Shown piece after piece: positions 1 through 32,000 of a DNA stretch of 32,000 nt. The notes under the pieces were generated by a model that saw only the letters and a list, made by a program, of their open reading frames with translations, ran no database searches and had not been told where the DNA came from. Each line of letters begins with the position of its first letter. Within the stretch, counting starts at the first letter, position 1. The DNA lies in the NCBI GenBank assembly GCA_000387965.1, contig APJZ01000002.1, positions 120,001 to 152,000 on the forward strand, written 5' to 3'. This DNA is from Candidatus Nanobsidianus stetteri. GTDB lineage: Archaea; Nanobdellota; Nanobdellia; Nanobdellales; Nanobdellaceae. Both the position numbers and the translations under genes were made by a program.

Positions 1-1066
1 TTCCGTCCTCTATTTCTTTATTATTTAATATATTTTTTATACATGGAGGAAATAAATCTTCATTTATTTCTATCTTTCTTTTCTTTATTTCTTCAACATC
101 TTTTTTTGTTTCTTCAATTCCTTCCCGATTTTTATAATTTTCTGCTAATCTGCTAAATTTTACTACTTCAACTTCATTTTTTATTTTCCATAATAATGAA
201 TCATTAATTAATTCTTTTAATTCTCCAGATTCTTTTCTTTCTAAATCTTCAGTTAAATATGGTATACCTTCATATGAATAATTATTTATATTAGAATCTT
301 CAGGATTTAGTTTTTCTATGTAATTTTCCTTTATTGGTATAGATAAATTTCCAGTTTTCTCATTTATTGAATATAAACATCTAATTAAATGTCTTGATGA
401 TATTAATATTGTATCTATTTCAATTATATCGTATGGATTAAATCTTTCTATGTCATTTACTCCATATTCTTTTAATTCATCTTCACTAAATTTTAATAAT
501 ATTATTTTTTTTAATTTCTCTTCTATATTTTTTGATATATATAATGCCAATATTCTTGCAAGATCTGGGAATAATTTCCTAGTCTCTTCTTCTACGAAAT
601 TATCTTTTTTATATATATTTATTGTTTCTGGAAATATTTCCCATGGAATTGCTATATGAAAACCTTTTCCTCCAGAATATTTAATATATATTGGATTAAT
701 ATTTTTTTCTTTTAAATAATCAACAATAATTCTTGCAGTAACTTTTGATAGATCTAAAGATTTTGCATCTATATCTATTATAAAATCCCATCCCAATCTA
801 TATTCATTTAAATCTTTTTTTGAAACTTTTTCGCTTAAAATATTTAGATCAATCCATCTCTCAATTGATATATGAAATGAAATAGCACCTTTTTTAATAT
901 AGTTTATTATATCATCTTCTGTTTCTATTTTTGATGGTCTATGTCCAAAATTATTATTTGATAATAAATATCCAACTTCTCTATTCTGCGAAATTTTTAC
1001 CATATCTTCTAAAATCTCTCTATTATTTTGATAGAATTTAATTAAATTATTTAGCATTATACTCAT
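1..1066 (-). CDS. priS: DNA primase: PriS (archaeo-eukaryotic primase) catalytic domain continuing into a PriL-like C-terminal region; partial, 3' end runs off the left edge
   Basis: Absent from the ORF track because it is open at nt 1. My minus-strand translation from ATG 1066 (alternative ATG 1057) reads MSIMLNNLIKFYQ...LGWDFIIDIDA...YSGGKGFHIAIPWE...SSRHLIRCLYSINEKTG...EDLFPPCIKNILNNKEIEDG with no stop down to nt 2. The DxD and SGGKGFH motifs are the primase small-subunit signature. Confidence 0.8.
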   Translation of the reverse strand, partial: MSIMLNNLIKFYQNNREILEDMVKISQNREVGYLLSNNNFGHRPSKIETEDDIINYIKKGAISFHISIERWIDLNILSEKVSKKDLNEYRLGWDFIIDIDAKSLDLSKVTARIIVDYLKEKNINPIYIKYSGGKGFHIAIPWEIFPETINIYKKDNFVEEETRKLFPDLARILALYISKNIEEKLKKIILLKFSEDELKEYGVNDIERFNPYDIIEIDTILISSRHLIRCLYSINEKTGNLSIPIKENYIEKLNPEDSNINNYSYEGIPYLTEDLERKESGELKELINDSLLWKIKNEVEVVKFSRLAENYKNREGIEETKKDVEEIKKRKIEINEDLFPPCIKNILNNKEIEDG

Positions 1067-1099
1067 AATATTTTTTTATTGCAAAAAAATAAAAATTAC

Positions 1100-1113
1100 A
1101 AAGATTTATAAAA
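1100..1113 (+). promoter_or_regulatory. BRE/TATA-like promoter element AAAGATTTATAAAA upstream of rpoE
   Basis: Exact 14-mer also found at 24125..24138 and 24618..24631, each upstream of a start codon. The TATA core lies about 22-30 nt before ATG 1135, suggesting a leaderless or near-leaderless mRNA. Confidence 0.55.
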
Positions 1114-1134
1114 ATTTATAAAATCATTCTAATA

Positions 1135-1680
1135 ATGTTTTATGAAGTTCAAATATATGATGTAGTAAGAGTACCACCGAATGAAATAACGGATAATGTA
1201 AATGAAATGATAGAAAAAATACTATTAAATAATTATGTTGGAATGGGTGGAAAAGAATATGGAATAATTGTAACAATAAAATCCATAGATGAAATATCCG
1301 AAGGTATAATGGTTTTTGAAGATGGGGGAGTATATTATAAGGTAAAATTTACTGCAATTTCATATTTCCCAAATATTTCTGAACTAACGTATGGATTTGT
1401 GTCATCTATAACAGAATTTGGAGCATTTATAAATATAGGACCTATAGATGCATTGGTTCATATTTCTCAAATAATGGATGACGAGGTATCAGTTTCTGGA
1501 AGGGAAGCTTTAATTGGAAAGAATAGTAGAAAAGTATTGAAGGTAAATGATATGGTAAAGGCAAGAATAGTTACAGTAAGTTATAAAGGAGTATCTAACG
1601 TAAGGATTGCAATGACAATGAAGCAACCAGGATTGGGAAAATTGGAATGGCTTGAGCAAAAGAAAAAATCTGGTAAATAA
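1135..1680 (+). CDS. rpoE: DNA-directed RNA polymerase subunit E' (Rpo7) with S1 domain
   Basis: 181-aa ORF. The N-terminal MFYEVQIYDVVRVPP and the S1-like GFVSSITEFGAFINIGPIDALVHISQI are typical of archaeal Rpo7. Followed by Spt4/E'' with a 1-nt TAATG overlap, the conserved gene order. Confidence 0.85.
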   Translation: MFYEVQIYDVVRVPPNEITDNVNEMIEKILLNNYVGMGGKEYGIIVTIKSIDEISEGIMVFEDGGVYYKVKFTAISYFPNISELTYGFVSSITEFGAFINIGPIDALVHISQIMDDEVSVSGREALIGKNSRKVLKVNDMVKARIVTVSYKGVSNVRIAMTMKQPGLGKLEWLEQKKKSGK

Positions 1681-1883
1681 TGGCATATAGAAAACCAAAA
1701 AGAAAAGTATGTAGAAATTGTAAGGCAATAATTGATAAGGATGTAGATAGATGTCCATATTGTGGTTCTACAGATTTATCTGAAGATTATTCTGGATTTA
1801 TTATAATTGTAAATCAGGAAAATTCCGAATTCTCTAAAAAATTAAATTTAAAAGAGGGTAAGTGGGCAATAAGAGTATTATAA
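1680..1883 (+). CDS. spt4: Transcription elongation factor Spt4 / RNA polymerase subunit E''
   Basis: 67 aa with zinc ribbon CRNC...CPYCGS, directly downstream of rpoE. Confidence 0.8.
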   Translation: MAYRKPKRKVCRNCKAIIDKDVDRCPYCGSTDLSEDYSGFIIIVNQENSEFSKKLNLKEGKWAIRVL

Positions 1884-1884
1884 G

Positions 1885-3597
1885 ATGGATATAAATAAAT
1901 TAATAAAAAAATGGATATTATATAATAAATATAAGTATGGAAATGTAGATCTAAATTCTGTTATATCAAAAATAGTATATGAAAATCCTGATTTAAAGAA
2001 AAACATAAAGGAAATAATACCAAAAGTTAAAGAAGAAATAAATAATTTGAATAATATATCTAGAGAAGAAGCTTATAATATATTATTAAAAGAATATCCA
2101 GAATTATTAGAAGAAAAGAAAAAAGAAGAAAGAAAAGGATTACCAGAATTAGATAATGCAATAGAAGGTAAAGTTAAAACAAGATTTGCCCCAAATCCTT
2201 CAGGATATTTACATATAGGTCATGCAAGAGCAATTATATTGAATTATGAATATGCAAAAATGTATAAAGGAAAATTTATATTAAGGATTGAAGATACAGA
2301 TCCAAAGGTTAAAAAACCAGATCCGGATGTATATGGATCAATAAAAGAGGATGTTGAATGGTTAATAAATGATAAGGTAAATGAATTTTATATACAATCT
2401 GAAAGATTAGATATATATTATAAATATATAAAAGAATTGATTGAAAAAGGATTGGCATATGTTGATCTTTCTCCAAAAGAGGTAATATCAAAATATAGAG
2501 CAGATGGAATCCCTACAGAATATAGATTGAAAGAACCAGAATGGCATTTAGAACAATTTGAAAAAATTTTAAATGGATACTATGATGAAGAAAAGGCAGT
2601 AATAAGAATTAAAACTGATCTAAATCATTCAAATCCCTCTGTAAGAGACTGGATTGCATTTAGAATTGTTAACCCAAACAAAAATCCACATCCTTATTTA
2701 TTAAAAAAATATGGAAAAAATTATGTAGAAAGATATTGGTTATGGCCAACATATAATTTTTCTGTATCTATAGATGATCATTTAATGGGAATAACACATG
2801 TTTTGAGAATGAAAGAGCATGAAGTAAATGCATATAAACAAAAATATATTTATGAATATTTTGGTTGGGAATTTCCAACAGTAATAAATTATGGGGCATT
2901 ATTAGTAAAAGATTTACCATTGCATAAATCTGAAATAAGAAAATTAATAAAGGAAGGAAAAATATCTGGATGGGATGATCCATTTTTACCAACATTAAGA
3001 GGATTGAGAAGAAGAGGAATTGATAGAGAGGCAATAAGAAAATATATTTTGGAAATAGGTCCAAATTCTTCAGAGGTAGTTATAGATTGGAATAAAATAT
3101 ATACATATAATAGAGAAATATATGATAAAAATGCTAAGAGATTTTTTATAATAAGAAATCCTGTAAAAGTTATAATAAATGATTTACCATTAAATAAAAT
3201 AATAAAAGTTAAAAATCATCCAGAAGTAGATTTAGGATATAGAGAATTTATAATAAAATCTAACATATTTTATATAGATATAAATGATATAAATAATAAA
3301 TATTTAAGATTATTTGAAGGATTTAACATTGAAATAATAGATAAAAAGGATGATTATATTATTGCCAGATATTTATCAGATAGTATAGAAGATGCAAGAA
3401 AATTGAATGCAAAAATTGTTCAATGGGTACCTGAAGAATATAAGATTAATATAAAAGTATGGGAAAAAGATGGTATGATAAATGCAATTGCAGAAAAATA
3501 TGTATTAGAATTAACAAAAGATGGAGAAGTAATTCATGGAATAAGGTATGGATTCTTTAAGAGGGAAAAGGATTACTTAATATATATGCACAAATAA
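1885..3597 (+). CDS. gltX: Glutamyl-tRNA synthetase (archaeal type)
   Basis: 570 aa. The class I HIGH motif lies in FAPNPSGYLHIGHARA, followed by FILRIEDTDP, typical of GluRS/GlnRS. GatD in the same window fits a non-discriminating GluRS. Confidence 0.9.
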   Translation: MDINKLIKKWILYNKYKYGNVDLNSVISKIVYENPDLKKNIKEIIPKVKEEINNLNNISREEAYNILLKEYPELLEEKKKEERKGLPELDNAIEGKVKTRFAPNPSGYLHIGHARAIILNYEYAKMYKGKFILRIEDTDPKVKKPDPDVYGSIKEDVEWLINDKVNEFYIQSERLDIYYKYIKELIEKGLAYVDLSPKEVISKYRADGIPTEYRLKEPEWHLEQFEKILNGYYDEEKAVIRIKTDLNHSNPSVRDWIAFRIVNPNKNPHPYLLKKYGKNYVERYWLWPTYNFSVSIDDHLMGITHVLRMKEHEVNAYKQKYIYEYFGWEFPTVINYGALLVKDLPLHKSEIRKLIKEGKISGWDDPFLPTLRGLRRRGIDREAIRKYILEIGPNSSEVVIDWNKIYTYNREIYDKNAKRFFIIRNPVKVIINDLPLNKIIKVKNHPEVDLGYREFIIKSNIFYIDINDINNKYLRLFEGFNIEIIDKKDDYIIARYLSDSIEDARKLNAKIVQWVPEEYKINIKVWEKDGMINAIAEKYVLELTKDGEVIHGIRYGFFKREKDYLIYMHK

Positions 3598-3627
3598 TTT
3601 TTAAATGAATTTTTATAATATATAAAG

Positions 3628-3984
3628 ATGGTTAGTGAGGAAGAAATAGCATCAAAGTATGAAGAGTTTGAAAACTTAAGACAAGCATATTTATTAATAG
3701 AAAATAAAAGACAAAAAGTTTTACAAGATCTAGCTGAAACAGAGAATGCATTAAAAGAATTATCAAATTTACCAGATGATAAAAAAGTTTATTATATGAT
3801 AGGAAATGTATTAATAGAAAAAGATAAGAAAGAATTGATAAATAAGTTAAATGAGGATAAAGAAATATTAAAAGTTGAAGCAGAAAAGTTAAAAAAGCAG
3901 TCAGATATATATAAAGAAAAGTTAAATTCTTTAACGAAAGAATTAAATGATTTATTAAAAAGATCCAGTCTGCAATCTAAATAA
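3628..3984 (+). CDS. pfdB: Prefoldin beta subunit
   Basis: 118-aa coiled-coil protein with central VYYMIGNVLIEKDKKEL between two heptad-rich arms, the prefoldin beta pattern. Confidence 0.7.
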   Translation: MVSEEEIASKYEEFENLRQAYLLIENKRQKVLQDLAETENALKELSNLPDDKKVYYMIGNVLIEKDKKELINKLNEDKEILKVEAEKLKKQSDIYKEKLNSLTKELNDLLKRSSLQSK

Positions 3985-4053
3985 ATAATATCATAAAAGA
4001 TAATCAAAAATATTAACCAAAGGCATAAAAATGGCGGAGAAATATATATTTAT

Positions 4054-4449
4054 ATGGTATCTTTAAGAAACATATTTAAGTCAAAGAAGGAGGAAACTTC
4101 TGATCAGTATGTGGAGGTAATACCTACTCAGAAGGCTGAGGAGGTAAAAATTTATGTTAGAGTATTTAGGATAAAAGATCCATCAGAAGTTAAAGCGGTT
4201 GTAGATTCATTAAGGGAAAGAAATTATATAGTATTTGTTGATATATCTGGATTGAATACTGGTAAAGATCTTGTAGAAGTAAAAAGAGTTGTATCTAGAA
4301 TTAAGTCTGTTGTAGATGCAATTGGTGGAGATATAGCTGCTGTAAATAAAGATTGGATTATTGCTACACCACCATATGTAAGAATTTGGAGAGGACATCA
4401 AATGTCTGCAGTTGAAGAAGTAAAACAACAGGAAGAACAACAATCTTAA
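4054..4449 (+). CDS. sepF: SepF-like cell division protein (DUF552 family)
   Basis: 131 aa. The core VRVFRIKDPSEVKAVVDSLRERNYIVFVDISGL...RVVSRIKSVVDAIGGDIAAVNKDWIIATPP matches the SepF fold pattern. FtsZ is present at 15914. Confidence 0.65.
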   Translation: MVSLRNIFKSKKEETSDQYVEVIPTQKAEEVKIYVRVFRIKDPSEVKAVVDSLRERNYIVFVDISGLNTGKDLVEVKRVVSRIKSVVDAIGGDIAAVNKDWIIATPPYVRIWRGHQMSAVEEVKQQEEQQS

Positions 4450-4934
4450 TATATTTTTGATAATCCTTTTTCATCTTCTATTATTATAGTTAACTCCTTT
4501 TTATTATTTAATACATCTTCTATATAATTTATTTTTTCTATTATTTTGTTATATTTTTCTTTATCATCAGAATATAATATTTTAAATCTTTCTAAATTGT
4601 TTTTTATATTCATTAGAAAATCATCTATTGCTCTAATCTCAAATTTTGATTCAATGCCAGGAGTTATTTCTATTTCAATTTCTTTTAATATTATCTTTGC
4701 ATAAGGGGATTTTAAAAATAATTTTCTTGCCTTTTCTTTATTATCTATTTTATATTCTATTTTTATATAACCTCTATCTTCCAATGGTATTATTTCAAAT
4801 GTTCTATAATTACAAGAATTACATTTAAATGTATAAAGTAATGACTTACCAATCTCTGGAAAATCATATTCAATTGTTTTTATTTCAATATTTTTGGAAT
4901 TACAAACTGGACAAGAATCTGTTAAGATTATCAT
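4446..4934 (-). CDS. ZPR1-type zinc-finger protein
   Basis: 162 aa with CPVC...KCNSCNYRTFEIIPLE followed by the beta-rich ZPR1 A-domain pattern. Convergent TTAA stop overlap with sepF. Confidence 0.65.
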   Translation of the reverse strand: MIILTDSCPVCNSKNIEIKTIEYDFPEIGKSLLYTFKCNSCNYRTFEIIPLEDRGYIKIEYKIDNKEKARKLFLKSPYAKIILKEIEIEITPGIESKFEIRAIDDFLMNIKNNLERFKILYSDDKEKYNKIIEKINYIEDVLNNKKELTIIIEDEKGLSKIY

Positions 4935-5100
4935 ATATCTTTAATAATCTAAATATTAAATTCATTTGGGCTCTTGCCTTTGATATATCCTTTTTATTAA
5001 TTATTATATTATTATTTTCAATTTTTATTCCTTCTTGAGATTCTAAAAATTTTAATATATCTATTAAATCTTTATCCTCAATATTAATTATTATTTTCAT
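4900..5100 (-). CDS. Small protein, possible KEOPS subunit Pcc1-like
   Basis: 66 aa. Its start overlaps the rpoP stop as ATGA. The C-terminal DISKARAQMNLIFRLLKI resembles the Pcc1 xLRAxxNSxLRxx helix. It overlaps the ZPR1 start by 35 nt. Assignment is by eye only. Confidence 0.4.
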   Translation of the reverse strand: MKIIINIEDKDLIDILKFLESQEGIKIENNNIIINKKDISKARAQMNLIFRLLKIYDNLNRFLSSL

Positions 5101-5237
5101 ACAGCTTTTATTTTTTTAATCGTATTTGATCTTAGTTTTACTAATATTTTTGATCCACAGTATATACATTTAACCTTTTTTAATGCAGTTTCTCCATCTA
5201 TTATTCTTTTACAGTTTATACAAATATATTGGGTCAT
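5097..5237 (-). CDS. rpoP: RNA polymerase subunit P (Rpo12)
   Basis: 46-aa ORF too short for the ORF track. My translation is MTQYICINCKRIIDGETALKKVKCIYCGSKILVKLRSNTIKKIKAV. The CxxC...CxxCGxKILxKxR zinc ribbon is the RpoP signature. ATGA overlaps on both sides (L37Ae stop, next ORF start). Confidence 0.8.
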   Translation of the reverse strand: MTQYICINCKRIIDGETALKKVKCIYCGSKILVKLRSNTIKKIKAV

Positions 5238-5452
5238 TGTATACTATAAGCTTTTCCAGTAAATTTTTTGCCACAATGTGTACAATACCATATTCCATAA
5301 GATAGTCTCTTTACTGATATATTATTGCAAAATGGACATTTTAATTTTTTATTTCTATATTTCTTTTCAATCTCAACTAAATTTTCCTTTATACCTTTTC
5401 CATATCTAGAACCAAATCTTGCAACAGGACCTAGTAATTTAGTATGACTCAT
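5234..5452 (-). CDS. rpl37ae: Ribosomal protein L37Ae (eL43)
   Basis: 72 aa; RFGSRYGK...CPFC...WYCTHCGKKFTGKAY zinc ribbon typical of L37Ae. Confidence 0.9.
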   Translation of the reverse strand: MSHTKLLGPVARFGSRYGKGIKENLVEIEKKYRNKKLKCPFCNNISVKRLSYGIWYCTHCGKKFTGKAYSIQ

Positions 5453-5495
5453 AATTTACATATATTTTAAAAATGTTTTATAAATATTGCATATT

Positions 5496-6005
5496 ATGGT
5501 ATCTGTAAGAGATGTAAATGGTCAAATATTTGTAGAAAGATTAGCTAAATATTTATTCGAAAATTATAAAGATATAATAAAACCACCAAGTTGGGCATTT
5601 TTTATTAAAACAGGACCAGATAAAGAAAGGAATCCAGACTTTCCAGCGGATGTAGATTATAATGGAGGGCCTGGATGGTGGTATTATAGAGCAGCATCAA
5701 TTTTAAGAAAAGTATATTTATATGGACCAATTGGTGTTTCTAGATTAAGGAGAAAATATTCTGGATTAAGAAAAAGAGGAATGGAACCTGGAAAAGTTGT
5801 AAAGGGATATGGAAAATTAATAAGAGAAATATTACATCAATTGGAAAATGCTGGATTGGTTATGAAAGTAAATGAAGGAAAGAAAAAAGGAAGAGTTGTA
5901 ACAAATAATGGAAGAAGTTTATTAGATAAATTAGCTAACGAAATATACAAAGAATTAAATAATGAAAATAAGAATTTAATTGATTATATAAAGTCTGTTT
6001 CATGA
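5496..6005 (+). CDS. rps19e: Ribosomal protein S19e
   Basis: The track ORF starts at a TTG at 5487; the first ATG is 5496 (MVSVRDV...). The motifs WYYRAASILRKVYLYGPIGVSRLRRKY and ILHQLENAGLV are typical of S19e. Confidence 0.9.
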   Translation: MVSVRDVNGQIFVERLAKYLFENYKDIIKPPSWAFFIKTGPDKERNPDFPADVDYNGGPGWWYYRAASILRKVYLYGPIGVSRLRRKYSGLRKRGMEPGKVVKGYGKLIREILHQLENAGLVMKVNEGKKKGRVVTNNGRSLLDKLANEIYKELNNENKNLIDYIKSVS

Positions 6006-6472
6006 AGGGTATAAGTTTATGGGTTGAATTTTTAATATATACTTTATTTGCTCTTTCTATATTATCCTTAGTTATATATTTTGTTCATTTAACAATTCAA
6101 AATCAACAGGATGAATTAAACTTAAAATATATTGTAAATTTATTGACAAATTTAAATTATCAAATAGAAACAATTGGATCTTGTTATTCATGTAATTATA
6201 AAGTTTATGATAATTTACCACCAAAAACAATTATATATATTTATCCGGGAGAAATAATGTGTGTATATTATTCTACCGTAAATTATTCTTTACAAGTTCC
6301 ACCATATATAAATTTAAATATAACTCAATTATCTTCATATGATTATCAATATAATTTTACTATTAATACAATCCCCTTTAATATATTAAATAGTTCCAAT
6401 CTTACAATTACAGATAATTTATGTTTATTATTAGATAAGAATGAATCTGGTTTATATATTAGTTTGTGTTAG
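6002..6472 (+). CDS. Hypothetical exported protein with prepilin-like (class III type) N-terminus
   Basis: 156 aa. MKG then ISLWVEFLIYTLFALSILSLVIYFV, i.e. a [KR]-G site followed by a hydrophobic stretch. Asn/Tyr-rich with several Cys and N-x-S/T sequons. ATGA overlap with the S19e stop. Confidence 0.45.
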   Translation: MKGISLWVEFLIYTLFALSILSLVIYFVHLTIQNQQDELNLKYIVNLLTNLNYQIETIGSCYSCNYKVYDNLPPKTIIYIYPGEIMCVYYSTVNYSLQVPPYINLNITQLSSYDYQYNFTINTIPFNILNSSNLTITDNLCLLLDKNESGLYISLC

Positions 6473-6909
6473 ATACAAAAGAAATTAATATAATAACTAT
6501 TAGAATTATTTACATTATAACAAAAACAAACCCAATTTGGTGGATTATATAAGATAAAGCTTTCATTACAATATTTTAATATACTCTGATTTACAACAAA
6601 AAATCCTTTAAAATAATAACAACAATTTATATTACTTCCACTACATTTTGGAATTGATAAATTATATGAAGATATACAAATGAAGGAAAAATTATAATTA
6701 ATTTCATTTGTATAATTTTCAAAATATGATGTATAATTTGATATATAATTATATCCAAAATTTTGATATATGTATATTATTTGGTCTTCAAAATTTTTTC
6801 CTATTAAATTTGGATTAATATTCTTTATTGGAGAAAGATTATAATATGTAATAAAAGATAAAATAATAATAATTGCAATTGTTGCTAATAATATATATTG
6901 AGATTTCAT
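6469..6909 (-). CDS. Hypothetical exported protein with prepilin-like N-terminus, Cys-rich C-terminus
   Basis: 146 aa. MKS then QYILLATIAIIIILSFITYY. C-terminal CSGSNINCCYYF...CNESF...WVCFCYN...FFCI. 4-nt overlap with the upstream gene. Confidence 0.45.
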   Translation of the reverse strand: MKSQYILLATIAIIIILSFITYYNLSPIKNINPNLIGKNFEDQIIYIYQNFGYNYISNYTSYFENYTNEINYNFSFICISSYNLSIPKCSGSNINCCYYFKGFFVVNQSILKYCNESFILYNPPNWVCFCYNVNNSNSYYINFFCI

Positions 6910-7226
6910 CTAAATATAATTAATATATATGGATTAAAATAATTTTGGCCCGCATATAAATATTCAAATATTGGTTCATAATTTTCTATATATGTTGAAT
7001 TTACTTGTTTTCCAAAATAACATATTGTAATATTGTTGTTTGTTAGATTTATTATTTCATAGATATATAAATTATTATTACATGAAGAGTTTAGATAAAT
7101 AAAATCATTTGGATTAAAATTATAAATATTATAATTGCTAGCTTTACCGTAATAAGTATATAAAAAGAAAAATGTCAATAATATTATTGAAAATGCTAAT
7201 TCTACTAAAATTATCCAACTCCTCAT
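6906..7226 (-). CDS. Hypothetical exported protein with prepilin-like N-terminus
   Basis: 106 aa. MRS then WIILVELAFSIILLTFFFLY. Asn/Tyr-rich. 4-nt overlaps on both sides. Confidence 0.45.
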   Translation of the reverse strand: MRSWIILVELAFSIILLTFFFLYTYYGKASNYNIYNFNPNDFIYLNSSCNNNLYIYEIINLTNNNITICYFGKQVNSTYIENYEPIFEYLYAGQNYFNPYILIIFR

Positions 7227-9433
7227 TTTATATATATTGTTAATTGATCTTTATATAATGTATTTACCATTGTTGTATTTAAAACATATATATTAAAGTT
7301 TTCTGAATATGTATAATTATTTACAATATTCCCTTGATATATTTTCCCATTAAATATTGTTATGTTTAAATTATTAAAATAAAAATATGCCTTTTGATAA
7401 TCTTTAGATAAATTAATTAAATTATTTAGATTTATTACATTTATTGGTTTAATATAATTTATTTCAATATATGGAATTTGAGTAGAAAATGCTAAATATA
7501 ATGCAGTCTGTTTATCTAAATTTGGATTTGAATATAGATAGAAGTAATAATTTTGATAATTATAATTATCATTTAATGTTGCATTTAAGAAATAAAGATT
7601 ATTATAATTATCAAAAGAGGAAACATATGAAATATTTATTATAGGATTATAATTTGTATATAATATTGAATCTAGATAGTATGTGTTGCATGTTGTTATT
7701 TGTATACAACTCCCTATCATGCATGTAGTTGTTGTTGTGCATATTTGGTATCTTCTCATTAATGTTATTCCATTTTCATAATAATAGTAGAGATATCCAT
7801 TATATAAATTGTTTAGATTAAATATTTTGTTATAAATATTTGTTGAGTCTAAAACAAAACCATAATTAGATTGTGAAGTATTCCAAAATATCATATTATT
7901 TGAATTATAGTATTTTTCTGTATTAAATACATACCAATAAGTATTAGAAAATATTATATCCTTTATAGATAGATTTGTAGAATTATATAGATATAATAAA
8001 GCTAATGAATCATTATAAACATAAGGAGTTAAATTATAAGACTCATATTCAGAAGTATAAAAAGAAAATCCAATAAACAGATATAAATTATATATATTTA
8101 AATAACTTGATGGAATAGAATAATAGTTATTACCCATATCTGTTAAATAAGAAAAATATGCTAAGTTATTATTATATATTGTAAAGTTGTTATTAGAATT
8201 AGACGATCCTAGATCATTATATTGAGAAAAATCATAAGTTAAATTTGGACCCATAATAAATTTATAATTATAAGTAAAATTTGGTTGATAAATTACTTTT
8301 ATATTTGGCATTACATTATATGGAATTAAATTTATATAATATGCATAAATATTTTGACCATATATTTGTAAATTATCATTATTGTCATTATTATAACAAT
8401 AATAAACATATAAAGAATTTGGATTTCCAAAAGATGGCAGATTTATATTACAATTATCTCCTAATTGTATATAAGCATTATAATAACCATTATTTTGAAT
8501 ATTAAATAATATTAAATAATTACCTTTTGGAATACTATTTTTATAAGTAATTTCGAAGCTATTATCTTGTGTACTATAAATATGATCTCCATAGTTTATA
8601 TATGAAATAGTTATAGGAGTATTATTTGTCCAATATTGACTAAACTGTTGATAATTTTGATAACTAAAATTATCATATACTGGAAATATTTCTTTTCCAT
8701 CAACTGAATAACTATTTATCCCATTTATTGGAGAAATATTTAATATTACATAACCATATGGAGATATATTTAAATCAACCCAAATTCCATAAGCATTATT
8801 ATTAAAACTATTGCAATTTAAATTATTATTTAAATAACAAAAATAATAATTATTTCCATTTAAATCTTTTACAGATAGATTATAACCATTCTGTAACCAA
8901 TAAAAAATATCAGTGGAAGTTATAAATACAGGATAATTAATTAATTGTTGATTTGATGGATTTGAAACATTAATTAAAACATATTGAGGTTGATTATTAC
9001 TTATATTAAAATTTAGAAAATTTGCATAAAAGAATATTCCAACATTTGGATCTAGATATGTATTATTTGTATTATTTAATACTCCAGAATAATTTGTTAA
9101 AAAGGATATATTTAATGGATAATAAATTGGAAATGATGTACAAAAATCGTTATATGCATTTTCAAGAATTAAATTATAATATATTTGTGAATTTTGTAAG
9201 CATTGATAATACATAGATAATGGTATTGAAACATTTAATGATAATAAATAATATTTGCTCTCAATTGAATTCAATATATTATTTATATAATTATTATAAT
9301 AATTTATTTGATTATAATTATTGATATTGTTTATTATGTATCCTCTATACATTGCTAAATAGAATGTTAAAAATGAAATAAAAATTACTATTGCAATTAC
9401 ACCTTCTATTTCCTTTACTATCCCTCTAACCAT
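7223..9433 (-). CDS. Large Asn/Tyr-rich putative surface protein with N-terminal prepilin-like or anchor segment
   Basis: 736 aa. MVRG then IVKEIEGVIAIVIFISFLTFYLAMY. The rest is dominated by N and Y with very many N-x-S/T sequons. Its start overlaps the ATPase stop by 16 nt. Confidence 0.5.
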   Translation of the reverse strand: MVRGIVKEIEGVIAIVIFISFLTFYLAMYRGYIINNINNYNQINYYNNYINNILNSIESKYYLLSLNVSIPLSMYYQCLQNSQIYYNLILENAYNDFCTSFPIYYPLNISFLTNYSGVLNNTNNTYLDPNVGIFFYANFLNFNISNNQPQYVLINVSNPSNQQLINYPVFITSTDIFYWLQNGYNLSVKDLNGNNYYFCYLNNNLNCNSFNNNAYGIWVDLNISPYGYVILNISPINGINSYSVDGKEIFPVYDNFSYQNYQQFSQYWTNNTPITISYINYGDHIYSTQDNSFEITYKNSIPKGNYLILFNIQNNGYYNAYIQLGDNCNINLPSFGNPNSLYVYYCYNNDNNDNLQIYGQNIYAYYINLIPYNVMPNIKVIYQPNFTYNYKFIMGPNLTYDFSQYNDLGSSNSNNNFTIYNNNLAYFSYLTDMGNNYYSIPSSYLNIYNLYLFIGFSFYTSEYESYNLTPYVYNDSLALLYLYNSTNLSIKDIIFSNTYWYVFNTEKYYNSNNMIFWNTSQSNYGFVLDSTNIYNKIFNLNNLYNGYLYYYYENGITLMRRYQICTTTTTCMIGSCIQITTCNTYYLDSILYTNYNPIINISYVSSFDNYNNLYFLNATLNDNYNYQNYYFYLYSNPNLDKQTALYLAFSTQIPYIEINYIKPINVINLNNLINLSKDYQKAYFYFNNLNITIFNGKIYQGNIVNNYTYSENFNIYVLNTTMVNTLYKDQLTIYIK

Positions 9434-10716
9434 AATCTCTTTCTAATTAAAGTTGGGTCTGAACCCCCATGCCAAGAAACCCTAGGTTTCATTTGAACTG
9501 GATATATTCTCTCAGATTTATCATCTAAAATTAAAGCGGCACCCTTTTTCTTTGGTAAATTATCATTCATATATATATCAATATCCTGTGCAGTAAAATT
9601 TTTCATTATTTCATTTAAAGATTTTAGATCTCTTTCTGCAGTTACTCTATGTGATATAACTATATCACTTTGGGTAATTACATCTGTATGCATTTTACCA
9701 GGTTGTTGAGTTGCCAATACTAATGTTATACCTGGTTGTCTTCCTTCTCTTATTATTTGTATTAATGGTTCTGTTGCTGGTGTAATTGAATCGTTTGGAA
9801 GTGCTTCATGTGCCTCATCAATTGCAATCCATATTAATGGAAATTCTCTTGTACCCAATTCTTTTGAAATATATATTTCTTCCAATTCTTCTACCTTCCT
9901 ATATATTAATCTTTGGTAAAATATTTTCTTAGATATTAATCCAATTACTAAGTTTTTTATCGACCATCCGCCAGTTATTGCAGTATATAGAGATATATCT
10001 AATATATTTATATAACCCGGCTTTGTTAAATTTCTTATACTTTCAGCTTTTTCAGAAAATAATCCCCAGCTATCTGCATTTTCAAAGTATGTAGTTATAG
10101 CATTTTTCATATTACTATCTATATCCAATTTTTCTGTATAACTTATTATATCTTGTATAGAATATCCATTATTATTTTCTTTCATCCTTTTTATAATTTT
10201 TTGTATATATAATGCAATATTTGATGTTGGATCCAAATTAAATGTTAAAACCCATTCAATTCCTGATAGATCTGCAGGATTTAATTGAAAAACGTCATCT
10301 ATAGGAATATTTATATTTCTATATTCATCTAATAAACCTTTAGGAACTATTATTCTACAATTTTTTATTGATTTTGGTTTTAAACCCCATTTTTCCAATA
10401 ATTCAGCATCTCTATAATTTGGAAATTTCATTGTCCAAAATATTCCCATTGTATCAAATATTAATCCTGAGAAATTATTTAATAAATCTTTTTCAAGATC
10501 TGATAAACTTTCAAATATTGAAGCTAATGTATAACTTTTTCCTTGTCCTCTTTTTCCAGCAATTAATATTAAATGTGGTAGATTTACATCTAAATAAACT
10601 GTATTTGCTAAAGATAAAGCATTTTCCATTTTTATATATTCTTTACCTATGAAAATTGAACCTTTTAAACCATATTTTTCTAAATCATCCAATGATCTTC
10701 CTATAATAATATCCAT
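9418..10716 (-). CDS. HerA/FtsK-superfamily P-loop ATPase (DUF87 / COG0433-like)
   Basis: 432 aa. Walker A is HLILIAGKRGQGKSYTL and Walker B is LIWIAIDEAHEAL. These are followed by EGRQPGITLVLATQQPGKMHTDVITQSDIVISHRV and C-terminal RVSWHGG, the pattern of archaeal HerA-like ATPases. No TM segment seen. Confidence 0.7.
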   Translation of the reverse strand: MDIIIGRSLDDLEKYGLKGSIFIGKEYIKMENALSLANTVYLDVNLPHLILIAGKRGQGKSYTLASIFESLSDLEKDLLNNFSGLIFDTMGIFWTMKFPNYRDAELLEKWGLKPKSIKNCRIIVPKGLLDEYRNINIPIDDVFQLNPADLSGIEWVLTFNLDPTSNIALYIQKIIKRMKENNNGYSIQDIISYTEKLDIDSNMKNAITTYFENADSWGLFSEKAESIRNLTKPGYINILDISLYTAITGGWSIKNLVIGLISKKIFYQRLIYRKVEELEEIYISKELGTREFPLIWIAIDEAHEALPNDSITPATEPLIQIIREGRQPGITLVLATQQPGKMHTDVITQSDIVISHRVTAERDLKSLNEIMKNFTAQDIDIYMNDNLPKKKGAALILDDKSERIYPVQMKPRVSWHGGSDPTLIRKRLWLEG

Positions 10717-10794
10717 AATCTTATGTAAACTTTTATAATTAATAAATTAATAATGCAAAGTGAATATTTAGATATACTCTTAAAAAATAAATTA

Positions 10795-10865
10795 TGCACC
10801 CGCCGGGATTTGAACCCGGGCCGCGGGCTTGGAAGGCCCGCATCCTGCCACTAGACGACGGGTGC
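10795..10865 (-). tRNA. tRNA-Gly (anticodon UCC)
   Basis: Minus strand reads GCACCCG-TC-GTCT-AGTGGCA-GGAT-G-CGGGC-CTTCCAA-GCCCG-CGGC-CCGGG-TTCAAAT-CCCGG-CGGGTGC-A. All four stems pair. No CCA encoded and no intron. Confidence 0.9.
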
Positions 10866-11084
10866 AATATATATTCTTAATAAAGTTAATATTATTAAAC
10901 TTTGTAATCCTACTAATTAAAATATCTCGAGAGAAATAATGATGATATTTTAATTTATTTAGATGAAAATATGGTTAGTTATAAACAATATTATAAAAAT
11001 TATAATATTTATACTGTATATTATAAATTATATTTTATAGAAAATATTGACAAGAAATTAAAAAAGAAGATTTTATAAAGGCAA

Positions 11085-11156
11085 TGGACCCGCCGGGATT
11101 TGAACCCGGGATCTCCGGCTAGCCAGGCCGACATCCTACGACTAGACTACGGGCCC
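11085..11156 (-). tRNA. tRNA-Ala (anticodon GGC)
   Basis: Minus strand reads GGGCCCG-TA-GTCT-AGTCGTA-GGAT-G-TCGGC-CTGGCTA-GCCGG-AGATC-CCGGG-TTCAAAT-CCCGG-CGGGTCC-A. The G3:U70 pair and A73 fit alanine identity. No CCA encoded. Confidence 0.85.
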
Positions 11157-11247
11157 AATAAATTCTAAATATCCTTTAAGTTTATATATAATATGCTAGA
11201 ATGGTATATACTTTTGTATTATAAATATCCCTTACTTTAAATTCATC

Positions 11248-11259
11248 TAGAGTTATTAT
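11248..11259. repeat. Inverted copy (TAGAGTTATTAT) of the ATAATAACTCTA motif
   Basis: It is the reverse complement of 11319..11330. Confidence 0.6.
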
Positions 11260-11320
11260 CAATCCTTTTTTAGGTTTATACCTTTTAATAAATGTATAAA
11301 AACCTTTATATGCATGTCAT

Positions 11321-11369
11321 AATAACTCTATTATTTTTTCAGTCTTTGTAAAAATAACTCTATTATTTT
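11321..11369. repeat. Two exact direct copies of the 17-mer AATAACTCTATTATTTT (11321..11337 and 11353..11369)
   Basis: Read directly from the sequence. The period is 32 nt, inside the largest non-coding gap of the window. Confidence 0.75.
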
Positions 11370-11537
11370 ATCATTTATTGTTTAGAATAATAAAAAGTAT
11401 ATACTGAGAAAATGATTAAGGGAAAGATGGCTGAAAAGCTATAAGAATTGATTTAAGATTGTTATCAGATATATTAGAAGAAATGCAACAATTATTTTAA
11501 TTTTTAAAAATCTAAAATAAATAAAAACCCTAAATTT

Positions 11538-11732
11538 TTATGCTTGTAATTTATCTCCTACTTTCTTTATTGATCCCTCCTTTAATAATCTTGATACTAA
11601 TGCTTTTATAACCCTAACCCTTGTTCTTGGTCTCTTAGATTTTACTGCTTTAATTACTTCATCAATGGTTTTTGGAGTTTTTAATAATTCCAATAAAAGT
11701 TCCTTTAATGTTTTTCTTCTTCTAACTGCCAT
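11538..11732 (-). CDS. Small basic protein, possible winged-helix DNA/RNA-binding protein (function unknown)
   Basis: 64 aa, Lys/Arg-rich (MAVRRRKTLKELLLELLKTPKTIDEVIKAV...), helical pattern. No family recognised. Confidence 0.35.
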   Translation of the reverse strand: MAVRRRKTLKELLLELLKTPKTIDEVIKAVKSKRPRTRVRVIKALVSRLLKEGSIKKVGDKLQA

Positions 11733-11820
11733 ATATTATTATTGTTTAAATTAATTTATAAATTTATATCAACAATTTTTAAAAAATATTTTATTTTATA
11801 TTTCTAAAATATTTTATATT

Positions 11821-12555
11821 ATGGATACTAAAATAAAAGAATTAATAAATAAATCTAATATATTGCTTGAAATATTAGATGCAAGGTTTCCAAAATTATG
11901 TAGAATAGAATATATAGAAAAATATATAAAAAATAAAAATAAGGACCTAATATTAGTTTTAAATAAATCAGATTTGGTAAGTGAAGATTTTTTAAAGAAA
12001 GTAGTAGAAGAATTTAGTAAAGAATATATAACGGTATATATGTCAGCAATATATAGAAAAGGAAGTAGAAAATTAAGAGAAGCAATAAAAAAAGTTGGAA
12101 AGAAATATGAAAAAGCATATATTGGAGTATTTGGATATCCAAATACTGGAAAATCTTCAATAGTAAATATTTTAGTTGGAAGAAGAAGTGCTGGTACTTC
12201 TCCAAAACCAGGTTTTACAAAACATTTACAAATAATTAAATTATCTAGAAAATATTATTTAATTGATTCTCCAGGTATCGTTGAAACAAAAAATAAATAT
12301 TTATTATCAATTTTGGGAGCATATGATATAGATAAATTGGATCATCCAGAAAAGGCAGTTTTATATTTATATAAAAAGATAGGTAAAAAACCATTTGAAG
12401 AATATTACAATATAAATATAGAAAATATAAGAGATTTATTTATTAAATTAAGGGAAAAATATAATATAAAGAAAGATTCTTATTGGATAAAAAGAGTTTC
12501 AAAGATTATATTATATGATTGGCAAAAAGGAAAAATAAAGGCTTTTTTTCTTTAA
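11821..12555 (+). CDS. Circularly permuted GTPase (YlqF/RbgA/YawG-like ribosome biogenesis GTPase)
   Basis: 244 aa. G4 (LNKSDL) precedes G1 (GYPNTGKSSIVN) and G3 (DSPG), the permuted motif order of this family. Confidence 0.75.
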   Translation: MDTKIKELINKSNILLEILDARFPKLCRIEYIEKYIKNKNKDLILVLNKSDLVSEDFLKKVVEEFSKEYITVYMSAIYRKGSRKLREAIKKVGKKYEKAYIGVFGYPNTGKSSIVNILVGRRSAGTSPKPGFTKHLQIIKLSRKYYLIDSPGIVETKNKYLLSILGAYDIDKLDHPEKAVLYLYKKIGKKPFEEYYNINIENIRDLFIKLREKYNIKKDSYWIKRVSKIILYDWQKGKIKAFFL

Positions 12556-12610
12556 CCGCGGTTTCACCAGCTTCATACTCGGAATTCCTCATCGATTAGG
12601 AGGTGCGATA
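12556..12610. other. Short GC-rich island packed with 6-8 bp palindromes, function unknown
   Basis: CCGCGG (12556), GGAATTCC (12581) and ATCGAT (12591), followed by AGGAGGTG. About half G+C in a genome that is otherwise about a quarter G+C. Begins right after the GTPase stop codon. Confidence 0.3.
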
Positions 12611-12645
12611 ATAATTATATACTTTTTGAAATTATAAAAATATAT

Positions 12646-12694
12646 ATGAAGAAATCGATGTCGACTGAAAGATGATGAAAAGAGGGTATTCAGA
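12646..12694 (+). ncRNA. Candidate box C/D sRNA (49 nt)
   Basis: ATGAAGA(C)-aatcgatgtcga(12)-CTGA(D')-aag-ATGATGA(C')-aaagagggtatt(12)-CAGA(D). Spacing is exactly that of archaeal C/D sRNAs. The outer boxes are non-consensus (U5 to A in C, U2 to A in D). Lies in the convergent gap between the GTPase and dys genes. Confidence 0.5.
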
Positions 12695-13636
12695 TTATAA
12701 AAATTCAGATATAATTATTGGCAATATAATTGTTATATCACCCCATATATTTACATGTTTTGCATTTTTTCTAATTTTTTTCCATGTTATTGCTTCCTTT
12801 GTTTTTGCTCCAGATAAACTTCCATCCAATTCATTTGCAGAGCTAATATATACTGCATATTCCAATCCTCCAGAGAATTGTGCCCACCATATTGTATGAT
12901 GTTTCGATATTCCTCCTCCCAAAATCAATGCCCCAACCTTTTTTTCTCCAAAGAATTTTGATGCCAAAAATTTTTCATCTTCCCATACAGATACCTGTAT
13001 TTCTGGATAATCATATTCTTTCATTAATATTTGTGTTCCAACTGCACCATCTGTAATTCCAGGTACAATTATTGGTATATTATTTTTATATGACCAATAT
13101 ATTATACTTTCTTCCTTTTTATCAAATTTTTCTAATCTTTTTCCTATTTCAAATATTAACTCATAAGTGGATATTAAATTCTTATTCTTATTCTTTAATT
13201 CCTTAAATATATCATCTAAAATTGGTCTTAATGTATTTTCAATTGCTATACCATAATTTTCTTCTGGTATATAAATATTACCCAATCTTAATATTCCTTC
13301 TTCTCTTAATTTTATATCATCAGAATCAAAATATCCTAAATAATAATCCTTTGTTAATCTTGCAATATCATGATCCAATGTTCCTGTTGTTGTAATAACT
13401 ATATCAAATAACTTATTTTTAATAATATCCTTAATTACTCCTCTTATTCCAGTTGCAATAATATCTGCAGGAAAACTTAATACTTTAATTGTATTCTTAT
13501 CATTTAGCATTTCTTTTAATATTTCATATCCTCTATACAATTCTTGTGCTTGAAATCCTCCTATATATTTAAATTGTTCAATTAGATCCTTTATTTTCAT
13601 ATCTTTATTTATCTTTAAATCTCTCACATTATCCAT
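12695..13636 (-). CDS. dys: Deoxyhypusine synthase
   Basis: 313 aa. Motifs include FPADIIATGIRG, TTTGTLDHD and LILGGGISKHH, typical of DHS. Confidence 0.85.
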   Translation of the reverse strand: MDNVRDLKINKDMKIKDLIEQFKYIGGFQAQELYRGYEILKEMLNDKNTIKVLSFPADIIATGIRGVIKDIIKNKLFDIVITTTGTLDHDIARLTKDYYLGYFDSDDIKLREEGILRLGNIYIPEENYGIAIENTLRPILDDIFKELKNKNKNLISTYELIFEIGKRLEKFDKKEESIIYWSYKNNIPIIVPGITDGAVGTQILMKEYDYPEIQVSVWEDEKFLASKFFGEKKVGALILGGGISKHHTIWWAQFSGGLEYAVYISSANELDGSLSGAKTKEAITWKKIRKNAKHVNIWGDITIILPIIISEFL

Positions 13637-13664
13637 TTATAAAGTTTATATAAAAAATTTTAAA
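13637..13664. promoter_or_regulatory. 28-bp divergent intergenic region that must hold both promoters (dys and the tRNA-binding protein gene)
   Basis: TTATAAAGTTTATATAAAAAATTTTAAA. TATA-like elements on both strands lie about 25 nt from the opposite start codons, implying leaderless mRNAs. Confidence 0.4.
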
Positions 13665-13994
13665 ATGGATTATATAACGATAGATGAATTTTTGAAAGTA
13701 AAATTGGTTGTTGGAAAGGTTATAGATGTGCAAGATCATCCGAATGCAGATAGATTATATATATTAAAAGTTGATTTGGGAAATGAGGTAAGACAAATTG
13801 TATCTGGAATAAAACAATGGTATAAAAAGGAAGAATTATTAAATAAAAAAATAATAATTGTTTATAATTTACAACCAAAAAGTTTTAGAGGGGTAGAATC
13901 TCAAGGAATGCTTTTAGCTGCAGAGGATGGAAATGGTAATTTATCATTATTAACTGTTGATAGAGATATAAAAGAAGGATCTTTTGTACATTAA
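13665..13994 (+). CDS. tRNA-binding domain protein (Trbp111/CsaA/MetRS C-terminal-like OB fold)
   Basis: 109 aa; LVVGKVIDVQDHPNADRLYILKVDLG...SGI...VESQGMLLAAED is the classic tRNA-binding OB-fold pattern. Confidence 0.8.
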   Translation: MDYITIDEFLKVKLVVGKVIDVQDHPNADRLYILKVDLGNEVRQIVSGIKQWYKKEELLNKKIIIVYNLQPKSFRGVESQGMLLAAEDGNGNLSLLTVDRDIKEGSFVH

Positions 13995-13998
13995 AAAT

Positions 13999-15273
13999 TT
14001 ATTCTTTATTAAAGAATTCATAAAAACTTTTTTCACCTATTTCTCCAGCAATGTTTGTTAGGAACATTTTTTTAACTTCATCATAATTTTCTGTATGTCC
14101 CAAAACATACATTAATTTTACATATGCAGTTTCTGGATGCATATCTTCCGCATATATAACTCCTAAATTATATAATAATCTTGCATTACTGTATACAAAA
14201 GGATTTGTTCTTCCAAATATTGTTTGAGATGTCATAACAAATATTGTACCTCTTTCTATTCCATATTTTATATTTTCAATCCATGAATATTTTTTATCTA
14301 TTGTATTTGTTGGTACATGTCCAAAACCTGTTCCTTCTATTACAATTCCCTTATAATTTTTATCTACATAATATTTTATTATATCTGGATCTGAACCTGG
14401 GTATGTTTTTATTAATGCAACTTTTTTACATATTTTATCATCTAAATAAGGACTATTATTATTCCTTTTTCTATAATTATTATCAATTATCTCTATTTTT
14501 TTATTATATGGAAATATTTTCGCCAATGGTAAAGAATTTATTGATTGAAATGCATCCCTTCTTTCTGTATGCATTTTTCTAACCTTTGTTCCTCTATGCG
14601 CATATGCAAAAATATCAGAACTAGTTCCATGCATTACAACTGCTATTTCTGCTATATCAGAATTATCATAAACTGCGGAAGATAATAAATTGAAAAATGC
14701 ATCTGATGATGGTCTATCTGAAGATCTCTGAGATCCTGTAATTGAAACTGGTTTGTTTAAATTTTTTATAATAAAAGATAATGCTGCTGATGTGTAGTGC
14801 ATTGTATCAGTTCCATGTAATATTGTTACTCCATTTACATCATCATTTAATAATTTTACTAATATTTTTCCAATTTCTATCCAATTATCTGGTAGCATAT
14901 CTTCTGAAGCAATTGAAAATGGGATTTCTATATTTTTAATTTCAACATAATCTAATAGGTCTGGTACAAGAGATATTAATTCTTCAAGTTTAGTTAACAT
15001 ATGTACTCCCCCAGTTCTATAATCTATTTTTGATAATATTGTACCACCAGTGGCTAATATTGATATTTTATTATTTCTACTTTCTAACTTTTTATATTCT
15101 ATATTTTCGTATTTTGATTCTATTTCTTCCTTATTTAATTCTAAAATATCCTGATTTCTTATCCCAATGTTATAACCATTTTTTAATTTTATTATTATAA
15201 ATTCGGATGTTTCATTTACTAAATAGCCTTCGAATACTCTATTATCTTTTGTTTTTATCTTTGCATATTTCAT
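13999..15273 (-). CDS. gatD: Glutamyl-tRNA(Gln) amidotransferase subunit D
   Basis: 424 aa. N-terminal AD1-like domain, then an asparaginase-like core with ILATGGTI and ILHGTDTMHYT. Confidence 0.85.
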   Translation of the reverse strand: MKYAKIKTKDNRVFEGYLVNETSEFIIIKLKNGYNIGIRNQDILELNKEEIESKYENIEYKKLESRNNKISILATGGTILSKIDYRTGGVHMLTKLEELISLVPDLLDYVEIKNIEIPFSIASEDMLPDNWIEIGKILVKLLNDDVNGVTILHGTDTMHYTSAALSFIIKNLNKPVSITGSQRSSDRPSSDAFFNLLSSAVYDNSDIAEIAVVMHGTSSDIFAYAHRGTKVRKMHTERRDAFQSINSLPLAKIFPYNKKIEIIDNNYRKRNNNSPYLDDKICKKVALIKTYPGSDPDIIKYYVDKNYKGIVIEGTGFGHVPTNTIDKKYSWIENIKYGIERGTIFVMTSQTIFGRTNPFVYSNARLLYNLGVIYAEDMHPETAYVKLMYVLGHTENYDEVKKMFLTNIAGEIGEKSFYEFFNKE

Positions 15274-15334
15274 AAAAGATTTTATGTAAGAAAATATTTT
15301 AACTTTTATTATAAAAGAAAGTATTTAACAAAAA

Positions 15335-15628
15335 TTATCCCAATGGGTAATTATAATTTGTACCATTTATATTGCATGTGATGTTTGTTGAATTATAATA
15401 ACAATCTACATATGTTTGATTTATACTATTCAAATAACATTGAGAGAAATTATAAACCTGCCCAATAAATGCATAATTCATCATATTTTGTGCACAGTCT
15501 GCATATGCTATAATATTTGAATCCATATGAATAATATCTGTTGATAAATATTGTGTAGTGGCTACTATTGATGCTGCTATAATTAATGCTGGTAATATAA
15601 ACATTGGTAGGGTAGATTCTAACTTCAT
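15335..15628 (-). CDS. Small exported or anchored Asn/Tyr/Cys-rich protein
   Basis: 97 aa. The hydrophobic N-terminus is MKLESTLPMFILPALIIAASIVATT. There are five Cys and sequons such as NFS, NQT, NST, NIT and NGT. Composition resembles the 6.0-9.4 kb cluster proteins. Confidence 0.4.
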   Translation of the reverse strand: MKLESTLPMFILPALIIAASIVATTQYLSTDIIHMDSNIIAYADCAQNMMNYAFIGQVYNFSQCYLNSINQTYVDCYYNSTNITCNINGTNYNYPLG

Positions 15629-15913
15629 AATAATGATAGTTATAATAATTTTTATAAATTTTATATTTTATGATTATCTTATAAGTTATTTAATGACAAT
15701 AATTTATACAATATTTAAAAGTTTATCTATTAATGATTATCTTAACATGATTTTTTATTTATTCAAAAAAATTTGTTAAACATTTATATAATTTATATAA
15801 TTTGTTATTTTATGTTAAAAACCATCTTAAATTTATGGAAATTTACTAAAGTCTTCAAAGAATACTATTTTTTTATAGAAATATTTTTAATATATGAAAT
15901 GCCATAACTATAA

Positions 15914-16999
15914 ATGGCAGAGAGTAATAATAAAATGGAAGACGAAATAATAGGAGTATCGCCAGGAGAGGAGTTTAAATTGATGCCAACAATAAAAATA
16001 ATAGGTGTAGGTGGGGGTGGAAGCAACATGGCAGATTGGTTATATAGGATGAATATAAAGGGTGCAGAAGTAATTGCAGCAAACACAGATTATGCTCATT
16101 TAAAGATGGTTAAAGCTCATAAAAAAATTTTATTGGGTAAGGAAGTTACAAGAGGATTGGGTGCTGGAGGTATGCCATCAAAAGGAATGGATGCTGCAAG
16201 AGCTTCTCAATCAGATTTAAGAAAATTATTAGAAGGTGCAGATATGGTTTGGATATTGTTAGGTTTAGGTGGAGGAACTGGTACAGGAGCAGCACCAGTT
16301 ATTGCACAAATAGCAAAAGAAGTTGGGGTACCACTCACAGTAGCAGTTGCAACATTACCTTTCTATAATGAAGGTGTAGTAAGAAGAGAAAAAGCTGAAG
16401 AGGGTTTAGCTCAATTAAGAAAATATGCAGATAATGTTATATTAATTGATAACAACAAAATATTACAATATGCAGGTAATTTACCATTTACACAAGCATT
16501 TGGATATGCAAATAACTTAATAGGACAAATGATAAAAGGTTTGGTAGAAACATTTGATAAAGCTTCATATATTAACTTAGATTTTGCAGATGTAAAAACA
16601 GTATTGGGTGTAGGTGGAGCTTCAATAGTAGGTATTGGAATTGCAGATGATGAAAAGAGAGCAGTAACTGCAGCAAAGAGAGCATTAGAATTACCATTGT
16701 TAGATGTTGATTATAATGGTGCAGCTGGCGCATTAGTACATGTTGAAGGTGGAGCGGATATGACATTAAATGAAATAAATGAAGCAATGGAATATATAAA
16801 GCAACATTTAGGAGAGGATGCATTAACAATAATGGGTGCAAGGCAATCTGAAGAAATGAAAGGAAAGATAAAGGTTACAGTAATCGTATCTGGAGTAAAG
16901 AGTCCATATATATTAGGAAAGTGGAAGGAAGAATGGGAATCTGGAGAATTAACAAAAGTAAGAAAAGATGCAAATTTAGGTATTGACGTACTACAATAG
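15914..16999 (+). CDS. ftsZ: Cell division protein FtsZ
   Basis: 361 aa; [10 protein letters not shown] and the tubulin signature [13 protein letters not shown]. Confidence 0.95.
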
Positions 17000-17029
17000 A
17001 CTTTTTTAATTTAATTTTATATATTTTTT

Positions 17030-18724
17030 ATGGAGTTTGCAAAGCTTGCTGAAGTTTTTAGAAAATTAGAATCTGTTTCTGAGAAAAATCAAAAAACAGA
17101 AATATTGGCAAGATTTATTAAAGAAATAGATAAAGATTCTTTAAAGGAAACATTTATGTTATTACAAGGAATGATTTTTTATCCATGGGAAGATAAAGAT
17201 ATAGGAATAGCCGAAAAATTTACTATTAGGGCCTTGTCTTTGGCTACAGGTTATGATAAAGATTATATTGAAAGTTTATTTGTAAAAACAGGAGATCTTG
17301 GGGTAGTTGCAGAGAAATTAGTATCGGAAAGAAAACAAAAATCAATATTTACAAAGAAATTAACCGTAAAAGATGTATATAATACTTTTAGAATTATAGG
17401 AGAATTGGAAGGGGAAGGAACACAAGATAAAAAGATTAAATATCTAGCTAATTTATTTATATCATCCTCACCAATAGAAGCAAAATATATTGCAAGATTA
17501 ACATTAGAAGATTTGAAAATAGGTGTTGGAGAAGGAATTATAATAGATTCTATAGCCATGGCCTTTAGTTTACCATCAGAAAATGTAGAAATTGCTTATT
17601 CAATTTTGAATGATTTTGGTGAGCTAGTAAAACAAATTTTGGAAAAGGGAAAAGATATTGTATTTAAATTAGAACCAATATTAGGAAATCCAATTAGAGT
17701 AATGTTAGCAATAAAAGCAGAGAGCGCCAAAGAGGCTTTAGATATTGTTGGAAGACCTGCACAGGTTGAATATAAATATGATGGATTCAGAGTCCAAATA
17801 CATAAAAAAGGTGATCAAATATCTTTATGGACTAGAAGATTGGAAAATGTAACAAAGCAATTTCCAGATGTAATAGAATATATTAAAGAATGTTTTCCAA
17901 ATGATAAAGATTTTTTAGTAGAGGGAGAAATTGTTGGATATGATAAAGAAAATAAAAAATATTTACCATTTCAGAGGATTTCTAGAAGAATTAGAAGAAA
18001 ATATGATATAGAAAAGATGGTTAAAGAAATACCAGTTGTTGTTAGAATTTTTGATATAATTTATTATGATGGAAAATCTTTAATAAATATACCATTTAAA
18101 GAAAGAAGAAAGATATTGGAATCAATAGTAAAGCAAGATATAAATAAAATATCATTATCAGAAAGTATAATAACATCTTCTGATGAAGAAGCTCAGAGAT
18201 TTTTTGAAGAGGCAATTAGTAATGGTTTGGAAGGTGTTATGTTTAAAAAATTGGACGCTCCATATCATCCTGGGAGAAGGGTTGGTTATATGGTCAAATT
18301 AAAACCTGTAAAAGAGTCTTTAGATGTTGTAATAGTTGGTGCTGAATGGGGGGAGGGAAAGAGGAGTGGATTGTTAACATCCTTTGTGGTTGCTGTTAGA
18401 GATGAAAAAACGGGAAAATTATTAGAAGTGGGGGAAGTTGGAAGTGGATTTAAAGAGAAAAAGGAAAGTATAGATGATGTAACATTTGAAGAAATGACAG
18501 AAATGTTAAAAGATTATATAGAAGAGCAGAATGGAAAATATGTAAAAATTAAACCAAAAATTGTAATAGAGGTATTGTATGATGAAATAGAAAAAAGTCC
18601 AAAATATTCATCTGGCTATGCACTAAGGTTTCCCAGGTTTATTAGACTTAGACCTGATAAATCTGTTGAGGATGCTGATACCATTGATAGGTTAGTAGAA
18701 CTATATAAAAGCCAAAAAAGATAA
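17030..18724 (+). CDS. lig: ATP-dependent DNA ligase
   Basis: 564 aa. Adenylation motif I is EYKYDGFRVQIH, followed by EGEIV, EGVMFK and LKPV motifs and an OB domain. Confidence 0.9.
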   Translation: MEFAKLAEVFRKLESVSEKNQKTEILARFIKEIDKDSLKETFMLLQGMIFYPWEDKDIGIAEKFTIRALSLATGYDKDYIESLFVKTGDLGVVAEKLVSERKQKSIFTKKLTVKDVYNTFRIIGELEGEGTQDKKIKYLANLFISSSPIEAKYIARLTLEDLKIGVGEGIIIDSIAMAFSLPSENVEIAYSILNDFGELVKQILEKGKDIVFKLEPILGNPIRVMLAIKAESAKEALDIVGRPAQVEYKYDGFRVQIHKKGDQISLWTRRLENVTKQFPDVIEYIKECFPNDKDFLVEGEIVGYDKENKKYLPFQRISRRIRRKYDIEKMVKEIPVVVRIFDIIYYDGKSLINIPFKERRKILESIVKQDINKISLSESIITSSDEEAQRFFEEAISNGLEGVMFKKLDAPYHPGRRVGYMVKLKPVKESLDVVIVGAEWGEGKRSGLLTSFVVAVRDEKTGKLLEVGEVGSGFKEKKESIDDVTFEEMTEMLKDYIEEQNGKYVKIKPKIVIEVLYDEIEKSPKYSSGYALRFPRFIRLRPDKSVEDADTIDRLVELYKSQKR

Positions 18725-18759
18725 TTCTATTTTTAAGCTTTTTATTATATAGATAATTT

Positions 18760-19596
18760 ATGGTTATAAGTGAGGAGTTGGTAGAAAAGATAAAGTCATC
18801 TTTTAATTTGAATACTTACGAAGCCAGAATATGGTTGGCCTTATTAATGAAAGGTGTTGCAACTGCTGGAGAATTGGCAGATATTGCAGATATACCAAGG
18901 TCAAGAGCATATGATGTTTTAGAGTCATTAGAGAAGAAAGGATTTGTAATCATGAAACTTGGTAAACCAATAAAATATCTTGCTGTTCCCCCGAATGAAG
19001 TTGTTGAGAGAGTAAAAAGAAGATATGAAGAAACTATGTCAAGAAGAATTAATGAATTGGAAAAAGTAAAAACTTCTGATTTAATAAAAGAATTGGATGC
19101 ATTACATAAATCTGGTGCTGGATCGATAGATGTTTCTGAAAAATCTGGAGCAATAAGAGGACAACAAAATATAATAAGTCATTTAGAATCAATGTTAAAA
19201 GAAGCTCAAAAACATGTTAATATTGTTACAACTCAATTGACATTTGTTAGAGATGCAATTGCATTAAAGCCAATATTTTATGAATTAAAGGAAAGACAAA
19301 TACCCGTTAGAATTATAACGCCAATAGATGAAGGGAATGCAAAATATGTTCAAGAGTTGATGAATGTAGTTGAAATATATGATGCTGGGGATTATAGAGG
19401 AAGAATTGTTACAATTGATTCTGAAGAAATATTGATGATGTTGTTTGATGAAAAAGAAGTTCCATCCTCAATGGATGTTGCTGTTTGGTTATATGCACCA
19501 GCATTGGCAAAATTCATAGATGAAATGATTGAAGTATTATTACCAAAATTAAAACCAGCACAACAAAGTTTAGTTGAAAAGAAATTAATAATATAG
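18760..19596 (+). CDS. TrmB-family transcriptional regulator
   Basis: 278 aa. The N-terminal wHTH is LNTYEARIWLALLMKGVATAGELADIADIPRSRAYDVLESLEKKGFV, followed by a coiled coil and a C-terminal effector-like domain. Confidence 0.75.
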   Translation: MVISEELVEKIKSSFNLNTYEARIWLALLMKGVATAGELADIADIPRSRAYDVLESLEKKGFVIMKLGKPIKYLAVPPNEVVERVKRRYEETMSRRINELEKVKTSDLIKELDALHKSGAGSIDVSEKSGAIRGQQNIISHLESMLKEAQKHVNIVTTQLTFVRDAIALKPIFYELKERQIPVRIITPIDEGNAKYVQELMNVVEIYDAGDYRGRIVTIDSEEILMMLFDEKEVPSSMDVAVWLYAPALAKFIDEMIEVLLPKLKPAQQSLVEKKLII

Positions 19597-19597
19597 A

Positions 19598-20203
19598 CTA
19601 TATTTTTTCAAATACTCTCTTAAAATAATCTGTTATATTTTTTATATTTTTAAATAATGGATAAAATTGCGGTTTATATACTTTGTTTCCCCATTTTTCA
19701 AAGAATATTATATCATATAAATTTGGTCTAATAGATTCTTTTGGTTTTTCATTTGGATATCCCATTGAAATTATAATATGTATATTTTTATCTTTTGGTA
19801 TTTCTAACAAATTCTTTATATTTTCTTCGTCAAAAGATCCTATCCAACAAGTTCCAATATTTTTATCTGTAGCTGATAATAATATATTTTCCGCTATTGC
19901 CGCAGTATCTTGTATTGCATATATTTGACCTTTTCCTCCATATAATGATTTTAACTTATTATCATCCGATATAATAACTATTAATGTATTTGCATCTTTT
20001 ATAAAATCTTGACCTGCTAATTCAGAAATTTTACTTATTTTTTCAGGATCTTTTACAATGATAAAATAATAATGTGATATATTTCCAGCTATTGGGGCTA
20101 ATATTCCTAAGGATAATATTTCTAATATATCCTCATATGATATATCTTCATCTAAATATTTCCTAATACTTCTTCTATTTCTTATAGCATCTTTTAATTC
20201 CAT
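19598..20203 (-). CDS. Nitroreductase-family protein
   Basis: 201 aa; AIRNRRSIRKY near the N-terminus and TCWIG in the C-terminal half. Confidence 0.7.
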   Translation of the reverse strand: MELKDAIRNRRSIRKYLDEDISYEDILEILSLGILAPIAGNISHYYFIIVKDPEKISKISELAGQDFIKDANTLIVIISDDNKLKSLYGGKGQIYAIQDTAAIAENILLSATDKNIGTCWIGSFDEENIKNLLEIPKDKNIHIIISMGYPNEKPKESIRPNLYDIIFFEKWGNKVYKPQFYPLFKNIKNITDYFKRVFEKI

Positions 20204-20236
20204 AATATTTCTTTATTTTTTGTTTTATAAAAAATT

Positions 20237-20596
20237 TTATTTTTTATATGAAAATGAAGAGAATATTATGAAGAGTAAAATTAATGAAAACTCATAATAA
20301 CTATTTATAGTATTTAATAATGATAAAAATATTATTATAGAAGTTTGTAATGCAATAATAAAGTTCTTATAATTTTTTCTATAAATTAATAGATAAATAA
20401 AAATAAATATTATTATATAGTAATTGAAGTAAATGAGAGAAATTAATATTATAAATGAAATAATCCCCATTTTTTTATAATATTTCTCAATATCATCCTC
20501 TATATATTTTCTCGTATATGTGGATACTATTAAAGCAAATGATAATATTAAGAATATTAATATTTGACTTGTTGATGGAATTATGTAATTTTCCAT
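20237..20596 (-). CDS. Hypothetical integral membrane protein
   Basis: 119 aa with about four hydrophobic segments. No family recognised. Confidence 0.4.
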   Translation of the reverse strand: MENYIIPSTSQILIFLILSFALIVSTYTRKYIEDDIEKYYKKMGIISFIILISLIYFNYYIIIFIFIYLLIYRKNYKNFIIALQTSIIIFLSLLNTINSYYEFSLILLFIIFSSFSYKK

Positions 20597-20610
20597 TTAT
20601 AATATATTCT

Positions 20611-21495
20611 ATGAATAACAATTATAATACTTTGCTTATAACTGAAAAGGGTTTAGAAAATATTACAATTGAAGAAATAGAAAAAATATTAAGTAGAAAT
20701 ATCGATTATAATATTATTGAAAAGAAAAACAAAATTTTAATTTATACAAATTTAGATTTTGAAGAAAGATTAAATTTATTATTTAATTCTAGAACAATAG
20801 ATAATATATTATATAAGAAAAAAGATAAATATAAATATTTTTTATTAAAAAATCTATATGAAAGGGGATATCAATTGAAAAAAATTGAAAAATTAAAATC
20901 AACATTGGTAAATAAAATTATATATCATTCAAATATAAGGGAAAATGAAGAAATATTGAATATAATGGATGATGGTTCTTTTTCTATAGAACAGGGTATA
21001 TATATAAAGAATATATTACCAATATTTTGGAGGAGGAAGGAAATTTCAGAATACATGAATTACTTTGAAAAATATATGAATATAAAGAAAAAAGTTAATA
21101 TTAAAATATATTGCGTTAATAAAGATAAAAATAAATTATTATTAATAGAAAGAAATTCAGAAAATGCTTTAGTAAATGATATAATATTTTTTAGAAGGTT
21201 AGATATAGAATGGATTGATTTAAAATTTAAAGAAGGATCAATTGATAAAATATTTACCTTTAGGATAAAGAAAGATTCAGAATTAAATATAAAAGATAAA
21301 TATATATTCTATCATTCAGACAAATTATTAAAAAGTAATGGAAAATTATATCTTTTATTATATAATTATGACTATAAAAAAATATTGGATAACATAAAAA
21401 ATTACATTAAAAAGTATTCTTTATTATATATTGATTCATTCTATCTATATAATTATAATAAAAGATTACTTTTAATTGTATTAGAAAAAGTTTAA
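20611..21495 (+). CDS. Hypothetical protein (possibly a degenerate THUMP/methyltransferase-like protein)
   Basis: The track ORF starts at 20518 inside the opposite gene; the in-frame ATG at 20611 (MNNNYNTLLITEKGLENITIEEIEKIL) avoids that overlap. The N-terminal pattern recalls THUMP RNA methylases, but no clear SAM motif was seen. Confidence 0.3.
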   Translation: MNNNYNTLLITEKGLENITIEEIEKILSRNIDYNIIEKKNKILIYTNLDFEERLNLLFNSRTIDNILYKKKDKYKYFLLKNLYERGYQLKKIEKLKSTLVNKIIYHSNIRENEEILNIMDDGSFSIEQGIYIKNILPIFWRRKEISEYMNYFEKYMNIKKKVNIKIYCVNKDKNKLLLIERNSENALVNDIIFFRRLDIEWIDLKFKEGSIDKIFTFRIKKDSELNIKDKYIFYHSDKLLKSNGKLYLLLYNYDYKKILDNIKNYIKKYSLLYIDSFYLYNYNKRLLLIVLEKV

Positions 21496-21508
21496 AAATG
21501 ATTTAATT

Positions 21509-21694
21509 ATGAATTTTATTATGGATATAACTGAATTAGAAAAGACGAATGTATTGAAAAACTTAATAGTAAGCGATACAGTAGTAAAATTTACATGTCC
21601 AAACTGTGGACAAGGAATAATAATAAGGAGTAATAAAGAAAAGAAATGGGGTTTGGAATGGAAATGCCCAGTTTGTGGTTATACTGGACCATAA
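21509..21694 (+). CDS. Zn-ribbon protein (COG2888-like, conserved upstream of aEF-1beta)
   Basis: 61 aa; CPNCG...CPVCG. Its position immediately upstream of ef1b is the arrangement seen in many archaea. Confidence 0.6.
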   Translation: MNFIMDITELEKTNVLKNLIVSDTVVKFTCPNCGQGIIIRSNKEKKWGLEWKCPVCGYTGP

Positions 21695-21695
21695 A

Positions 21696-21974
21696 ATGGG
21701 AAGATATGTAGTTATAACATTAAAGATATCTCCAAATGATGTTGATATAGATTTAGAAAAAGTAAATGAGAAAGTAAAGGATATAATAAAAAATTTTGGT
21801 GGTCAATATTTATCTCATGAAATACAACCAATAGCCTTTGGATTAAATTCTTTAAATGTTAAATTTTTATATCCAGATCAAGAATTTAATGAAGAGGAAC
21901 TATTAAATCAAATAAATAGTATAGAAGGAGTGAGTAGTTCTGAAGTTATTTCAGTATCCCTGGCCCAATTATAA
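21696..21974 (+). CDS. Translation elongation factor aEF-1 beta
   Basis: The track ORF begins at GTG 21675; the ATG at 21696 gives MGRYVVITLKISPNDVDIDLEKV...IQPIAFGLNSLNVKF, typical of aEF-1beta at about 92 aa. Confidence 0.8.
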   Translation: MGRYVVITLKISPNDVDIDLEKVNEKVKDIIKNFGGQYLSHEIQPIAFGLNSLNVKFLYPDQEFNEEELLNQINSIEGVSSSEVISVSLAQL

Positions 21975-23878
21975 TGTATATTTTTAAAGAATTTTCAGAA
22001 TTAAATATAAAGGAATTAAAAAATGAAATAGAAAAAGAAAGACAATTGATTAAAGATATAAAAGCAGGAAAAATATATAAGGAACAAAAAGAATTAATAA
22101 AGGTTATTTTATTTATTGTAGAATCACCAAATAAAGTAAAAACAATTTCTTCATTTTTCGGAAGACCATCGATAAGAAATATTGGAGGATTATCTGTTTA
22201 TGAAGTTTCTTTAGGAAATATGTATTTGCTAATTACCGCATCAAAAGGTCATATTTTAGAATTAACAACAGACAATATTGGTTTATTTGGTATAGAAAGA
22301 AAGGATGGGATATTTTATCCATATTACAATACAATTAAAAAATGTTTATCTTGCGGAAGCCAATTTACTGAATATAAAGATGGAAAATGTCCATATTGTG
22401 GTTCTACAAATGTTGATGATTCAATAAATAGAATAAAGGCTCTACAGGAATTGGCTATGGAAGTTGATCAAATTATAATTGGAACAGATCCAGATACAGA
22501 AGGTGAAATGATTGCATATTCTTTATATTTAGTATTATATCCGTTTAATAGAAATATTAAAAGGGCAGAATTTCATGAGGTTACGAAAACAGCAATATTA
22601 AATGCATTGGAAAATTTAAGAGATATTGATTTAAATTTAGTAAAATCTCAGGTTGTTAGAAGAATTGAAGATAGATGGTTGGGATTTAGTTTATCCCAAA
22701 TTGTTCAAAAATATTTTAATAAAAATTGGTTATCTGCTGGAAGAGTACAAACTCCTGTTCTTGGTTGGATAATTAACAGATTTGATGAAAGAAATAAATC
22801 TAAATCATATATTTTAGAATTAAAATTAGAGAATGATAGAAAATTATATATAGATACTGAAGTAAAGAATAGGAGAGAGATAAATAAAATTATAAAGAAT
22901 ATAAAGGATAAAGAAATAAATATAGTTGATTATAAAGAGGAAAAAGAAGAAATTCAACCTTTACCTCCATATATTACTAGTACAATTTTACAGGATGCGA
23001 ATAATATATTAAAGATTGGCGTAGATAGAATAATGCAAATATTACAAGAACTATTTGAATCTGCATTAATAACTTATCATAGAACGGATTCTACAAGGAT
23101 ATCACCTTTAGGTATATCTATTGCAAAAGATTATATAAGTCAAAAATTTGGAGAAAATTATTTTATAGCAAGATCATGGGGAGAAGGGGGAGCACATGAA
23201 GCAATTAGACCTACAAGACCTTTAGATGTAGATATGTTAAGAAATTCTATAGAAAATGGAGAAATTGATGTATATATTAATATGACAAGATATCATTATA
23301 TAATTTATGATTTAATATTTACCAGGTTTATTCAGTCACAAATGAAACCAGTTTCTGTAATTAAATATACAGAAAAGATAAAAATACCAGAAATAAATAA
23401 AGAAATTGAATTAAGTGGTGTAAAAGATGTAATAGATCATGGGTGGGATTTAATATTTCCATTTAGAATTAATATTATGAAAATACAACCAATACAAAAT
23501 GGAGTAAAAATTGTTGAAGCTATAGGTAAAAAAGTACCAAAGGTTAGATTATATTCCCAAGCGGATATTATTAATTTAATGAAGGAGAAAGATATAGGAA
23601 GACCATCAACATATGCTATGATAGTAAAGAAAGTAATGGAGAGAGGTTATGTAATAAATAAAAGTAATAATCTAATTCCAACGAAATTGGGAATAGAGGT
23701 GTATAACTTTTTAGAAAAAAATTTTGGGGATTTTGTTTCTGAGAAAAGAACAAGAGATTTAGAAGAAATTATGGATAAAATTTCTGAAAATAAAGAAGAT
23801 TATAGAAAAGTACTTGAAAGTATATATGATGAGACAAATATGATAATTGAAAAAGGAAAAAATATACAAAAAGAATAA
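21974..23878 (+). CDS. rgy: Reverse gyrase, topoisomerase IA half only (no helicase domain in this ORF)
   Basis: 634 aa. The Toprim IVESPNKVKTISSFFGRPS...ASKGHILEL carries an inserted Zn finger CLSCG...CPYCGS. This is followed by GTDPDTEGEMIAYS, RAEFHEVT, RRIEDRWLGFSLS and the catalytic-Tyr context ITYHRTDS. The upstream neighbour is ef1b, not a helicase. Confidence 0.85.
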   Translation: MYIFKEFSELNIKELKNEIEKERQLIKDIKAGKIYKEQKELIKVILFIVESPNKVKTISSFFGRPSIRNIGGLSVYEVSLGNMYLLITASKGHILELTTDNIGLFGIERKDGIFYPYYNTIKKCLSCGSQFTEYKDGKCPYCGSTNVDDSINRIKALQELAMEVDQIIIGTDPDTEGEMIAYSLYLVLYPFNRNIKRAEFHEVTKTAILNALENLRDIDLNLVKSQVVRRIEDRWLGFSLSQIVQKYFNKNWLSAGRVQTPVLGWIINRFDERNKSKSYILELKLENDRKLYIDTEVKNRREINKIIKNIKDKEINIVDYKEEKEEIQPLPPYITSTILQDANNILKIGVDRIMQILQELFESALITYHRTDSTRISPLGISIAKDYISQKFGENYFIARSWGEGGAHEAIRPTRPLDVDMLRNSIENGEIDVYINMTRYHYIIYDLIFTRFIQSQMKPVSVIKYTEKIKIPEINKEIELSGVKDVIDHGWDLIFPFRINIMKIQPIQNGVKIVEAIGKKVPKVRLYSQADIINLMKEKDIGRPSTYAMIVKKVMERGYVINKSNNLIPTKLGIEVYNFLEKNFGDFVSEKRTRDLEEIMDKISENKEDYRKVLESIYDETNMIIEKGKNIQKE

Positions 23879-23909
23879 ACTTATATATAAGTTATTTTAA
23901 TATTAATTA

Positions 23910-24119
23910 ATGGCTGTTAGGGGAATAAAAGTTGGAGATGTATATGAAGTAGAGATAAAGAGTTTGACACAAAGGGGAGATGGATTTGCTAGGATAAATG
24001 GAGTTGCTACTTTTGTAAAGAATGTAAATGTTGGTTGGAAAGGTAATGTAAAAGTTGTTAAAGTTGGTCCTACTTATGTAGTTGCTGAACCTGTTGTATC
24101 TGAAGAATCTAAAGAGTGA
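23910..24119 (+). CDS. TRAM domain protein
   Basis: 69 aa; GDVYEVEIKSLTQRGDGFARINGVATFVKN...VKVVKV is the TRAM OB-like pattern. Confidence 0.7.
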   Translation: MAVRGIKVGDVYEVEIKSLTQRGDGFARINGVATFVKNVNVGWKGNVKVVKVGPTYVVAEPVVSEESKE

Positions 24120-24124
24120 TTTTT

Positions 24125-24138
24125 AAAGATTTATAAAA
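24125..24138 (+). promoter_or_regulatory. BRE/TATA-like element AAAGATTTATAAAA upstream of rpl7ae
   Basis: Exact copy of the 14-mer at 1100 and 24618, located 40 nt before ATG 24178. Confidence 0.5.
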
Positions 24139-24177
24139 TATTTTTTTAAGATATTTTTTTATCAAAATGATGATATC

Positions 24178-24570
24178 ATGATGACAGCTCCATATGTAAA
24201 ATGGCCTGAAGATGTATTGAATACATTTATACAAAATTACGAAGCAAAAGTATATGAATTATTTGAGAGAGCAAAACAAAGTGGAAAAATTAGAAAGGGA
24301 GTAAATGAAACTACAAAGGCAATAGATAGAGGACAGGCAAAATTGGTAGCAATTGCATTAGATGTAGATCCTCCAGAAATAGTAATGCATATACCAGCAT
24401 TATGTGAAGAAAAAGGAGTAACTTATGTATATGTTTCTTCAAAACAAAAATTGGGACAATCTTGTGGTATAAATACACAAGCATCTGCGGCTGCTATAAT
24501 AGAACCTGGTGAAGGAAAACAAATTATGGATGAAATAGTAAAGGCACTTAGTACATTGTTAAAGAAGTAA
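24178..24570 (+). CDS. rpl7ae: Ribosomal protein L7Ae (K-turn binding protein)
   Basis: 130 aa; GVNETTKAIDRGQAKLVAIALDVDPPEIVMHIPALCEEKGVTYVYV. Confidence 0.9.
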   Translation: MMTAPYVKWPEDVLNTFIQNYEAKVYELFERAKQSGKIRKGVNETTKAIDRGQAKLVAIALDVDPPEIVMHIPALCEEKGVTYVYVSSKQKLGQSCGINTQASAAAIIEPGEGKQIMDEIVKALSTLLKK

Positions 24571-24617
24571 ATTTTATAAATTTTTTTATTATTATATGTA
24601 AGTTAGTATAGGTAGAG

Positions 24618-24631
24618 AAAGATTTATAAAA
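24618..24631 (+). promoter_or_regulatory. BRE/TATA-like element AAAGATTTATAAAA upstream of the 346-aa orphan gene
   Basis: Exact 14-mer. The TATA core lies about 22-30 nt before ATG 24653, implying a leaderless mRNA. Confidence 0.55.
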
Positions 24632-24652
24632 TTTTGTGTGCATATATATAAT

Positions 24653-25693
24653 ATGGCGTTAGCTGCTTATGTTAATCAAACATTAGATACACTTTTAAAT
24701 AGATATATAAGTGAAATTAGTAGATTAAAAGGACTTACTACAGATGATTTTGCAAAAGAATCACTTGATGCAGATATAAAGACATATTCTGAAATTATGG
24801 GAGCTATGAAAGAAGTTTCCTGTCAACTTGAAGGGCAATTGGATCCTAAAGTTAATAGTGATTTGAAGTATGTACTTGAAAATTTTGTAAGTAAAGCATT
24901 AAAAGATAATGAGGATCTCTCTCAATTATATAGAAAAATTTTAGATGCATATAATCAAGAAATATTTAGTAAAGGAGATGAGGCTCTTGTGATTTTACTA
25001 TCTAAAATATATTGGGAAACTCTTAAAATCTTGGGTAATCCAGATCCAATAAATGGACAATATTATCGTAATGTAAGTAGACAAGATAGAGAAAATGCAG
25101 CAAAGAATAAAGGTATAATTGAAGAATTATTAGGAGAAGCTTTACTTAGACATTGGACATCAAGAGGTAAGAAAATAACAAAAGGAGAAATTATGAATAA
25201 TTTAGCAAGTCGTGTAGTTTCATTCTATAAAGCTTGGGATGGAGTAAAAGGTAAAATAGTAAGTGATATAGAGTGGTTAACACCAAGTATAGAAGTAAAA
25301 GATGCTGTTGAGAAGTTAGTAATGGAATTAGATAAAAGCTACTTATCATTTATACAAGGATTAATAATAGCAGCATATAACAAACGTTCAGATCCAGAGC
25401 ATATAATAACAGTGCTAAAATACCTTAACGGTAAGGACTTCTTTAAGAATGTATTTAGTGAAATTTACAACGATATTGGAAGTTATATAAATCAATTACA
25501 ACCGCAAATAGCTCAATATTTACAGCTAAATCAACCAGCTGGTCAACAACAAGGACAGCAAGGTAATCAACCTCAACAGCCCCCACAAGTGCAAAATCAA
25601 CCAATGCAACCTAAAATATCAAATCTTAGTTCACCATTACAAAAGAATAATTTAAATATACCGCAACCAAAGGTTATAAAATCTTCACCATAG
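24653..25693 (+). CDS. Hypothetical alpha-helical protein with Gln/Pro-rich C-terminal tail
   Basis: The track ORF starts at GTG 24638; the first ATG is 24653 (MALAAYVNQTL...). No signal peptide, TM segment or known motif seen. The tail reads QPAGQQQGQQGNQPQQPPQVQNQPMQPK. Confidence 0.6.
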   Translation: MALAAYVNQTLDTLLNRYISEISRLKGLTTDDFAKESLDADIKTYSEIMGAMKEVSCQLEGQLDPKVNSDLKYVLENFVSKALKDNEDLSQLYRKILDAYNQEIFSKGDEALVILLSKIYWETLKILGNPDPINGQYYRNVSRQDRENAAKNKGIIEELLGEALLRHWTSRGKKITKGEIMNNLASRVVSFYKAWDGVKGKIVSDIEWLTPSIEVKDAVEKLVMELDKSYLSFIQGLIIAAYNKRSDPEHIITVLKYLNGKDFFKNVFSEIYNDIGSYINQLQPQIAQYLQLNQPAGQQQGQQGNQPQQPPQVQNQPMQPKISNLSSPLQKNNLNIPQPKVIKSSP

Positions 25694-25706
25694 TTTTTAA
25701 TCTAAA

Positions 25707-25883
25707 ATGGCAAAATTAGTTTTATTATTAGATAGACGTTGGAATGGAGGTGTTTCTACTCATTCAATAGGTTTATTATTAAGTGCTTTAGCATTAAAAA
25801 AAAATAATAGAAGAAAGATACGGAAAAGCGGAAGTAGAATTGTATTTTATTGCTCAAGAAGGGGATTTTTCAAAATTTTATAA
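25707..25883 (+). pseudogene. N-terminal fragment of the downstream glycosyltransferase in a different frame (frame change within A9 run 25796..25804)
   Basis: ATG 25707 gives MAKLVLLLDRRWNGGVSTHSIGLLLSALALKK, a GT-B/GT4-like N-terminus of the GGxxxH type. The frame then runs into unrelated basic residues and stops at 25881..25883. Removing one A joins it in frame to ...IIEERYGKAEVELYFIAQEGDF of the 25840 ORF. Confidence 0.55.
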
Positions 25884-27297
25884 AGGAGATTTTGATCAAC
25901 TATATGAAAAATATCTTGAAGGAAATATAAAAGAAATAATAAAGTATGTAACAAATAATATTTATAAAAAACCATCTAATAAAATCTCTCTAGATAGATT
26001 GATAGATGAATTGAGTAGGGATGATATAGATTTTAAAATATTTGGAAATTTAGGTTCATTCTTATTTAACTCTTTGGGTGAAAAACAAAACTTAGATAAA
26101 ATTCTTAATAGAGGTAATTTTGTAATATCTGCTCATAGTGAGTTTGCTGGAGATCTATTAACTGATATATACGAAGCTATAGTATTAAACCCATATGCAT
26201 CAAAGTATGTTAGTATAGAAACAAGAAAAAAGATAGAGGATTTATTTAAAAGAAGATTGGAAAAAGGATATACAGATGAATATGTAGCAAAAGAAGTAAT
26301 TTGGGTTTTGAATGATTTATTATATGGAAATGATATAGATTCCATCATATTTAATGTTAAAAAGGGATTTTTAGAGGATGAAGTCAAAAAATATATTAAT
26401 TTAATATCAAAATTAAAAGAGGGATATACAATATTTCCAACACATATTTTATATGAGCAGACAAATAATTTATTAAAATCATTAAATAATCTTGGATTGA
26501 ATTTATTTATAAGAAATCATATTGTAATGCATGAACCTATGTATATGGTAACCTTAGAAAGAGTTTATTCTGAAGAAGTAAATATTTACAAAGAAAACTA
26601 TAAAGAAATATATAAAGATACAGATAAAGTATGGTTATTGTATAGTGGTAGGATATCTATAGAAAGAGGTTCAAATGAGTTATTAAAATTATATGAAGAT
26701 TTAATTAAAGAAGGAAAGAAAATAGGATTAATAATTATTTCAGACAATATTCATGAAGATTCGGAATTTTATAAGAAAATATTAGAATTAGCAGATAAAT
26801 ATAAAGGTGTAGAAGTACATTTATATGGAAAGGGCTTTGGTAATTCTTTACATGAAGATCCATTATATTATATAGGATTGTTAAAATCTCTAGGAGAATT
26901 AAAGAATACTGTATATGTAAATCCAACATATTTAGAATCTTATGGACTTGCAACTTTAGAGGCATTAATATTTGGAAATTTAATTACTATATATAGAGAT
27001 ACAAGTGGATTAAGAGAATTGAAAGAAAAAGGCTATTTGAATTATAAATTATCGTTTAAGGATTATCAGGAACTAAAAAATAAAATAATTGAGGTAATAG
27101 AGGATATAAAAAATAGTAAGTATGATTCCTATATAAATAAAGATATAATAGAAGAGTTAAAAAAAGAAGTCGATCCTGAAAAAATTGCGGAAAAATATGC
27201 TAAGATAATTTATAGATATTTAGAATATTTAGAATCTGAATCTACAGAAAAAGAAATTATAGAAAATAAAAATGAAGAAGCATTGGCTGTTACATAG
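25840..27297 (+). CDS. Glycosyltransferase (GT-B fold, group 1/GT4-like), main body
   Basis: 485-aa track ORF beginning at a TTG. The C-terminal domain has ESYGLATLEALIFGNLITIYRDTSGLRE, the E-x7-E type GT1 motif. It lacks its own N-terminal nucleotide-sugar binding start (see 25707 fragment). Confidence 0.7.
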   Translation: MYFIAQEGDFSKFYKGDFDQLYEKYLEGNIKEIIKYVTNNIYKKPSNKISLDRLIDELSRDDIDFKIFGNLGSFLFNSLGEKQNLDKILNRGNFVISAHSEFAGDLLTDIYEAIVLNPYASKYVSIETRKKIEDLFKRRLEKGYTDEYVAKEVIWVLNDLLYGNDIDSIIFNVKKGFLEDEVKKYINLISKLKEGYTIFPTHILYEQTNNLLKSLNNLGLNLFIRNHIVMHEPMYMVTLERVYSEEVNIYKENYKEIYKDTDKVWLLYSGRISIERGSNELLKLYEDLIKEGKKIGLIIISDNIHEDSEFYKKILELADKYKGVEVHLYGKGFGNSLHEDPLYYIGLLKSLGELKNTVYVNPTYLESYGLATLEALIFGNLITIYRDTSGLRELKEKGYLNYKLSFKDYQELKNKIIEVIEDIKNSKYDSYINKDIIEELKKEVDPEKIAEKYAKIIYRYLEYLESESTEKEIIENKNEEALAVT

Positions 27298-27354
27298 TTT
27301 CTATTTTTTAGTAGTATTTTTAATCTTATAAATGCTAGAAATTCATTATCTTTT

Positions 27355-29637
27355 ATGGTATATATAAAGTGGTTTAATGAACTATCTAAAAATGATGTAA
27401 ATATTGTCGGTGGAAAAGCTGCAAATTTGGGAGAAATGACAAAAATAGGAATTCCTGTTCCTCCAGGATTTGCTATAACTGCAGAAGGATATTGGAAATT
27501 TGTAGAGTACAATGGAATAAAAAATAAAATAGAAGAAATATTAAAATCAATTGATATAAATAATCCAACACAATTGAGAAAAGCTGCTAATCAAATACAA
27601 GAATTATTTATAAAAGGAAATATCCCAGATGATTTGAAGAATGAAATATTAGAAAATTATAGAAAATTATCAAGTATGTTTGGAAATGAGCCAATATTTG
27701 TTGCTGTAAGATCATCAGCGACTGCAGAAGATTTACCAAATGCTTCTTTTGCAGGTCAACAGGCTACATATTTAAATGTAAAAGGAGAAGATAAACTATT
27801 AGATGCAGTTAAAAAATGTTGGGCATCTTTATGGACAGCGAGGGCAATTAATTATAGATCAACTATGGGATTTGATCAAAATAAAGTAGCTTTATGTGTT
27901 GTAATACAAAAACAGGTATTCTCAAAAAAATCTGGTGTTATGTTTACTGCAGATCCGGTTAAAAACGATTTATCAAAAATAGTAATTGAGTCTTCTTGGG
28001 GTTTAGGAGAAGCAATTGTTTCTGGTGAAGTAATACCAGATGAATATGTTGTAGATAAGAATACATTAAATATATTGGAAGTAAAAATAAATGAAAAGAA
28101 AGTTATGACAGTATATGATCCTGATTCATTTACAAAAGAAGTAGAGGTTCCAAATGAATTAAAGAATGCAAGAGTATTATCGGATGATGAAGTGAAAAAA
28201 TTGGCGAATTATGGAAAGATATTAGAACAACATTATGGAAACCCGCAGGATATAGAATTTGCAATTGATGATAGTGGTATATATATTGTACAAACAAGAA
28301 ATATAACAACAATTAAGAAAACAAAGAAAGAAGAATTAGAAATAAAAAATGAAAAAATATTATTAAGAGGTATTGCTGCTTCACCAGGTGTTGGTACTGG
28401 AAAAGTAAAAATAATATTATCTCCAGAAGAATTTGATAAATTTGAAGAGGGAGATGTATTAGTTACTGTAATGACAAATCCTGATTATGAACCATTAATG
28501 GCAAAGGCCTCTGCAATAGTTACAGATGAAGGTGGACACTTATCACATGCTGCAATTGTTTCAAGAGAACTTGGTAAACCTGCGGTTGTTGGAACAAAAG
28601 ATGCAACTAAAATATTGAAAGATGGAATGGTTATAACTGTAGACGGAACACATGGTGTTGTATATGAAGGAGAAGTAAAATTGGGAGAATTAACTAAAAA
28701 AGAAGTTGCAAGGAAAATAGTAAAATCTACACCATTAGAAATTACTGCTACAAAAATTATGGCAATCGCTGATTACCCAGAAACTGTAAGTAAAGTAAAA
28801 GATTTAGTAGATGGTATAGGATTATTAAGGATGGAATTCTTAGTATTAAGAAATAGAAAACATCCGAGATGGTATTTAGAGAACAATAAATTAGATGAAT
28901 TTACAAATATGTTAGTAGAGAGATTAGAAGAAATATTGAGAATTATGTATCCAAAACCGGTAATAGTTAGAACATTAGATATGAGGACTGATGAATATAG
29001 AAATTTAGAAGGGGGAGAAAGAGAACCAAAAGAAGCAAATCCAATGATTGGATGGCATGGTATTAGGAGAGATTTAGATCAAGAACAATTGTTTAGAGCT
29101 CAAGTAAGAGCTTTTAAAATATTGGTAAAAGAAAGAGGATTAAATAATTTATGGGTAATGTTACCATTTGTAATATCATGGGAGGAAGTATATAGAGCAA
29201 AAGAAATAATTAAAAGTGAAGGATTAATACCTGGAAAAGATATAAAGTTTGGAATAATGGTAGAAACACCTGCTGCTGCACTAACAATTGAAGATATAAT
29301 TAAAAATGTCGGTATAGATTTTATATCATTCGGAACAAATGATTTAACACAATTAACATTAGGAGTGGATAGAAATAATGAAATGGTACAAAAATTAATG
29401 GATGAAGGTCATCCCGCGGTTGTTAAGTTAATATCAAGGGTAATAAAAATATGTAAAAAACATGGGGTATATACATCATTATGTGGACAAGCTGGTTCTA
29501 GACCAGATTATGCAGAACTATTGGTAAAACTTGGTATAGATTCTATATCAGTAAATGTAGATGCAGTAGAATTAGTAAGGGAGACAGTAACAAGGATGGA
29601 GAAAAAGCTTTTATTGGATAAAATAAGAAAATTATAA
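27355..29637 (+). CDS. ppsA: Phosphoenolpyruvate synthase
   Basis: 760 aa. The N-terminus is VGGKAANLGEM, the phosphohistidine swivel is TDEGGHLSHAAIVSRELGKPAVVG, and the C-terminal PEP-utilising domain contains SFGTNDLTQ. Confidence 0.9.
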   Translation: MVYIKWFNELSKNDVNIVGGKAANLGEMTKIGIPVPPGFAITAEGYWKFVEYNGIKNKIEEILKSIDINNPTQLRKAANQIQELFIKGNIPDDLKNEILENYRKLSSMFGNEPIFVAVRSSATAEDLPNASFAGQQATYLNVKGEDKLLDAVKKCWASLWTARAINYRSTMGFDQNKVALCVVIQKQVFSKKSGVMFTADPVKNDLSKIVIESSWGLGEAIVSGEVIPDEYVVDKNTLNILEVKINEKKVMTVYDPDSFTKEVEVPNELKNARVLSDDEVKKLANYGKILEQHYGNPQDIEFAIDDSGIYIVQTRNITTIKKTKKEELEIKNEKILLRGIAASPGVGTGKVKIILSPEEFDKFEEGDVLVTVMTNPDYEPLMAKASAIVTDEGGHLSHAAIVSRELGKPAVVGTKDATKILKDGMVITVDGTHGVVYEGEVKLGELTKKEVARKIVKSTPLEITATKIMAIADYPETVSKVKDLVDGIGLLRMEFLVLRNRKHPRWYLENNKLDEFTNMLVERLEEILRIMYPKPVIVRTLDMRTDEYRNLEGGEREPKEANPMIGWHGIRRDLDQEQLFRAQVRAFKILVKERGLNNLWVMLPFVISWEEVYRAKEIIKSEGLIPGKDIKFGIMVETPAAALTIEDIIKNVGIDFISFGTNDLTQLTLGVDRNNEMVQKLMDEGHPAVVKLISRVIKICKKHGVYTSLCGQAGSRPDYAELLVKLGIDSISVNVDAVELVRETVTRMEKKLLLDKIRKL

Positions 29638-30429
29638 ATGAATAAAAGGGACATATTATATATATCTATAATATCTGTTTTTTCAATATTTTTCATATTC
29701 TTGCCAATAAATATTAATATATTTGTTAAAATTGGAGTAATTGTATTATTATATTTAATTTATTCATTAAAATATCTTCAAGAATATTTAGAATATGAAG
29801 AGATGGTCGATAATTTTCCATTATTTTTAAGAGATTTATCTCATTATTTAAAAATAGGACAACCATTACCAGTTGCTTTAAAGAGTGTATCAAATAATTA
29901 TTATGGAAAAAGATTAAATAGGGAAATTAAATATATAATTTCTGAAATGGAATATGGAAAAACTTTCTATGACGCATTAAATGATTCTGCAAATAGAATA
30001 AATAATTTGGAAATATCAGAAGTTTTATCAAATATAAATAATGTTTTAAAAAGTGGTGGGGATTTAAGTAATTTATTAGATACATTATCAGAAAGTATAA
30101 GAAATTTAGAAATGATTAAAAAGGATAGATTATCACAATTAAAGGTTACTACTTATACATATTATGGATTATTCTTTGGAGTCTTATTATCAATTATTGC
30201 AGTATATTATTTAATAATTAATATAAAATCGTTTGGTCTTACATTTAATAAAGAAACATATTATGAATTAATAAATATTTATAGATTTTTATCATTTTTA
30301 TTATTATTAATTAACGCGATTTTTACAGGTCTAGTTATTGGAAAACTTTCAAAGGGAACTATAAAGTCTGGTATAATTCATAGCATAATTTTAACAGCTA
30401 TATCTATAGGATTTTTCTTTTTATTATAA
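29638..30429 (+). CDS. Type II secretion system F-domain (TadC/FlaJ/PilC-like) membrane protein
   Basis: 263 aa. N-terminal TMs are followed by FPLFLRDLSHYLKIGQPLPVALKSV...EMEYGKTFYDALND...VLKSGGDLSNLLDTLSESIR and further TMs. The ATG follows the ppsA stop directly. Confidence 0.6.
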   Translation: MNKRDILYISIISVFSIFFIFLPININIFVKIGVIVLLYLIYSLKYLQEYLEYEEMVDNFPLFLRDLSHYLKIGQPLPVALKSVSNNYYGKRLNREIKYIISEMEYGKTFYDALNDSANRINNLEISEVLSNINNVLKSGGDLSNLLDTLSESIRNLEMIKKDRLSQLKVTTYTYYGLFFGVLLSIIAVYYLIINIKSFGLTFNKETYYELINIYRFLSFLLLLINAIFTGLVIGKLSKGTIKSGIIHSIILTAISIGFFFLL

Positions 30430-30459
30430 TTTTAAAATTTTTTCATTTAAGGAATTATA

Positions 30460-30585
30460 ATGGTATTCAAAAACTATAATGTTAAAATAAGAAAAATTAA
30501 GGAATCAAAAAAATTTATGAGACCACCTTTCTGGGCGGCAATTAAAAAATTTGGTAGAATAGTTTCACTTTATAGGTTAAAATAA
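30460..30585 (+). CDS. Small basic ORF, probable ribosomal protein L39e (short form)
   Basis: 41 aa, not in the track: MVFKNYNVKIRKIKESKKFMRPPFWAAIKKFGRIVSLYRLK. The RPPFWAAIKK segment resembles the xPxPxWVIxKT core of eL39. Abuts the taw1 stop. Confidence 0.45.
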   Translation: MVFKNYNVKIRKIKESKKFMRPPFWAAIKKFGRIVSLYRLK

Positions 30586-31614
30586 TTATACATTAGGTTC
30601 AACATTTTTTATTATAGGGTCTATATCCATTCCTTCTCTTCTATTTTTTATTAATACAATTCTTGAATCAACATCTTCTTTAAATATTTCATAACCAGGC
30701 AATTTTTCTACTAATCCTTTTGCAAAATTTCTTATATCTTCCATACTTGGAACATTTTCAAATTTTAACTTTAATCTTGAATATCCTAAGAATGAATAAG
30801 ATTTTACCTCTACAAAATGAGGATTATATATTTCAATTAATTTAGCCCATTCATCAAAATATTTAGGATCATCATTTACTCCTTTAATTAATGTTATTCT
30901 TGCAACTCTCCTTGTTTTCATTTTTGATGCAATTTCTAATGATTTTATAAACCTCTCCCAATAATCTTTGTGTATAGGAACAGATATTTTTTTATACATT
31001 TCCTTATTTGGAGCTGTAAATGATATATATAATTGTGTTGGTAATGCATTCTTTTCAATTAATCTTTCTAATGCTTCTGGAACCTGTCCAGTTGTTACTA
31101 TAAATATTGATTTTATCCATGGCCAATTTTTCTTAATATATAATATACTCTCTGCAACATATGGATATAATAATGGTTCTCCAGATAATGAAAATGTAAC
31201 ATGTGTCGGTTTATCAATAAATTTATCTAATAGTTCTTTATTTGCCTTTGGATTTCCATAATATCCGATTAATAATTTCTTTCTTAATTCTCTTAATTTC
31301 TCCATTGTTTCTTCAGGTTTATCTACTAGATCTTCTGGTAATATATTATAGTAAGGTTCAAATTTTGTATTTGGTCTCCAGCAAAATATACATCTATTTG
31401 TACACCAGACAACAGATTGTGTCATTTCCATACATCCTGCAGTATCTATTCCATAGAATTTATTTTTATAACATGTTCTTCCATTTATAATTGATTCTTT
31501 TGTCCAATGACAAATTTCAACAGCAGAATGATTGTAAATTCCATATCCAGCTTTCTCTAATTGTTTTGAAGTTTTTAAATCATGTATCTTCCATTTTTCA
31601 ATATTTTCATTCAT
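30586..31614 (-). CDS. taw1: Radical SAM tRNA 4-demethylwyosine synthase (Taw1/TYW1)
   Basis: 342 aa. The auxiliary Cys cluster is CHW...CYKNKFYGIDTAGCME and the radical SAM motif is CTNRCIFCW. Confidence 0.8.
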   Translation of the reverse strand: MNENIEKWKIHDLKTSKQLEKAGYGIYNHSAVEICHWTKESIINGRTCYKNKFYGIDTAGCMEMTQSVVWCTNRCIFCWRPNTKFEPYYNILPEDLVDKPEETMEKLRELRKKLLIGYYGNPKANKELLDKFIDKPTHVTFSLSGEPLLYPYVAESILYIKKNWPWIKSIFIVTTGQVPEALERLIEKNALPTQLYISFTAPNKEMYKKISVPIHKDYWERFIKSLEIASKMKTRRVARITLIKGVNDDPKYFDEWAKLIEIYNPHFVEVKSYSFLGYSRLKLKFENVPSMEDIRNFAKGLVEKLPGYEIFKEDVDSRIVLIKNRREGMDIDPIIKNVEPNV

Positions 31615-31649
31615 TGAATAGTATATTATATAACATGGTTATAAATCTA

Positions 31650-31698
31650 TCAGTGAACTTGGCATTCATCATTTATCAGCTGAGAAGGCTTTCTTCAC
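31650..31698 (-). ncRNA. Candidate box C/D sRNA (49 nt)
   Basis: Minus strand reads GTGAAGA(C)-aagccttctcag(12)-CTGA(D')-taa-ATGATGA(C')-atgccaagttca(12)-CTGA(D). A possible 4-bp terminal stem ATCT/AGAT lies in the flanks. Same architecture as the 12646 candidate. Overlaps the last codons and stop of the upstream CDS. Confidence 0.6.
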
Positions 31699-32000
31699 CC
31701 AGATAATTATATATCTTAAAAGATTTTATTTCATAATTTTTAAAATATTTCTTAAGTAACTCTCCAAATTTTTCTTTATTTAAGTTTTCTCCACTACACC
31801 ATGCAGCATCTATATCTATATAAATCCCATCATCTTCAGTATAACTACTTATTACTATATGGGATGTTGATAAAATTCCAGTAAATGTTATATCCTTATT
31901 TCCCTCAAAATCTGCAGGAAATAGATAAATTTTATGATATAATAATTTACTATTTAAAATTTTTGCAAGATCGTTAGAAAATTCTCCAATAACATCTATA
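31676..32000 (-). CDS. speH: Pyruvoyl-dependent S-adenosylmethionine decarboxylase-like proenzyme (SpeH family), partial; 5' end beyond the right edge
   Basis: Open at nt 32000, so absent from the track. My translation is IDVIGEFSNDLAKILNSKLLYHKIYLFPADFEGNKDITFTGILSTSHIVISSYTEDDGIYIDIDAAWCSGENLNKEKF...YLGEESLLS, with the stop at 31676..31678. It resembles the ESHxxxHTxPE...DxxTCG pattern loosely. Confidence 0.55.
   Translation of the reverse strand, partial: IDVIGEFSNDLAKILNSKLLYHKIYLFPADFEGNKDITFTGILSTSHIVISSYTEDDGIYIDIDAAWCSGENLNKEKFGELLKKYFKNYEIKSFKIYNYLGEESLLS

Follow-up and report, generated by a model that had tools for sequence, protein, structure and literature searches.

Genes most likely encoding surface glycoproteins, type IV pilin-like but very divergent, lie beside the gene of a DPANN-wide HerA-clade ATPase in Candidatus Nanobsidianus stetteri

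In a 32,000-nucleotide stretch (hereafter, the window) of the genome of Candidatus Nanobsidianus stetteri, a very small archaeon with a parasitic lifestyle, the gene of a HerA-like ATPase is followed by the genes of a large protein and of two small ones (p106 and p146), with the gene of a third small protein (p156) converging on them (Table 1). An earlier note on this DNA had suggested that the ATPase might power a so far undescribed, non-canonical surface filament or cell-contact system built from its neighbours. The question raised by the locus is whether the ATPase and these four proteins do work together, or whether the latter depend on a different machine.

Table 1. Coordinates of the five-gene block and of context features, given as positions in the window.
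Feature	Position	Strand	Length	Basis or remark
HerA-like ATPase	9418-10716	-	432 aa	Pfam DUF87 + HerA_C
Large protein	7223-9433	-	736 aa	ORF calling; single N-terminal TM
p106, small pilin-like protein	6906-7226	-	106 aa	ORF calling; 11-orthologue alignment
p146, small pilin-like protein	6469-6909	-	146 aa	ORF calling; single N-terminal TM
p156, type IV pilin-like protein	6002-6472	+	156 aa	AF2 model + hhalign
rps19e, ribosomal protein S19e (context)	5487-6005	+		Pfam Ribosomal_S19e, E 3.2e-42
T2SSF (FlaJ/TadC-like) platform protein	29638-30429	+	263 aa	Pfam T2SSF, E 3.8e-15
tRNA-Gly(TCC) + tRNA-Ala(GGC)	10794-11157	-		Upstream boundary of the block

ORF calling returned the five genes with the sizes and overlaps originally described. 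On the minus strand, the ATPase gene overlaps that of the large protein by 16 nt, and the large protein/p106 and p106/p146 pairs overlap by 4 nt each; the convergent p146 and p156 genes overlap by 4 nt at their stops, and p156 shares another 4 nt with rps19e on the same strand. About 20 nt ahead of the ATPase start, the sequence is AT-rich and TATA-like. The block was kept in every Nanopusillaceae locus with enough flanking sequence, which shows that the five ORFs are real genes and not chance ORFs. The entire region is collinear inside this family, and the rps19e-p156 arrangement is also present in Nanobdella and Nanoclepta. As the overlap of p156 with the ribosomal gene is as tight as that between the large protein and the ATPase, overlap says little about function here. 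The caveat of the earlier note, that overlap in so compact a genome does not prove functional linkage, was thus decisive, and a PEP synthase (PpsA) gene similarly abuts the T2SSF gene elsewhere in the window.

Composition and TM analyses confirmed that the four proteins are rich in Asn, Tyr, sequons, and Cys and have an N-terminal hydrophobic segment, the only one in each. They start with MVRG (large protein), MRS (p106), MKS (p146), and MKG (p156), following the pattern M-x(0,1)-[KR]-[GS], and contain 11-19% Asn, 11-15% Tyr, and 2-4% Lys, versus about 6, 5, and 11%, respectively, for the other genes of the window. The sequons observed, against those expected from composition, were 26 against 17.9 in the large protein, 4 against 1.7 in p106, 8 against 3.0 in p146, and 6 against 2.5 in p156, with 10, 2, 8, and 5 Cys, respectively. 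In addition, the large protein, p106, and p156 share a Glu six residues past the G/S that is invariant across their orthologues.

The prepilin-like character attributed earlier to these proteins was supported, best for p156, by both its fold and its homology to operon-encoded pilins. Its AF2 model (pLDDT 90.2, pTM 0.76) supports a pilin-type helix-plus-sheet "lollipop" of the kind that the earlier note had suggested looking for, with a 54-residue helix (residues 6-59), which continues for about 30 residues after leaving the membrane segment and lies packed against the sheet, and 8 strands. In its N-terminus, MKG followed by ISLWVEFLIYT, residues E9, F10, L11, and Y13 are invariant, as are four of the five Cys. 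An exhaustive profile search led from p156 to DPANN pilins with a Q-V-W-V-E-T N-terminus ([KR][GAS] followed by QVWVETVIYTLI), a family that sits in canonical T4P operons beside T2SSE/T2SSF, and hhalign matched both at 97.7% (E 1.7e-12, 121 columns). In a Foldseek search with the p156 model, no solved pilin was matched (best E 0.067).

The same features could be read, though we consider this quite unlikely, as those of uncleaved, N-terminally anchored type II membrane glycoproteins (adhesins or S-layer-associated proteins), which would merely descend from, or resemble, pilins without being filament subunits. Such plain anchors would fit leaders of only 2-3 residues, a -1 residue that is Ser and not Gly/Ala in two of the four proteins, and the lack of any curated pilin family or solved pilin structure among the matches (Pilin_N, Class_IIIsignal, and archaellin gave none with any of the four families, even at E<=10). 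Moreover, no prepilin peptidase has been identified in Nst1 or N. equitans, which makes processing of the four proteins doubtful, and class III signal peptides are also found on surface proteins outside pili, such as sugar-binding proteins of Sulfolobus (PMC4858521). However, a charged, invariant Glu within the hydrophobic segment recurs in three proteins that look unrelated; such a residue is the mark of contacts between subunits of T4 filaments and is disfavoured in a simple anchor. Both the long p156 helix of the model, packed on its sheet, and the homologues encoded in T4P operons and next to T2SSE/F (below) also speak against anchoring alone.

The large protein is 100% identical to a Ca. 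Nanobsidianus stetteri "putative membrane or secreted protein". It is fast-evolving, with homologues only in Nanopusillaceae and in a relative's locus (L088), where the gene lies beside T2SSF/T2SSE genes, and it joins its MVRG leader, sequons, and Cys to a hydrophobic helix with the conserved Glu. Its AF2 model is of low confidence (pLDDT 49) and gave weak CBM35/CBM29-type Foldseek matches only. We describe it as a pilin-like large surface glycoprotein, possibly a lectin/CBM-like adhesin. For p106, which has no Pfam match, the alignment of 11 orthologues showed conservation of two Cys and of the Glu at position 9 in a start reading MRS followed by WIILVELAF. The start of p146 is MKS followed by QYILLATIA. 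Neither p106 nor p146 had a significant relative outside its family.

Other loci place homologues of this block, or of p156, next to canonical T4P genes. The gene order in L088 is HtpX, DUF87 ATPase, a homologue of the large protein (E 6e-14 by blastp, 3e-73 by HMM), proteins of 92 and 130 aa, T2SSF, T2SSF, and T2SSE. The 130-aa protein, at the position of p146 and adjoining T2SSF, starts with MKSQLMIIATAAII... and carries a CYC motif, its similarity to p146 being below statistical significance. In L094, P0223, a relative of p156 encoded immediately upstream of T2SSE, T2SSF, and T2SSF, follows a Pilin_N/LamG protein and a run of four class III pilins. In addition, two short-leader, Glu-bearing proteins are encoded directly upstream of T2SSE in a low-GC contig (L104). 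That a homologous block directly adjoins T2SSF, T2SSF, and T2SSE in L088 goes against the non-canonical nature of the proposed filament, as does a published account in which Nanoarchaeota possess an archaellum and two T4P systems along with four homologues of FlaJ/TadC (PMC6142677).

Archaeal T4P operons of the DPANN/Euryarchaeota type comprise pilins, T2SSE, and two TadC/FlaJ-like T2SSF (Makarova, Koonin & Albers 2016). Like the one in L094, the block studied here encodes in a row a large protein with a beta-sandwich domain and several small ones of class III type, and p156 is homologous at the profile level to the L094 pilin just upstream of T2SSE. Unlike them, it has the short leaders and no Pfam pilin family match, no homology could be detected between its large protein and the LamG pilin of L094, no motor or platform gene adjoins it in this genome, and no prepilin peptidase has been identified in the nanoarchaeal lineage (PMC4858521). 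In agreement with the earlier note, which had found no PilB/FlaI or peptidase gene adjacent, no T2SSE or Peptidase_A24 gene was present among the window ORFs scanned, and the T2SSF gene lies about 19 kb from the block. It encodes a candidate partner for the pilin-like proteins, at a distance from their genes, and this product shares 28% identity (E 5e-25) with the T2SSF abutting the pilin-like block in L088.

In grouping several small pilin-like proteins with a single large one, the block also recalls bacterial minor-pilin/tip sets, such as GspH-I-J-K of T2SS or FimU-PilV-W-X with PilY1 of T4aP, in which such proteins prime assembly and cap the fibre. The likeness is one of gene set; the block differs in being archaeal, with N-glycosylated and Cys-rich proteins.

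The ATPase was confirmed as a soluble P-loop protein with the HerA/DUF87-type motifs and the ATQQPG segment noticed earlier: Pfam matched it to DUF87 (E 3.8e-11) and HerA_C (E 1.4e-5), no TM-like segment was predicted in it, and its Walker A (GKRGQGKS), Walker B (IAIDEAHE), and LATQQPG motifs are invariant in 23 orthologues. These matches support its membership of the HerA clade of the FtsK-HerA superfamily. HerA forms an end-resection helicase with NurA (HerA-NurA) and anti-phage complexes with Sir2 or DUF4297. The ATPase shares with these proteins the DUF87 core, Walker A/B, the REGRQPG arginine-finger region, and TQQPG, but it is shorter (about 430 versus 500-700 aa), is encoded near no nuclease, Sir2, or NurA partner, and is without a full HAS barrel: Walker A begins at residue 54, and the about 45 residues ahead of it leave no room for this domain of some 100 aa. 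It is therefore very improbable that it is the organism's HerA DNA-repair helicase, working with NurA/Mre11/Rad50 encoded elsewhere, even if a Nanobdella protein (P0006) is annotated as "DNA double-strand break repair helicase HerA" and the best PDB (8xau, 8wiv, 4d2i) and NCBIfam similarities are to HerA proteins. The PDB chains align to its C-terminal half only, and its NCBIfam scores are 29-47 bits against equivalog cut-offs of 800-970. Furthermore, nurA, mre11, or rad50, whose consistent presence beside the ATPase would, according to the earlier note, have spoken against a filament motor, adjoined it in none of 85 loci.

The ATPase gene is nearly universal and highly conserved in DPANN: more than 4296 homologues were found, and identity to the protein stays at 45-50% in Woese-, Pace-, Parv-, and Haiyanarchaeal genomes. 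It evolves slowly, with 66% identity to Nanoclepta versus 27-41% for the four membrane proteins. Its commonest neighbours in the 85 loci encode a Trm5-like protein (37), HtpX (19), and RFC (18), whereas pilin-like genes adjoin it in only 10-12, all of close relatives; pairing with HtpX is older and wider than the association with pilin-like genes. In about 65 distant loci, class III-like ORFs made up 3.2% of the ORFs at rank 1 from the ATPase and 4.3% at rank 2, against a background of 5.0%. With such unrelated neighbours and no such enrichment, the proposal of a HerA-class motor was not supported.

A narrower version of that proposal, that the ATPase was recruited only in Nanopusillaceae and the L088/L023 lineage to work with the pilin-like proteins, either as a cytoplasmic translocase of DNA or another polymer, passing through or beside a T4P-like pseudopilus much as a translocase cooperates with competence pili, or as a non-canonical assembly motor, keeps some chance, although we find it unlikely. 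Its co-directional overlap with the large protein gene (4-16 nt) is kept in all of the at least 12 genomes with the block, even where ATPase identity falls to 66%, and in L088 and L023 as well. Its L088 homologue borders a complete T4P locus, and the L090 orthologue has a Peptidase_A24 gene and six pilin genes around it. The conserved overlap and the L090 neighbourhood make a lineage-specific functional link possible. There is also a precedent in the DNA exchange of Sulfolobales, where the HerA/VirB4-like ATPases CedB and CedD act in DNA import with CedA/A1/A2 and the Ups T4 pili (PMC11868833). Like that system, the locus unites a HerA-clade ATPase and T4P-type pilins in a setting of cell-cell contact. 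However, CedB/CedD have TM and VirB4-like N-terminal domains, which this soluble, minimal ATPase lacks, Ced pilins are VirB2-like, no polytopic CedA-like gene is present here, and the CedD model (NCBIfam) scored 15.6 bits against a cut-off of 600, with the HerA scores being far under theirs as well. Besides the lack of enrichment in distant loci and the older HtpX pairing, recruitment is at odds with the ATPase being the most conserved gene of the block, with no lineage-specific divergence, and with a conservation of gene order that is general inside the family and not particular to the ATPase/large protein pair.

In conclusion, the explanation that we favour, and regard as probable, is that the pilin-like glycoproteins are assembled by a canonical T4P machine encoded elsewhere, the ATPase being separate and its adjacency inherited gene order. 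We infer that the ATPase is independent of the pilin-like proteins, its position beside their genes probably being an accident of the compact genome. This soluble NTPase, of translocase type and probably hexameric, is conserved in all of DPANN irrespective of pilins; it is probably co-transcribed with these genes but would not form a motor-filament pair with their products. What the four genes encode are most likely surface glycoproteins, type IV pilin-like but very divergent, which would be specific to Nanopusillaceae, and the best reading of the set is that of small pilins plus one large, possibly lectin-like, protein. Each would consist of a short basic leader, a hydrophobic N-terminal helix (with the conserved Glu in three of the four), and an extracellular beta-rich domain, N-glycosylated and disulfide-bonded. 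A PilB/FlaI-class T2SSE ATPase and FlaJ/TadC-class T2SSF platform proteins, encoded elsewhere in the scrambled genome, would extract them from the membrane and polymerise them, with one small protein as the main filament subunit and the remaining ones, together with the large protein, forming a priming or tip complex that may serve attachment to the host cell. The cognate pilins of the nanoarchaeal T4P ATPases were given as "not identified" in published work (PMC4858521), and the four proteins described here are candidates for them.

All five open reading frames of the earlier note, encoding a soluble ATPase of the DUF87/HerA superfamily, a large pilin-like surface glycoprotein beside it, and three small pilin-like proteins named by their length in residues (p106, p146, and p156), exist with the sizes and overlaps described there, neighbouring frames sharing 16, 4, 4, and 4 nt.

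Positions in the window of the five-gene block and of other features discussed in the text
Feature	Position	Strand	Length	Remark
ATPase	9418-10716	-	432 aa	
Large protein	7223-9433	-	736 aa	
p106	6906-7226	-	106 aa	
p146	6469-6909	-	146 aa	
p156	6002-6472	+	156 aa	convergent ORF
97-aa protein	15335-15628	-	97 aa	
351-aa ORF	24638-25693	+	351 aa	between L7Ae and GT1 glycosyltransferase genes
T2SSF	29638-30429	+	263 aa	

The four surface proteins contained 11–19% Asn, 11–15% Tyr, and just 2–4% Lys, compared with about 6% Asn, 5% Tyr, and 11% Lys in the remaining window genes, and this contrast indicates that their bias is not simply AT pressure. They also showed N-x-S/T sequons 1.5- to 2.7-fold above compositional expectation and numerous cysteines (10 in the large protein, 2 in p106, 8 in p146, and 5 in p156), a make-up that fits extracellular, N-glycosylated, disulfide-bonded proteins. 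The window has a G+C content of 22–25%; across the four genes (window 6001–9000) it was 18–20%, versus 22–30% elsewhere in the window, a dip that agrees with their Asn/Tyr/Ile-rich composition. Apart from the block, the 97-aa protein (MKLESTLPMFILPALIIAASIV...) showed a single N-terminal TM segment, 12% Asn, 10% Tyr, 4 Cys, 5 sequons, and no Pfam family match, and is predicted to be another small secreted glycoprotein; its position is kept, with 98-aa ORFs beginning MKSE upstream of the ATPase gene in the related loci L001, L013, L015, and L005. The 351-aa ORF gave no significant Pfam match.

Gene overlap was found to be uninformative on function in this genome. The p156 gene and the ribosomal protein S19e gene, both on the plus strand, share 4 nt (window 5487–6472, +), an arrangement kept in all family members, including Nanobdella and Nanoclepta, and the stop of the PEP synthase gene meets the start of the gene for T2SSF, the FlaJ/TadC-class platform, with a 0-nt gap. 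Both cases bear out the caution of the earlier note that overlap alone proves no linkage, and overlap-based operon inference is unreliable in the compact genomes of such archaea. The 4-nt overlap with S19e suggests co-transcription of p156 with this highly expressed ribosomal protein gene, and for this reason p156 may be an abundant (major) subunit.

The large protein has a match with 100% identity in Candidatus Nanobsidianus stetteri, named "putative membrane or secreted protein", and the ATPase showed 99% identity to its counterpart in a Nanopusillus MAG and 95% to the N. acidilobi 7A protein. Every Nanopusillaceae locus with sufficient flanking sequence (Nanopusillus, YN1, Nanobdella, Nanoclepta, and others) carried the five-gene block, with protein sizes of 432, 531–753, 106–109, 146–148, and 156–157 aa. 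The genes around it (S19e, L37ae, ZPR1, SepF, prefoldin, and GlnRS) were likewise collinear in these genomes, so conserved adjacency within the family says little specific. The slowest-evolving gene of the block was that of the ATPase, with identities to N. acidilobi, YN1, Nanobdella, and Nanoclepta of 95, 87, 80, and 66%, respectively, the corresponding values being 84, 54, 49, and 27% for the large protein and 90, 65, 57, and 30% for p156.

The N-termini of the four surface proteins (MVRG, MRS, MKS, and MKG) each precede a single TM-like segment (KD19 maxima of 2.3–2.5), and all four showed a class III-type leader ([KR]-[G/A/S] ahead of about 20 hydrophobic residues), the short basic leader and the hydrophobic N-terminus being conserved in all orthologues. 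In the orthologue alignments, a Glu was invariant at position 9 of p106 and p156 and at position 10 of the large protein, which corresponds to +6 from the G/S; this conserved Glu of the hydrophobic helix is absent from p146, which has a Gln directly after the Ser instead. The structure prediction proposed in the earlier note gave for p156 an AlphaFold2 model (19-sequence alignment, pLDDT 90.2, pTM 0.76) with one helix spanning residues 6–59 and then eight strands, that is, a predicted helix-on-sheet architecture of the kind found in type IV pilins, in which the invariant pairs Cys61/Cys64 and Cys141/Cys156 could form two disulfides. Of the two proteins modelled, p156 alone gave an extended helix packed on a beta-sheet; the model of the large protein was of low confidence (pLDDT 49), and the weak Foldseek matches of its better-predicted parts to CBM35/CBM29-type jelly-rolls (E about 1e-3) are suggestive only. 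None of the four proteins matched the curated pilin families (Pilin_N PF07790, Class_IIIsignal PF04021, and archaellin), their Pfam, NCBIfam, PADLOC, and PHROGs scans returned nothing meaningful, and a Foldseek comparison of the p156 model with the PDB yielded no significant match and no solved pilin.

A profile search with p156 covering 1.84 billion representatives recovered only 34 relatives, which beyond the family include DPANN proteins of 170–207 aa starting with [KR][G/A/S]-Q-V-W-V-E-T-V-I-Y-T-L-I. The p156 alignment matched that of the QVWVET pilin family A6 in hhalign (97.7% probability, E 1.7e-12, 121 columns), the p156 Glu pairing with the E+5 of these pilins. A family A6 protein, P0223, closes a gene row in locus L094 immediately upstream of genes for T2SSE (the PilB/FlaI-class ATPase domain), T2SSF, and T2SSF, the preceding row comprising a Pilin_N/ConA-like-lectin protein and four class III proteins (MNKRG/, MEKRG/, ...KRG/ISP...). 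Another p156 relative, P0215, lies within a cluster of pilin genes. The homology to family A6, together with the P0223 locus, indicates that p156 is a divergent member of a pilin family of canonical type IV pili (T4P) operons. The Pfam scan of the distant p156 relatives assigned them to no pilin family, with one weak DUF7289 match only; hhalign detected no homology between the large protein and the LamG pilin of L094, and for p106 and p146 the HMM searches brought up nothing significant beyond the family.

Connection to T4P operons was obtained through family A6 and also through a second locus, L088, and not inside the window, where the only T2SSF gene lies 19 kb away from the block. In L088, the genes for HtpX and the ATPase are followed by those for proteins of 541, 92, and 130 aa, then by two convergent T2SSF genes and a divergent T2SSE gene. 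The ATPase was 67% identical to that of the window, the 541-aa protein was homologous to the large protein (blastp E 6e-14, HMM E 3e-73), and the 284-aa T2SSF was homologous to the lone T2SSF of the window (E 5e-25), while the proteins of 92 and 130 aa, which occupy the positions of p106 and p146 and reached HMM E values of just 0.03–4.5, resembled them at their termini. In the simplest history, a widespread DPANN HtpX-ATPase block and a T4P locus would have come to abut, and both outer parts would later have moved away in Nanopusillaceae, leaving the ATPase beside the pilin genes.

Two further observations concern T4P genes elsewhere. The T2SSF gene of the window stands alone, with no T2SSE or pilin gene beside it, and T4P components are scattered in the Candidatus Nanobsidianus stetteri genome. 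In addition, locus L104 (26% G+C, 7040–9996) encodes a 169-aa (MRFQSLFLEYILL...) and a 96-aa (MRGQLLLEQMLY...) protein directly upstream of a T2SSE ATPase gene and a T2SSF fragment, and the N-termini of these two proteins (MRFQSLFLEY... and MRGQLLLEQ...) are of the short-leader, Glu-bearing type of the window proteins; the 169-aa protein shares the N-terminal motif with p156 and no significant overall similarity. This pair resembles a second set of pilins, with N-termini in the style of the first, beside a canonical motor.

Hence, the prepilin-like layout claimed in the earlier note is supported, strongly for p156 by fold and homology, by gene context for the large protein, and at the level of the motif only for p106 and p146. 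The four genes fit best among the archaeal type IV pilins, as very divergent representatives.

The ATPase was recognized by the Pfam models DUF87 (44 bits, cut-off 23.2) and HerA_C (24.4 bits, cut-off 22), carries no hydrophobic or TM segment, and presents a DUF87/HerA core with Walker A, Walker B, and arginine finger motifs invariant in 23 orthologues, among about 80 invariant columns that include GKRGxGKS, FDTMGxxWTMK, DEAHE, REGRQPG, QQPG, SHR, and WHGG. Its best PDB matches were HerA chains, followed by EssC, FtsK, and STIV B204, and sequence comparison places it in the HerA clade; its score with the NCBIfam EssC model was far below the cut-off. The alignments with HerA structures span only residues ~250–405, in the C-terminal half, and with Walker A starting at residue 54 the protein lacks a full HAS barrel. 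The NCBIfam HerA models scored 29–47 bits against cut-offs of 800–970, on the C-terminal part only, and no full-length match to HerA equivalog models, HAS barrel included, was found. The HerA DNA-repair helicase thus shares the core with this ATPase, but neither the full barrel nor the nurA/mre11/rad50 neighbours.

Other known motors differ from it as well. The assembly ATPases of T4P and type II secretion systems (PilB/FlaI/VirB11) carry a T2SSE domain, whereas Pfam detected none in the ATPase of the block, for which pilT_fam reached 13.6 bits (cut-off 319), confined to the P-loop, and GspE matches in the PDB had E>0.6. The Ced/Ted systems combine a CedB/CedD-type ATPase, with a TM or VirB4-like N-terminal domain, with polytopic CedA and VirB2-like CedA1/A2, unlike the ATPase described here, which lacks a TM segment and neighbours single-pass proteins with large ectodomains; the CedD model scored 15.6 bits (cut-off 600). 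The best PADLOC match was mad8 (E 7e-22), along with several HerA models, and this was not taken as evidence of a defence system, the similarity being regarded as generic for the HerA clade because the ATPase is single-copy, conserved in DPANN, and located among housekeeping neighbours. A Zot/pI-like filamentous-phage assembly ATPase was also discarded, as the weak Zot match (E 2e-4) covers the Walker B region only.

The homologues recovered numbered more than 4296, with lengths of about 435 aa and 45–50% identity in Woesearchaeota, Pacearchaeota, Parvarchaeum, Haiyanarchaeum, and other Nanoarchaeota. The recurrent neighbours in 85 loci were Trm5/Met_10-like proteins (37), HtpX (19), RFC (18), and a 318-aa membrane protein (13). 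NurA, Mre11, and Rad50, whose consistent adjacency the earlier note had named as evidence against its proposal, were not among the recurrent neighbours in any of these loci, and no neighbour cluster corresponded to a nuclease. Pilin-like genes accompanied the ATPase only in 10–12 closely related loci of the 85, and in ~65 distant loci class III-like ORFs made up 3.2% of the immediate and 4.3% of the second neighbours versus a background of 5.0%. Broadly distributed homologues with unrelated neighbours point to a DPANN-wide gene with its own role, and the non-canonical filament powered by a HerA-class motor that had been proposed is not supported, given this distribution and the lack of enrichment of class III-like neighbours. 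A functional coupling of the ATPase with the pilin-like proteins restricted to this lineage has a precedent in the Ced/Ups system, where HerA-clade ATPases cooperate with type IV pili (PMC11868833), and we consider it unlikely.

Regarding the other neighbours, the gene for an HtpX-type M48 membrane protease is divergent to that of the ATPase in L024, L030, L035, L036, L039, L040, L045, L046, L054, L056, and L077, and co-directional with a 1-nt overlap in L023 and L088, a pairing that reaches distant DPANN lineages and is wider than that with pilin-like genes. By eye, one ATPase gene flanked by peptidase and pilin genes was noticed among the distant loci: in L090 (3749–13648), the second gene upstream of the orthologue (50% identical) encodes Peptidase_A24 (prepilin peptidase), and downstream of the orthologue, on the opposite strand, lie six genes for class III pilins (MNKRG/, MKKG/Q..E..). 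A literature search on DUF87 ATPases in DPANN found nothing.

The leaders of the window proteins are 2–3 residues long (MKG, MKS, MRS, and MVRG) versus 5–10 in homologous DPANN pilins, and no match to Peptidase_A24 appeared among the window ORFs scanned against Pfam. A prepilin peptidase was reported as not recognisable in two nanoarchaea, Nst1 and N. equitans (Makarova et al., PMC4858521). Such short leaders and the lack of a reported peptidase raise the possibility that the four pilin-like proteins are left proteolytically unprocessed. A bolder scenario, to which we give very little credence, is that a minimal HerA-clade ATPase, otherwise a DPANN housekeeping protein, became in Nanopusillaceae the cytoplasmic partner of a T4P-like pilin set in a contact-dependent device for the import of host DNA, nucleotides, or other polymers, with unprocessed "leaderless" pilins and the prepilin peptidase lost.

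Nanoarchaeota live attached to, and feeding on, other archaea. Two T4P systems, an archaellum, and four FlaJ/TadC homologues have been reported in them (PMC6142677), and for one nanoarchaeal T4P ATPase clade it was not possible to recognise the cognate pilins (Makarova et al. 2016, PMC4858521). In Nanobdella, 7–10-nm filaments were described, plus filaments at host contact sites, in a paper whose main text does not mention the genes MJ1_0636–0640 (10.1101/2023.10.27.564410), of which MJ1_0636–0639 correspond to the ATPase through p146 and MJ1_0640 to p156. The four surface proteins are probably the pilins that had been missing for the nanoarchaeal T4P machinery, and their likely use is attachment to the host. 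In addition to bringing to notice a HerA-like ATPase of ~435 aa conserved across DPANN, the block offers concrete pilin candidates, namely the three small pilin-like proteins and a large, rapidly evolving glycoprotein that may bind glycans on the host surface; with such candidates, the attachment apparatus can be put to the test in Nanobdella and Nanopusillus, both of which are in culture.

Follow-up and report, generated by a model that had tools for sequence, protein, structure and literature searches.

Genomic context and layout of the element

The window analyzed here, a 32,000-nucleotide stretch of DNA, is part of a 593,789 bp assembly (7 contigs, ~24% GC) of a Nanopusillus-type nanoarchaeon. 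The Nanopusillaceae are thermophilic ectosymbiotic nanoarchaea with genomes of ~0.6 Mb. Towards the end of the window, two minus-strand genes, an AdoMetDC-like open reading frame (ORF) and taw1, lie on either side of a candidate box C/D sRNA that overlaps the end of the former (Table 1). The distance from the ORF stop to the taw1 ATG at position 31614 is the 61 nt given in the initial annotation of this DNA, and the D box of the candidate lies 35 nt from the same ATG. The TATA-box-like TTTATAA that follows the D box is retained in the Nanopusillus, YN1 and Nanobdella orthologues and is probably the taw1 promoter. No promoter of its own was identified for the sRNA, and TATA-like strings are ubiquitous at 24% GC.

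Table 1. Features of the locus and of the encoded L7Ae gene, in window coordinates.
Feature	Position	Strand	Remarks
AdoMetDC-like ORF, 3' part	31676..32000	minus	full gene G000:C2:151676-152083 (L007:1617-2024), 135 aa
Candidate box C/D sRNA core	31650..31698	minus	49 nt, C box through D box
C box, GTGAAGA / GUGAAGA	31698-31692	minus	codes for part of the Gly-Glu-Glu of the ORF
D' guide, AAGCCTTCTCAG	31691-31680	minus	codes for ...ESLLS of the ORF
D' box, CTGA / CUGA	31679-31676	minus	UGA (31678-31676) is the stop of the AdoMetDC-like ORF
D'-C' loop, TAA / UAA	31675-31673	minus	3 nt
C' box, ATGATGA / AUGAUGA	31672-31666	minus	
D guide, ATGCCAAGTTCA	31665-31654	minus	
D box, CTGA / CUGA	31653-31650	minus	
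TTTATAA, TATA-box-like	31639..31645	minus	starts 4 nt past the D box; centred 28 nt before the taw1 ATG
taw1/TYW1 (4-demethylwyosine synthase)	30586..31614	minus	TIGR03972, 339.5 bits (cut-off 317.95); Radical_SAM and Wyosine_form domains
L7Ae gene, k-turn-binding core protein of box C/D RNPs	24247..24519 (G000:C2:144247-144519)	plus	PF01248, 102.3 bits

The product of the upstream ORF matches PF02675 weakly (28.3 bits, cut-off 25), with residues 31-121 aligned to profile positions 19-101 of 107, and scores 19.7 bits against TIGR03330 (cut-off 75.65). "AdoMetDC-like" would seem a fair name on this basis, and "SpeH" would go beyond the profile scores. The protein carries STSH where, we assume, classical AdoMetDC proenzymes have the self-cleaving ESH motif. 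Its close relatives are found in Candidatus Nanopusillus spp., including N. acidilobi 7A (CP010514.1), in Nanoarchaeota archaeon YN1 and in Nanobdella aerobiophila. Despite a score just over the Pfam cut-off, the gene is conserved beside taw1 throughout the Nanopusillaceae.

The minus-strand arrangement described in the initial annotation, with its boxes, 12-nt spacers and 3-nt loop, matches the DNA letter for letter at 31698-31650. The element has the features of archaeal C/D sRNAs: C and D boxes capable of forming a k-turn, D' and C' boxes on a short loop and guide spacers of about 12 nt. Its C box has A instead of U at position 5, and the k-turn G-A and G positions are intact. For the half motif RTGATGA-N12-CTGA, the chance expectation is 0.02 per window, which upholds the earlier statement that it should occur by chance well under once and lowers the value of 0.05 guessed at that time. 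The full double motif has a single match in the real window and none in 100 dinucleotide-preserving shuffles of it.

Folding revealed no intrinsic structure beyond that of shuffled sequences (z = -0.86) and no significant hairpin-plus-U-tract on the sRNA strand; the absence of a strong fold fits guides that need to stay accessible. A possible flanking terminal stem (AUCU...AGAU) was rejected, as it is not kept in relatives and folds no better than shuffles.

An Rfam scan of the window at gathering thresholds returned two tRNAs and nothing else. In a permissive scan (601-nt search), the best archaeal match was the C/D family sR5 (RF01304; 25.3 bits, E-value 9e-4), followed by sR7, sR2, sR9 and snoPyro_CD, and the order and spacing of the boxes align end to end with these models. 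The covariance-model scan proposed as a check in the initial annotation thus finds a C/D family as best archaeal match, but all scores fall below gathering (25.3 against 40 for sR5 and 25.8 against 41 for SNORD74), so that the sRNA falls outside the curated Rfam families. Rfam C/D models are largely guide-specific, and the sub-threshold scores therefore argue against those families, not against the C/D class.

C/D machinery and repertoire of the genome

Profile searches (PF01269, 285.5 bits; PF01798, 187.6 bits; PF01248) identified adjacent genes for fibrillarin and Nop5, as well as the gene for L7Ae listed in Table 1. A relaxed double-motif search retrieved at least 13 elements with the same layout genome-wide, and none in each of five block-shuffled genomes. 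Most of the 13 carry contiguous rRNA matches of 9-11 nt, and the present candidate is a typical member of this set.

A second C/D candidate lies within the window on the plus strand, at 12646-12694 (G000:C2:132646-132694), and reads ATGAAGA-12-CTGA-AAG-ATGATGA-12-CAGA; in the genome's own 23S rRNA, 10 nt near position 2554 match its D' guide and 8 nt near position 1990 match its D guide. Several of the terminal k-turns among the 13 candidates have A both at position 5 of the C box and at position 2 of the D box (GUGAAGA or AUGAAGA with CAGA).

Guide complementarity to 23S rRNA

Both guides were scanned against the genome's own 16S and 23S rRNA and 41 tRNAs. The D guide (AUGCCAAGUUCA) forms 10 contiguous Watson-Crick pairs with 23S positions 1775-1784 (GAACUUGGCA), and the D' guide (AAGCCUUCUCAG) forms 9 with positions 2096-2104 (UGAGAAGGC). 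For each of the guides put forward in the initial annotation, the search therefore yields a contiguous 23S match that includes the nucleotide opposite the fifth base upstream of the D or D' box. The predicted modifications are Cm1778, equivalent to E. coli C1670, for the D guide and Gm2099, equivalent to E. coli 2031, for the D' guide. In shuffles, a run at least this long covering the methylation position had a probability of 0.009-0.013 (D guide) or 0.04-0.07 (D' guide), and the 9-nt D' pairing in the window's own genome is, taken alone, weakly significant.

E. coli numbering was obtained by alignment to MG1655 rrlH, with the landmark GGAAAGACC at 2056 as a check. Another record, NZ_AP027616.1, was dropped as numbering reference because it is without the E. 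coli 23S landmark motifs. This 2.9-kb circular "E. coli plasmid" record (L078) is annotated as 23S rRNA and contains none of the six landmarks searched; it looks like a foreign or misassembled rRNA contig within the E. coli collection.

We take E. coli position 1670 to lie just inside helix 61, which closes domain IV at its base, and position 2031 to lie in the hairpin between domains IV and V; with these placements, both targets would flank domain IV. Helix 61 is among the conserved methylation hotspots of archaeal 23S rRNA (PMC4644070), and the block containing GGGAACUCGGCAAAUUGG is assigned guides of M. maripaludis, P. calidifontis, N. equitans (sR21), T. tenax and I. hospitalis (PMC4644070 supplement).

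Conservation and guide/target covariation

The same locus carries the element in 13 further genomes of the family, for a total of 14 Nanopusillaceae (in N. acidilobi, CP010514.1, it lies at about 464.9 kb), and both of its guide spacers are exactly 12 nt long in all 14 orthologues. We extracted the 23S segments from each genome and tabulated the guide duplexes; both the D' guide and its target are known in 13 genomes, and the complementarity is kept in every one of them. Two positions change together with their targets. At position 6 of the D guide, seven Nanopusillus genomes have A opposite U and seven others (YN1, Nanobdella and the genomes G010, G014, G015, G017 and G018) have G opposite C, whereas guide position 5 and target in the D' duplex read C:G in 9 genomes, U:G in the 3 of genus g3 and U:A in Nanobdella; these counts go back to few independent changes in evolution, probably one or two at each position. 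Pairing extends over 11-12 nt for both guides in genus g3 and involves 12 of 12 positions of the D' guide. It is much better than in the window's own genome and removes most doubt about the D' target.

In an alignment of 12 orthologues, the UGA and GA of both C-type boxes, the guide cores, the D' and C' boxes and the k-turn G-A and G positions are invariant. Within the k-turn, variation is confined to C-box position 5 (A, G or U) and D-box position 2, which form a U-U pair in the consensus motif; the combinations A/U, G/U, A/A and U/U all occur among the orthologues. The D'-C' loop, 3-4 nt long, is free to vary (TAA, TGA, CGA, TTA, ACA, AGA, ACAG, TGGA, TTCT). Among the seven distinct Nanopusillus sequences, 5 of 49 columns are variable, namely position 5 of the C box, two bases in the loop and the bases at either end of the D guide, and none of them pairs or builds the k-turn core, the "free" class of variable positions having been assigned after the pairing was seen. 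An ungapped count of variability downstream of the element was inflated by an indel and set aside. The boxes, expected in the initial annotation to be conserved in related genomes, are thus kept in 14 genomes together with the guides, and guide and target show compensatory changes.

A pattern scan for the D' guide across 401 genomes of the class found matches in the window's own family only, with a pattern that left out GTGAGGA C boxes and consequently missed three known Nanopusillus copies. A pattern search for an equivalent of the D guide in N. equitans and four other genomes gave one match only, in genome G016 of genus g2 (L089:1460-1530; G016:C82, about 7400-7470), where the guide GTGCCGAGTTCC is directed against the same 23S segment. 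It directly follows an apparent C/D unit with CAGA boxes, with no AdoMetDC-like gene adjacent, and is possibly part of a tandem or composite sRNA.

Overlap with the upstream reading frame

The AdoMetDC-like ORF ends in ...NYLGEESLLS, and its last seven codons and its stop lie inside the sRNA. Two points of the initial annotation are borne out here: the first part of the sRNA encodes ...GEESLLS, and the TGA within the D' box, at 31678-31676, is the stop codon of the ORF. The point at which the ORF ends within the RNA differs among lineages. The stop is the UGA of the C box in G015, where there is no RNA-derived tail; the UGA of the D' box in Nanopusillus, YN1, G010 and Nanobdella, with the tails EESLLS, EESLLI and EEGFLD; and the first UGA of the C' box in G017 and G018, with the tails VMMAFSSEQ and VMMAFSSEE. 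In G014, which has a loop 1 nt longer, the stop is a TAG 1 nt past the D box, and a 17-codon tail runs through the whole RNA. All three reading frames are thereby used across the sRNA when genera are compared.

The geometry of the RNA bears directly on these endings. Spacers of 12 nt and a loop of 3 nt place the box UGAs at offsets 1, 4, 20, 27, 30 and 46, so that every frame is closed within a 12-3-12 RNA and any ORF entering it is ended. Frame 0 loses the C' UGAs when the loop has 4 nt, as in G014. In-frame closure by the box UGAs may explain the four ORF endings seen at this one locus.

The initial annotation had suggested that the C-terminal tail might exist only because of the sRNA, and that SpeH C-termini be compared among relatives. 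The comparison supports the suggestion: the tail differs in sequence and frame, or is absent, depending on where ORF and RNA meet, and the RNA is conserved throughout. Nucleotide conservation runs 26 nt beyond the stop codon, the reading frame differs among genera, and in G015 the D' guide is untranslated and its sequence unchanged. Some conservation of the first 23 nt could in principle stem from coding constraint, but nucleotides that are kept where the peptide is not, together with conservation past the stop, mark the peptide tail as a by-product of the RNA.

Comparison with known C/D sRNAs

The overlap had initially been regarded as unusual, and this was overrated. In the portion of the survey by Tripp et al. 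(2017) that is relayed by Breuer et al. (2021; PMC7994747), the majority of archaeal C/D sRNA genes share sequence with a neighboring ORF, and stop codons lie within the C/D boxes of about 25% of them; any of the four boxes may hold the stop, and nearly half of these stops are in the C box. Most C/D sRNAs of N. equitans likewise overlap mRNAs (Randau, 2012; PMC3491384). The present sRNA resembles such ORF-overlapping archaeal sRNAs in being a compact 49-nt dual guide whose spacers are 12 nt long, in lacking an obvious promoter and in holding the UGA of the upstream gene in one of its boxes. Three of the 13 C/D candidates in the genome (23%) carry the stop of their upstream ORF, close to the ~25% relayed from that survey (PMC7994747). 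Stops fall most often in the C box in the same excerpt, whereas here the D' box is used (PMC7994747), and in relatives of the present locus the stop lies in the C, D' or C' box or just past the D box. To judge from PMC7994747 and PMC3491384, neither this locus nor this lineage was covered by the published surveys of C/D overlap. The arrangement is established and common, and the present sRNA adds one more example.

The published sequences of N. equitans sR16 and sR21 occur verbatim in the order-level relative G020, which is N. equitans. sR21 (PMC4644070, Additional file 1) thus belongs to a member of the same taxonomic order, and its boxes are similar, AUGAAGA ... CUGA UUA GUGAAGA ... CAGA, and its D' guide GUUUGCCGAUUA pairs with AAUCGGCAAA, the 23S segment that is targeted by the present D guide; it also overlaps the 3' end of an ORF, of 433 aa. 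It differs in that the matching guide occupies the D' slot and predicts methylation of a C located 2 nt 3' of the present target nucleotide; its second guide shows no relationship to the present one, and it adjoins a different gene. Without synteny and with a different guide position, sR21 was rejected as an orthologue. At L090:1497-1545 (minus strand), the 433-aa ORF reads through the C box, D' guide and D' box of sR21 and ends at a TAG composed of loop nucleotides and the first base of the C' box, another variant of the overlap.

Discussion

With the double motif, its conservation, the guide/target complementarity and covariation and the RNP genes in hand, we consider the element very probably a functional dual-guide box C/D sRNA of this Nanopusillus-type nanoarchaeon. 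Co-transcription with the upstream gene followed by trimming has been proposed for most archaeal C/D sRNAs, and we infer the same route for the present RNA: it would most likely be made as the 3' end of the AdoMetDC-like mRNA and trimmed to the core protected within the RNP. In the assembled particle, both k-turns, C/D and C'/D', would be bound by L7Ae, with Nop5 and fibrillarin as the remaining proteins. Base pairing of the D guide with 23S 1775-1784 would target C1778 for 2'-O-methylation, and that of the D' guide with 2096-2104 would target G2099. On the mRNA, the C box and D' guide would be translated as ...GEESLLS until the UGA of the D' box ends translation, leaving the peptide tail as a passive by-product.

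A different division of labor within a genuine C/D sRNA would have the D guide alone direct methylation, with the D' guide mainly constrained by coding or acting as a non-methylating tether or chaperone. The 9-bp D' duplex in the window's own genome, with its shuffle probability of 0.04-0.07, leaves room for such a scheme, and overlap with a neighboring gene can yield orphan guides beside a useful second guide (PMC7994747). We nevertheless give it only a slim chance, as D' complementarity is kept in all 13 genomes with both sequences, extends to 12 of 12 pairs in genus g3, where the guide is read in another frame, and is accompanied in Nanobdella by a change of guide C to U where the target G has become A; moreover, the D' guide of G015 is untranslated yet unchanged. 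A genuine sRNA might instead have targets other than the predicted 23S sites, tRNAs for example, a reading to which we attach hardly any credence. A match of the D guide to tRNA-Thr(UGU), near position 33, has 9 Watson-Crick pairs and 1 G:U, but it is weaker and is broken by two central mismatches, whereas the matches to rRNA are uninterrupted, include the methylation position and covary across 14 genomes. The same 23S segment is also the predicted target of N. equitans sR21 and of guides in several other archaea (PMC4644070).

Very improbable, too, is the absence of any RNA gene, in which case a coding tail combined with a transcription signal, either a terminator of the upstream gene or an element of the taw1 promoter, would happen to resemble C/D boxes. 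Such a signal would suit a block situated between two same-strand genes and directly followed by TTTATAA, but it would account neither for the absence of the full motif from all shuffles nor for two spacers that match rRNA and covary with it, and the nucleotides stay unchanged among genera that differ in coding frame. Nor does the block show a significant fold or hairpin-plus-U-tract (z = -0.86), and the same layout recurs in the genome's set of 13 with different spacers.

Returning to the dual-guide sRNA, its overlap with the coding sequence might be more than tolerated. As the k-turn RNP would enclose the last seven codons and the stop, each transcript could be either fully translated or packaged into an sRNP, one outcome precluding the other, and assembly of the sRNP at the 3' end could in addition set the 3' boundary and the stability of the mRNA. 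We regard this as unlikely; were it true, the amount of AdoMetDC-like protein made, and perhaps also read-through into taw1, would be coupled to ribosome-modification capacity.

General C/D sRNA biology is unchanged by the present finding. For annotation, the last seven residues of the AdoMetDC-like protein should be taken to have no protein-level meaning, the end of the gene should be left as it is and not "corrected", and an annotation should be added for the RNA. The locus offers a clear case of a coding tail dictated by an overlapping RNA gene, in which one conserved RNA produces four protein endings in four lineages, and it adds a well-supported guide, predicted to act at two 23S sites, to the RNA repertoire of the Nanopusillaceae, which has been little studied.
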